In this document: one piece after another, positions 1 through 64,000 of the stretch
Layout: each line of letters opens with the position of its first letter
Numbering within the stretch: position 1 is the first letter of the stretch
NCBI GenBank assembly: GCA_051047955.1
Contig: JBPGPT010000023.1
Span: 1 to 64,000, forward strand
DNA length: 64,000 nucleotides
Reading direction: 5' to 3'
Origin: Cystobasidiomycetes sp. EMM_F5
Taxonomy: Eukaryota
Program-made: the position numbers and the translations under genes
Notes under the pieces: generated by a model
What the model saw: the letters and a program-made list of their open reading frames with translations, nothing else
Database searches by the model: none
What the model was told of the DNA's origin: nothing

Positions 1-62
1 AAGAGGGAAGAGGGAAGAGGGAAGAGGGAAGAGGGAAGAGGGAAGAGGGAAGAGGGAAGGGA
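1..62. repeat. (AAGAGGG)n heptamer microsatellite, about 8 copies
   Basis: Directly visible; lies inside a minus-strand intron (polypyrimidine CCCTCTT) of the NUFIP1-like gene. Confidence 0.9.
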
Positions 63-172
63 AGAGAAAAGAGAATAGAGAGAAGGGACGAGAATGAAGC
101 ACGTCAGCGACAGACTACGCTCCGCTCCGCTTCGCTTCGCTCCGCTGGCTCCGCTAGCCTGTCTCACTCGAC

Positions 173-976
173 TCACTTTACCGGCCCATCCAACCCCCCA
201 CTCTCCCTCCTCGTCCCCTCTCTCCAAATCAGATGCCTATCCTGCTGATGAATCTCGACGACCTCTGGGAGTGCTTCAAACGTGCACCCTTTGTCTGCAT
301 TACAGCACTTTACATGCTGATTCCTCTGATGAGCGATGAGGTGGACGACGGACGGGAGGTGCATGTCGCAGGGTATGCAGTGGGTGGATGTGGATGTGGA
401 TGTGGATGTGGATGTGGATGTGGATGTGGATGTGGATGTAGACGTGGACGTGAATGTGGATGTAGACGTGGACGTGAATGTCATCTGGCCATGTATAGGA
501 TTTGGCGAGAGGGGTGATTGAGACTGATTTCCATAGAATGGAGTTGTAAACTGCCCGTGTCGAGGACTGTACACATCTCCAACTGCCTGCCTCGCTACCA
601 TCGGCTTGACTGCTGGAGGGAGGAGGGAGGGAGGGGCAGACATAGACGCAGAAGGCAGAGGGGGAGGGGGAAGGGGGAGGGGAGTGTGCCCAATACTCTT
701 CACAGCACTGTAGTCGACCACCGGCCTCGCTGGGAGTGCATGAAGAGGTCGCTGTGAGTAGACTGGCGGTGCTGGGAATGTATGTACTGGAAGGGTGTGA
801 TGGTATTGCTGCTGTGTGTTTTGTAATGGCTGCTGATGATTGTGATGATTATGCTGGCCACTCGTCGCTGGCCTGCTGACGACACTCGCTCGACCACTCG
901 TTGCGTTAGAGTAGCCATTGCTGCTGCTACCTGCATACTGCTGCAGGTTGTAGTAGGCTGCCCCGTCGAATGGCAT
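173..976 (-). CDS. NUFIP1/Rsa1-like zinc-finger protein (box C/D snoRNP assembly factor); first exon, gene continues off the left edge
   Basis: Q/P/H-rich N-terminus followed by CIPCDMHL..HQRNQHVKCC..GCTFEALPEVVEIHQQDRH, a tandem Zn-finger pattern like NUFIP1. A GTGAGT donor lies at about 176. Confidence 0.65.
   Translation of the reverse strand: MPFDGAAYYNLQQYAGSSSNGYSNATSGRASVVSRPATSGQHNHHNHQQPLQNTQQQYHHTLPVHTFPAPPVYSQRPLHALPARPVVDYSAVKSIGHTPLPLPPPPLPSASMSAPPSLLPPAVKPMVARQAVGDVYSPRHGQFTTPFYGNQSQSPLSPNPIHGQMTFTSTSTSTFTSTSTSTSTSTSTSTSTSTSTSTHCIPCDMHLPSVVHLIAHQRNQHVKCCNADKGCTFEALPEVVEIHQQDRHLIWREGTRRESGGLDGPVK
384..480. repeat. (GTGGAT)n hexamer repeat encoding a Thr-Ser dipeptide tract on the minus strand
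   Basis: Directly visible; translates to TSTSTSTS in ORF 173..976. Confidence 0.9.
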
Positions 977-1272
977 GGGTGGGGGTGACAGAGAGGGTAT
1001 AAATTGTGCAGTGAGAGTGATGATTATTCATAATGGATAGGCGACTACATTATTAGGAGCATTGCAGGGTAATAGACGATACTATTAATCATTCTAGTAG
1101 TCATGATAATACTGCTGTCCATCATAAACCATCAGATTAATATTACTACCCACCTCTTCGACCTCGTCGCCGCCCTGAGTCGCGCACTCACCCACTCCAA
1201 CCACACCCATACACCACACACGACACCCAATACACTGCCCAATACACTGCACTGCACCCACTCGTCTACTCA

Positions 1273-4200
1273 ATGTCGGCCGTCGCGAGCATCCCGCGCA
1301 CTGCGACCTTTGCGTGGTCGCACAAGGGTGCCCACCCGAGTCCTCTCTTGGCTACGGGGACAGTGAGCGGCGCACTCGACGAGTCGTTTACCAGCCAGGC
1401 GAGTCTGGAGGTGTGGGAGGTGTGGGGGGACGATGAGCAAGAGGGCAGCGAGGAGGAGAGGTGCAGGGCGAGGGTGAATGTGAATGCGAGGTGAGTGAGC
1501 GAGCGAGCGAGCGCACGAGCGGAGCGAGTGGGCGAGTGAGTGGAGTGAGGTAGAGTACAAGACGAGCAGCGAGCCTCTCAGTTTGTATATTGTATACTCT
1601 GTCCTCCTCCTCCCCCTTCTCATTCCACTTCATAACCTCATCCTCATCTGTTTGTACACATTCTCCCCTCTTAGTCTACTCTTTATTCCCATCCACCCCC
1701 TGTCTCTCCCTCTCTCTCCACTCACTCCCTCTCCGCTCATCCACCCATCCACCCATCCACTCATTCCCCATCCACCGCTGTGCCTGACTGACGCGCCACG
1801 TCGACCGACACCCAAAAATCCACACGCTGACTTGCTCTACTATCCCAGATTCAACCGCCTCGCATGGAGCGCACCGAGCGATGCACGGCCGAGGGGAATA
1901 CTCGCAGCGGGAATGGACAGTGGAGAGGTGGGTCTGTGGGATGCAGAGCGACTCTTGCAGGGAGAGGAGGAGGGGGAGGAGAAAGCTAAGGCTGGGTAGG
2001 TGCTTTTTGAGGGTGGTGGGTGTTGAAGACGGTGCACTGATGCGGTGGTGTTGTGTTGTGATCTCGTCTGGCGATATACTTCTGGCCGTATCCTCTGTAC
2101 GACGTACTCTTCCGACAATCTATTCTATGGGTCATCTATCCTCTGACGACGCATTCTCTGAATCTCTCCAATCTCATAACGCAATGCATCACCCTCATTC
2201 GGGCTGTTGCATGGTCGACGCTCTGCCATTGCCCTCTACATGACTACTATGCCTCGTCCTGGTCATTTCGACCTCTCGAAAACTCGCAATGGAATACACA
2301 CTACATGCAGAGCATCCATATTCACCACAGACCGGCACAGAGGGAGCGTGAGGGGTCTGGCATGGAATGCCCTACAGCCAAATCTGTTTGCATCGGGGGC
2401 AACAGACGCAGAGGTGAGCGCAGCGTCGAGGCGCAGTGTCAAGGCGCGGAGCGCCGAGACGACCAAGTGCTGTGATGAATGGACAATGCGACTGACTCAA
2501 TTATCCATTCTCTACATTCTCCTTGACTGCATATCGCATGCTGCGATTTGTCGATACCATCACTCTTTCCGCCCCTGTCTACCTCTTCGCTTTCTTTTAT
2601 ACTGCCCTTTCCCCTGCTCTTCTCTTCCCGTACCCCATCCAACCACCGCACGCCTCCGCACTCTCTTTTGCAGATCTTTATCTGGGACACCAAGAATCTC
2701 AGCAAACCATACGGCCCATCAGCCAACAAGTCGCGTCATCTGACAGATATCACAGCACTAGCGTGGAATCCTAGTGTCGCTCATATACTTGCAACCGCCT
2801 CCGCTTCCGGAAGTACTGTCGTATGGGATCTGAAGGGCAGACAGGAGGTAATCCACCTGTCATATCTCGGAAATCAGGGGTCCGTCTATTCTCAGGGCCC
2901 GAAACCAGTCAGTAGTATCTGCTGGCATGCGGAGAGGGTGAGGCGTGGCGATGCCATCTATCCAAATGGGCAAGATCTGATGTTTGTACGTCCTTCTGCC
3001 AGGGAACGCGAGTCATTACAGCCTCGGAAGATGACGGCGCTCCGGTCGTATTGGTGTGGGATTTGAGAAATTATAGAACACCTGAACGCGTTCTCTCTGG
3101 TCACGACAAGGGGATCCTCTCGCTCGATTGGTGTAAAGAAGACCCGGAGCTCCTCTTTTCATGCGGCAAAGACTGTAGGACGCTTGCATGGAATCCTTCT
3201 ACCGGCGAGATGGTGGGAGAGGTGCGTCGGAACCAAGTATGGATCCAAATAGAGTAAAATATGCTGAATGCTTTTGACTTTTAGCTTCCCGCAACGACAA
3301 ATTGGGCATTTGATGTCGCGTCATGTCCACGCAACCCGAGCTTTGTGGCGGTCGCTTCATTCGACGGCAAAATTAGTGTGTCATCGTTGCAAAACACTTC
3401 TGCTCCGGCACAGGCATCAACAGGACAGCAGCCCATTTCATCAGACAACGCAGCCGACATCTTCAGTGCTGGCAACCTGAGCACTTTGGCTGCTCAAGTT
3501 CACCCTGGTGTTTCCCTCAGGCAGCCACCGAGATGGCTAAAACGACCAGTGTCGAGCAGTTTTGGTTTTGGAAGCAAGCTTGCCACCGTTGGTCCCACCA
3601 TGACCCCTCAGATCAACGCGCAGACGGGACAGCCAATGCCCGTACCGAGACCTGTACATGTCCATCAGGTCGTCACGGACTCGGACATTGTAGACCGTGC
3701 AGTCAAGCTAGACCATGCGATTGATTCACAGTCGCTCTCGGACTTTTGTAGCCAAAAACTGACTGTAGCAAATCAGCACGGTCAGGATGCGAGCTCGGAA
3801 GCTAGCATCGAGAGTTGGAGGCTCTTATCTTCCCTCTTTCAAGCCAATTCAAGGGACGAGCTCGTCTCTCTACTCAATTTTTCCAAAGCAGAGGTACAGC
3901 AAAAAGTTGCAACTGCCATCAGGTCCTTCAAAGGCACTTCTGGTCAGGCAGAAGGACTTGGAAATGGCAAGACTAGCTCGTCTGAATCTGGAGACGCAGA
4001 TGATGCAGGTAGTATTGCGCGAGAACCGCTAGTCACTTTTGCAGATCAACACGCTTCCAGCGATAATGCCGCGCGATCGTCGGAAGGCGAGGGCGCAGCC
4101 GCTACACGAGCTGTACAGGGTAACGAGGCTACACCGTCAGAGACGGAAGCAAGTGTCAGTTTAACCTCCGATGCTACCAAAGTTGCAGACTCTGAAGTCA

Positions 4201-6471
4201 CCGAACCGAGCCTATTTGGTGATGACGGCGCTCTCAATCAAAACGCCCAACAGCAGGCGGCAGCGGACTTCTACTCATCGCTTGGCAGTGGTACACAGTC
4301 GGACCGACCAGCTACATTATCAGACCGGTTCGGTCTGTCGCAACAAGGTATGGAACGTGCTGGTTCGTCTGTAGCTGCGACTGCAGGATCCAGGCCGTCA
4401 TCGGTCGCGAGCGACAGCATCAAAGCATCGACATTCCGCATTTATCCAAAGGACGAATCCGAAGCGGACAAACTACTCACACGAGCTCTCGTGCTTGGCG
4501 ACTTTGAGAGCGCAGTGACGCTTTGCATATCTGCTGATCGCTTCGCCGATGCACTCCTGTTGTCTGCTCAAGGCGGACCGGAGTTGCTTGCCAAAACTCA
4601 AAAGGCCTACTTTGAGAAACGGACCGGCACCCTTCCCTTCCTCCGCTTGTTCCAGTCTATCATATCGAACGATCTTACAGATATCGTACAGAATGCCGAC
4701 CTGAAAGACTGGCAGGAGATCTTTGTAGTCTTGTGTACCTTTGCCAAGAACGAAGAGTATCCTACTCTTGTCGAACAGCTTGGTCAACGCCTGGAATATC
4801 AATACGCTGTCAGCAAGACGACGGGATCAGATGCTGCAGCAGGGTTGTCTCAGCGAAAAAGCGCAGTCCTGTGCTACCTCGCTGCTGGCAAGCTCGAAAA
4901 GGTGGTCAATATCTGGAACGATGAATTGAAGGAGGAAGAGAGGGCTGTCGAGAAGAGTATGGGCGCCAGCCCAAATTCAAGCGCTGCCAGATTCACTTCA
5001 CATGCGAGGGCGCTGCAGTCGTTCATAGAGAAGGTTACTGTCTTCATCAGCGCAAAGGCCTATGTTGATACAGATCTGGCACATTCGGCATCATCATTTG
5101 ATCAGGGTGCGAGTCACGGTAGCCAATCGTACAAGCTTGCACCCCTCTATGACAGATATCACGAATACGCTGAACTTTTGGCTTCGCAAGGCCTCGTTTC
5201 GCTGGCAGTGAGGTATGCAAGCCTTACGCCGTCTGACTACCAATCACCCGGTAGCGGCGTCTCTGCAAGAGACAGATTGCAAACCAGCACCGGTAAGGCT
5301 TTCAAAGGTACGATCAAATCGTCTTTTGAAATTGTAACTGTTGGCTGACTTCTACACCTTGTAGCACCTAGCAAAATTTCGCAACAGTCACAGCAACCAA
5401 ATGTTGTTTCTGCTGCCGTCCCAGCATATCAGGCGGTCCAGCCGGCTATGGTCCCGTTTGCGAGCACTTCATACTACCCTGTCACGGCCCCGATCATTCC
5501 CCAGCAAGCCCAGCAACAACCGCAAGTCGCGTATGATGATCCATATCGACCTGCCGCTAGCGCATCGCAGCCGCAACAAGCGCCATATGGGCAAACTTTG
5601 GGTCCCTACCCCTCTCAAAATGGTTATGGTCAGGCACCAAACGGCTTTGCAACAAACGGGTACGGTCAGACATCATACGGGCAACAAACCATAGGTGGCA
5701 ATCTTCCCTATCAACCAATTCAGCAAGCCCCGCCCCCGCCGCAGCCAGTGCAGCCGCCCCCGCCAAAGAAGCCAGTAGGAGGATGGAATGTATGTGACTG
5801 TAGCTTTCCGGTATTTGCCATGCTAAGATCGCTTAATTACGTAGGACGCGCCAATTATCAAACGCCCGTCGTCGACCGCGAATGCTGCTGCAAAGGCTTC
5901 GGCTGCACCGATCTATTCGCCATTCCCAAATGCCTCGCCGACAACGCCAAACGCGTACGGGGGACCTCCTGCTTCTTTCCAGGGCCCGCCGCCCGCGGGA
6001 GGAACCGGGAATGCCGTCCCACCTCCGCCGCCATCAAGAGGGACTACAAGGACACCCGCTCAGCAAATGCAGCAGCAGCCGTTCGTGTCACCGCCACAAG
6101 CCCGCGGGCAAGCATCAGGCCCCGCGCCTGGTCCGCCTGGTCATATGCAGCAGAACACGGTCTACGGTCAAGGTCCTGCCGGTATGCAGCCACGACCTGG
6201 TAGCAGAGGGCCAGTGCCTATAGGTATGCAGTCTCAGCAGGGGCCGCCGGCCGGCCGATATGGACCTCCTCCAGGCCAAGGTCAAATGCAGGGCCCGGGG
6301 CAGGGTCAACAGATGCAAAACGGACCGCCACGTACAGTGCAGCAACAACAGGGTCCGCCATACAGTAATTCTCAGATGCAAGGTCATCCCCAACAGCAAT
6401 ACCAACAGCCACAGCAGCCACAACAGCAGCTTCCAATGGTGCCGCCTCCACCTCCTCCTTCCCGCAGATAA
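1273..6471 (+). CDS. SEC31: COPII outer coat protein Sec31 (multi-exon)
   Basis: N-terminal IPRTATFAWS..LLATGTVSGALDESF, WD40 repeats (RFNRLAW, HRGSVRGLAWN, GHDKGILSLDWC), PPRWLKRP motif, ACE1 region (ALVLGDFESAV, FLRLFQSI), GWND motif and Pro-rich tail. Introns at 1491-1848, 1996-2310, 2414-2673, about 2938-3002, 3222-3284, 5309-5364 and 5790-5844. Confidence 0.96.
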
Positions 6472-6645
6472 GACAGCGGCCGTCTTGCTGAATTGCATCA
6501 AAAGCCATTGCGACATGCTTGTTGAATGTAGACATGTGAGAGCCATGAATGTAGTGCATGACGAAAGAAACGAGCCACAAATGGATGAAACACTTTCATC
6601 CGCTAATATACAATTACCGAAGTTCAGACCACGTATTGTTACGCG

Positions 6646-8669
6646 CTACATTTCAACGATTACCGGAGCATCGTCTCCCTCCTCTACGTACTCATCGTCA
6701 TCATCTGGCGTCGCAAGGAGATTGTATTGCGCGGTACGTGTCCCTCTGGACGCAGCCAAGTCTGCCTCTGGCGCATACCGAGTCGTACTCGGCTGCAGGC
6801 TTTCCAAGTGCCAGCCGAATTTACTATTCACGAGTGATTGCACTCGAGACCAAGCTTGTTTGATTTCTTCGATGTGTCCTTGTGCGGATGAGGATAGATG
6901 ACCTATGCTATATGAGCGGATAGCAGACCTTAGCGCGCACCGCAGGTTGACCATTTCGTCCAGGATGAATGCATCGAAATCAGGCAGATCCTCAGCAAAG
7001 AACTCTGCTCGCAAATGCTCAAGGTGGACATAGAGAACCTGTCGTAAGAGAGCATGATAGAGTGACAAGACATGCTCCAGAGATAGCGATGTGTTCTTGG
7101 TTGAGGATTCTGGCGATAGAATTGAGGTCGACCGACACAGCAGGCTCAACAAGGATTTGTATGCGTCAAGAGCGGAGAAATTGTGCAGTTGCGTCACAAG
7201 AATGAAGGCGAGCTGCATATTCCCAAGGAGCTGCAAGGCATCTAGACACGATAGCTGTATATCAGTACGTTACAAGCTACCGGAATGATGATGCCCACCC
7301 CCGTTGAGCTGCTGCTGTATGACAGCACCCAGAAGCTGGAAGTTTTCGCAAATCAGCTCGGAAAGCAAAGTTCAAATATAGTGCTAGCCTACCCAGCTTT
7401 TATCCCTACTGTTTGTACTCAACTCTTCTCCACTCGCTCCTTCCCGCCATGAACGCTTGAGATCAAACACAGGAAATGACAAGATGCGTTCTGTTGGCTG
7501 ATCATCTGAAATACTACCCGCTTCGGCTGGGACGCCACTCTGTGATTCATCGAGCTCGTTCTTGTCGTGCGATACATCCTCCGTGCTCTCTGGGATCGCA
7601 TTCGATTCGCGAATGTTGCCATCACTAGACTCGCGTGGTTTGCCCCAAACCGTTCTAGCCGAGTCGATTGTTGCGCGTCCAGCATTGCTCCGCGACGCTA
7701 TCAGCTCATCCGTCTTGCTGGACATGAGCGCATCTGCTCGACTATCTCCCATTGCGTCGACACCGAGCACAGTATCGAGCGTCTTCTGAGTGATCAGGGA
7801 GGTGAGCTCCTTCCACTGCTTATGACCTTCGAAAGGGTACGGCGCGAGTTGCGGGTCAAGGGTACGTAATTGATCGTGTGTCAGAGTTTGAGGAGTTTGA
7901 GGTCTGGCAGTCGCGGGGGAAAGTGATGTGGATGTGCTGGCGCGGATGGATGTTTCGTCTGCTGACGTTATTGACGTTCTTCTCCGCTTGGAGATTGCAT
8001 TCTCGTCGTTATGGTCGACTTCCAACTCCGCTACGGACGACGAGGGCAGTGACAGAGGCTTGAAGACGGCAACTACGTCTTCGATGCTGTCATCCCACTT
8101 TCTCACGACGACCTCGCGAGCTTTCGTGAAGCGAAGGATTCCTCTGCGGATTGTAAATGTATTTCCGAACGGTGTTGGAGGAACGGGTTGGGAGGAAGTG
8201 CTACTCTGGGCGGGAGGGCTGGAGTACAGGAAGAGATGAAGACCGGGAGGTAGGAATTTTATACCCTGTAGCACGCAGAAGTCAATTAGGAATGTAGAGT
8301 CGACGATCATCAATGAAAAGGGAGCGCGAATGAGATGTCAGTGAAGTCAGACGAGTTCAATGCAGACGTTACGATGTTTGCAAATCCAGGACCAGAATTA
8401 AAGACGAGCATCAACGTCAAACAGAGCGGAAGGGAAAGAGCAGAATGAGCAGCAACAAGTCAGAACGCAGTCAAACGTCTCGTTCACTCGCAGCACTTGT
8501 AATGACAGCTGTCCTTGATTGGAAATCAAAGACGCACAGCAAACCGCTTAACAGCCCAAACGCTGCCATCGATACCAAATTCCTGGCCTGGAGCCTCCAG
8601 AGGCAGAATAAAGAAACCGCCAGCATCAAAGAGAGCCTTTGCCTGCTCTGGCGCTAGCTGGCTCTGCAT
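6646..8669 (-). CDS. AAR2: U5 snRNP assembly factor Aar2
   Basis: Spliced: MQSQLAPEQAKALFDAGGFFILPLEAPGQEFGIDGSVWAVKRFA|GIKFLPPGLHLF..LAPYP..W..LTSLIT..RDKSW..LLGNMQLAF..EEGDDAPVIVEM. First intron is 8266-8537. Confidence 0.92.
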
Positions 8670-9095
8670 CTGGCCCAAGTTGTTCTGTAGCAGAGTTGCG
8701 ACGGATTGTACGCCGAGCGGTCAATCGACAAGACATGCAACGGGATGTTACAGTGCACGGAGCAGGACAATCTAGTAGAGACAAGTAACGGGCAGCAAGA
8801 CTATGCGAGGAATAACAGTAGACACACGCAAGACGGTGTTGACGGAATCGACTGTCGACAGGAAATCAGCAAAGTTGGATTGACGACCGGCGGAAGCACT
8901 GACCAGCTGAGTATTCTCCGTCGACTTGTGCCGCGTTCATTCAGGTCTTCCCCGACAATTGCCTGCATTGCCTGATGTTGGCCTCCTTCGATACGTCCTG
9001 CATCCATTGCATTCATTCACTGCCAGAACCAATCCAGAAATCTCCAATCATCTCTCGAAACCGTCGAGAGTGCGCCTGCTGAGCTCCAACACTGT

Positions 9096-9472
9096 CTATC
9101 TTTGCTTGACGAAGCCGAGGTCCTTTGACTTTTCACGGAAGCACTGACGGCACATGTTGAGGCCGTATTTTCTGACGAAATCCACATCAGGTCAGGAAAT
9201 GTCTTTTGACGGACATAGCGTGTCCATGTGGACCTAGTCGAATCTACCTGATGAGACCAGCCTGGTGCATGCAGATGCGGCTGCGGACCAAACACACACA
9301 ATCAGCCGTGAATGGGCATTCTCTCGTCCATTCCTGCCGCACCATTGCCTGGATCCTTTGCCGTACTCCTTTGGCCTAGAGTTCCATACGTTTTCGTGAG
9401 CCTGCGCGTTAACGAGTCAGACCGTGTCGTCCAACTCCTCTGGTCGCAATCTGCAGCCCAATCCCTCACCAT
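9096..9472 (-). CDS. RPS29: 40S ribosomal protein S29 (uS14), 4 exons
   Basis: Spliced product [56 protein letters not shown]; the first coding exon is the ATG alone. Confidence 0.97.
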
Positions 9473-9732
9473 GATGGGCAATCTGAGCGAGAAGAGCGGG
9501 GCGAGCGGTCAGCACCGAGCGTAGCAGGATGACAGTATGCCGTTTGTCGCTCACAGGGATCCACTGGTGGTTATATACGAGTATTAGCAATTGCAGCTTC
9601 GTTGCCTCCTCCCCCTCCCCTCAGCTCTCCCTTCCCTCCTTGATCGAAGCAGGAAAAATCAGGCAAATCGCTCGAGAGTTTGGGAGGTCACTTAGAGCGA
9701 GCAAATAACGGACTCCACACCCTCCACGAACA

Positions 9733-10685
9733 ATGTCGAAATCACAGTCTGTGCAAACATTCGGCAAAAAGAAGACGGTGAGGTCAAAGAAACAACGGCG
9801 AGAATCGGATGGACAAGGCGGGCGTTTTTTGGCTGAGTCTGGGTAAACTGCAACAGGCCACCGCCGTAGCGTTCGTCAAGGAGGGCAAGGGCTTGATCCG
9901 CGTAAATGGAAGCCCAATCGGTCTCGTAGAGCCGCAGATTCTGAGAATGAAGGTGTACGAGCCGGTAAGTTGCGATGGAGCGTATGGCGAAAAGTCGAGC
10001 GAGCTTTGCGGGCGGAGCGGGGATTGGAGGTTACGATACGAGCGCCTGCAGTGCAAGAGAAGGACGCTGGACCCAGCACAATGGCACGGGGTGGGAATGG
10101 CCAGAGCATGGAGGAGCTTGTATGGCCGGTCAAGGAGATCAGTGGAAAGTCGGGAAATACCCGCAGGAAGGAGACACACACTGGACGCCCGTCCCACACA
10201 CATGCAGCCGCCGACGATACGACTCCACTCCACGTCGACCCTACCGCAAAGCTCGACATACACTTAAAGCCATCTAGGCATTGGTCCAGCGCATCACGCT
10301 GACTGTTTGGCTATTGCACTCTCTCACAGGTTCTCATCCTCAAGCCCGCAGCTTTTGAAAACGTAGATATCCGGGTCCGCGTCTCTGGTGGTGGCCACAC
10401 GTCGCAAATCTACGCCATCAGACAGGCAATCGCAAAGGGAATCGTAGCCTACACTGCCAAATACGAGGATGCCGCTCAAGCGCTAGACTTGAAGAAGAAG
10501 CTCGTCACGTATGACCGTACACTCCTCGTTGCAGACCCACGCAGATGCGAGCCAAAGAAGTTTGGCGGTCCAGGTGCAAGAGCTCGTTACCAAAGTATGT
10601 CTTGGGTAGACACTGTACACGCTCGTACTCGTACACCATCTGACTTCTCCTCCCTTGCCTTCATACAACAGAATCCTACAGATGA
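9733..10685 (+). CDS. RPS16: 40S ribosomal protein S16 (uS9), 4 exons
   Basis: [98 protein letters not shown]. Confidence 0.98.
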
Positions 10686-11152
10686 ACGAATTTTTGGTTT
10701 GTTCTCGGTCTTTTGCATGTCGTTTCCTTTACATTTTATTGGTCCCGGACGGCCTCGTCAGTATAGGGCAGGTGGAAAAGAGGATATCGAGCTTTGATTA
10801 TAAAAGCCGAGGGCCGAATCTCCGCCCCAGCTTGTAGCTGCTGCGTTAGCGTTCATGTCAGTAGAAGCGTGACGAGGCGCAGTATTACTACAGAAAAGCA
10901 CGTCCTCGGCCATTTACCGATTGGCTTGCGGAAATTTTCTTCACTGAAGGCAGTGAGCTGACTAGACCTGATTAAGTACCGCCGACTTGGGGTGCTGAGC
11001 ATTATGAGGACAACGAGACTTCCACTTAAATCCTAGCAAACACCGACAACAGCTGACTCAGAATGGACACAAAGCACGGCTAGATTTTCACTAGCTCGGT
11101 CGCTTCGCTCGAGACGTTTCTATCCCTGCAAGTTTTCGACGCAACGTATATA

Positions 11153-12932
11153 TCAGCAAGCGATCTCGAGTGCATCTCCTTCAGGAGCACAGTGATGACT
11201 TGCCTGCTGCCAGAAATTGTTGCCTCCAACCTGACTCTTCTCTTCGAGGGCAGCAATCTCTTCGTTCGTGAGTCGCCATCCTAGGCACTGAGCGTTCTGC
11301 TCGGCCTGTTGAGCGTTGCGAGCACCAGGGAGGGGTATAGCGCCTTTTGCAAACGGAAATATCGCTACAATGTCAGCATGGTAATCTATACCCTCACGCC
11401 AGAACGCACCCTTGCACATGATCCAGTTCAAAGCGACGGCAGTCATCGGCACATCTTGATTAGCGCAAAATAGCAGAATCAGCACAAGTTGCGGATACGT
11501 GCGACAACGCCCCTACCACGATACGACTTACTGCGCTTCTCGGCAATTCCGCGCATGACGTCCAACAACGGAGCCAGGGTCTCCATTGGAAAGTTTCCAA
11601 AGCTTCTACCCTTTGGGGGTGGGTTTTCCACAGAGTACTTTCCACTGAGTCGGCCTTGTCCGATGGGCGAATACGCCAGCGGAACGATTCCCCGGTCGTG
11701 GCATGCTTTCAAGAGTCCGTTGTTTTCAGGAAGGCGGCGAAGTAGCGAAAACTCGAATTGGTTTGATGCGACTGTCTCGGTCCTTCAGAATGACTCCTTG
11801 CTTGCCCATTTCGAGGGTAGACTCACGTGGGATACCCTCCTTTTTGAGGGCTAAATACCTCTGTTAGTATGGTTAAATGCGGCATATGGTATTGTCACCG
11901 CCCACCTTCGTACATTCTGACCATGTGTTCCTCGGAATAGTTTGACACGCCCACAGTCTTGGTCAGCCCGAGTTTGACGCATTCCGCTAAACCTTTGGCG
12001 ACGGTCTCTATGCTCGTGAGGAAATGGACCTGTACGTAGGACTCATGTCGGCATGGGTATGTATGTGGAGCGCAGACGAGCACAAACCCTTCCGTGTACT
12101 TGATAGAGGTCACACTGCTCGAGGCCCATTCGCGCCAAGGACGCCTTGAGACACCCGACAACGCCTTTGGGCGGGAATATGCGTCCAGGCAGCTATTGCA
12201 GCCAAGTCAAGATCAGCCTGCCTGTTGTGCCCTCTGCCACCACTACCTACGATTGGAACAGGTAGCCATTTAGTGGCTATGATTACAGACTTCTTTTCCT
12301 CCTCCGATGTGCGCGCCATCTGTTGTCCTATAATCTTCTCGCTCAATCCCGAGCCGTAGACTTCTGCGCTATCGTAAAAGCCCAGGCCCATCGCATTCAA
12401 TTTCGTCCAGGTGGCTTCGATGTTTGGCAGGTCGCGCTTCTCGTCATAGCCCCATGCCTGATTTTGCAACATGTTAGATGCGGTCTGTCGATGCGGACGC
12501 TGCTATGTCACTGACCGAGTCTCCCCTAGATGAGACGCAACGTCAGCTCATAACGTCAGTGCCATATTCCGCTTAAGCGTTTCCAAACGCACCACGACCT
12601 AGATTAGCCGCAATGTCAGCTCGAGTGTCAGTAGCGCATAAGCAAGCATTTCTCTAACCATGTCCCGCAGCACAGCTGTTTGCATTCGATTGAATAACGA
12701 GGTGAGCAAGAGTCAATGATTGAATAACGAGGTGAGGATGACGTGTACGACAGTGTCGCCTAGCGTGCTTACAGGCGGGACTTGGACACCTCCATTCAAG
12801 CCGGGAAGCAACACCTAGCAGGATATGGGTCAGCGTCAGCATGAAGAGCTCGCAAGCGGGCTGGAAGCAGGCGTTTGGCTGCCCAACCTTTGTGCTGGCT
12901 TCGAATGCTGAAACAGCGACGAGGGATGCCAT
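11153..12932 (-). CDS. Aldo-keto reductase (pyridoxal reductase-like), many exons including microexons
   Basis: LCCGTWSWGD, FYDSAEVYGSGLSEKIIG, IATKW, VGVSNY, NQFEFSLL, LAYSPIGQGRLSGKY, PLPGARNAQQAEQN..LGWRLT. Confidence 0.93.
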
Positions 12933-13176
12933 CGGAAGCCTCTTGACGGCGGTCAATATCAGTGTCAGTGTCAACAAACACAACTTCAGCTCAAGCTTAA
13001 GGTAGCAGCAGATTGGCCTGGAAGTACGCTTCAGCTGAACGCAAAGATAGCGGTGACGATACAGGGGGCACGTGCATTATGCTTCATTTCCGGGCACAAC
13101 AAATTTCACCGACGACACCGACTGCGGAGACGACTGAGATGGCACACACACAAACACACGCAAATGCCGCTATCAT

Positions 13177-16100
13177 TTACTTGGGCTCCTTCTTGGGCTT
13201 GGCTGCAGCTTTCGAAGGCGCTTTCGGCTTTTTGGCCTTGACCAACTTGTCCTTGATGGCATCCGGCTCATCGTCCGCTCCGGCCTTCTTCTTCTTGTCT
13301 TCCTCGTCGTCCCCGTCGGCCGCCACTTCCACCTCGAATGCTTCCTCTAGGTCTGGCTGCTCGACGTCTCTGGCCGCCGCTCCTCGTTTCGCTCCGACAA
13401 TGTCAGTACCTTTGTGGAAAGGTATAGGGTGATCACCAGCGTTGTATTTGCGAGTGAACGCAGTCTTGGTCGCTGGCTTGATCTTCTTGAGAAGCGGTTC
13501 CCCGGAATTGTCACCGATGCCCATGTCAACGAGACCATCCCACTCGTCTTTGGTAAGGTAGTACTCGTCCATGGCCGCAATCACGGCTTCAATCGCATCA
13601 TTGCCATTCTCAACCAACGGAGTGACGAGCGTGTGGAACAATGTCGGAATGTAGGATTGACGTATCTCTCGCCTGTCGCCAGACACCTTGAGTCGCATTC
13701 GGATCTGGATGTCGGTCAGCAATCGCTGCAAACGGCCTTGCGTCGAGTTCTTGCCAAACCAGCTTGATACGCGTCAAAGTCAGCTGTGCCTAAATGCACA
13801 CGACGAGGAAAGCCAGCAGCTCAGCTCACCCTGGGAAAGCCCTCGCTGAGCCCATTCCGTCCTGCTGACTGCCGTTGTTCCAACCATATCCGCCTTGTCC
13901 GTAGCAGTGATAGGAAGGTAGCACAGTCGATAGCATTCCATGAACAGGCATAAGAGACCAATGCTGCTGCGTGCTATACACAGAACAGGCTACGGGTCAG
14001 CCAGGATATCGCATCATGCTGTCGCCTACGCTCGACCGGACCTACCCATGTATCATTCGATCAACAAGATCGCCATCCGAGATGGCATCGGCAGCTTTTG
14101 AAGTGATTTCGACCTTCTTTAATGCGATCTCTCGAGGCGATCCACTAGCAGCTCTTGCAAACTTGTGCTTGAGATAGTTCTCTTGCACGAACAATGGCAT
14201 CACATCAAATTCTTGGAAATATATCTCGAGCTTGTTGCTGAGTTTATCTCTGTTATTAGCGGACCAAGCATATGGCCCAAAGAGCTTGTCCATCAGAGAG
14301 AATGGCGTGCTCAAGGAATTCGCGTCGCGCGAGTCGGTCCTGCACCGGATGTCAACCATACGTCCTCGCCCAATGGAAACATTCTTAAGCTCACAAACGT
14401 TTCGTCTCATCGTATGTCAATGCATTAGACTTAAGCTTCCATGTTGAGAGAATGTTGATCATCTGACGGATATCAGACTGGGTACCCATGACCAACTGGT
14501 CCGCAACCGTCTTATCAATCTTCATGCCCTCCCTGTGCATGCAATAGTGCATAACTCAGTGCTGTGTGACTGAGCCGACACGTCGTGCAAGGAATTGCTC
14601 GTACCTAAAGGCGATGGTCATCAATCGCGCTCTGATCGAGTCGGCCGTCGGCCTTTTGAACTGCAGTTGCCAAGTTGTTGCTAGTAGAGGCTTCATCTTT
14701 GGCAAAGACTTGTCGTTGGCTATACAAATGATGGGTACTTTAGTCTTCTTGATGAGCGCATTGAGCGCGCCGATACCTCCACGGTCACCTCCAGAGGTAC
14801 CGTCTACTTCGTCCATAATGAGAACGGATCTATCCGACAGATCGGTATCATGGGACGCATGCAGTTTACCTCCGTTCATAAAGCCGTCCAGTACGGTATT
14901 GTCAACCGTGCTCTTCAGGTTTGCTTCCAACAGTTTCTTGCTTCGCGTATCACTCGCATTCATTTCAATGACCTTGTAGCCCGCCAGGGTTGCAACAAGG
15001 TGAGCCGTAGTCGTCTTGCCAATGCCTGGCGGTCCGGAGAGCAGAACGGCCCTGAAGCCACCCGACCCGTCTGCGCCAGGCTTATTGAACTTTGACTTGA
15101 GATTTTTCGGCCTATCGTGGTGACATTGTCAGCTTCTAATATTCGGCTGTGCTACACACACTTTTAGAGGCTGCTAAAGGATCCACACACCATGCGTCTA
15201 ACCATTTCTGTAGCTTTTCTGCAACGCCAGGATTCCCGCACAGTTCCTTGACGCTTGTCGGTGCATACTTCACAGTCCAGAGTGCATGCTTGCTGAGTCT
15301 GTAGAGTGAATGATATTCAGTAACGGCAAAATAAATCACTCTTAGAGGGGAGGCGTACTGTGGATCCACTGCGAGCGCTTTTGCAGCCTTCTTGATCTTC
15401 TCGGCATCCTCTTTTTGCTTATCGACATACTTTTTATCCAGGTCTTTTGCGCCTCTGCATGCGATAGGCGTCATTGAGGCTTCACTGGAAACGATCGTGT
15501 ACGGGCATACCGTGTGGCGATCAAATTGAGGAACCCATCCTCGTCTAAAGTGGGAATTTTGTTCTTCTTGATCATTTCCAGCTTCTTTGGGCCCAACTCT
15601 GTGACACCGAGCACCACATACGAGGTCTTGCTCGAAACCGCGCCGACAGGCTTGCCACCATACCGTCTTACCAAAGCCTGTGCTTCTTCTCGACTCAGCG
15701 ACTCCAGCTCTCCCGTGAAAACAATGGTCAATCCGCCAAGAGCGTTCGGAGCACCCTCTGGTATCTCTTTCGAACCTGCGTAGCGGCGGGTGGCACTCAG
15801 TACCGGATCCTATCGACGCAACATACTGCAATCTACCTGGGTTTGCAGGCCCCTCTCTCGGTTTGTAGGTCCATTTCGCCTTGGGCTTTGGCTCTTCACC
15901 ATCTTCATCCTCGGCCTTTGCGGCTTTGGTAGTGGAAGCTCTTGACGATGATGAAGCTGTTGGTTTCTTTGGGGTTGGCTTCTTGACTGGAGCTTTCGTT
16001 ACGTTCTTCACTGGCTCGTCCTCCTCGTCGGATTCGTCTTTGGGACCCTTGCCATTTTGCTTGCCATTGCTCGGTCTTGGTTTGACATCGTCATCATCGT

Positions 16101-16572
16101 CTTGATAGTCAGATTCAGATTCAATCTTTGTCAATTTCTTCCTCGGCGCAAGCGCGTCTCCGCCTGTCGACAGTCGTTTCTTTGCGGGCTTCACGGGTCC
16201 ATCGTCTGAGTCGCCGTCGTCATCGTCTTCAATCTTCCGCTTAGCAGTGGAGCTGGAGCCGTTCTTGGACGTAGAAGCCTTATTTGCGGCTGCAACTGGT
16301 TTGAGCGAGACTGAAGCCCGCACCGTAGGACCTTCATCGTCATCGTCGTCAGAGGACAGCGTTATTGCCCTGAGGCGGCAGGCGGCTCCGTCAGTCTCTT
16401 GAATAATGGGCAGTCTCCAGCTCCATCAACATACTTGGCTGTCGCGCCGTTCTTGCTCTAGATGTCAAATCAGTCCGCGATATGCAGCCCGTCAGCCGTG
16501 GTAGCTTCCAATCCCTGGGTGGAGTAACATATGCACCTTGTTGGCCGGCGACCTTGCTGAGCGAGCACTCAT
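13177..16572 (-). CDS. RFC1: Replication factor C subunit 1
   Basis: BRCT domain (LTIVFTGELESLSREEAQALVRRYGG), LWTVKYAP, Walker A SGPPGIGKTT, EMNASDTRSK, IMDEVDG and the RFC1 C-terminal domain (MDEYYLTKDEWD). The start exon was inferred from splice signals. Confidence 0.96.
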
Positions 16573-16817
16573 AGTGCTGCGCAAGAGCGAGGATGGTCGA
16601 GATGCGAATGGTCAACAGGTAAATACAAAACAGTGGCAAACAAGCAGGCAGCAACGTATTTATGCAAACCGATAGAGCAGTCGCCGCACTGCACCGTGCA
16701 CACAGCTTGCTCGGATTGCATTGCTATAAACAACGTACGCTGAGCATTACAAGCGTTGCAAGAATCCATCGCATATCTGCGTGTCCGCTAGGGAGATATT
16801 ATTCCCAAGAGACGCAG

Positions 16818-19364
16818 CTAGCGATGACGCTCGAGCTCCTCCATGGCCTTGACGCTAGCGTCAACAGCTATGATGTTGAGAAGTCAGCAAAATCGTACCG
16901 CGAATAGAGTAGTATCAAAGTGGACGCACTGGCCAATTTGCGCGTAGCATTCTTGCCTGAAGCTACAAAGATGGCATCGGCCAACACGACGCACTTCCAG
17001 ATCGACTTGTCTTCGCTAAACCACTCTAGCCACACCAGTCTAGCCGGGTCTTTTTCAGCCACGGCCAGAGCATGAGTGAGCGATGGGATGGTGCCCGTCG
17101 ACTCTTTCGGATTCTTCAACAAGTTAACCTTACCGATACCTTGTGAGGTACTGCTTCGGTCCGTGAACTTCCACGAGACGATAGTTTGTACCACGTTGCG
17201 AGACGAGGCAGTTTCAGCCTCTTGAATCGCATCCGATTTCTTGCTAGAGGTAGCCTGGCCAACAAGCTGCATCTGCGAGTTGAGCACTCCACAGTACACG
17301 CCCCCACTGAAGCCCTTCACCGATAAGACGTAGTACTTTGTGCGTTCAGACTCCTTTCCGGCATTGGGTAAAGATGCATAGAAAGAAGGTGGGAACGGGC
17401 CAGGCTTGTCCTGCGTACTATCATCAGTGCAAGCAAGGAGTGTCCCTTAAGTCACTCAAGCTTACCACCTGCATTTCAGCGTGCTTTCGCAGCTGTGTTG
17501 GGTTTGACGGGAACAGCTGAATAGGCTGAAGGAATGGCGTCCCATTGGGTGCAATCACCCCATTCTTCCCAAGTCCATTCGCAACTGTCTGTTGGTTCGA
17601 AGTACTTCGAAGCTTCCCATTAGACTCTATAGCGGCCCAGCCCTGATCAGGCTTCTGATCGCCAGAAGTAGCACCATCATCGCTTTCCCAGCCTAAAGCA
17701 GCTTTCGGTGGCTCATTCAGCGTGCCATTAGCAGTAGGAGGTTCCGGCAAGAGCTAACGCACGTATAGTGTCAGTAGGTCACGCATAGAACTCTTACTAT
17801 TGTGATCTTACCTTGAGATGCTCAATGGCTTTAAATGCCGCTCTAGCTTTCGCTAGTTTCTTGTCTGTAGAGGTCGCAACGCCCTGTGATATCACAACGC
17901 CATTGACTTTGAGCCGTGCGACTGCTTTCTTGGGCGTGCTGCCCTCTTCATCGTATGACAGGTACCGCTTATGCTTCTTATCGAAGTACGACTGGCCTTC
18001 GATGTACGTGATCGGGTCGCTGCGGACGGCTTGCAACGCCGCGATGTATTCTGCGTCAGACGCAGTCTTCTGAGGTACATTGTTATTGGTACTTGTTGTA
18101 GGCAACGCCGGCGATCCCGCCAACCCTGCATGTCCAGCTGGTGCGGATGCTCCATTCTGAGCTGTTACAGGCTGCCAGCCGTTGACACCCAATTTCTTCT
18201 TTGGCGCGGCTTCGTCTTGGCTTGCATTACCATTTGTCAGTTTTTTACCGTTTGCAGCTTTCTGATTCGAACTGCTGTCCTGGATGTTGCCTATACCAGC
18301 ACCATCTGAAAGTTTCGGCGGACTAATCTGATGCTTTTGTAAGTGCTTGTTGTCGCTTACCCGTGCTGGTATCAGCTTCGATGGAAGGGTGGCGTCTTTA
18401 GAGAAAGAAGATGTCGTTGTTGCTTGTGCAAAGCCAGATGGCTTGCTACTCGACGGTCGTGAGGCTCCGCTTGATGATTCCTCTATTCTCGAGTAACCAT
18501 TTCTTGCTGGAGCCGCAATAGTGCCGTAATTGGCTTGACCGTTGGAGGATGCATTCGGTGGAAGAATGGATTTTACAACTGGGCGAGACAGGAATGGTAA
18601 AGGTAGAAAGCCACAGAAGCGATATCTCCGCGTTTTCTGCATCGTTTGGGCGGTCTCGGCCTCATCTTGTGCCGTAACCACCTCAGGTTCCGGTGCTTGC
18701 CCATGGGTATTAGCGTGATAATCGTGTAGCTGCTTAGCATCTGCAAATAGCGGTCAGCGTCATATGTCTGACCATGAGAGCATATGCAAAGTCGCACATG
18801 GCTTGACGAGCTCCTCTATCCAACTTTGTAGAACATCGACCCCGTGCACTTGGGCGACAGCACCGACAAATGCCTCGAAGGTGTCGGCACGAGCTGTACT
18901 TCATACCATCAGTACATGCGCTGTACTGGACGTCGACCACCTACTTTTCACATCGTCGCGAAGCTTGTCAAAGCTGGGGTGCAGTTGAAGCGCTTCATGC
19001 ATGCCGTATTTTGTGGCAAACATGGCCAGCGTTGTATTCATGACGAGCCTTTGGCGAATCGCGCTCAGATAGCTGACGCGCAATCTGGGATACGTGCGAT
19101 AGAGGTAACGTGCAACAATGGAATATCTGCGACCGGACCATCAGCAAGTTTTAATGGAGCTCCAGCTTGCATGACGCACAATAGAGCATCACCGACCCAT
19201 TCGAGGCGCTCATTGTCGGCAAAGTCCTCGGTGTAGCTGAATTTGCTACGCGGCACGCTCTGGAGGTTCTTCGAGCTGTGAACGAAAGCGGTCTGAAAGA
19301 CGAGTGGTGACAGCGAGGGTAATGCTGGGGCAGCAAAGTCGCCCAGCGGAACTGCAGTGTACAT
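16818..19364 (-). CDS. RNase III-domain protein with three dsRBD-like C-terminal modules
   Basis: AFVHSS..DNERLEWVGDALL signature, RQRLVMNTTLAMFA, VRADTFEAFVGA. dsRBD-like helix-2 motifs DKKLAKARAAFKAIEHL, SSKKSDAIQEA and GKNATRKLATVDASVKAMEEL. An alternative upstream start at 19436 is possible via a short intron. Confidence 0.85.
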
Positions 19365-19577
19365 ATGACCTGGCGAGGTAGAATTAGGTACCGCCAGCTC
19401 GAGCGCAAAGCCTCGACACTCACTGCCAAACAGCATATTTGATTCCAAGATACAGTATTCAGAAGTCCAGTCGTTGCGAAATCAACATCTGCAAGTGGTG
19501 GCAACGAGAAAGAACACGAGTCCGAATCTGGGCAAAGGCCTCTTCAAGCCGGGCATAAGCTACGTGTCAACAGCCGT

Positions 19578-21721
19578 TTACAATTTGGCCCTATTCCGTC
19601 GCTGCCATTCCTGATCTACTACCTTTTTCAACTGTGCCTTGACAATCTTGCCGTTTGGATTCCGTTCGATCCGAGTGCTTGCATCGTCATCAGTTGGGAG
19701 ACGAAGCATGACCATGACCGGAACAGCGTGACGTGGTAGATGCTTCCGTGACGCGTCAATAATGTCCGCCTCGGTGACCTTGGATCCTGGGCGGAGAACG
19801 ACGACGGCAGCTGGAAGTTCGCCCAACTTAGGATCCTTGACGGCCACAACAGCGCAGTCCTGAACGCAAGGATCACGGAATAGAGCATTCTCTACTGTTG
19901 TCGCCGCGATGTTCTCCCCACCTCGAATGATAATGTCCTTGGCTCGATCTTGGATATATAGAAAGCCTTCGGTATCGAATGACCCCAAATCACCACTGTA
20001 AGACAGGTCAGCATACACAATTTTGCTAGCGCAGTGTATACACACCTTTTAAAGAAGCCATCGGACGTGAATGCAGCCTTCGTAGCCTTCTCATCGTTGT
20101 AATAGCACTTCATGACGTTCGGGCCGCGTATGCAAATCTAGGCCACACTCCTTGCCTAAGCAAAGGATGCCGTGCATCGTTAACGGATAGCTCACCTCGC
20201 CAATCTGTCCGGTCGGCAGCTCTTTCTCGTTTTCGTTCAGGATCTTGATATCGTTGACTAGCGATGGCAAACCGCAACTCAAGGGCCGTTTCAGGTAATC
20301 CTCTCCAGCATGGCCAGCCACAACTGCGCTTGTTTCTGTAAGACCATACGCTTGACCGATGACCAAAGTAGGTATGCGGGCTGCAAGTGCGGGTACATTA
20401 TCACCGCACGGGGCTCCTCCAAACGCGATGGCCTCCACACTGGCGAGCTCGTCGTTTTTGGCGGATTCGAGAAGCTCTTGCGCTATAAACGGAACACCGC
20501 CAGTATATGTCACACCTTCACTCTTACACAATCGCAACGCTTCTTTCGTAGTCCATTTGTGCATCATAACGACGCGACCGCCGATGGCGGTAAATAGCTG
20601 CAGAAAGGACGCGCATCCGCTGCGAAGACTTTGTCAAACCACGCATACACTGCCGCAAGCAAAGCAGACTTACGTCACGTGGAAGAATGGAATCGCCATC
20701 AGGATGACTTTTTGTGGGTCTTCAGGCTGCTGTATCACCACTTCCTCACCCTTCCGGACCGTCGCTCGCCGACCTCCGTAGACTGTATTGAACAGATTGG
20801 TGATGAATGCCCTTTGCGTCGTTAGAACAGCTTTAGGAAACGAAGTTGTACCTGTCGACAATGTACAGGTAATCAGAGGAGTTCTTCGCAGTAATCATTA
20901 TTGCTTCACGGACCAGATGTAAAGAATATGAAGCCATCGTCGTCTGGTTGTACTCGGACATCGGGCAGTGATTTAACGTCTGCTTGATCCCATTTGCCGG
21001 AAGTAAGTTTCCCTTGTAGGGCTATCATATGTTTCGGTACGGATGTGTTGGTTCCGCTGACGAGAATCGCCCTTAAGCGCAGAGGTTTCAGCAGCTCTTT
21101 TTGACCGTCGAGTACGGCTGCCCTTTCCTCGTCGACGATTGCGAGCACGCAATTGGCTATTTTCAGACAGTGTACAATGCCATCTGGAGCCACCCATGCA
21201 TTGACGAGGGCGGGAACGCAGCCAAGAAGATGACAAGCCCAAAATGACTTGAGGCCGTTGCGAGCATATCAGAGCAATGCAAGGCAAGCAGAGATTCATT
21301 GCTCACGATGACCCAGTCCGGGCGGTTTCTCATTAGAATGGCCACCTTTTCGCCCTTTTGACACCTGTATTCCCTTGATAGTAAGGCCGCGAGAGCCACG
21401 ACGCGCTTATGAGTCTGTGAGAGATGCACAACATACACTCAGTTACGACTACCTCCAAATCGCCATCTATCGCACCTCAGCGTAAGTGAGGCGTTCGTTG
21501 CCCAGTACTAGATATTCGCGCTTAGCAAAAGCAGAGGATACTCCCAGCCAGAAGAGTCGCATCGATGGAGGAGCATTCTTGAAGACTCGCATCTTCCTGC
21601 CATCAATGACCGCCTCGTCAAGCTCGTGCATTTGCCCTTTTGCGGTGAGGATCTCGTCGCATTCTCGAAAGGTTCTTACGGGCTCAGGAAGCAATGAGGA
21701 GGCTGTTGATGCGACTGACAT
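19578..21721 (-). CDS. AMP-binding acyl-CoA synthetase (fatty-acid/4-coumarate-CoA ligase-like) with peroxisomal PTS1 (-AKL)
   Basis: FFTSGTTSFPKAV P-loop, QAYGLTET, GDLG, DRAKDIIIRGGENI, NPNGKIVK, C-terminal AKL. Confidence 0.94.
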
Positions 21722-22842
21722 GATGCTTGTGCTTACTGAGTATGGTCAGTTGTAGTACAAGAGATCCGACGAAAGACCGGCTTGTAATTCTGAACCGGCA
21801 GGAAGAGTTGCCGGATCACGTGCATCGACTGACATCTATCGCTCGTTTAGCTGAACAAGCAACTTCGATTAGCTGGTTATTTGGTCCGGCAGATTCCTGG
21901 CTCATGTACGATAACGCTGATGAGCACCGCGCAACGCAAATAACATACATAGCAAACAACATTGGAAGCTTAAGGTAGCTAGCTTGCCACAGCAAAATCT
22001 GCATTCTGTAATGCGCGGCTTGTGCCGACAACGCTGAACACCGCTGATGAGATAGCTTTAAAATGGCATCGGAACACTCCTGAAGGCCTCTTGTTGCACA
22101 GCAGGAAGTGGCACGTCAATCGCGAATCAATTGCCGCAAATGCCTTCTGCACTCGAGTGTCTTCATTCTTATGTGGGCGCATTCGAGTTTGCCGGTAGCA
22201 AACTTGGGAGAAGACGTTGCATCGTCAGCGATAAGTCAACTTGAACGTCTTTCTACAGTTATAAGCTGAACGCCTTCAGCAAAGCAGTAAGAAGCATGAA
22301 AGATTAAAGTCAGCGCTGACAGCCACGAACGCAGCTTACTTCCCGGGCGAATATAACTTTCACCGCAACAGATAGCTTGCCATTTCGATTTTTTTGTACT
22401 TGCTGCTCTCAATACATCTACGTAAGCGTGCCTAAGCCTGTAGACGATCTGCACGGAGCGCGAGCGTGTAAGTAAATGGAAAACCAACTGGACCTGATGA
22501 CCGCGTGAGTATTTGCGAGAGCTGTGAGTGTGCGGGCTGCACTTTACGGGAGCTGGGAAAAGTCAGTCCGCAAGGGCGGATTAGAATTTCGTTTAATCGC
22601 AAATGCAACATATTGCAGAGATGAGTCACGATGCAGAAGACAGTGTGCGGCAAAGGCGCGGACATGTCATGGCATATGGTGCAGAAAGCACAACTGCCTC
22701 AGAAGCACAACTGCTCAAGGATGATCGACTTTATAAAAATTTCCAAATTTGGGTCATTTGTTACACCCCTTCCGTGTTAATATAAGATATTGGCAGTGTC
22801 GACAACAACGAAGCTCACTACAAAGTACTGATACTCGGAAAC

Positions 22843-24962
22843 TTAGGTACAATCGGCCAATGAGGAAAACAGCACCTTGTCGCCAACAGGTGTTGCCAGC
22901 AGTCTGAATAGCGGGCGTCATCAGCCTTGCCTAATGCTCGGTCGTGAGCTGGAATAACCTACTCTACAAAGTCGGGACGGCAGAACAGAAGCGAAGGCCG
23001 CGCTTGAAGATCATGCCCGCTGACTCCGTCAGTATCCGATGATCCACCGAACCAAGCTATTCCTTCCTGTGAACCCGTCCCTGTGTTCTGATGCCCGCCT
23101 ACTTCGTCTTCGCTGAGAACTCTCAACACTTCTATACATCGCAGACATAGGATTGCATACTGATTGCCGTTAGGGTGCTGGTTTGATTGATTCGGGAAAT
23201 GCACAGCGTACAGCTTGCGAATGACTTTGGCTAGCGTACGCGTGATGGGTGATGTGTCTCGGAGTCGCTTTCTGGTTTCGGATCCAGCCATATAAATGAG
23301 ATTGAAGAGGCTCATCGCCACCAGCTCCGTACGGAGCAGTGCAGACTCTTGCGTGAGGAGATGAAAGTCAAGGTCAACAACCGGCAGATGCTGCACTAGC
23401 AGGGGGAATTTTTCTCGTATGATACTGGCAGCAAGAGGATGCTTAGATATTGCATCGCGATTTGCATCTGTTAGAGCCACCCTCGATAAGACTAGTAAGG
23501 CTGCATCAAGACCCGCGCCGACTCCGTAAGATGGCCCGCCTCTTTCTGGAGGGAAAGGCACCACGTCTGGACGGTTCCACTCCAGAAATTCGTCGACCAG
23601 CTCAAGGATTGCTCGCGTGGCCCAGGCTGGGTGATGATCAAGCTGTATAGCTGGACCGAAATTACCAATCATTTGCAGGATGTCCTTCTGACATTGCAGC
23701 AATTGGGTGGGGCCGAGCTGGACTTCATTCTCCGCGTGTGGAATAGTATTTGGCCTCTGATGCTCGTGCTCAAGGAGTAAGAGGCTGGATTCGATGACTC
23801 TAGCATCTCTTGCAAGCATTGTGTGTGAACCAGGATCGTAGGAGAGGTTGCGGAGAATTCCGAGACATGTCATTGCGAGGGTAGTGCGGGGCAAGCCCGC
23901 AAAGTATGACGAATGAGGGCGGTAATGCTCCTTATCGTGGGTCTCAAGGCCAAATTCATCGTCCAGCATGCTCTCACACGCTTGGCGGTAGCTTCTTTTC
24001 TTGGGTATGCTAGACCCTATGCTTGCGCCCAATTTTGAAGTACTTTTGGACAGCATGGGTGCTTGCATACTCTTGCTGAAGTTCTCGACAGCATTGGCTG
24101 GGCGTTTCTCCCCGGCGCGTGCGCTAGTATCATCGTCATGTTCTGCCTCGCTGTCGACGTCGGAATCTTCTGATTGACCGCGGACCACAGCTCGGAACAA
24201 ATCGAGCAGCTCTTCTAGAAGCTCACGATGAGACAAGAGACTGTATTTTGCGCCTTCGGGAGCCGTCGAGATGAGAGCGATTGCGTTAAGGGCATATGAG
24301 ACTTCTGCCGCGAGCCTTGAGCGAATGCACATCTTGAGTACGCGCGCATCGACATGGCCTGCTCACGTCGCCGCGAAGAATTCAGAGCAATCAGTACACC
24401 TTCTCCGCAAGGGCTCTGCTTGTATTGGCAGGTACGAGTGCATCTCGATGAAGATCGGGCTTTTTCGGCAACGCGAGATTCCGGGACAAGGAGTGAAAAT
24501 ACTCACCCAAATCAGCGACGGACCTCTGGCTTCGTCTAGATAGAGCACTCGCGACAGTATCTTCTATCTGGACCGGATCCCAGACTCCTGGATTGACGTG
24601 CCCCGGCCGGCTGACTGGCACATACTCGATCCGCTGCCTCTTGAGCACCCGCGTCGGGGCGGGCGGTCCTGCTGCTGGAAACGGGGCTGGAGGCTCAGCG
24701 ATGTGGTAATTTACAACGAAGACTCGTGGTCGCAGTATCGCACGCTGGACTCACGTCTAGCAGCCCCGGCGACTAAGCGTCCTTCGTCCTCTCGCCCCTC
24801 CTGCTTGGTCGGTCTCTGGCTTTCGGCTCGCGTAGCGCCATTGGCCTGGGTCGTTTGCAAGGACCGCTTGGCCGACGCACCAGCCTGGGCTCCGTCATGA
24901 GCTCTAGCATCCGTCCAGCCGTTCATATGCGTACCATGGGTGAGAAGGAGAATGCAGCCCAT
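22843..24962 (-). CDS. SWI1/ARID1 C-terminal (BAF250_C-like) domain protein; no ARID domain seen
   Basis: RQRIEYVPVSR..ADLG|HVDARVLKMCIRSRLAAEVSYALNAIALIS..LGILRNLS..ALLVLSRVALTDANR..LVQHLP. The last exon LLATPVGDKVLFSSLADCT ends at 22843. The start codon is uncertain. Confidence 0.7.
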
Positions 24963-26173
24963 GCCGCTTGAACGACCTCGAGCCAGGTCTGAAACAATAA
25001 AACCTCACACGAAATACCCAACGACCAACGCTCGACCAATATATGGGCCGTCGCATTACTACACATGCACCACGACAATAATACGTTATCGCTCGGCCGG
25101 TCTGTCTGGCTCTTCCGATCCTGATTCTTCAACAACACCGTCTGATATCTCACAAGGTTGGCGATGTGCGAAACTCAACTAGCGGAAAGAGACAAAGGTA
25201 GATTTTGGGCGACTTAATCGCCAACTGTAGTAGCATAGGAAGCTTTCCTAGACCTTTACTGCAATTCCTGCCGCCTTAGCGTTGTTTATCATTCAGCAAG
25301 CTCAACTCGAAGCTACAATAGGAGAACGGCGTTCTTGATAAGAAGCTCAAGAGCTTGCGAAACAGGGTACAGTATGCTCTGCTGGGCTGCATCGAGTCCT
25401 GCCATGAAGCTGTTCAAATTGTTGTGCCGGTCTCGACGACGCGTGCATGCGAATTGAATGAGCGCCATCCGTGACTCGGTCGCAGGAACTGACAAACTTG
25501 CTGCCAATAATGACACGCTCAATCTTCTCGACACGTTTACAACGTATCTCCGCGTCCTAACTGACATCTAGACCCACTTTGCATCCGCGGATTTGAACAT
25601 GCCAGTCGCGCGTTGGAATGTGGCGCGTCGACGCGATGTTCAAGAGGCACGCAGAGAAAGCAAGCAAGATGTTTTTAGGGCGGGTCGCGGCTGGGCAGTC
25701 TGGCAAACAAGCGCAGGTCGCGTTATTGACGCCCGCCTGCATCTCTCCCCAAGTAAAAATTGAATATAATTCACCGGAACGCGGTCTGTGCTCTTCACGT
25801 TTCATTTCCGGGAAGCCCGACAAAGATAGCCAATCGCCAGGTATGCAAGCAGGAAAATTGAAAAACAAGAGACGCTTCGCTTGCTGATTTGGCATCCCGC
25901 ATAGTACCCGCTCGCTCTCTGCCAGACTCCAACGCTGCTTCAGCACGCTCTCGGGACAGTCGCACACGGCGCGCATAGTCCACGGCTCTCTTCTGCTTCT
26001 GTGCTGGCTCGCAGAATCCGCCAATCACCCTCATTTAATCCACTGGTCTGCGCGACAAACAGCAGAAGCCTCACACTCATTCAGGCTGAAACGCTAGGGA
26101 GCCTTGCAGTCCATTTCCACACCCCTGCCGTCTTATCTCGAGGACCCTGACGCGTCAGCAAGCATCGCCCACA

Positions 26174-28362
26174 ATGACTATTGGTATCGTCAAGCAGACC
26201 TATACAGGTCACTCGCGGGAGAACACGCTTCGCAAGAAGGCGCTCTACTTTGGTGTGGCTGCAGCCCTGGGCTACATCGTTCTCTCATCCGGCCATGGCG
26301 ATAGTCCCGTCGCGTTCGATCAGCAAGAACAACAGCAAGAAGCAGAAAACAGCCGGGTGGGGCCTCTGAGCTCCTCTGTCTCTGAACCAGTCCGACAATG
26401 GTACAAGACGCAAACTGCCGCGTTGTCCCACGCGTGGGGCCGGATAGGATGGAATGCAGAGTGTGGCCTACAATCCCATGCACAGCAAGAACAACAGCAG
26501 CAGGAAGAGCTAGAAGCTGCCGGCCTGATTACGACGCAAAAGGCAGCACCTTCTGGACCTCTTTCTCAATACATGTGCTTGGGCGATGACCTCACTGGTG
26601 GGAGCACTGGCGACGAGGCTGCCTTGTATACCAAACCATTCCGCTTCCATATCTACAGCATGCCAGATCATTTACTTGCAGATGTCTACAACCTCGCAAC
26701 GCCAAAATGGTTCAACACTCAGGATAGCGCGTAGGTTGATTCCTCTGACGCCTGCTGCGCGCATTGGCATGCTGAACGGTCATGTTTTCGCAGCCGTTCG
26801 CAATTCCTTACTGAGCGTCAAATCGTCGATTTTCTGCACCTGCATCCTTGTCACACAACTAACGAGGAGGAAGCCGACGCCTTCATCATTCCCGCGCAAA
26901 CTGTGTCTGCTACATGGCTGAGTCGCGAGACAGATGCGGATGACAAAGAGACCGCCTGGAATGACGAAGGACGACAGTATAGAAAAGATGTGGAAGCGTG
27001 GCTTTCAAAGAAGATTGCCGGACAACGCTTCGGCGGACGGGATCATTATGCTGTGTCCATCCCGTGGTGGGCTCATGAAAGACCATATTCTCGCAATATC
27101 GGCTTGATTGGTCAGCATAGCAAAACATGCCTTGTTCGAATTGATGCTGACTTTCTCCACAATCAGGCGTCGAGGTTCCCACTATGTTCGACAATCAGCA
27201 ATCATTCAATGACGCCCTATACGCTTCTGCGGCCACCGATATCACTATTCCATACCCGGATCCAGACTCTGTCAGATATTACACTGATGAACGCCTCGGT
27301 AACATCACCAAAGACCTGACCGCCGTGTTTGTTGGGCAGATGCCCCAGAACGGACCGTAAGTCGTATCCACAGCCGTGTGTCGTGGTTAAAGCTAATTGA
27401 CAATTACTTCTAGTGTTCGACGCTTCGTTCGTGATCAATTCCATAATTACAATGTTCGCCAAGGGAAGGAACTAGCAGTCTGGTCTGACCTGAAGAACCG
27501 CGACGATATTCGCTCATTAAAGACACTTCTTGCTCGTGCTACATTTGGGTAAGCTTGATAAAGTCACTAGAATCCAGCGTGCATGCAGCCTAATGCTATT
27601 CTTCATGGGCAGCCCCGTCATGCCCGGTGATTCCTACACTTCGAGACGCTTGTTTTCGTTGATTTTTGCCGGCACGATTCCTGTAAGCGTGCTGATTAGC
27701 ATATACTGTGAGACTCACCTAACCTTCGATGGTGCAGCTCATCATTTGCGACCGCTGCATCCTGCCTTACTCTTCGATGATCAACTATAGGAAGTTCGCC
27801 ATCTTCTTGTCAGAAGACCGTTTGATGAATGACCCAACGTACGATCTGTTCGAGGAACTAGAACGGGTCACACCGGAGCAGATTGCATCGTATCAGCATT
27901 ATGGTCGTCTGGTCCAGAGGCACTTCAAGTACGGTGATGCAAATCCTCTTCCAGGTGATGCGATGGACCTGCTTGTAAGCCAATTGAGTGTTTGATCTTT
28001 GTTGGACTTTGACTAACAAGCCCATTCCCGATACACAGGTACGAGAAATGGCTCTTACGCATTACCGCAATCGTGAAACCAAGGACATGATGATTCGTGC
28101 TCAAGGCTCACTAAATGCGCAAGGGCAATTGGCGTACCCTGCACAGCAGTTCATGACGGCAGAAGAGACGCCCGTCGAGCAAGGCAGATCACAACGCGAG
28201 GAAGCACTGTCATCGATACCCTCCGCAATCGATGTCGATAGCGACGAAGACTTGAATGATGTGCCTGCGAAGCCGGAGAAGCCTAGACTGAGGTTCGAAG
28301 GCCGACCGAAAGTTGCAAATCCTCCGCAAAAGGCCGACCGTCCAGTAGCCCGAAGGCGGTAG
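26174..28362 (+). CDS. Exostosin-family glycosyltransferase (GT47), type II membrane protein
   Basis: N-terminal anchor LYFGVAAALGYIVL, FRFHIYSMP, TTNEEEADAFIIP, FGGRDH, PGDSYTSRRLFSLIFAGTIPLII..ILPYSSMINYRKFAIFLSE, GDAMDLLV. Confidence 0.85.
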
Positions 28363-28797
28363 CCAACCGCAATATATTCGACATGCATTAATAGACGACT
28401 CTGTACGCCCTCACGCCCCTTTTGCACACCTAGACGCTATCTTCGCCATTCGCACTATGCAAGCAGTCCCTTCATTGATCACATTTCGCGGTCCATGCGC
28501 TCTCCGGCTTGATGCCATACCTTTCGTTAGAATGTCATTTCTTCTTAGCCGTCCGTGTGTAGTCCTGTCCAGATCAGAAACGCTCCTTTGTACCACAATC
28601 TCAAGCTCTTCTTGAACGTATGACACAGGTTTCAAGACGTGTGAGGCGAGGAGCCGAGTATGGAGAACATTCACGCCCATGATTGACGATTATCAGGCCA
28701 AGTTGTGAAAGCATCCTGACAGCGAACTTTGTCCAGCTATTCAGACGCATGGACGGACGAATTCGGATTTCGATGACCTTTCGCTCGTAAGCAATTA

Positions 28798-29431
28798 CTA
28801 GTTGTTAGTAGAATGCTTGTGACCACACTTGGGACACTGCGCGACGCGGAGAAGCAAGTCCTTAGTCGAAGACATACAGTCTGGCATGACATCTACGTAC
28901 CTCGTAGAAGACGGTGCTGCCTTCATCGGCAGAACGTAGCTGCAGCGTATGAAAGGTCATTGTGGGGCTACAGAAATGTAACATAAGCCAATACGTAGCG
29001 TACGCAATGATGTACCCAATGCAGACTCACTTTCCACATTTAGGGCATGTCTCCCGAATTTCTTGCTTTTTCGCCGATTCTTCTTGGACAGCCTTCTGCA
29101 CAGACTTGACAAGACTCCGGCGGTCTTTCAGTGGAGACGGGAATGCATCAGGATGAGAGCGGGTGACGATTGAGACATTTTCGTATTCTGCACAAGAAGT
29201 GATGAGCGGAATGAGCCCGAAACATCAGCGGACGCAGCCAGTCGCGGAGTCCCTGTTTGGTCGGACTCGGTAACATCGCAACATACGCTTTGCGTCCTCT
29301 GCTTGTCCACACTGTTCGCAGGTTATCGTATCGTCATCGCCAGGGACATCCAGCAAATTTCCGCAGACGGGACAGAAGTTCAGAGACCCTATCCGGTTGG
29401 GCACTGCGTTCAGCGTCTCATTGCTGGCCAT
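28798..29431 (-). CDS. RPA12: RNA polymerase I subunit A12.2, 4 exons
   Basis: IGSLNFCPVCGNLLD..CEQCG, then IRETCPKCG..TFHTLQLRSADEGSTVFYECPKCGHKHSTNN. Confidence 0.97.
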
Positions 29432-29843
29432 ATTGTTGGTTGAAATTCGAAGCTTGCGTGCTATCGATCGTTCTCGTGAAGGTGTTGTAGCTTTCACATC
29501 CTCTTTGGTCTCTGCGACACTCACCAACCCAATGGCCGATTGTTCAAGTTAATACTGCAGTCTGCAGCTCCGACTGGCACTCTGTGAGTCGTCGCCCATA
29601 GCATAGCAGTCCAGACTACCACCTGCCAAATTCAAGCGATGAACAACCACAATATAGAATCTCGTTTATCTGATTTCCAGCCAGCCAACGCGCTGGTGGA
29701 ACATGCAGATGACCCATCCATTTATATCGCATCTGATTGGATTGCTGCTCCCGTACATTCTGCAAACCCAGTAAATATCGAGCTGATTGTGTTTATTCGA
29801 TGGCTCACCGCTTGCAGAGCTGTCAGTGCTGGCTCAAGTCGAC

Positions 29844-30269
29844 ATGAGCCAAGAGCCTCACACACAAGATAGTACATTCGCAAAGGCCTCATTTGAGCAA
29901 TTGGTCAAGGAGGAGATTGCAATCCAGACGACAAATCTTCCCATAAATGGCGGCCTTCCCAGCTGTGTCACTCTCTTCGATAACATGATGCTTTGTTTTG
30001 GTATGACGGGCTCCCGTGATTGCGGAACACATACTCACACCATCTCTGGTCGTACAGCTATTCCGCAACAGGTCAAGTCGCTGTACCGCTACGGAACAGC
30101 TAAAGATTGCTCGGCCAAGTGGGATGACTTCAAGTTCTGCATGTCTAATCGCAATTTGAGCGAGGAGGAGAAGACTGCAGAATGGATAAGGCGACGAGCG
30201 GAACACTGGGCAGAAAGGCGGTCCGGTCCATCGAGCGAGGATCTGTGGACCGCGAAGAAGCTGTACTGA
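29844..30269 (+). CDS. EMI1: Emi1/DUF3128 family protein
   Basis: SCVTLFDNMMLCF|AIPQQVKSLYRYGTAKDCSAKWDDFKFCM..GPSSEDLW; one in-frame intron. Confidence 0.85.
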   Translation: MSQEPHTQDSTFAKASFEQLVKEEIAIQTTNLPINGGLPSCVTLFDNMMLCFGMTGSRDCGTHTHTISGRTAIPQQVKSLYRYGTAKDCSAKWDDFKFCMSNRNLSEEEKTAEWIRRRAEHWAERRSGPSSEDLWTAKKLY

Positions 30270-30454
30270 CGAGCGAGAGGTAGTGTCTTTTCATAGTGTC
30301 AAAGTCGTCAGGTTGCGCAATAGTAGCTGTGTCGTTGTGAATAATCGTAGCCCTAGAGACATTCAGCGCGAAAGACCTGGGTCTATAAATTCCCTCTCTA
30401 CCACCCTGCAACCCCCCAAGCTTGAATATACGCCTGAATGCCGCTGACTTCACG

Positions 30455-33400
30455 ATGGAAGTTCACAAAGCAAGCCTGGTGCAGCTCATTGACGGGCTCG
30501 CTGGGCTAAAGAATCGGAATGGCCGTGTCGTAGGGGACTTGTTCAGAGACTTGCGAGGTGGGCTTATGGGCAAAGCTCGCGGTGATGTAACACTACAGTG
30601 ACAGGCTCACACTCACGTCCGTCATATACAATCCTGCGTAGACCGGTCTGGCGACTTGGCCAAACTTCCAAATAACGCAAGATCCTTGAGCTCGGTCAAG
30701 CAAATGTGAGACCAGGATGGACTGCCTTCTAGGCTCTGGATCGATGTTGATGTGCACCGTACTCAGTCTTCTGCTGGACCGCTACGAATCTCTCAGCCAG
30801 TTCTACACAGACGTATATGTGGTGTTTAAGCAAGTCGAGGAGGTCGTTGGCAAGAGCAGCGTCATCTGGCGAGATGCGACCAAGATGGAGGTCCGTTCAC
30901 AAACTTTCAATGTCCAGAGCCTCCCTCACTGTTTTCACATTTGTAGGCTGCACTGGAAGAAGCATGGGAACACGACAAAACACTGCCACCGCTCGAAACG
31001 ATAGGACTTGATCCGAATTTCAAGTCGAGGATAGATGTAAAACGAGGCGAAGGCACCGAAACACCGTCGAGGACCTCTGAACCGCCGTCTGGGTACCCGT
31101 CGCCCGCGGCTTCGGGCAAACTTGGCAATCTGCAAGCAGCTTCATTCAAGCCCGCTCTCACAGCCGCTTCATCGCTGTTCGATACATCTGCTGTGATATC
31201 TCCCATGCTCGGCAGTATTACAGCTGCGTCTGCGACTCCGGCGCCCTTGAGCATGCCTCTTACTATTTCGACTGGCAGTCTTCCAATGTCACCGCTGGCA
31301 TCAGGCTTGCTGACAGCCAATCCTGCCTCTGCTAATGTAAACAATAAGTACCTCCAGCAACCTTCGACCAATACACTTCATATTCCTGCAGCACCCCTCA
31401 CTTCGCAGAATGAGCCCAACATTGAGCTCCCTATTGTCTTGCCAAGTAGTCTCCTGAGCAAAGAAGGCCGAACTAAGCTCGATTCAATACAGGCGAAGCT
31501 TCTTGCTGACATATATATTCGTTCTACTACGGCAAAGAAGAGGAAGCGTGACGACAGCGCCTCGGAAGACGTTGAAAGCGGTTGGCTTCTCGCAAAGGAG
31601 ACGGGGGCTGAACAGAAGCAATTTTATCTGCAACTCTTGAGCTTTTTGAGGGCGCAAAAGGATCCCTCCACCGGCAGGCAATTGTCAGCATCTATCAATG
31701 CCCTCCCATCGAGAGACAAATTTCCGCAATTTTATCAGTCTGTACGCCTTCGTAATGATATCAAATCCAGCATATTTTTTCGGACTCACGCGATGCCACT
31801 CTCGCAGATAAAGGAGTCCCATCCACCTACCTTGACATCCGTTGAAGTAGGACATTTGTATCGGAGTAGCTTGCAGCCGCTGATGTTTTCCTAATCGGCC
31901 ATGTAGAAACACGTTCGCACAAATTTAGTCCCAGATCCATCGGATTTCGACGCGGAAATGAGCACCATTTTCTCCAATGGCCGGCTCTGGCCATCAGCTG
32001 GCGCAAATAGCTCCGACGGCGAGGCTCTTCCAGGCTTCTTCGGCGACGTTGTGTCGTTACAGGTAAATGATGCTTTGTCGTAGTTTCAAGGTTGTTGACT
32101 CGTTCGCATCAGCGCATATACAACGAGATCACCAAGAATGCTGGTTTCGTGCCAGGCGAGCCTGCAGCAGCGGCCGATATGGCCTCTGTGTCGAACGGTC
32201 CTGGTGTCGCTCCCCTTAACAAATCCGATGTAGGTGGGAGCGCTTCACGATACATCATGGATATGCCCAGCAATCGTCTCAAGATGGAAGAGAAGTCCGT
32301 GCTGCGTTCCATCCATTATAAAGGCGAAGAATATGCTACCGGTGGGTTCGAGGTTGAGTTTTTCAACGCTAGGCTCCTTGCTGATTCTGGCATTAGGAGA
32401 CTTTGTACACTTGTACAATCCAAGCCATCCAAGGTTGCCTATTATAGCTCAAATCTTCCAATGCTATCGGCAGAAATCGTGAGTTCCGCAGGCCGGACAT
32501 GCTCACGTTGCTGACATGCGTGTAGTACGGGCCAGCGCTTCTTCACAGTCAATTGGTATTACAGACCCAGCCAGACGCTACATCTGGCATCAAGAACCTT
32601 TTACGAACAGGAAGTGCTTAAAACGTCCTTATATCTGGATCACAAATTGGAAGACCTAATTGAGCGGGTTTGCGTTATGCCTTTGCGCGATTATGTGAAA
32701 GGCAGGTACGAATACTGGCACGACGAGATGCCGCTTTATGTCGTTGAGCATCGCTACAATTGCGAAAGCGGTACCTTTACCAGGATCAAGAATTGGTGAG
32801 TATTTCCATTATCATGCCTTTTTACGGAACAGAATCTAAGTACATGGTGACTTCTTCCAGGGCGCATTGCGTGCCAGAGGGTACGGTCGATAGCAGCAGT
32901 CTCAGAGCTTTTGTGGAGCTAGTGCCGTCACCGTCACGAATCAAATCTCCGTTCATACGCAATCCCGCAGTAAATGGACCAGGTCGTCTGGCTGATCCGC
33001 TGCAGTCGGAGGATGAGGATCAGGACGAATGCTATACGCAACTGAGCCAATGGAGCGAGAGCGCAGGTCAGGTGACAGGGTATGGACGGTTCATCGCTCA
33101 GAAACAGCTTTCGGAGCCTGTGAGAAAGCAGGAAGAGGAAGATCCTGATATCAAACGCAATCAACGTCAAAAATCTGCAAGTGTCAAAGCGTCCCAACAA
33201 GATGGCAATGCCGAAGGCGGGACTAACTCCCCTCATAACGCTCTCGAGGAGGTGGCTGCCCAAGAGAGCTTCAAGAGATTACCACCTGGCATCAGTAAAT
33301 TGTTCGCTGTCCATACCCTGCCACCATTGACTGACTTTGGCACAGCCCACTTATTCCGCTCAGATACGCGATCAGGTGACGTACTCTGGTTCCCAGCACC

Positions 33401-33488
33401 ACCAATGCATGTTTCTGTATCTCGAAAAGCCAAAACGAGACACTCCCTCGACTATCTCGCGCATAGAGCAACAGAACTGGGGTATTGA
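30455..33488 (+). CDS. RSC1/RSC2/polybromo-like protein (two degenerate bromodomains, BAH domain, C-terminal motif)
   Basis: BAH: YATGDFVHLYNP..PIIAQIF..VNWYYRPSQT..RTFYEQEVLKT..YVVEHRYN..FTRIKNW. C-terminal GDVLWFPAPP..HSLDYL. Confidence 0.85.
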
Positions 33489-33868
33489 TGCATCGACAAC
33501 ATGGAAGTACCGTGTAGACGGTAGTCTGAATCACTTCCACCTCCATTCCTACTGCTATGTGTAAATGGCAAGCGTCCCCCTGGCTTCTTCTGCTTCCCGT
33601 AGATGATACTGCTTGAAGCCTGTTCGTCGAGGATTGTATCCATCTTGTGGCGATTAGACGGTGATGTACGAGCAGCGCGTCTTACTCAGTCAGTACAGGA
33701 GTGATGTTAGCGGTAAGCGTCTCTTCATGGGTTTCTTCATCGTCCGTATGCGAGTGCTCGAGAGACTCTTGATCAGTACATAACAGACCCGTCGGCGTCA
33801 GCTTGCGGTCAGTATCATCATCAGTCCAGCCAGTCGTAGCCCCGTCCAAGCTGCCGTTCCATCATCGC

Positions 33869-34690
33869 ATGTCTGGGCTCTCGGGCTGGCAGCATGATAT
33901 CCTGCTCAAGCTGCAGGCTCGCGACGCCCTCGACGGGTGCCATGCCGCCGTGATTGAAGACTGCAAGTCGCGGCCAGTGGATGCTAGAAACATGGGCGTG
34001 CTGACTTTGCTGAACTCCCCCCGTCTCGCTGACCGTGTGTCCCCATATCGTCGTGCACAGACAGGCGTTTGGCTGCGCAAACTGCAGTGCTCGCACAACG
34101 TAACCGCAGCTTACTGCAAGCCGCAGCATCGGCCAGATCCAATGCAACTAGTACTGGAGCTGTGAATGGCTCGACGCTTAGGTAGGCTAAGGGTGGTTGG
34201 TCTGGCTGGCAAACGTCAATCCTGACTTAGTTCCGTCAACAGCAACCCAGTCCAACAGGCCTATGTAGCTTCTCTCGAAGGGCAACTATCATCCCTGCGC
34301 GACGAGCTATCCGGCCTCTATAAGACGCACGCTCAGAACGCTCAGCGCCTGGTCAATCTGTCCGAACAGCTGCAAGGCAACGCCGACAAGCATGGCCAGG
34401 AGCATGCCGAGCTGGTACAGCTACGCAACGAGCGTACGACAAGGGACAGGGAGCGCGAAGAGATGCACCATCTGCGCAGGGAAAAGGACAAGAATATCGA
34501 GCATCTCCAAGACGAGGTTGCCATGCTCAAGCTCGAATTCGATATGCTAGAACAGCGGAATGCCGCACTGCAGGAGGACAATGCCAGTCTGCTGAGACGC
34601 TGGCTCGAGAAGAAGGCAGAGGAGGCCAGTGCGATGGACAAGATGATCCTGGATGAGCAGAAGAAGAAGAAGGATTCGAAGGAAGGGTGA
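33869..34690 (+). CDS. ATG16: Autophagy protein Atg16 (fungal coiled-coil type)
   Basis: WQHDILLKLQARD (Atg5-binding helix), LRDELSGLYKTHAQNAQRL, LQDEVAMLKLEFDMLEQRNAALQEDNASLLRRWLEKK. Confidence 0.9.
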
Positions 34691-34941
34691 AGTTCTGTCT
34701 ACAGAGTCGTACTCGCGTCTGGGCCCAAACGCAAGTACAAGCAGTCTCAGCAAAAGCGGCTCTAGTCTACCCTGCCATGTTGTCGTAGCCGTAGGATTAC
34801 GTCTAAAACCGTCTACGGTTTTCCTGTACGCAAACAGCCAATATGCGATTGGCCCCATCTGCATATCATGATCCATGTAGATATGACCAAATGACCATCT
34901 GGCACGCCTGACGCTGTGGAAAAGGCTCGAATAGACGTGCG

Positions 34942-37900
34942 ATGGCGGACCAGCGTCCCCCAGCTGCGCCCAGCATCGTAGTGGGCGCGCTGCGTCCGCA
35001 AATCATCGTGTACAGCTCTCCGGATGTCGACGATATTGCCAGGAGGAACGGGCTCGACAGTCTGGTCCACCTCCTCAAGCCGTGGGAGGGAAGTGTCGAG
35101 CGAGGTGAGGCGAGAATGAGGGATTGCGGCTGATATTGTCCGCGTAAAAGGTCGTAAACTGAAAGGAGCCACACGCTCGCAGTAACACTGAGAACATCAA
35201 CATTCATCTCCCATGTCGCCTCGTCCTTCCCGTTGTTGCTGGAGGACTGGCGTACTTGGGGAAATGCTGAGATGGACGTCAAGTTTCTCGATAAGCTATC
35301 GACGTCTCTCGAGAAACGCGTTGACGGCTGGCTAGAGACAATGACTCCACTGGACCTCGGCGCTGACGGAGATCCGTCACTCTGGCAAGAGGGTACGATA
35401 AAGATTGGACCTTGTTTCAACGTCATGATGTTTCAGCCTGATGTGGTCCCCCCTCATCAGGATCCATTGACGAATTGACACCCTGGTATGCATTCTATCG
35501 GAACATGTTGCTCGAGCAACGTGGATCAACCGCGTATGAGACTTTTGGTCATCCAGTCGCTTGTCAGTGTCGTACCTTATGATCTACCAGGCAACAAAAC
35601 AGTTGATACAGGAAGCCAGGTATCATTGCTGTCTCGACGGCTAATTTGGAGCCGCTGAACGCTTTTGCTGGTCTATACGAGCAGACGTCCCCCGAAAACT
35701 TGTTCGGCAGCAAGACTTACATGGATCCGACAATCCTTCGATACTATGTCCTTGTTCATGATTTGACTACAGGTCCGGCAGACGAGTGAGGCACGCATTC
35801 ACCAGCATTTGCATGCATCGCCTGATGGATGCATATCATGGCTTTGCAGATGGACACCATTGCTTGACGATATCCGCAAAGTCTACGGGCTTCACTGCAA
35901 CTTTCTCTGTCTGAATGCGGAAGCTGCAACTCGTCCTGACTCATCATATGCTAGTCCCTCGGAGAGGCCTTTGCCCAAAACTGTCGACTTTGCACGGCAG
36001 TGGGCAACTCCGGTCCTTGCCGAGTCCGATTCTGGTGTTCGCGTCGGAACTGACGACGTTAATCAGGCGACGCCTGTCGAGCCGGGACACCTGCTTGGAG
36101 AGGAAGATGTGCGGCAGATCAAGCTCTTCTTGCGGGAATTTGTCGTGCAGAGTTTGGTCCCGTATATGGAGCGCAACGTCACTCAGTGGAATGAACAAGT
36201 CAGCCACATACCTATTGGGAATTCCGCAGGTGTGCTGAGGTTGTCTTGTGCACCAACCACAGCTTGCCGCCAGCCGTAAAGGTATCGCAGGTCGCTTGTT
36301 CTCAGTCGGACGCAAGTATTTCGGTTCTCGGCCAGCGTCTCCTGCCGCAAACCATCAGAACACACCATCGTATGACGCAGTGGCAGGACTGTGCGTGCAT
36401 GCAGAAGAGACCCAGAAAACGATGCTGACGACTCATGGATGACAGCTATCCCTATCAATCACAGGAGGGTCAGACGAGACGTCTCGCCGATTTTGCTTTC
36501 ATCGTCTGCGATTATCGCTTAGCAGCGAGCACATATGAAATATGTCGAAAGGACTTCTTGAATGACAAAGCATGGAAGCACTATGCGTCCGCAACCGTGC
36601 GGTATGCCGTTAACGATTCAATCGCTGTGATTCTAACATAGACTTGAGGACAGCGTATGGCTGGGTTGACACATCTTCTGATATCCCTTGGAACATCCGC
36701 GGCGTTATTCGATGCTGATGCCTACCTAGAAGCCGCTGCCGCGGCTACCCCCGGGACATCGATACCGCTTGACGAGCTACGCGCTACTGCTTTAGCATAC
36801 GAACTTTACCAAATGAAAGAGGACTGGTCTTTCGCTTCGATGAGCCTTGAACGAGCCGCCCGAGATGTAAGCGGTCGAGAGCGCTACTGAGGCCGACAAG
36901 CTGACAACAAGCTGACATTCTGTGTCAGATCGAGGAGATTCCCAGCGCCCTTATGCTAGAACAGGCAGCCCTCGCATATCTAAAGAGATCAAGCCCTGCC
37001 CGTCGCAAGTCGGCGCTGACAAGTCTTCTCGCCGCTCATCGGTACCAACGCAGTGCTTTTGTGAGTCCTTCCCTGATCCTCCCATGCCGTAGGAGTCATG
37101 ACCTGAGATTGCCCTTGCGCAGAGGAGTTTGGCTCGGCGATGCGGTATGCAGAGCCTCAGTCTCTTTGGGCAGGGCCCAGAGATCCCGTGGAGATCAGTG
37201 CGAGCTCACATCAATGCCACATTGGGCCAAATGAGTTATAATCAAAGCGACGGTAAATCGGCAGTCAAGCACTTCTTAAGTCTCATACCATGGGCAGAGG
37301 AGATAGATCTTCAAGGCGTCCGTGAAGATGACTCTAGCGTGATGGACAATTTCCGCCTGGCTTGGGCAGTAAGCACCCACGATCGCCTGTACATCGAAGC
37401 CATGGATACGGCTAAAAATCGCATTATTGAGCAGCTACTGGACCCCACAAACAAAGATCAAGCATATGAAGATGACTTACAGCTGCCGCATAGGCTCGTT
37501 GACCATAGCACAATCAGCCTCGCGCCATCCCGATCTGGAGTTCAGGCGGCCGTCAGGACAAATGACGTGGGTTGGCAAGCCCTTGAAGCCGCTTTCCTTA
37601 ACAATGATGACTCTTCGCTCGAGTCATCGCCACTGTCGGCTGGATCCGCGACGTTTAAAATTGCAGTCGGAGGTACGAATGCTCTAATTTGACAACAGAG
37701 ACTTGTGATTTTTGGCTAACGACGTAATGCCAGAGGTGATCAATGTGCATTTTACACTTCAGAATCCATTGAATGCCACTCTCACCATTGCGGACATCCG
37801 TGCTGTATTCGACAATGAAGCAGGCGCATGCAGCTCGATTCCGCTGTCGGCCGTGGATATTCCACCCCTGGAACGGCGGCAGGTACGGCGGCTCTTGCAA

Positions 37901-39909
37901 ATGATTCTCTCGTGCTAACTAGTACTTCAGCTCTCTATACAGGCAAAAGCCGAAAAAGCGGGCAAGTGTAAGCTGGTCGCTTTGGCTTATCGATTTGCTG
38001 GGTTGTTAGAATGTCATGAAACCGTGTCGAGATTGGGCAAGAGGCTGTATGCGACGAAAGCACAGCTTCTCACTCCGTCATATGAGAATGACATCAGTCT
38101 ATCCATAGACATTGATGATCCCTCCCCTCTGCTGGCGATTGATATGCAGAACCTTCCCGCTGAAATGTTGCAAGGCGAGATCAGACGAGGCGAAATACAT
38201 TTCTGCAACATTGGTAGCAAATCAATGCGAAACCTTCGAGCAACTTGCGATGCTCGAGATTGTGTCTTCTTGGATAATGAAGGTAAGCAAAGCAAAACGC
38301 CTCAGCATAACCTCGACTTCGAGTTGACGAGGTTTTTCAGGACGAGAAAATGTCGGCTACAACGCGGCCGGATTGGGGGTTATGATAGACAACCGCATAC
38401 AGACCCATGTTCCGTTTGATGTCCCGCTTCCTCAAGGCCTTTTGGCCCCAGAAGGCCGGATTACCCTTCCATGCCGGCTTATCGCAAACGCTACGGATAG
38501 TGGATCTTTGCTGTGTCGATGGGTTTTCAATTACGAAGATGAGGTACAGGTGGCGTGCTGTTTAATCAACGCACTTGCACTGGCTAATTGCATCCGTCCA
38601 GGTTGGCCGACATTTCACCAGTCATGCCTTACACAGTATAACGGTATTGCCTGCACTATCTGTGTCGATGTGTCTGGATCGCAGCCTGGCCCCACTATCA
38701 TCAGCCTTACGCCTGACTGTTCGAAATATGGCGGATACCCGATTACACGTTGCCGGCGTCTTCTCGGCATCACTAGCTTGGCGGATCCAGCGACTCTCTG
38801 CAATTGGAGCTACTCCGTGCGCGTTATGCACGCAATAAATCTTCGCTGCTAACTTTGAGCAATTTCCGCAGGTTGTTGACAAATCAAACTGGGATTGTCA
38901 CCGCAGAAGTGTGTCGAGAGACGACCTTCCCTAGTCGATATGATGTGTACAGACACACCCTGCAACAACTTGAGGCGCTTCATCTGGATCGAGATACACC
39001 GTCTGTGTCTTCCGATTCGCTGCGACTTCATACGTCCGCTCTGGAAAAGGTGCGTTTGGGGGTGATTGCAAACGCTGTGACTATTATGGTGACCCTGTGT
39101 GCTTGCCCAAATTAGACAGATTGTGGGGATTTGCCGCCCGATTATGCTGTCTGGCTAGCTAGCAAAAGGCAGAGCCGCCTCAAAACTCTAGGCGCACAAT
39201 TACCGACAGATCAGTTGGCAAGGGTGTCAGAGATGTTCCCTCTATTTCTACCTGAGGAGCTTGACGTATGGATCCTGTGGTCAGCGGCCGACTCGGATCA
39301 CCGAGGATGGCTGCATGCAGGTACTTTGCAACCCGGTAACAGGTGTAACGTTGTCGACGGCCTTGTTCGCCAGCTCTCGCAATTCAAGAGCAAAGGACAA
39401 GAAGGGGAGCGCGAGCGAAGGCATCTTGTTGATGCCCTGCTCAGAAGCGAGTTGGCAGCGTTTGATTGTCCCATCGCCGTTACACAAGACAGTGGCAGCG
39501 ACACTGCGAGAAGCAACTGGTAGGTCTCCCGCTGCGCTCGTTAGGCCGAAATAAAGTGACACGAAGTACACAGCGTCAGAACATCGCGGTTACGGTTGCA
39601 GAATTTGGCTAGCGAAGACGTTCAATGCACATTGGAGCTTCTGAGCGAGAGGTTACCGCATCAAACGAGGTACGTGATTCCTCGTCATGAATGCTCTGCA
39701 TGGCTAAACTTTGTTTCTACAGCCAGCCAGCCCGCTGGATTGGACGGCAGCGCCGGAAGCAAACCGTTGAAGCTTGCGGCAATAATGAGATAAGCTTGCG
39801 ATACGTCCTCGAGGCGGAGTCTTGTAACGCCGGAGCCTGGCGACTTAGCGTGGAGCATGAAGGCCGACAATGGATAGTCGACGGAGTGCCCCGTCTTGTC
39901 ACAGCCTAA
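34942..39909 (+). CDS. TRS85: TRAPPIII-specific subunit Trs85/TRAPPC8 (many exons)
   Basis: LLKPWE, TPWYAFYR..YETFGHPVA, LRYYVLVHD, FLREFVVQSLVPYMER, RRLADFAFIVCDYRLA..KDFLNDKAWKHYA, RRKSAL, QNPLNATL. Confidence 0.92.
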
Positions 39910-39970
39910 ATGTCTAGACGGCATACTCAAGCTGTTTGACCGGTTTACAGAGTCGCTGGCGGTACGGCTT

Positions 39971-42900
39971 TCAAATTATGACCTCCGTCTTATCTGGCCG
40001 ATCTATCGACTTGTTCAGGCTACGAACCCTGTCAACTTCACGGTCTGCCTTCACCCGAGCGTAAAGGTTGCCACAATCGATTGAGTCACAAGCCGTGCTG
40101 TCCTCCACAGGGAGTTGCGAGCACGTTGCGCATACTACCCGCACGGCCTGTTGACGGGCCTCGATGCTACTCAGCCGCGTATTCAGACTTAGCTGAGTGG
40201 CCAGAGGGTTGCCCAGACAGGCAGAGCACAGCACAGAATCTTGGCAGCAACATCAGCAAGCACATCTATCTAAACCGCACATTGCACTCACGAGTCGGCT
40301 TCTTTTGTGAACAGACAGGACAGGCCGCCGACTCAAAATGTTGATCAAGGCGCAATCGCGAAGCCTTGTCGCCACCTCGAGCGCTGCCTACCGAGAATTT
40401 CCTCGGTGTCGAGTTCCACCAGTCTTGGGTATCAACGCCAACCAAATTGAGCAAACGGTTCAGCGCTTTGACGATGCGTTCGATGTAGTGCGTGTCGTCC
40501 AAAGCGTTGTCACTGTGGCATCTCAGCCTTTCATACAGGAAATGGAACGATTTATTCCTACTCATTGGCCAAAAATTCTTCGGGCGTCAAAGCTCGGTGC
40601 GCTTGCTTCGCATTCGGGCCGTCGACGCCTTTAGTGATGACATACGGGACTCTTTCACCGTACAAGGCCTCGGTACGGGGATCTGTGAGCATACGCCGTC
40701 CTGTGACTACAGCCCCCGGCGGAGGGATGCCTTTATCTCTGAACGGGGTCGTCATTTGATTGGAAGGCTTACTGACCCATTCTAAGGCACTCACGAATAA
40801 CTGCCCATCTTGACTTCCTTCGCGTAGATGAAATCTTGTGCTGACACTCTCTTTTGCATCATCCGTGAAAATTGTTGCTGGACATAGACTTTGACAGCTG
40901 ACAAGTCAGAGCTGCGGAACAGTATTCTAAGGGCAGCCTTAGCATCAAGAGTCCGTAATTAGATAGTATGCAACAGGCCTGCCCACTTAATACAGCTTTC
41001 GACCATCTTCTGCATTGCGGGGAATCCATCTCGTCGGACAGTCTCGATACCCTGTTCTCCTGTGAGCCTTACACAACCCATTAGAACAGATCCCGCTAAC
41101 TCACCTTAGCATCGAAATCCGCTTCCTGTTGCTTTGCATGCTCATACTTGAAGCCGACATAACGCTTCTTTGCCAATAGAAAGCATGGCAGGTAGACCTA
41201 CGACTAGGCCGTCTGCGGCAGCTTACGACTATGCACAAATGTGACATACCTTTTCGAACTTTAGCTTAACAGGTTTTGGATTCATACTGGTTATGGTATC
41301 GGCTATCTCGTTACCGATGACGAATGCCTCTTCTTTCGATTTGCCCGGCAGGTGCACAAAGAGGGAGTCCGTGTCGCCATACCTGACGATTGCCCCCCAA
41401 TCTTTCCGACTCTGTATGGTGTTCTTAGCCTGCAGACAGATCTCAGTATGCAGATGAACAGTCATCTTCGAGCGTGAAGATCACCCTTTCAAGAGTTTCC
41501 CTTCCAGTCTGCACAATAGCATCCGCAACCTCAACGCATGGCATCCTACCAGAGAAAGTGGCGGATGTATAGCCATACGTTACATTTGCAATAAACTTTA
41601 AGCCGAGCTGCCTTGCATTGAGCAGGCGCTCAAGAGCCTTTTCACTATCGTCGAGCAGCTTCATACTCTTCTTTACCATAACACGCGTGTCCAATATCTC
41701 GGTGAGCATCTTCGCTAGGAGGCTGCGACGAACCTGCGGCTTGACGAACATCATACCGTTTGGCGAAACTGGCGATACAAATAAGCAAATGTACCGATGT
41801 GCTTTCCTTTGAACAAGCTTACTCGTGATATGTTCCTCCAGCAAAGAAAGAGTCCCCGGACGGATTGCGAGAGACGAGGTGCCGAGTCGATTGGTTCCCA
41901 TGAACTCTTTGATCCGCCCTAAGCAGGTCGAGTAGCACAGATTGTATGCGATCATAACTGACGGGTACAGGGATTGGAAGTCGAAGACAAGCACAGGGCT
42001 GCTGTAAAATCCGCTTTCCGGCTCCAGGATCAATGGCATGCATTCGGCTGCATTCTGCCGGCCAACCTAGCATGCTCGTATGTCAGTCTGAAGCTGATCT
42101 ATCCGTAAACACTGCTCACATCCTCGCGGGAGGGCGATGGTAGCATGAAGTTCTCCGGTTTACTGATTTTGAACATGACACTCTCTACTTTGAACTGGGA
42201 TCCACGGGTCAGGACTGAATGGAAGTCTACCCCAAAGACTCGGGCAAATTCGCTGTAGCCGTTCGGTGAGCTGTATGGAACCTACGAGGGCAGCACAAGT
42301 ACTTACGCGTTCCTGGAGACGATTTCTGCTTCTTCGAGAAGGTCTATGACTAATTGTACTCTCATGATGTGGTATTGCATCACTCGAGCGACTAAGCCAG
42401 GCTTCCCGGAAATGTACCAACTAGTCAGAGTCGTGTGGGAGAAGCGAGGCACTCTGAAGAACGGATGTAGCTTGAGAACCGACTATAGGGCTTAGACGCA
42501 AATGGCCCACCTTTGGTGTAGGATATGGAAACATACGTTTTCCAATGAGTACATAGTAAGATTCGCGTCGGACTTCAGTAATCGCCAAACAGGCAGAACA
42601 TGGCGGCCTGTGATACGCAACGTTGACCCCTTGGAGTAGCCCCACCGGTCTTCCATTTTGCTGCCCTTGCGACCCGTTGATTGACTCAAGACGCGACTCA
42701 GCTCCGCAACGATGTCAAGCTCCGGGGCTGCACCCAATCTTCTGCATCAACGATTAATTTCTGAGCAAAGAAGTGCATTCACTGACCGATCTCCTCGGCG
42801 CGCTCAACTAAATAACCCCAACTGTCTTTCAGGACGTCATAGCCGGTGAAAATTTCTGGATCCCATTCTCTGACCTTGTCAATCAACGCCCTGATGAGAT

Positions 42901-45900
42901 CGATCTCGTCGTCAACGACGTCGATCGCGAATCGCGATAGTCCCAGCCGGCGGAAGTTGACACTCGTCGAGTCACCACCCGCTTGTTGGGAAGCAATGTA
43001 GCCAGTGAAAGTTCCCTCTTTGCGGCCATTATCTGGCCGGTGCTCATCTTCATGCTGTAGACAATAGAATATAGCTTGGATTTCATCCTTGGAAGGGTCT
43101 GGGAGCAGATCCCCCCGGGTGTTGATGTGTAATTCGATCCCCAGTGAAGACATGTGCTCCTTCTCTTTCATCACGGCATCTGACGGCTTCGCCTGCGCGT
43201 ACTTGGCGCCGAAAGGATTGGCTTGCGTGGGCCCTTGTACCTTTAGATAGACTGTCAGTTGACGTCGGTTGAGATCCTAAGTCTGTCCGTGTAATACCTG
43301 TGATTGCGCTTTCCACTGTGTATCAAGTATACGTTTTGCTGTCTTGCTTTTCAATTGGAGCGTAGGTCCTGAACAGCACGACTCTCAGAAAGAATAATGT
43401 AGAGCAAGCATAGTTTGTACCTGCACGAACGAGACCGGTCTGACCGGATTCGACATGTCGTGTAAGCCAATCGTTCAGAGCTTTTCGGGATGGGGGCGCC
43501 AGCGCATACTCCCAGCGAGAAAACCCAGTAATGGCATTGGACGTGCTCAAAACAGGTCCAGCGTAAGAGCGTGTACCCGTACTAGTTAAAAATTCTGGTA
43601 GAAATTGGTTTTCGTCGCCTCGATGTACGTAACGTCGTCCAGCGTATTCGAAAGGGTGAGATGGCATATCGGAACTTTCGGACCAGTATGCATCTCGATA
43701 TACTTTGTGGGGCAGATCGTGCTTATCAAGATTTGATAGTAAATCAGATACAGCAGGGGCGGATGGCGCGAATCGCCAATGTTCGGGCACTATATAGTCT
43801 ATACATGTAATTTGTCAATGCCTAGATGCTAGATCGGTACAACCCAACTCACTGGGCGGCGGGCGATCGACTCCGTAGGACGTCGTTGGTTTCGCCTGCG
43901 ACGACTGGGAAGAGGAAGACAGGCTAGATGGCGGTACAGACATCGAGCAAGGCGGCGGTACAGAAGATTCGCTGGTCGACGCCCTTATTTCATCGGAATT
44001 CTGTGGCAACGGTGTCGATGCGAAGCGAACGGTACGCTCTTGCAAAGCTGGACTGTGTTGTACGGCAGGTCCATTCGTAGTCGGTACTTGCTCGATCGGC
44101 GCATCCAAGATCTCGGCAGCGTATTCTGATTCGATGTCACCACCCTGACCGCCTTCTGAGGCATTCACATCGTCATGCATATGCAGCTGGAAAGAACTGT
44201 TTGACCGTACATCGCTTCCGTCCTCGGCATGGACAAGCTGGGTTGGAGTCCATACCTGCCAGGTTGCATTTTGTGGAGACTGGGTACGAGCGGGCACATC
44301 TCTCGCATCAAAGAGTTTTTCCTCTGGACCAAGCTCGTCGCAGCTGCTGCGTGTCGAGAGCGATCCAGCGCGAATTCCATCAATGTAATTCGGCTGTTCG
44401 TCAGATGAACTTGAACCAGATTGTTCGGAAGCGCTGTCTGTAGCGAATGATAACTCAGCCGCACCTGCCTGCGTAGTTACCGCTACCGTGAGTACAGCGG
44501 CGGCCATCTTAGATTTCTTTGAAAGGCGCTGAACGTCGTTATCGGCAATAGAATGCTCTGTACGGCCGCCAAAGTCTAGCATTTGTTGTAATTTGGTTCG
44601 ACCGTGATCCCCGATAGCCCGGAAACCTACAAGGTCATCCTCTCTCTTGCGCTTTGCGCGTGATTCAGTCACAAATGCCGGATTGATTGCCACGTTGCGC
44701 AACTTTGATTTCGCTGGCGAAAACATATTACTCTTCGTAGGGGAAATGCGAGCTGGCCCCACTCGGCCGCTCACAGGAGCGACAGTCGACGCAGTGCTCG
44801 GTCTGCCCAATGAAGTGGCCGCATTTCGCTTCTTCGGAGAGTAAATGGAATCGTGCCTGATTTGGGGTTCAGACTTCGCCGAGCCTGCTTTCATGGGATG
44901 CGGGCTTTGTGCCTCTGCATGATTGGCGCCTGAAGCGGGCTGTTCAAACCCGCTTCTCCTTTCTTGGATGATATTCTCCCGCTCAATTACAGCTAGCAGT
45001 TCTTCTCGGGGCATTATGTCGTCCAGTAGACACAAGTCCGCCTCGTCTGCACTCCAGTCTGGCCGAAAATCGGGATCAGTAGGCACACTTCTTTGCGCTT
45101 TGGCTTTCGAATTCACTGCATCGACGTTTTCATCATTTTGAGAGTCATTGCAGGCCTCGTCAGTAGGAGGCACGATCGGCTTCATCCTTGCGACTCCATC
45201 TGCCGGTGAAACGATGCCAATACCAGGCTCTTCTTCGTTGTCTGCATCCTCCCCATCACTACGCATATCGCCATTCTCTTCAGCGCCATTGACGTCAAGC
45301 CCAAGTTCCTGAGCCCGGACATCATCCTCTTCGGTCCTAAGCAACCGCGCTCGTCCCATTTGGGTTTGTAATTGTGCGAGATATTTGGGATCCACATCCG
45401 CATCGATGGATGCTTCTTCCGAAGCCGAGATTACTGAGACCCCTAGACCCCGGACACCCCATGCGCCGAACGGATTTGACTCCCGCTCATCCCGCTCCAT
45501 AGTCTCCTCAAATAACGCTTCTACGCTCTTAAAGCTCGTTTGTATCCGTTCCATCCAACCACCGACCTTCTCTGTAGGTGCAAAGCTTTGGAAGTCTGGC
45601 GACTGATCGTTTTTTGTGAGCGCGGCATACGCTTTACGATCTTTCGCTAACAAATCCTTGAAGCGCACTTCGTTTGTCGAGTGTGCCTGCCACGGTGGTT
45701 GTGAATCAATGCCAAACATTCTCATGTCAGCTGCTTCACGAGGTCCTGCCGTCAGACCGCCCAAAAACTCGGCACTGTTCTCGCTAACTTGTAAAGGGCC
45801 TTGTAGGCCTTTGAGGACGCGTCGTCGCTTTTCGTCTTCCCACAATTCGCGTACAGAATGTACGAATTTGTAATCATCCGGAATGGGTTTGTTGAGGAAT

Positions 45901-46952
45901 TCGGTAAAGTTTGCATGCAGATTTCGCTCTGCAATGAGATGGCGGTTATTGATCCAAGACACGTGTATGTCGAATTCCAAGGCGGAGTGCGATACTCGAG
46001 ACGGTGAAGACTCGGCGGTCGCGTACATCATCTCAGCGGGAATCGAAGCCCGACTGAGTAGCCTCATTCTTCTGTTTGTGGCAGATTTGTGGTTGTTTTG
46101 AGCTTGGCCAGGCTGCAACCCCCCTTGGTCGCTCTCAATAGAGGTGCCAGAAGAATGTACTTCGTGGTATTCCGGTACTGGTTCTCGAAACTTGGCTCTA
46201 CTGATGTCAACCCAGCCACAACCGTACAGATTACAGTCAAGCATGAATTGTAGGAGAAAGGGAATGTGCGATTCGTACACCGTGAATTTGCTTTGCATAA
46301 TCTCGCCAGAGCGTAGAAGAAGAGCGACTCTGGTCATATATTTGGGGTCCAGGCAGTATATCTTGAGAAAGTATCTGTAACCGACGTGAAAGCCGTAGAA
46401 TGGGATGCCTTTGACGGGGACAATGAAGGCAACGAATTGCGACTTTGAAGGGTCGCGCCTTCCCAGCGATGCCGCCATGCAAACGTTGACCGCTCGTGCG
46501 AGACGGCGCACGTACGTCTGCACGTCATCTGGCGTGACCCTCCCTTGGTACTCGACGTACACGTAGGGCAGAGTCCCGTGAACATGGACGCAGCATCTTT
46601 GCCCAGCGTCAGTCGCGCCGAATATGCGAATCTCTGGCACGCGGTCGACTGTGCATCCCGCTGGAGCAAAGGGTATCCGTCTAGCTGGAATGAACGGGGT
46701 CGTCTTGTCGGCTGGCGTCGGTGCTGGGGGCAAATCCCACGGCGCAGACTGGACACTGTCAATGTATGTTAGACGGAAGCGCAGGAAGGTCCCGCTGTCA
46801 GCTGTTGGCGAGGGTCCTGCATCGAGCTGGGTTGGGCAAGACTCTGGCAGCTTGGTCCCGCTTGAGGCATCAGTCGCAGCTGCAGGGAGTCGGGTGATAG
46901 CAGGCGAGGAAGTCCAGGCTGCGTCCTGGCCGTCACCGACGGCGTCTGTCAT
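39971..46952 (-). CDS. REV3: DNA polymerase zeta catalytic subunit
   Basis: RIFGATDAGQRCCVHVHG, YESHIPFLLQFMLDCNLYG, LELH-like LGIELHINTRGDLLPDP, VFDFQSLYPS, KFIANVTYGYTSATFSGRMPC, YGDTDS, KKRYVG, C-terminal Cys clusters. Confidence 0.98.
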
Positions 46953-47122
46953 GTTTCATGTCCGCATGCTTTGTACCGAGCTGAAGAGCGGAGACACCTC
47001 GCCCAAGCTTCTTTTTTGGTGTGCGCAACAGCTCCCTTGTAACGGCAACTTATGTAACAACAAGACGTAAACTATGTCCACACTCTTCCTCGGGCGATGC
47101 GCCGAGCGAATACTGCATGCTC

Positions 47123-49056
47123 CTACAACCAGCGTCCAGCTCTCGTGCTGCGATAAACCCGATCAGCTGACACTAACGACAAGACGTGGTCCGCGCTCAC
47201 TATGCTAGACCATGCTGCCCATCCGCGCTTCCAGACGCTAATTTGTTTCGACCAGCGTAGACCATGCTGTCGAGCAAGCCGGCAACCGTCAAGACACCTC
47301 CGACAATCGCGCAGGTGGATGTCAGAAAATGAGCAAGGCTCTGTCTTCTCTCGCTGTGTATGACCAGCATTGGTGAAATCTCGTACTATAGAATTGCAAA
47401 TTAGCGAGGTTGCAATCCGCAGATGATGGCTGCACTTGCCGAAAAGAAGACGCCCGGAACGCCAGCAAAGCCGTGACTGGTTTGATGACCACCCTCCTGC
47501 ACTGCCTGACTTCCCGTACTGAGATCACGCTCATAGCTCGTCACGCTGTACTGATGAGTCGACAGTGCTCGCTGATCGAGTGTCTCAAATTTGGTAGAGA
47601 CTACCTTCAGAAAGTATTGAAACATGTAGTTCGATTCTTCAGTGTGCGCTTTGAGTCCGTTGAGCGGGTCTTCGATACCGAGTTGATTTTTCAGACGGTC
47701 TGTTCTGGCTATGTTGCGGTCGAGTTGCTCTTCTTCACTACCGAAACTGAACCGATGTATGCTATATGGCATCCATACAGTAGAAATTAGCGATAATTTC
47801 AGCGTCTCTACAATTCAAACTTACACGTGTCCGAAGTCATGTTTGCTTTCGCTTTGTAAATATGGAACCAGATCGTGCACATGCATTGCGTTTGATTGGA
47901 ATGACCGGCCAGGGGAGAGATGGAAATTGCCAATGCTAAAGAAGTACGAATAAGCGTGACGCACTTGTCGACATCACGTACTCCTACTGACACTTTATTG
48001 ACCCGAACCTTGCCTGCGACGTTGCATCCTTCTGTAGCTTGTTCCTTCAGCTTCACCGAGAAGCCTTCCTGGACGCATTGCTCTATCGAATCCGGGTCGG
48101 TGAAAGACCATCCTCGTCGCACGTACGATTCGCGAACCTCGTCGCAGGTGTTGCAGCAACCGGACTCTGGAGGCTGTCCGCCAAAGCACGACCCGCAGTC
48201 TATGCAATGGCGCGTGTCAATCATTGACCTGCAAAGAAAGAAAGGACCTATGCAATTGCTCACACCCCTCGCCTCTCATCTTGGCCACGCGGTCTAGCTC
48301 CCCTTGCAATTCTGCAGTAACGGGGTATTAGTCAGTAGTAGATACCCTACATAGCAGCCGTATCGCGTACCCTTGCGGCCCGAACTCTCAGCCCAAGATC
48401 CATCCTGGTTGAGACGCGTTTTAGTGATGTCGTGGTTGATGTCTGCACACAATTGCATCAGGATCGAGGCATACACTGCAGTCCGCTAACAGAGTCCAGG
48501 CCTACCATTCTGATGTTCTCCAGAGATGTCCATAATATCTATGCTGAGGACTGTAGGACGGGTAAGAGTGTGACTTGCACCATTTTAGAGCAAGGAGCAT
48601 ACGGTAGCACGGCACTCTGGGAAACGTGACATTCATGTTCACCACGAGCTTTTCTCCGCGAGACTTGTCGACGATCTGTCGAGGCATACATCAGTGAGCG
48701 TATCATGGCGACGTAGCTCTGCGTGAATACTATAGAGGGATGCAGCGAAACTCGTCGGTAGTCGACAAATTCCACAATTGTTAGCAGCGCAATCAAGCTG
48801 AATGATGCCAGGGTGACTAGAGGAAGTTGCGCGTAAGCTTAAACCACAACCGCATTTGCTTCTTGCTTTTCATTTGTCTCTAACGCACGTATTCCACCAA
48901 ACCCAGTCTTGACCTTGACGTCCTCCATCGTCTAAGGACGCAGCGTTGCCGGAAAGCAACTAGTCAGTCATTCTGAGGCTCGCTCCACCTGCAAGCCTGC
49001 CCGACGCGCACCTTGCCAAAGGCATCAAGCCCTTTCAGCATGCTGTTTTTGCCCAT
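47123..49056 (-). CDS. ERV46: ER-Golgi vesicle protein Erv46/ERGIC3
   Basis: LDAFGKTMEDVKVKT, NVTFPRVPC, CGSCFGG..CCNTCDEVRESY..GWSF, GCNVAGKVRVNKV, FQYFLKVVST, PGVFFSYEISPM, CAIVGGVLTVA. Confidence 0.95.
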
Positions 49057-49414
49057 CGCGTCCCGGCCGCTGAGCTTCTCCGGCTTCCAGCTTGACACGT
49101 CCGTCTTCCTAGCCCGTACTGCGTATCCTGACGAGAATCAAGCCCGCTTGATTTATACTGCTCGAAGAGAGCGTGAGGGACCTGCAACTGGCGACGACAG
49201 CCTCAGATCCGCTTGCGAGTCGTTCCAAATACAACCGGAGGCGACTAGTTTCGAAATCTCACATCGAGCGAAGAGGACGTCTTCAAGCCCGGCATCATTC
49301 TTCTCGCATTGTACGATACTAATCTGAGGCCGCACCTAATTTGATTTATATCCGCAGCTTCTGACCTTTGTGAAACAGCTTCAGCGACTTCTGTGTTCAG
49401 CAGCTGCAGACTCT

Positions 49415-50716
49415 ATGGAGACTGGACTGAACGGTACATGACATTACTTCCAAAAGCTACTCTGATTGACTAAGGCACAGAAGCTTTCCAGGCGTGACAT
49501 GCTGCGTTACGGGCGCTAACGGCGGGATCGGCCTGGCGACTGTCAAGCTGTTTCTAGGTGTGCACAGCTCGTGGCTTTCGGGCGCTTCTTCTACTCAGTC
49601 TTCTGTAAATCCTTCCTGCAGCACAAGGTAGCACCGTGCTAGCTCATTACAATCGCAGCAAGTCAAATCTAGAGAATCTGGGCGCGGCGTCAAGCAATCT
49701 CAGATGCGTACAAGCTGACCTACGCGACGAAGCAGCAACCGACCGCCTCTTCGATGGTCTGAAATGTCAGCTTCTGGTTGGTACGGTTTATCTCATCCCC
49801 TTCGCTTGATAGGTCGCTCTCTGAATCAATGATTCAAGTCAACCATGCCATATACGAGAACAAGTCCGCCCCGATTCGCGATATGTCCTTACAACAATGG
49901 CAATCGACGATCACTGCTAATCTGACAAGCTCTTTCCTGGTCATTCGAGCATTTTTACGACAGCTGGAGAGCTTAAGCAGTGAAGAGAAGGAAAAGGTCG
50001 CCATCGTACTGATTGGCAGCACGGCCGGCAAGTACGGTGAAGCTGGTAGGCATACGATTGTCGCCTTAAATCAGCGGAAGTTGAGGTTTCCAAACCTCAC
50101 GTAGGCCACGCCGACTATGCTGCAACGAAATCAGCTATGCAAGGAGGATTGATGCTCAGTCTCAAGAACGAGATTGTCAGAATAGCTCCGAAAGCCCGCA
50201 TCAATACCGTTGCGCCAGGTGAAAATGGATCCTGCTGACTGGAGTGCTGCTTTGACTGAACCGGGTTGCTCATTCAACAGGCTGGGTCGCGACGCCTATG
50301 GCAGCAGACGCTCTTGGAAACGCGGATATAATGTATCAAGCTCTTGCGAGGTATGACTTCGCCCAAGGTGCTAAGCGGTTGGCTAAAACTTCCAGCGTAG
50401 CACTCCCCTTCGAAAGGTGGCAACGCCAATCGATATAGCCAACCAGATTGTGCTGTTGTCGAGCAATAAGCTATCTGGACATGTAACAGGCAAGTCACAT
50501 CTCTGCAACTCAGACATACATTGCATCGTTTCCGCTCACAACTTTGACACGATAGGCCAAGTACTGATGGTAGAGGGTGGCATGGAAGGCAGGTTACTAA
50601 ATCGTAAGCCCACATTCTTCGCCCACCTCGCAATGTCAGCAACCATTAAGCTAAAGATGAAACTCTCAGAAAAGCAAGACATCGATTTTGATACCCTGAA
50701 AGCGATGGTGGCTTGA
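49415..50716 (+). CDS. Short-chain dehydrogenase/reductase
   Basis: VTGANGGIG Rossmann motif, IGSTAG, YAATK catalytic motif, RINTVAPGWVAT, GHVTGQVLMVEGG. Confidence 0.93.
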
Positions 50717-50809
50717 GGTTTCCGGTCCATCTGCATATTGTGCGTATTCCGAAAGTGTACGTTTGCGTCACTATCGAGTCTTCATTCACACAAGCTTCAT
50801 CGGTCATGA

Positions 50810-50843
50810 TCACGTGTATAAATTGTGCGCCTGATGAAATTTT
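50810..50843 (+). promoter_or_regulatory. Candidate UTP18 promoter: TCACGTG E-box, TATAAA and RRPE-like TGAAATTTT
   Basis: The motifs cluster 40-75 bp upstream of the UTP18 ATG; RRPE is known from ribosome-biogenesis genes in yeasts. Confidence 0.4.
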
Positions 50844-50883
50844 GGCACTTCATTCAGCCAACTTGCTGTAGCCTGTATGAGCC

Positions 50884-52907
50884 ATGAATATGCGAAAGAG
50901 AGCTGCAAAGCGGCTGAAAGTCTCTACGGGCGATGGGCCTGATGGGGATGCCGCTTATAGGCGCAAAGTAGCCTCTGCTGGCCGACGTCTTGCAGCGAGG
51001 CCAAAGACGGATGAAGAGAAACGATTAGAAGAGGCGCTGTTTGGAGTTGATCATACGCCAGTACTGGGAGGCGACGATGCAGACAATGGTTTATCAGCAG
51101 AATTGGACTGGCTGAGCAGAGCGCGAAACCAGAAATTGGAACAACACGGCAACGACAACGATGAAAATGAAGCCATCGAAGGCCTAACTAATGACGATGT
51201 GAGCTTTTGATGTTACCAGAATGTCGTGACGAAGCTAAAGTATTATACTCAAGCTTTTTATGCTGGATGAGCCAGGCCCTTCTACGAGCATTGGCATCAG
51301 TCCTTCAGATACCGATAACGATGACGGCGAGCCAGTTACAAATGATGATGAGGATATTTCCGAGTCAGAAGAATCTGCTTCAACTACGGCCAAACAACCT
51401 CCTGGATCTCGAGCGCCATTGTGGCAAGATCCAGCCGATGCATCCACGTCCGTCTCGCTAAAGTCTGCAAACAGACTGCGGAAGCTTCGAAAGACAGCGG
51501 ACGAGGATACCTTAGACGGTGTCGGATATGAAAACCGGTTGAGACAACAGTGAGCTCGTAATACAAAGAATAGCTAGCGAAGCCGACTAACAATACATGC
51601 CAGTTTCCACAAGATACACCCGTCTCCCTCATGGGCTACAAATGCTCGCTCAAAGCAGGCCTTAGTTGTCAAGGGACGTCGCACGGGGGACGCAGACGAT
51701 GCTGCGGATGTCGATGAAGACAATATATCAGTCGAGACTCAACGAATACTCCACAACTCTTCAGCCGGGATTCGAAAATTGAGTGGAAGAAGCGTACCGT
51801 TACCTGCTGGTGAACTCCAGATTGAGCGTTTGCGAGACGTCAACCAAGTCGAGACGACCAAATCGCCCATTACGGCCTTGCAATTTCACCCATCCGCACC
51901 AGTACTTTTTTCAACATCAGAAGATCGTCGATTACGATTGTATCAAGTGGATGGGTCACACAATCCGCTTGTACAGTCTGTGCATACTCCAGACCTCCCA
52001 ATCAGCGCAGCTGCTTTCCACCCTAGCGGATCTTCAATTCTCCTTACGGGAGACAGGCCCTTCTTCTATTCTTATGATCTTCAAGCGGGGCGAATCATTC
52101 GATCGCCGCGTAGCCTGTGGTCTGGCGGGCTGGGTGGGTCAGATGGGCAATCAAATGGAAAGAAAGGTGGATCGATGGAGATGTTCAAATTTTCACCGGA
52201 CGGCCGCTTTGTGGCAGTCGCCGGGCGCAGAGGGCATGTGCATCTGCTTGACTGGGGATCGGACGGCAAAGGCATGATGGCCGGCGGAAACGGAGGCCAG
52301 GTCGTGGGTACTGTCAAGATTAATTCTGGTATCTCCGGCTTGGCCTGGAATCGAAGCGGCACGGAGCTTGTGACGGTCGGCGACGATGCACAGGTGTATA
52401 CTTGGGATATGGGTACTCGAAAATGCTTGCAGCGGTGGACAGATAACGGCGGTTTCGCGCCAACGTGTGTTCAGATGGACGGTGCCGAACGCTATTTCGC
52501 AATTGGGTAAGCATGATGTGCCTAGAAAGACGTGAATTTACTAAATTTAGATGTGCAGGTCGCGTTCAGGCATAATCAACCTCTACGATGCTAACAAGAC
52601 GTTCTCAACCAGCTTGGGCTCTACTCAGAGATTGCCCTTGAAGTCCATCATGAACCTCACCACCAACGTGACCACTCTGTCTTTCAACAAACCCTCGGAG
52701 ATTCTCGCAATTGCGTCTCGCTCCAAGACCGACAGCCTCAAATTAGTACACCTGCCGAGCGCTACAATCTTTTCAAAATGGCCTACGGCAGCCACTCCGC
52801 TAGGACACGTTTCCGCTGTCGGCTTCTCCAGCTCGTCCGAATTCATCGCCATCGGTGGACACAAAGGGCGAGTCTTGCTGTACAATCTGAAGCACTACTC
52901 GCAATGA
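50884..52907 (+). CDS. UTP18: U3 snoRNA-associated WD40 protein Utp18
   Basis: EEKRLEEALFG, PLWQDPAD..RLRKLRK..YENRLRQQF, IERLRDVN, FHP..RPFFYSYDL, LVHLPSATIFSKWPT..TPLGHV. Confidence 0.95.
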
Positions 52908-53121
52908 TTTCGCCATTCTCGCTGTCTGTCAGACACTAAGACCATGTTGTTGTGATAGTTGCGTCGGCGGAAGATCAAGGGACTGCGGCACATTTGAAGC
53001 GTCGAAGCACTTGTCCAGCAGTCTCCGTCTGAACCTTGCCAAATCTCGATCGGTATAGGTATTGGAGTATCTCCCAAGTCGACTAAGGCCTCACTTCTAC
53101 ACCACTACAACTCCGACCATC

Positions 53122-53720
53122 ATGATGCTCGCTCGTCCTGCTATTGCCCGTGCGGCAGTTCGACCTGTCATGCGCCCTCAAGCTCGCTTGATGCGTGCGT
53201 TTTCGCCTCGTTCCGTCGAAACACAGAAGAGCTCTCGCTGACTTTTCTGATGACACATGTGGTTCTACAGACATCGAGAACACTGTGTGAGTATGCTTCG
53301 AGGAGTGTTTGGCTCAGTCTTTGGCTGCGGGAGGCTGACTTGCTCGCGGCTTTATCCGGATTCTCAATGCATTGGCAGCGGCAATGTAAGAGAGCATCAC
53401 GGATGCGACCTTCAAGCGATCGTTCTGCTTATCTACATGCTCCATGTGTTGCTTTCAGAACATGCCATTCAAGTACAACAAGAAGGGTCCCCTGGCCTTC
53501 AAGGTTGCGGGCTGGATGAGTCTGGGATTCGCGTAAGCGGACTTGTCGATGTAGCATTTATAGTACACCATACTGATTTTATTATGCCTCCTTAGACTAC
53601 CATTTGTCGCTGCGCAATGGCAAATGTACGGGAGGAATTTTACTACAGCTTCAGGTTGATCTTTCTTCTGACTGACAACGACACTCTTACAGCTCCAAGT
53701 CTGCCGGTCCCGCTGCGTAG
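53122..53720 (+). CDS. COX8: Cytochrome c oxidase subunit VIIc (yeast Cox8), 6 exons
   Basis: Spliced MMLARPAIARAAVRPVMRPQARLMHIENTVGNNMPFKYNKKGPLAFKVAGWMSLGFALPFVAAQWQISKSAGPAA: presequence, NMPF motif and GFxLPF transmembrane helix. Absent from the ORF track. Confidence 0.9.
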
Positions 53721-53971
53721 ACTATTTGGAATCCAGCCTTCGAGTTCAGTGTACATGGCACACCTGTGTAGACAGTTGCATGTCAACTGCGATGGCCGTT
53801 GTTGAGTTGGAGACGGTATTCACCCAAGTCCTGGTTATAACGTTTGATCTACATATTGTCGCTTCTGACTTGCTGCATTGGCTATCTTTGCCATATATCG
53901 AAACATCCAGGTAGTGTCTGTACTAGTTGCCTATCTTGCTGTCGTTACAATCCAAGTCAGCGCTGACCGCC

Positions 53972-55865
53972 ATGACCAACGCAAAAGCGATAAAGATGCC
54001 AGCCATGCCTCCGGAGCTGTATGCTGTCATTGGGGACAATATGCCCACCCTAGCCATGTCGTGCGGCCGGGGTCTCAAGACATCGGGAGCTGCTGGCAGG
54101 ACGTTTGATGGCAGCAGCGCATCAAGCACCACGTCGAGCAAGAGCAAGTGGTGCGTGGATGCAGAGTTGGGTAATAACTTCAAGTGGACTATGCCGCTGA
54201 GTCTGGCCATCCTTGAATAGGGTCTGGCGGGAGTTTGACAATCCAGCTAGAAAGGATAACCTCCGTCTATACCACTGGGAGCGGATACCTCTTACAGAAC
54301 AGACAAGTAACGCGGATGCGGCTTCTCAGGACATCTCGTCTTCTTCCTTTGCGAAATTCAACGTTTCGACAAACGTATACTCATACTCCACGGATGAGTA
54401 CTTGAGTCACCTGCGGGATGACACGGGGGACTGGTCGCGAGAAGAGACAGACTACCTCTTCTCGCTGTGCCACGAGTACGACTTACGCTGGATTGTCATC
54501 AAAGACCGATGGGATTGGCGAACCTTTTCAGGTCAAGACATCCAAACAGATCCACCTACAGTCACGCCGGCAACAGCCGGCCAAGGTGTGGTCAATGGAC
54601 CAACTGACCAGCCTGTTCCGCCAAGCGAAGCTACCGGGGACGCCAGCCAAAATATGGATGCGACTGTCCATACAGCGAAAGAGACGCCAGGTCCCGAATC
54701 ATCATCCGTCAAAGGCGATAGGGACGCTAGTAATGCAGAGGCTCCCAATGAAGAAGTCGTCGTGGAAGAGACTATTTCCGTGCCGCAGACCGAACTAGCC
54801 GCTGCTGCAAAGCCAATAAATCCAGCAAGAAGACGAAACAAGCAGCTGGACCGCAGTATCGAGGATATGAAGGATCGCTACTACAGTGTTTGCCGGCGTC
54901 TCATCCGAGCTCGCCCAGTGACAGACGACTCTGCTCGTGCCGCACTGTTACATTCGTACGCTTTTGAAAAAGGTACGGCCCGAAAAATTGGCCAGTTGTT
55001 GAGCAGATGCATTGTTAACGATGTCGCATTCTTGGCAGATCGCGAGATTGCTCGCAAGAGCCACATACAAAATGTGCTCTTGAAGCTGTCACCCGAACAG
55101 CTCGCGGAAGAAGAATTTCTTTACGTTGAATCCAGACGCCTGGAGCAAACTTATAATGCAACTTCCAAAGAGAGGGACGATATGTGGAGACTTCTTGGTG
55201 GTGTCGGTCCGGCCCCAGGGTCTGCACTTTCGGCCAATTCGCCCTTTGCCGCTAGCCAGTCCCAAATTAACCCTGCACAGCCAGCGGGCCTGCCGTCTGG
55301 CGGTCCTGCCAGCGCCAATGCAAACAAGAAGCGTCGTCGAGGTGAACTTGATTTGCTTGACGAGCAGAGGACGACAACATCCTCGACCGCCGTTCCTCAA
55401 TTCACAGCAGCTCAAGACGCTGCACTCTGCATAACTCGCTACGACAATTCCACTCCGGCAGCCACTGCGATGCGGCCTGCGGTGTACTTGCGAAGCACCA
55501 AGCCTCCCCCATTGAAGACGGCGTTGGCACCTCGTATTACGGCTGCTTTGAACGAGCACAAAATTGCCATGCGGCTGGCGATGCCGACAAAGTCAAACAT
55601 GGACAAGCTTGACGCTCTTGTAGGAGCCATCACAAATTTACTGGACTGCAAGAAGCAGGTCGAGAGGGCCGAGTACGAGCTTCGTGTGCTCAAGACGCGC
55701 AAGGAAGCGGCCATGCGCGTCGAAGAGGAAGACCGGTTGCAGGCCAAGCTGGAACAGGAGGAGCGCGAGCGGAAGGAGCGGGAGCAGAGTGGTCTTTCAG
55801 TAGACGATGCGGCATCGGGACGGAATCGGAGTGCATCTAGCTCGGGCATGGAAGTGGACGCCTGA
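53972..55865 (+). CDS. SWC4: SWR1/NuA4 subunit Swc4/Eaf2 (DMAP1)
   Basis: ELYAVIG, WVWREFDNPARKDNLRLYHW, FAKFNV, DWSREETDYLFSLCHEYDLRWIVIKDRW (SANT), RSIEDMKDRYYSV, VYLRS. Confidence 0.93.
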
Positions 55866-55909
55866 CATTATCCGCCATCGTTGTGGTGAATTGTGTTATT
55901 CTTGCATCA

Positions 55910-57666
55910 ATGATGCTGAGCTCGCCTGCGTCGTACACCCCAGCACAGCTGCTGCTTGCCAGAACACCTCCGACGCTTGCGACTGCTGCTGCGTCCACGT
56001 CTGCTGCTGCACCACCGCGTCCTGCCGGTTCATCGTTTCCTCACCGTCGCGCTGCACCCACGCCGCTCGCTGTAGCCCCGCTGACGATACATCCTACGTT
56101 TCAAAAGAACGCAAGGAACCCGGGCACAGTCAAGGTAATTATCGAGAGCAGCCGCAATGTCTTCTACGTACACCGCGACGTCATGGCGTTTGGCTCGTCG
56201 TTCTTTGAGGCTATCCTAGCTGGAGGATGGCTGGAATCCTCGAGCGACGCTGCGTCCAGCCTTTTGGATACTCAGCAAACGGGCGTAGTAGTGAATGCGA
56301 CACCCGCGTTTTTGAGCAATGCAGCACGACATCGTGTTCAAACGCCACCAGGCAACGACAACGATGCCATCACAGACTGGACGGCTGCAAACCTGACGAA
56401 TAGCTTGAGCACTGCGTCTCCATCAGTCTTGGATAACGGACCTTCCTCCTTCTCCGCGTCGCAGGACACAGATACAGCTACGCAGCGTTCAACCTTTGCG
56501 GACGACATCAAGGAGTTAGGCATCACAGTCGATCCCCCAGCTCCGGAAGGTGAGCAGGAGACAGTAGGGGAGCAGGATGCATACGAGGATATTTCCAAGA
56601 AAATCGAGGCACGGATCACACTACGTGACGAGAAGGCTGCGGCATTCCAAGATTTGCTGTTCTTTCTGTATCCCCATCTTGACTGTGTCATACACTGGAA
56701 CAACGTAGCCGAATTGATGGCAATGTCTAGCAAGTTTGACATACCCCTACTAAGCCGACATTGCGTAAACTTCCTCATGGCATCCGCCGCTGGGAAGCCA
56801 ATTATGGCATTGAAGATTGCTGACGATCACTCTTTGGTCGACCTTTATCGCGAAGCTTCGAGGTATCTGCTCGACAGCTGGACTTTTCTTGAAGAAGCCG
56901 AGCTGAGAATACTGTAAGGACTGACTGCGAATCGATGGCCAGACGGCACTTCGGCCACTGACATCGTAATCATACCGCGCAGGAGCCATGTAACGCTTCT
57001 AAAGCTGGAGAAGCGGCGAAACTGGTTCCTAGAAAGATTGCTACAGCTCGGTTTAGTAAACGTCGGCAAGGACTATGTATGTACTCCAACTTGTCCGGAC
57101 TCTTCACACTGTTCAAGGATAGTGAGCCCCGCTTCGTCCGCTGAGTCAGCCGCTCAACTGATATTGAGCGTTGGCTAGCTCGAGGACAAGTGGAAAGCCG
57201 CTTGGAGCGCGACTTTCCGATACGGCTCACCAACACCATCAAGCGTCTACAGAAGCCTTCGCATGCTCGAACCCAGCGTTTTAAGTCCGGCTTTACACCT
57301 GCCTCTCACGTCGTGTCAAAATCATGCTAAAGCGTAGGTCTTCCATCCTCATGACCATCGTGACCGACGACATTGTTGATCCGTCTGATTCTTCGCAGCT
57401 GGGTACAAGACCTCTTCGATCGTACGCATATCCCCAGCGTCTACATTGAGTGTTGAGTGTAAAGCATGCTGACGCGACTGCCAGGCCTGTTTTCGCTTGG
57501 GCCAATGACAACTCGCACAGCAAGTCGGGCCCCTTTCTCGGATCCAACATCGAACAAGAAGTAAGTTCTCACACACCAGCGGCTCGACACAAGCCTTCCT
57601 GACATTATTGCGGGGTGTTACCAAAGATACTTCCTTTATATCGATTGGAAAGCTCCGGCCGTATAG
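55910..57666 (+). CDS. BTB/POZ domain protein
   Basis: FYVHRDVMAFGSSFFEAIL, ITLRDEKAAAFQDLLFFLYP, KFDIPLL. Spliced C-terminus LLKLEKRRNWFLERLL..KYFLYIDWKAPAV. Confidence 0.85.
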
Positions 57667-57818
57667 CAGTGTCGTTAAATTAGTACAAGACCGAACAAAC
57701 ACGACCAGTCCCGGATAGCACATGCAGGCGAACGCAGTTCAGTCATAGTCGAAGCTGTTGTTGGCAAACGCTAATCTTCAAGAAAGTTTCAAGCTATCGA
57801 AAATTTTGAGCATATCGA

Positions 57819-59922
57819 CTATTGAAAGTCATACACCTTGACAATGCTACCTGTGCCCGCCGGGTTTGAGCAGATGGCGACGATGCGACTTGCATCTGCA
57901 TCGACCCAATCGCATCGCCCGATATCGCCAGATGCGGTGGTTACGACATCAGACTCGGCAGCAATGGACGCACAGATATCATTGCTTTCCCTAACTTGAA
58001 CAGTTGCGCCCCAATCGCCTTGCATTTGGAGTGCGTGAACATCACTGTTCACGTCGAGACTGCTAGCTGTGACCTGCACTTGGGCAGGATGTGGCAGCTC
58101 CCACACCTTCACACCATCCAAACCTGTGGAAACGCATCTTCCATTCGATATGCTGACGGCATCGACTGCAGCCGTATGACCGAACAAGGTTTTGACTTGG
58201 CGGAGTTTAATGGGAGGAAGTCTGTGGGGCCTTAAGCATGACTGGCTTGCAACATCAGACCGTCCAGCATCTAATGCGTCCACTAGCTCGTAGACCGAAA
58301 TTGTGTTGTCTGTTCGACTCGCTACGATCAGATTACCATCTTGCTGTATTGCAGTGATTGGGCTGGCTTGTTGTGCCTGATTCAAGTCTCGAAAGGCAAG
58401 TGATGACTCTCCCGCGTAGCCATACCGCGTTGACGACGGAAGGGCAACGGTATGCCTGCTAGTAACGTCGAGTCTTGCTTTAACACCTTTGCCGGCAGCA
58501 TTCCTCGTTTTCAATTCAGACGGAATGTGTACGGCAAACACCTGTGTTCCTACAGTGAATCCAGATGGGTAGTAAGGTGTAGCGTAAGCCAAGACAACGC
58601 GGAACTTTGTCGGCGCAGTTCCTCGTGTTTCCGGAGTCGCATGGAGTCTCAGAAAAACAGGAGCAAATGCCAGGTGTGATCGAAGTATCGGCTGCGACAG
58701 CGAAATGTGCAAGTTCGTGGAAGATGCAGCCGAGTCTGACCCGCTTTCATCATTTTTGAGTGCTAAATCTAGGGGACTAGCTGCAACTCGATCCTCTAGG
58801 ACGCGGAATCGGACAGAGTAATCGTCGGCTACGGTCACAAGGAGTGGGGTGTGGAACCTAGCCAGTATAGTACGTCTCGACGGAATTTGCGGACAAAAAT
58901 ACTCTTCGCAAAAGGTGAAAGATTTGTTGGCGTCTTCAGGTGAATCCGGCTGGAGCATGTTCCGCAGGCGAAAAACGCTGTACTGTCCAGATGTGTAGAA
59001 CACTACTATACGTATATCCCCTGAATACGAGTACGGCAAGTTATCCAATTGCATTTCTGCTATACCCTGAGTCTCGCCGTCTTGACAGTCCGCCAGGCCA
59101 GGCGACACGATTTCCGCTACAGCACTTATCGAAGGCAACGCTGTGTACAAGGTCTCGGAAGACTGCGCTCCATTGGAAGAATATACATAGATCCGGGGAA
59201 GCGTGCCGTCTGTCGAAGGCGTCCGTTTCGCTACTAGATAAAACGAACCACACCACGCAACATGCAGGTCGCGTTCTCGCTTAATTGATGGAGGGGCCGG
59301 TCGCAGTGGCACTTCATCAAAGACATGGTGAGGGTCTGCGACGCTGCTGCCTAATATCTCGAGATTGTCGCCATCACCGACCAGCGAAAGCGGAAATTGT
59401 GGCAAAACAGCTTCTCGGATAGCGAGCTTGGTCGTCTTTGCATTCCCGGTGGTCCAGTTATAGGATATTCTGAAGAGGTCTTTCCATGTTTTATGTCCTA
59501 GCGAGTACAGACTTGGGAATGCCGTTGAGTCAATGCCACCGTCGATAGAACGCCGCTGGTTTCTCCTGGTGTCAGACCTGCCGAAGCGCTTCAAGTACAT
59601 GTTTCGCCATAGCTAGGAGATTGGTAATGTACGTTAGCGTTCGGTACTATCCTGCAGCGCGACGTGAGGTGCTGACCTGGTTATCGTTCGAAAGATGGTA
59701 CAATCGCTTGCAGATTTGAATACTGAGGAGATCCCGAAGGTCGAGATAACCCATGCAGTGTATGATGAGCTCGTCTGATAAATCGTTGAATGATGATCCC
59801 GCTGCCGATGGCTTTGCCTTATCTTGACCGTTTCGATGCCTTGCTTTCTGACGTCCGTGTTCCATCCCTCCCGCATCTGACCAGCTGTGGTCGTTGTCCA
59901 AATCATCTATGCGTCTCTTCAT
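57819..59922 (-). CDS. F-box protein with C-terminal WD40-like region
   Basis: FNDLSDELIIHCMGYLDLRDLLSIQICKRLYHLSNDNQ|LWRNMY, WKDLFRISYNWTTG, TLFGHTAAVDAVS..GVKVWEL, VKVYDF. Confidence 0.9.
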
Positions 59923-61151
59923 GGTCACCAGAGCGCATGTATCAGCTGGCCTTACACCAAGCGGGACCCTCGCGCAATGGAACTGCCTTGCAATTGCTCT
60001 GTGATCGAGCTCAAATCCGTCGACAAAGCAATGCTAGAAGCTCAAGATGTCGTCTGGCCTACGCACGGAAGTCGTCAGTCATCATGACTTTGTGAAATCC
60101 CACACTGCGCCTTCAAGCCTTTCTGCTATCGAGTCCCGGTATCCCTCCTGGTTCAATGTGGAACAGGCTTTTCAACGCAGGCAACGTGGAAGTAGGGCAC
60201 AATGCCGAGTCGCACACGAGATCGCAATTAATGAGCAGGCGAATACATCTGCTGGCCTTATATTCCGTTCCGTCCTTTGGCTGCCTTACCACTGACTATC
60301 GCGTTTTGCCGGGCGGGAAGCGATTTTCGAGAGAGACATGAAACCCGCCAGTGCATCTTCTTTGTTCTTTCAGACAGCTCTGCCGATTGTCTCGGCACGC
60401 AATAACCCGTAGAGTAGCCTATATGTTCTTCCAAGGAGGGGAAGGATTGTTATGCCCAATAATCACGCAAAATATGTTTCATTGCCTCAGATTACGTACA
60501 GCAAACTAAATTCCGCTTCCTCCAGTCTGATACGTTTCTGGCATGACTAAATGCTTTCTATATACCCAACGAGGTGGTCCCATTGACAATTAGCCCTTAC
60601 TGGCGCTCAGGAAGGGTCGGCGACCGAGTTATACGACATCGGATGGCTAGTAGAGGCGAATGCGCTGGGGCTAGTGGTAAATGCACTAGTTTAACGACTG
60701 CAACCTCCTTATACACAAACCAAAGCAGAGTAGGAGGTAGGAGATGGGCAATGCATGTCTGCACGCCGCAATTTGACAATTTGACGAGCGGCATTCGTGA
60801 CTGCCCTTCCGACTTGAGTGACTGGTCGCCTCTTACTGACGGCACCTGGTTGTTGTTCATGGCGCATGTTGCACACATTGCGGGGCACCACTGCAACGCG
60901 TTCGACATTTACGCGTCGTTGGGATCGTCCGTCACGTGTAATGCATCGGAGAGTAATGTGGCGAACGATCCGCAAAAAAGTACGATGCGGAAGTGCGCGA
61001 GAAGGTGCAAGAAGTGTCGTCATAGCAAGCCAATTGCATCATGTTGTACGCTAAAGTAAACAAGATCGAGATTCGTCCAGGCGTAGTCAACGCGTCGCCT
61101 TGCTGCTTTGCTTTCGATACCAAGAAAAACAATATCTCACATATAAACATC

Positions 61152-61614
61152 ATGTCCAACGAACAACCAGAGAGAGTTACAAGCGGTGGTTCTGATGAGT
61201 CGCATCTCACAAAGTCCGGCGAGCCGGATAAGCGATTCAAGGTGGGGCCAATCCAAAAACATACGGACGATAGTGTGGCTTACTGAGACGGAACCGACAC
61301 GCAGGAGCATGGAGGTGGCAGTCACGGATCTCAGGGGCAATCGTACGAATCAATCGGTGACGGGTCGTCTTCGTTGAGAACCGAAACCCAGCCGGACGAT
61401 GACGGTCCCTACAAGCCGAAGCTCCACGACGGCAAGAAGCAGGATGGAAGCGACGATTCGCGAGTCAGTAGCGAGCATGGTTTCGGTGAGTGCTAGGCAA
61501 TGCTGGCGGTTCGAATGAGCTAATCCATCTGTAGGCGGAGATCGTCAACGCGCCAGCGAGAGCGGACAGAAGGGCGGTTCTGCTTCTTACGAGAATGGCG
61601 GATTGACCAACTAG
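61152..61614 (+). CDS. Small hydrophilic stress protein with KGG (Con-10-like) motif, copy A
   Basis: Spliced MSNEQPERVTSGGSDESHLTKSGEPDKRFK|EHGGGSHG..YKPKLHDGKKQDGSDDSRVSSEHGF|GGDRQRASESGQKGGSAS; introns 61242-61304 and 61486-61534. Confidence 0.8.
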
Positions 61615-62054
61615 GGAAACATCAATACGGAAAACCTTAATACTGGCGCGGTTGTAGTCAGCGCGTGTTTGCCAATAATGGCGGAGCTCCATGTAGTGCG
61701 GGGAAGCCAGAAAGTGAGAGAGTCGAAATCACGGCTAGGGTCTGCCCTCTTGCACCTTTTGAGCACTGTCACTGGGAATCAAATGTAGCAGCTACGATAT
61801 TTTGACACGTTGAATCGTGAATTGCCTTTGCTCGCAATTTTGGCTTGTTTACTTTCCTAACCCGACCCGATTGATTGATCTGCAGCGGTCTGCCGTCGCC
61901 AATTTCCGTGCGTCATCAAGGATAGTCTCGGTAGTGATATCATCGCGAAAGAACGGAGTAGACCTCATGAGACATACCCGATATCGCTGCGTGTCTCTCT
62001 TTGTAACTTAACGCCAGCAATTCACCGAAGAACTCTTGCCGTCTGTGAAATAAG

Positions 62055-62405
62055 ATGTCATCGAACCAGGACGCACCACGAGTCAATTCCGTGAGATGCC
62101 AGCAACCCTAGACCTTCGCATATCGCTGATTGCGGGGCACTTAAGGGCGGATCCGACGAATCTCACCTTACAAAGTCCGGCGAGCCAGACAAACGCTTCA
62201 AGGAGCACGGAGGAGGAAGCCACGGCAATAGTGGTTAGTTTCCTATCGAGGCTGCTGTGGGAAGCGTTAAATTACGCGCGAGTGCTAATTTCTCCGACAT
62301 TCAGGCGGCAGAGAGACAGGATTTGAGGAAGTCGGATCTGGCAGTTCCCAGATGGCCACCAAGAACAACACAGACCTCAACAAGGAGCTGAAGGAATCCT
62401 CTTAG
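62055..62405 (+). CDS. Small hydrophilic protein, tandem paralog (copy B)
   Basis: Spliced MSSNQDAPRVNS|GGSDESHLTKSGEPDKRFKEHGGGSHGNS|GGRETGFEEVGSGSSQMATKNNTDLNKELKESS; introns 62091-62145 and 62234-62304. Confidence 0.8.
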
Positions 62406-62709
62406 GGCTTGACAGATGTCACGTTGTATCGCTGAGTTGCCAAATCAGGCACATCCTCGCGGGGCCCTCATAGGTGGCGACAATGACCTATTCCGGCTGC
62501 TTTGAGACTCATCAAATAGTACGCGTTCGCGCTATGTACACCACATCATGCTGTGAACAACCTCGTCCTGAAAACATACTCCAAACATCTGCCCAAACAC
62601 TGAACGTCACCAGCTACCGAACTGTTTAGCAGGCTGACCGACAGAACACAACTTACCCATTCGTACAGCGACGCTTTCCTACTCCCATTAAACAGCGCTC
62701 GCACACAAC

Positions 62710-63474
62710 ATGATGCATGCCTCGCCAAATACCATCCTCGCCCTCTTACTCTGCGTAAATCTCAAACTCATCTATGCCCAGATGTCTGGCCAACCTGCGC
62801 CAACTTACAACAATTACACATGTATGGCGAACCAGACCGTTGTTTATGGAGAACAGTTTTGGACGATACCCAACGGAACGTTTCCTACGGCCGTTACGTT
62901 CATAAGCAATTTTTGCGGGGCCTCGTAGGTTCTTTGCGTGGTTTCGTTGAGCAAAAAGCATCTCTAACGGCATCAATCACATAACTAGAATCGGAAACAC
63001 ATCGCTGAACTGCACCGGTAGTGGTCTCCTCGGGTCGACGCGCAAAGTCCGACAAGCGAACGGGAATTATATCAAGGAAACCCTGTTGAATTTGACCGTC
63101 AGGCCGTACGATGGAATGTTGGAGCAGACAGTGTGAGTGACCTGGCTCTCGCATCTCACGAGGAACTAATCGTTCAGCACAGCACCTCCGTCGAGGCAAA
63201 CACGATCGATATGTCGACCTTCAATTATACGGACTACTCTCATCTAAGTGTAATACAAGTCTACAAACAGGTGCGTTGTCTCGGCAGACTTGGTCGGATG
63301 ATGCTCGACTGAAGTAGCAATATGCAGAACGGTAGCGCGATTCCGCAGATGAAGATGTGGACGAATCGTTGTGTTAACAATGCAACGCAAGGCAATATCA
63401 GTGTCGCAGCGCTGTTACAAAAGGCAGAGGCATACTATGTTGCAGCCATCAGCAACGCGACAGCAAGCGCTTGA
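62710..63474 (+). CDS. Secreted, heavily N-glycosylated small protein, SRPBCC/Bet v1-like
   Basis: Signal peptide ILALLLCVNLKLIYA; the spliced model contains NCTGSGLLGSTRKVRQANGNYIKETLL and many N-x-S/T sequons. Confidence 0.6.
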
Positions 63475-63700
63475 AGCAATACGCATTGCGGGATAGGGCG
63501 TACGCGTGTCCGCCTAGCCGTGTTGTATCGTCCATCGTCATGAAATAGCCACGATCGAAGCGTCTAATACCTATGTCGATGAACAGCAAAAGTTGAACCC
63601 TGGCAATGAATGTCCTGCCTTTCTCTACCCGATCGGCACGACTAGGCCTCGAGCTTGATGCTAAGCTAAGAGCTTGTTGTTCGCTCTGCACCAATACTGG

Positions 63701-64000
63701 TCATAATCTGCCCTCGTTCATTGTCGGCGTTGAAGTGCCTGATGCAACGTTTGGGAGCGATATATTGCGCCAGGCTTCGGAGTCTTCGTCATCGATACTG
63801 TCAAACAGGGCCTTGAAGAAATTGCGGAAGTTGGCCTTGCTCGGAACGTAATGACCTTTGCAACATGCTGTTTAGTAAGTTCTCAGAAGCCGTATGCTGT
63901 GAAGCCTCACCACCATCATGGATCTCCACTCGAGGCGATTGAAAGCGGTCGACAAGGGTCTGTGAGCGTTCTGCAGGGCGGTCAGCACGAAACTGTAGAA
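63701..64000 (-). CDS. FSH1/OVCA2-family serine hydrolase, 3' end only
   Basis: Spliced ERSQTLVDRFQSPRVEIHDG|GHYVPSKANFRNFFKALF..; HxGGHxVP is the catalytic His motif. Confidence 0.8.

Follow-up and report, generated by a model that had tools for sequence, protein, structure and literature searches.

The RNase III gene and its transcripts

The window, by which we mean the whole stretch of 64,000 nucleotides that was analysed, carries on its minus strand a gene for an RNase III protein at 16818-19436. The splice model divides the coding region into seven exons that together make 2283 nt and encode 760 amino acids, with the start ATG at 19436 and the final base of the stop codon at 16818.

19436-19180, 19126-18945, 18893-18798 and 18740-17812, minus strand: exons 1-4 of the RNase III gene (splice model)
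17753-17466, 17410-16930 and 16867-16818, minus strand: exons 5-7 of the RNase III gene, stop included (splice model)

The six introns are 51-62 nt long, all run from GT to AG and have branch sites of the CTGAC/CTGAT type. The search of public runs listed no RNA run and returned small shares throughout; four runs still yielded spliced contigs. In these contigs, which are at least 99% alike, exact skipping joints are found for introns 3, 4, 5 and 6, and for intron 1 the loose end of a contig at 19180 continues into the initial 14 bases of exon 2. Intron 2 lies outside the contig coverage. Spliced contigs thus support five of the six introns and show the gene at 16818-19436 to be genuine, expressed and spliced according to the model.

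The 760-residue protein aligns over its full length with an 853-residue hypothetical protein from Cystobasidium minutum (P0003), and both begin with MLFG. Upstream on the same strand lies a gene for an AMP-binding ligase, the stop codon of which is at 19578-19580, about 140 bp from the RNase III gene; this stop, together with the MLFG start common to P0003, makes a longer N-terminus impossible. The genes neighbouring the RNase III gene in the window are ordinary housekeeping genes.

Domain organization

The protein can be divided into the following parts.

18736..19328, minus strand: RNase III catalytic domain, residues 37-180, in exons 1-4 (Pfam PF00636, PDB phmmer, P0003)
18064..18735, minus strand: linker 1, residues 181-404 (224 residues), A/S/P/G-rich and of low complexity, predicted disordered
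18583..18630, minus strand: short conserved motif RRYRFCGFLPLPFLSR, residues 216-231, within linker 1 (family alignment)
17812..18063, minus strand: dsRBD1, residues 405-488, canonical, with a KKLAK motif opening helix 2 (Pfam dsrm)
17399..17753, minus strand: linker 2, residues 489-588, including intron 5, predicted disordered
17198..17398, minus strand: module 2, residues 589-655, predicted degenerate dsRBD fold (AF2, structural matches)
16821..17086, minus strand: module 3, residues 693-760, predicted degenerate dsRBD fold (AF2, ESM Atlas)

A preliminary description of this DNA had placed three dsRBD-like units at approximate ranges with which those of dsRBD1, module 2 and module 3 agree. 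It had also noted a long disordered linker and a very short N-terminus, both of which we find: linker 1 has 224 residues of predicted disorder, and only 36 residues precede the nuclease domain. Comparison with P0003 separates conserved domains from drifting linkers, the identity being 69% for the RNase III domain, 44% for dsRBD1, 55% for module 2 and 51% for module 3, against 28% for linker 1 and 18% for linker 2. Modules 2 and 3 (51-55%) are as conserved as dsRBD1.

The stretch of P0003 equivalent to linker 1 has pLDDT values mostly below 50, as does its counterpart of linker 2 (pLDDT < 50), and no Pfam family was matched by exon 5. Within linker 1, 13 of the 19 residues around the RRYRFCGFLPLPFLSR motif are identical to P0003, compared with 28% for the whole linker, and the core FCGF[LI]P[LI]PFL is kept in the window protein, P0003, P0012, P0017 and P0018. 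This motif may have a docking or localization role.

The nuclease domain

The single RNase III domain with intact NERLEWVGD and ADTFEA motifs that was described earlier is clearly recognizable: Pfam PF00636 (Ribonuclease_3) scores 33.3 bits on the 60-residue exon 2 alone (cut-off 27) and 68.1 bits on full-length P0003. NERLEWVGD is encoded at 19188-19214 and ADTFEA at 18871-18888 (minus strand). Both motifs are also intact in P0003, and in the PDB search with that protein their counterparts in Drosha are NERLEFLGD and ANCFEA. The catalytic residues are the Glu and Asp of ERLExxGD and the Asp and Glu of the second motif, with roles known from the bacterial enzymes.

In the preliminary description neither a helicase nor a PAZ nor another RNase III domain was visible, and Pfam likewise gave no match to any of these in the exon pieces or in P0003. 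Neither the window protein nor P0003 thus unites a helicase, a PAZ domain and a pair of RNase III domains in the manner of a canonical Dicer.

According to phmmer, the PDB matches of the nuclease domain are Drosha, bacterial RNase III, Rnt1p and the non-canonical Dicer with PDB code 7dey, which a table in PMC8874510 gives as the Dicer of Scheffersomyces stipitis. With the nuclease domain of P0003, 7dey is the best single-domain match (53.7 bits), Rnt1p scores about 39 bits, the bacterial enzymes 39-45 bits and Kluyveromyces polysporus Dcr1 19.8 bits. The top total PDB score for P0003 is that of Drosha, 65.2 bits summed over two domains (33.6 and 29.3). Exon 2 of the window gene gave 19 PDB matches, the ranking of which does not discriminate between RNase III families, and the sole PDB match of exon 1 was a chance one to a phage capsid (E of 1). 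When ESM Atlas was searched with the nuclease domain, every cluster obtained was a generic RNase III one of viral, bacterial or archaeal origin.

In P0003 the Rnt1p chains (4oog_C and 5t16_A, about 39 bits) align right from the N-terminus, over residues 17-164, which is a point for a housekeeping role. Points against a role of the Rnt1/Pac1 type are that the Rnt1p score is not above those of the bacterial enzymes and is below that of 7dey, that there is no long N-terminal domain and that 224 residues lie between the nuclease and dsRBD1.

The first dsRBD

The window piece containing dsRBD1 passes the cut-off of Pfam PF00035 (dsrm; 25.0 bits, cut-off 23). P0003 has no dsrm match at E values of up to 1, the one related match being a weak one to DSRM_2 (E of 0.79). 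Against PDB sequences, the dsRBD1 piece matched only the dsRBD of ILF3 (E of 0.78-1.3) and one chance entry.

The predicted structure of this domain is well defined. The equivalent residues of the P0003 model (477-566) have pLDDT values of 90-96, and 45 of the best 50 chains listed align to them. The best structural match is the dsRBD of Drosha (Z of 8.0, r.m.s.d. of 2.8 Å over 77 residues); the dsRBD of 7dey follows the model with a Z of 7.3 and an r.m.s.d. of 2.6 Å over 67 residues, and the Rnt1p dsRBD (1t4o_A) is also among the matches, with a TM score by target of 0.60.

The C-terminal modules

The HMMER comparison with dsrm that was proposed earlier recognizes dsRBD1 but not the other two modules: module 2 scores 14.5 bits (E of 0.055), below the cut-off of 23, and module 3 has no Pfam match in the window pieces or in P0003. 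In the family as a whole, module 2 gives a dsrm match at E values of up to 1 in only two of 14 members (best E of 0.0038). In structure prediction, the models of exon 6 and P0003 present all three modules as α-β-β-β-α units with dsRBD structural matches.

In the AF2 model of exon 6, module 2 consists of a helix (8-13), three strands (26-32, 37-43 and 49-55) and a second helix (58-69), and the block pLDDT means are 72-93. Helix 2 opens with a KK pair that is nearly invariant. Among the best 50 rows listed by VIA for this model, 17 are dsRBD chains, which align to residues 17-74 with Z of 3.0-3.5. The corresponding residues of the P0003 model (684-746) match the second dsRBD of DCL1 with a Z of 5.4 and an r.m.s.d. 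of 2.5 Å over 58 residues, and tandem-dsRBD chains span dsRBD1 and module 2 in that model. Module 2 is thus predicted to have a dsRBD fold, with modest scores.

Module 3 is interrupted in its second helix by intron 6 (16868-16929), and the AF2 model of the window piece contains its strands (125-132, 137-144 and 147-149). The complete α-β-β-β-α unit is present in the P0003 model at 785-851, with pLDDT values of 57-71. An ESM Atlas search with residues 775-853 of P0003 gave dsrm-bearing clusters in all ten rows listed, with TM scores of 0.77-0.84 over 70-76 residues and feature scores of 0.86-0.88, under the bar of 0.9. On these values module 3 is a candidate for a degenerate dsRBD fold.

AF2 packs modules 2 and 3 against each other. 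Foldseek gave no match at an E value of 0.001 or better with the exon-6 model of the window, and the best VIA Z values for this model were only 3.9 and 4.3. The top whole-model VIA rows were MHC-like platforms (EPCR, H-2Db and viral MHC mimics) with an r.m.s.d. of about 5 Å over about 95 residues, which we read as the geometric resemblance of two side-by-side α/β modules and not as homology. A profile of modules 2 and 3 found no PDB sequence at E values of up to 10, and hhalign of dsRBD1 against this profile gave a probability of 0.86% (E of 0.064), so that internal sequence homology is not detectable by this comparison.

Distribution of the family

Exon 6 alone, compared with 1.84 billion representative proteins, found relatives at E values of 1e-40, which shows that the protein is not a chance reading frame. 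Only 12 believable matches to the C-terminal tandem were obtained from the same number of representatives. One protein, P0016, has the tandem modules next to a zinc finger and has no nuclease, suggesting that the tandem may be a portable unit that binds RNA or protein. The sole named family member is annotated merely as a hypothetical protein. A single member was retrieved from the annotated C. minutum genome by word-based searches, which brought up no other fungal RNase III protein and are blind to distant paralogs. The word-based search of exon 6 against longer proteins produced 933 candidates and none at E ≤ 0.01; it missed P0003 and is hence uninformative. The one locus obtained from a single-protein scan of metagenome contigs was treated as spurious, as in tblastn it matched over one 33-residue segment (48% identity, E of 7e-5) and the rest of the protein model, P0003 and P0016 were unmatched.

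The preliminary description had proposed a small-RNA or antiviral nuclease of independent evolutionary origin and had named, as one thing that would speak against this, the gene being the only Pac1/Rnt1 ortholog of its genome together with relatives sharing the architecture; as to the latter half, the C. minutum protein P0003 has the whole architecture. Neither this architecture nor any RNAi genes of Cystobasidium were described in the papers that our literature searches brought up. The layout, in which a long disordered tether joins a nuclease to a canonical dsRBD and a conserved pair of degenerate dsRBD-fold modules follows in tandem, appears to be undescribed; it is unusual and was seen in no more than a small group of yeasts.

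Probable mechanism and role

Judged by its sequence, the protein belongs to the single-domain eukaryotic RNase III enzymes (Rnt1/Pac1/Dcr1/Rde3 type), has an architecture specific to its lineage and is predicted to be active. By analogy with other members of this class, its most likely mode of action is that of a dsRNA endonuclease which is Mg-dependent and homodimeric. Two copies would pair through their RNase III domains into one processing centre, as is inferred from all single-domain RNase III enzymes. At each site the conserved acidic residues in the two motifs, NERLEWVGD and ADTFEA, would use Mg2+ to cut one strand of the dsRNA, and cleavage of a stem would leave 2-nt 3' overhangs. dsRBD1, with its KKLAK motif and at the end of its 224-residue disordered tether, would hold the duplex, and modules 2 and 3 most likely form a platform for substrate selection or protein docking.

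The likeliest role for such an enzyme is to serve as the RNase III of nuclear RNA processing in the fungus, which would cut the 3' ETS of pre-rRNA and the precursors of snoRNAs and snRNAs; passages of PMC6643885 and PMC8022950 were counted as fitting this housekeeping role. The enzyme may in addition feed small-RNA pathways, in the manner of Cryptococcus Rde3 and Candida Dcr1. In the passages of the literature available to us, Rde3 is an Rnt1-related single-domain enzyme with a part in siRNA biogenesis (PMC6643885) and CaDcr1 of Candida albicans performs both Rnt1-type processing and siRNA production (PMC3579876); given these precedents, the processing and silencing readings are not mutually exclusive. 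Taken as a whole, a homodimeric dsRNA nuclease with nuclear RNA processing as its likeliest role, and possibly with small RNAs among its products, is our best explanation, and we hold it with confidence evenly poised between acceptance and doubt.

It is unlikely, although worth serious consideration, that the protein is instead a dedicated non-canonical Dicer, that is, a paralog beside a conventional Rnt1/Pac1 that dices long dsRNA as a homodimer like budding-yeast Dcr1. Its substrates would be transposon, viral or RdRP-made dsRNA, and the extra modules would set the product length or recruit partners of the Argonaute pathway. In the relevant passages of PMC3579876, budding-yeast Dcr1 is told apart from Rnt1 by this kind of layout, in which one RNase III domain is combined with at least two dsRBDs and both PAZ and helicase are missing, an Rnt1-like N-terminal domain is absent, and the rarity of the tandem (12 in 1.84 billion representatives) suits a lineage-specific innovation. 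The higher score of 7dey (53.7 bits, versus 39 for Rnt1p, with the P0003 nuclease domain) also points this way, but the CTG-clade Dcr1 does the Rnt1 job too (PMC3579876, in part), so that this similarity does not discriminate and sequence similarity leaves the choice between Dicer-like and Rnt1 roles undecided. Moreover, K. polysporus Dcr1, which has been studied more than any other non-canonical Dicer, reaches just 19.8 bits, and the neighbours in the window are housekeeping genes.

We also regard as improbable, to a similar degree, that the protein is the sole, dual-function RNase III of its lineage, combining Rnt1-type processing with siRNA production and using the extra modules to broaden its substrate range. 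CaDcr1 is a precedent for this (PMC3579876, in the passages cited), and Rde3 is described as needed for endo-siRNAs (PMC6643885) and yet kept in an RNAi-deficient species. Of the single-domain PDB matches, a CTG-clade Dcr1 comes closest to the nuclease domain. The retrieval of one family member from C. minutum also points weakly in this direction, but the blindness of word-based searches to distant paralogs means that this does not establish single-copy status.

A more elaborate version, in our view distinctly doubtful, would make the protein a non-canonical Dicer independently built by this lineage: a homodimer with a tethered dsRBD1 and a rigid, pseudo-dimeric pair of degenerate dsRBDs that measures siRNAs or hands them over. 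If true, it would be the third independent origin of RNase III dicing of the class-1 type, after yeast Dcr1 and the plant and Mucor RTL/R3B2 proteins.

It is very improbable that the protein is not a dsRNA nuclease in vivo, being a mitochondrial mL44/MRPL3-like protein (Pfam RM44_endonuclease, PF22935, scores 32.3 bits on P0003 with a cut-off of 27, and both dsRBD1 and module 2 have mitoribosome chains among their structural matches) or an R3B2-like enzyme shifted to single-stranded RNA (Mucor R3B2 carries one RNase III domain along with two dsRBDs in passages of PMC7763443), since the catalytic motifs are intact, PF00636 scores far higher on P0003 (68.1 versus 32.3 bits), none of the 37 PDB sequence matches at E values of up to 1 is a mitoribosomal chain and the N-terminus common to P0003 has acidic residues, which in our reading is unlike a mitochondrial presequence.

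The favoured reading, a homodimeric nuclease of nuclear RNA processing, bears on a wider pattern, as fungal single-domain RNase III enzymes have been repeatedly repurposed between RNA processing and silencing (Rnt1, Dcr1, CaDcr1, Rde3 and R3B2). If the protein is the Rnt1 equivalent of its lineage, it shows the extent of architectural drift that is possible in that essential enzyme; should it prove to be separate, it becomes a candidate Dicer that evolved independently.

Comparison with known RNase III systems

Rnt1 and Pac1 have an extended N-terminal domain before the nuclease and a dsRBD directly after it. The window protein has neither feature: it resembles Rnt1p and Pac1 in its single RNase III domain, which is intact, and in the canonical dsRBD that comes after it, but differs in its N-terminus of 36 residues, in the 224-residue linker before dsRBD1 and in its two extra degenerate modules.

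To our knowledge, Mucor R3B2 performs no canonical dsRNA cleavage, whereas the catalytic motifs of the window protein are canonical. The plant RTL layout is a single RNase III domain with two dsRBDs. R3B2 (in passages of PMC7763443) and plant RTL are alike to the window protein by description only, in the combination of one RNase III domain with several dsRBDs; the same passages report that R3B2 yields Dicer-independent mRNA degradation products. The likeness to Cryptococcus neoformans Rde3 is also one of description only, that of an Rnt1-related basidiomycete enzyme that carries a single RNase III domain, without PAZ (PMC6643885, in part).

Like the non-canonical Dicers of budding yeasts (Dcr1 of K. 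polysporus and N. castellii, CaDcr1 and 7dey), the window protein joins one RNase III domain to at least two predicted dsRBD folds and has neither a PAZ nor a helicase domain. Dicers of the Dcr1 type make siRNAs of about 23 nt out of long dsRNA. The Dcr1 layout of one RNase III domain and a second C-terminal dsRBD, as given in passages of PMC3579876, is present here and exceeded, with three predicted dsRBD-fold modules instead of two and with long disordered linkers between them. Since the lineage belongs to the basidiomycetes, a Dicer-like role here would have come about independently of the budding-yeast Dicers.

Finally, Drosha leads the PDB matches in total score (65.2 bits) and also gives dsRBD1 its best structural match (Z of 8.0, P0003 model), but it carries two RNase III domains per chain and works with its partner DGCR8, whereas the window protein is a single-domain enzyme.

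Gene structure and transcription

On the minus strand, the RNase III peptides and those resembling dsRBDs are spread over different frames of the stop-to-stop ORFs from 16818 to 19481. Placing the splice sites gives a gene of seven exons with a coding frame of 2283 nt (760 aa); its six introns are 51–62 nt long, all six are bounded by GT..AG and the branch sites are CTGAC/CTGAT-like. The ends of this spliced model are exactly the coordinates, 16818..19436, that the preliminary description had assigned to the gene. P0003, an 853-aa hypothetical protein from Cystobasidium minutum MCA 4210, can be aligned with the model from the first residues (MLFG...) through the C-terminus.

Features of the RNase III gene and its product
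19436-19180, 19126-18945, 18893-18798, 18740-17812, 17753-17466, 17410-16930 and 16867-16818, minus strand: exons, by splice-site placement
19188-19214, minus strand: NERLEWVGD, RNase III signature motif
18871-18888, minus strand: ADTFEA, second RNase III motif
18583-18630, minus strand: short motif of linker 1 (aa 216-231), RRYRFCGFLPLPFLSR, core FCGF[LI]P[LI]PFL
17812-18063, minus strand: dsRBD1 (aa 405-488), Pfam dsrm 25.0 bits against a cut-off of 23
17198-17398, minus strand: module 2 (aa 589-655), predicted dsRBD fold
16821-17086, interrupted by intron 6, minus strand: module 3 (aa 693-760), probable dsRBD fold

Contigs from four public runs were placed on window positions 16700-19600, giving five records, all at least 99% alike. 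Four of these skip introns 6, 5, 4 and 3 (16868-16929, 17410/11-17464/65, 17754-17811 and 18741-18797, respectively). The fifth breaks off at 19180, where its 14 overhanging bases, once reverse-complemented, match the start of exon 2, in support of intron 1; coverage thus spans introns 1, 3, 4, 5 and 6, with intron 2 lying outside it. As the joints in the contigs coincide with the modelled introns, the gene is transcribed, and its splicing follows the model at five of the six introns, in samples drawn from four different studies. The runs concerned (X1, X2, X8 and X11) are labelled 'DNA?', 'RNA?' or '?'; all have intron-less contigs that are at least 99% alike, so the records derive from RNA. 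The same species is present in the samples of all four studies, and some of the runs are filed under the codes of other organisms.

An AMP-binding ligase gene lies upstream in the same orientation and has its stop codon at 19578-19580, and for this reason the N-terminus of the RNase III protein cannot be longer. The gap between this stop codon and the ATG (19437-19577) is only ∼140 bp, leaving room for no more than a very compact promoter and 5' UTR, unless these overlap the 3' end of the neighbour.

The nuclease domain

Pfam was run on the separate exon translations and on the intact P0003. Exon 2 (60 aa) matched Ribonuclease_3 with 33.3 bits (cut-off 27), exon 3 gave a sub-threshold match to Ribonucleas_3_3, and exons 1 and 5 had no Pfam match; full-length P0003 scored 68.1 bits for PF00636 and 64.0 bits for PF14622. 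By analogy with bacterial RNase III, the metal-binding acidic residues are supplied by the NERLEWVGD and ADTFEA motifs. Both are present in the window model, and the P0003 copies line up with the corresponding motifs of Drosha. The single RNase III domain with both motifs intact that was noticed at the outset is thereby borne out and, judged on these motifs, it is catalytically intact. The same Pfam runs on the exon translations and P0003 matched no helicase, PAZ domain, second RNase III domain or other catalytic family, in agreement with the initial reading, which had seen none of the first three.

The dsRBD-like modules

Module 1 is a bona fide dsRBD. It exceeds the Pfam cut-off, its second helix begins with a KKLAK motif and the equivalent residues of P0003 (477-566) have pLDDT values of 90-96 in the AF2 model; P0003 itself has no Pfam dsrm match at E values up to 1. 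On comparing the P0003 model with 48 161 solved chains, 45 of the 50 matches listed fall on dsRBD1 and include the dsRBDs of Drosha, bacterial RNase III, ADAR1, DGCR8, R2D2, Dicers, Staufen and PKR, among others; the best of those listed has a Z of 8.0 and an r.m.s.d. of 2.8 over 77 residues.

Module 2 scores only 14.5 bits against Pfam dsrm (E = 0.055), and only two of 14 family members have any dsrm match. The AF2 model of exon 6, from a 14-row alignment, has a mean pLDDT of 72.6 and a pTM of 0.71. In this model module 2 consists of a helix (8-13), three strands (26-32, 37-43 and 49-55) and a second helix (58-69); the block means of pLDDT are 72-93. Foldseek returned no match to the exon 6 model at an E of 0.001 or better. 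With VIA-align, dsRBDs or dsRBD-bearing chains make up 17 of the 50 matches listed, all on residues 17-74 and with Z values of only 3.0-3.5. In the P0003 model, module 2 (684-746) superposes on DCL1 dsRBD2 with a Z of 5.4 and an r.m.s.d. of 2.5 over 58 residues, and the alignments to the tandem-dsRBD proteins Loqs-PB, TRBP, NF90 and DRB4 span dsRBD1 and module 2 jointly. By prediction, module 2 has the dsRBD fold.

Module 3 has no Pfam match. In the AF2 model of the window piece it has three strands, the last helix being removed by the exon boundary; in P0003 it is a complete alpha-beta-beta-beta-alpha unit at 785-851 (pLDDT 57-71). For the ESM Atlas model of P0003 775-853, all ten structural matches listed are dsrm-bearing clusters (TM 0.77-0.84 over 70-76 residues), and the feature search places dsrm clusters at 0.86-0.88, under the bar of 0.9. 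Judged within these larger models, module 3 is probably a dsRBD fold. Of the three dsRBD-like modules originally described, the first therefore stands above the Pfam cut-off and the second by predicted fold, with the third only probable.

The best of the listed matches to the whole exon 6 model (16931-17410) are MHC-like alpha1-alpha2 platforms (EPCR, H-2Db and viral mimics) with Z values of 3.3-4.3 and an r.m.s.d. of ∼5, too low to claim more than resemblance, and homology to these platforms was not adopted. The pTM together with this weak whole-model resemblance suggests that in the AF2 model modules 2 and 3 pack side by side as one sheet-plus-two-helices unit, a hint of an intramolecular pseudo-dimer.

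Conservation and distribution

Identity to P0003 is 69% in the nuclease domain (aa 37-180), 44% in dsRBD1, 55% in module 2 and 51% in module 3, so that constraint on the two degenerate modules is no weaker than on the canonical dsRBD. The long linkers, at 28% (linker 1, aa 181-404) and 18% (linker 2, aa 489-588), are predicted to be disordered. The core of the linker 1 motif is common to all five sequences covering this region (the window protein, P0003, P0012, P0017 and P0018), and the linker around it is fast-evolving.

An exhaustive phmmer search with exon 6 against 1.84 billion representative proteins found 13 proteins at an E of 0.001 or better. Eleven are close relatives with 48-56% identity, mostly exon-sized ORFs; P0015, a repeat protein, is spurious. 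P0016 (291 aa, from an ENA assembly) is a homolog of the module 2-3 tandem (33% identity, E = 1.7e-7) with no RNase III domain; ahead of the tandem it has an N-terminal C2H2 zinc finger, weakly matched by zf-C2H2_jaz (E = 0.14). JAZ-type fingers bind dsRNA. It is possible that the tandem is a portable cassette. Among the 8000 candidates scored in a word-based search with P0003, the only matches were the query, three fragments, a Drosha from an ant and one long protein that is unrelated; P0003 is the only named family member. On similarity alone, the window is probably from a relative of C. minutum. The module 2-3 architecture has a narrow distribution.

Seven of the relatives' fragment ORFs (P0006, P0007, P0009, P0010, P0011, P0012 and P0014) stop within strand 1 of module 3 (...WLEW..[ED][DE]K..), which the window reads through uninterrupted (WLEWFSEDKSIWKC). 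As all seven end at the same strand, this suggests that the relatives' genomes have an intron there that the window does not.

Possible mechanism and role

If the enzyme behaves as the RNase III family does, two copies would homodimerize through the nuclease domain, dsRBD1 would capture the duplex and two-metal cleavage of both strands would leave 2-nt 3' overhangs. Conservation and packing point to the module 2-3 tandem as a putative selection or docking platform.

We give an even chance to this being the Rnt1/Pac1/Rde3-type processing RNase III of its lineage, perhaps contributing to small-RNA biogenesis as a secondary function. Several papers show role and architecture to be poorly coupled in this family: Rde3 is described as kept, at a similar size, in the RNAi-deficient C. 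deuterogattii (PMC8022950), and CaDcr1 reportedly carries out the functions of both Dicer and Rnt1 (PMC3579876). A sole RNase III with such a dual function is unlikely here. We also consider it improbable that the gene is a dedicated Dicer-like paralog, along the lines that the preliminary description had suggested. The genes around it in the window are ordinary nuclear housekeeping genes, none of them RNAi-related: RFC1 lies downstream and the AMP-binding ligase upstream, and farther away are AAR2, ribosomal S9/S16, ATG16, TRAPP Trs85 and a Rev3/zeta-type family-B DNA polymerase, among others. A role other than that of a dsRNase is very improbable. Two long open frames in the window, 3285-5345 (+) and 22962-24362 (-), of 687 and 467 aa, match no Pfam family at an E of 1e-5 or better.

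Comparison with known RNase III enzymes

As an observation the finding is real and tidy: a known enzyme family is shown to include a new architectural variant. It does not yet amount to evidence for a new silencing enzyme. Against PDB sequences, the nuclease domain of P0003 scored 65 bits with Drosha (a sum over the two Drosha domains, ∼33 and ∼29 bits), 53.7 bits with 7dey_A, 39-45 bits with bacterial RNase III enzymes, ∼39 bits with Rnt1p and ∼20 bits with K. polysporus Dcr1; mitoribosomal mL44 gave no match among the PDB sequences. These scores do not place the protein in any single eukaryotic subfamily. Rnt1 and Pac1 typically have an extended N-terminal domain and a dsRBD adjacent to the nuclease domain, whereas the window protein has neither. 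A table of PMC8874510 gives 7dey_A as the apo-Dicer of Scheffersomyces stipitis. According to PMC3579876, an additional C-terminal dsRBD is what separates budding-yeast Dcr1 from Rnt1, and this feature of Dcr1 is present in the window protein.
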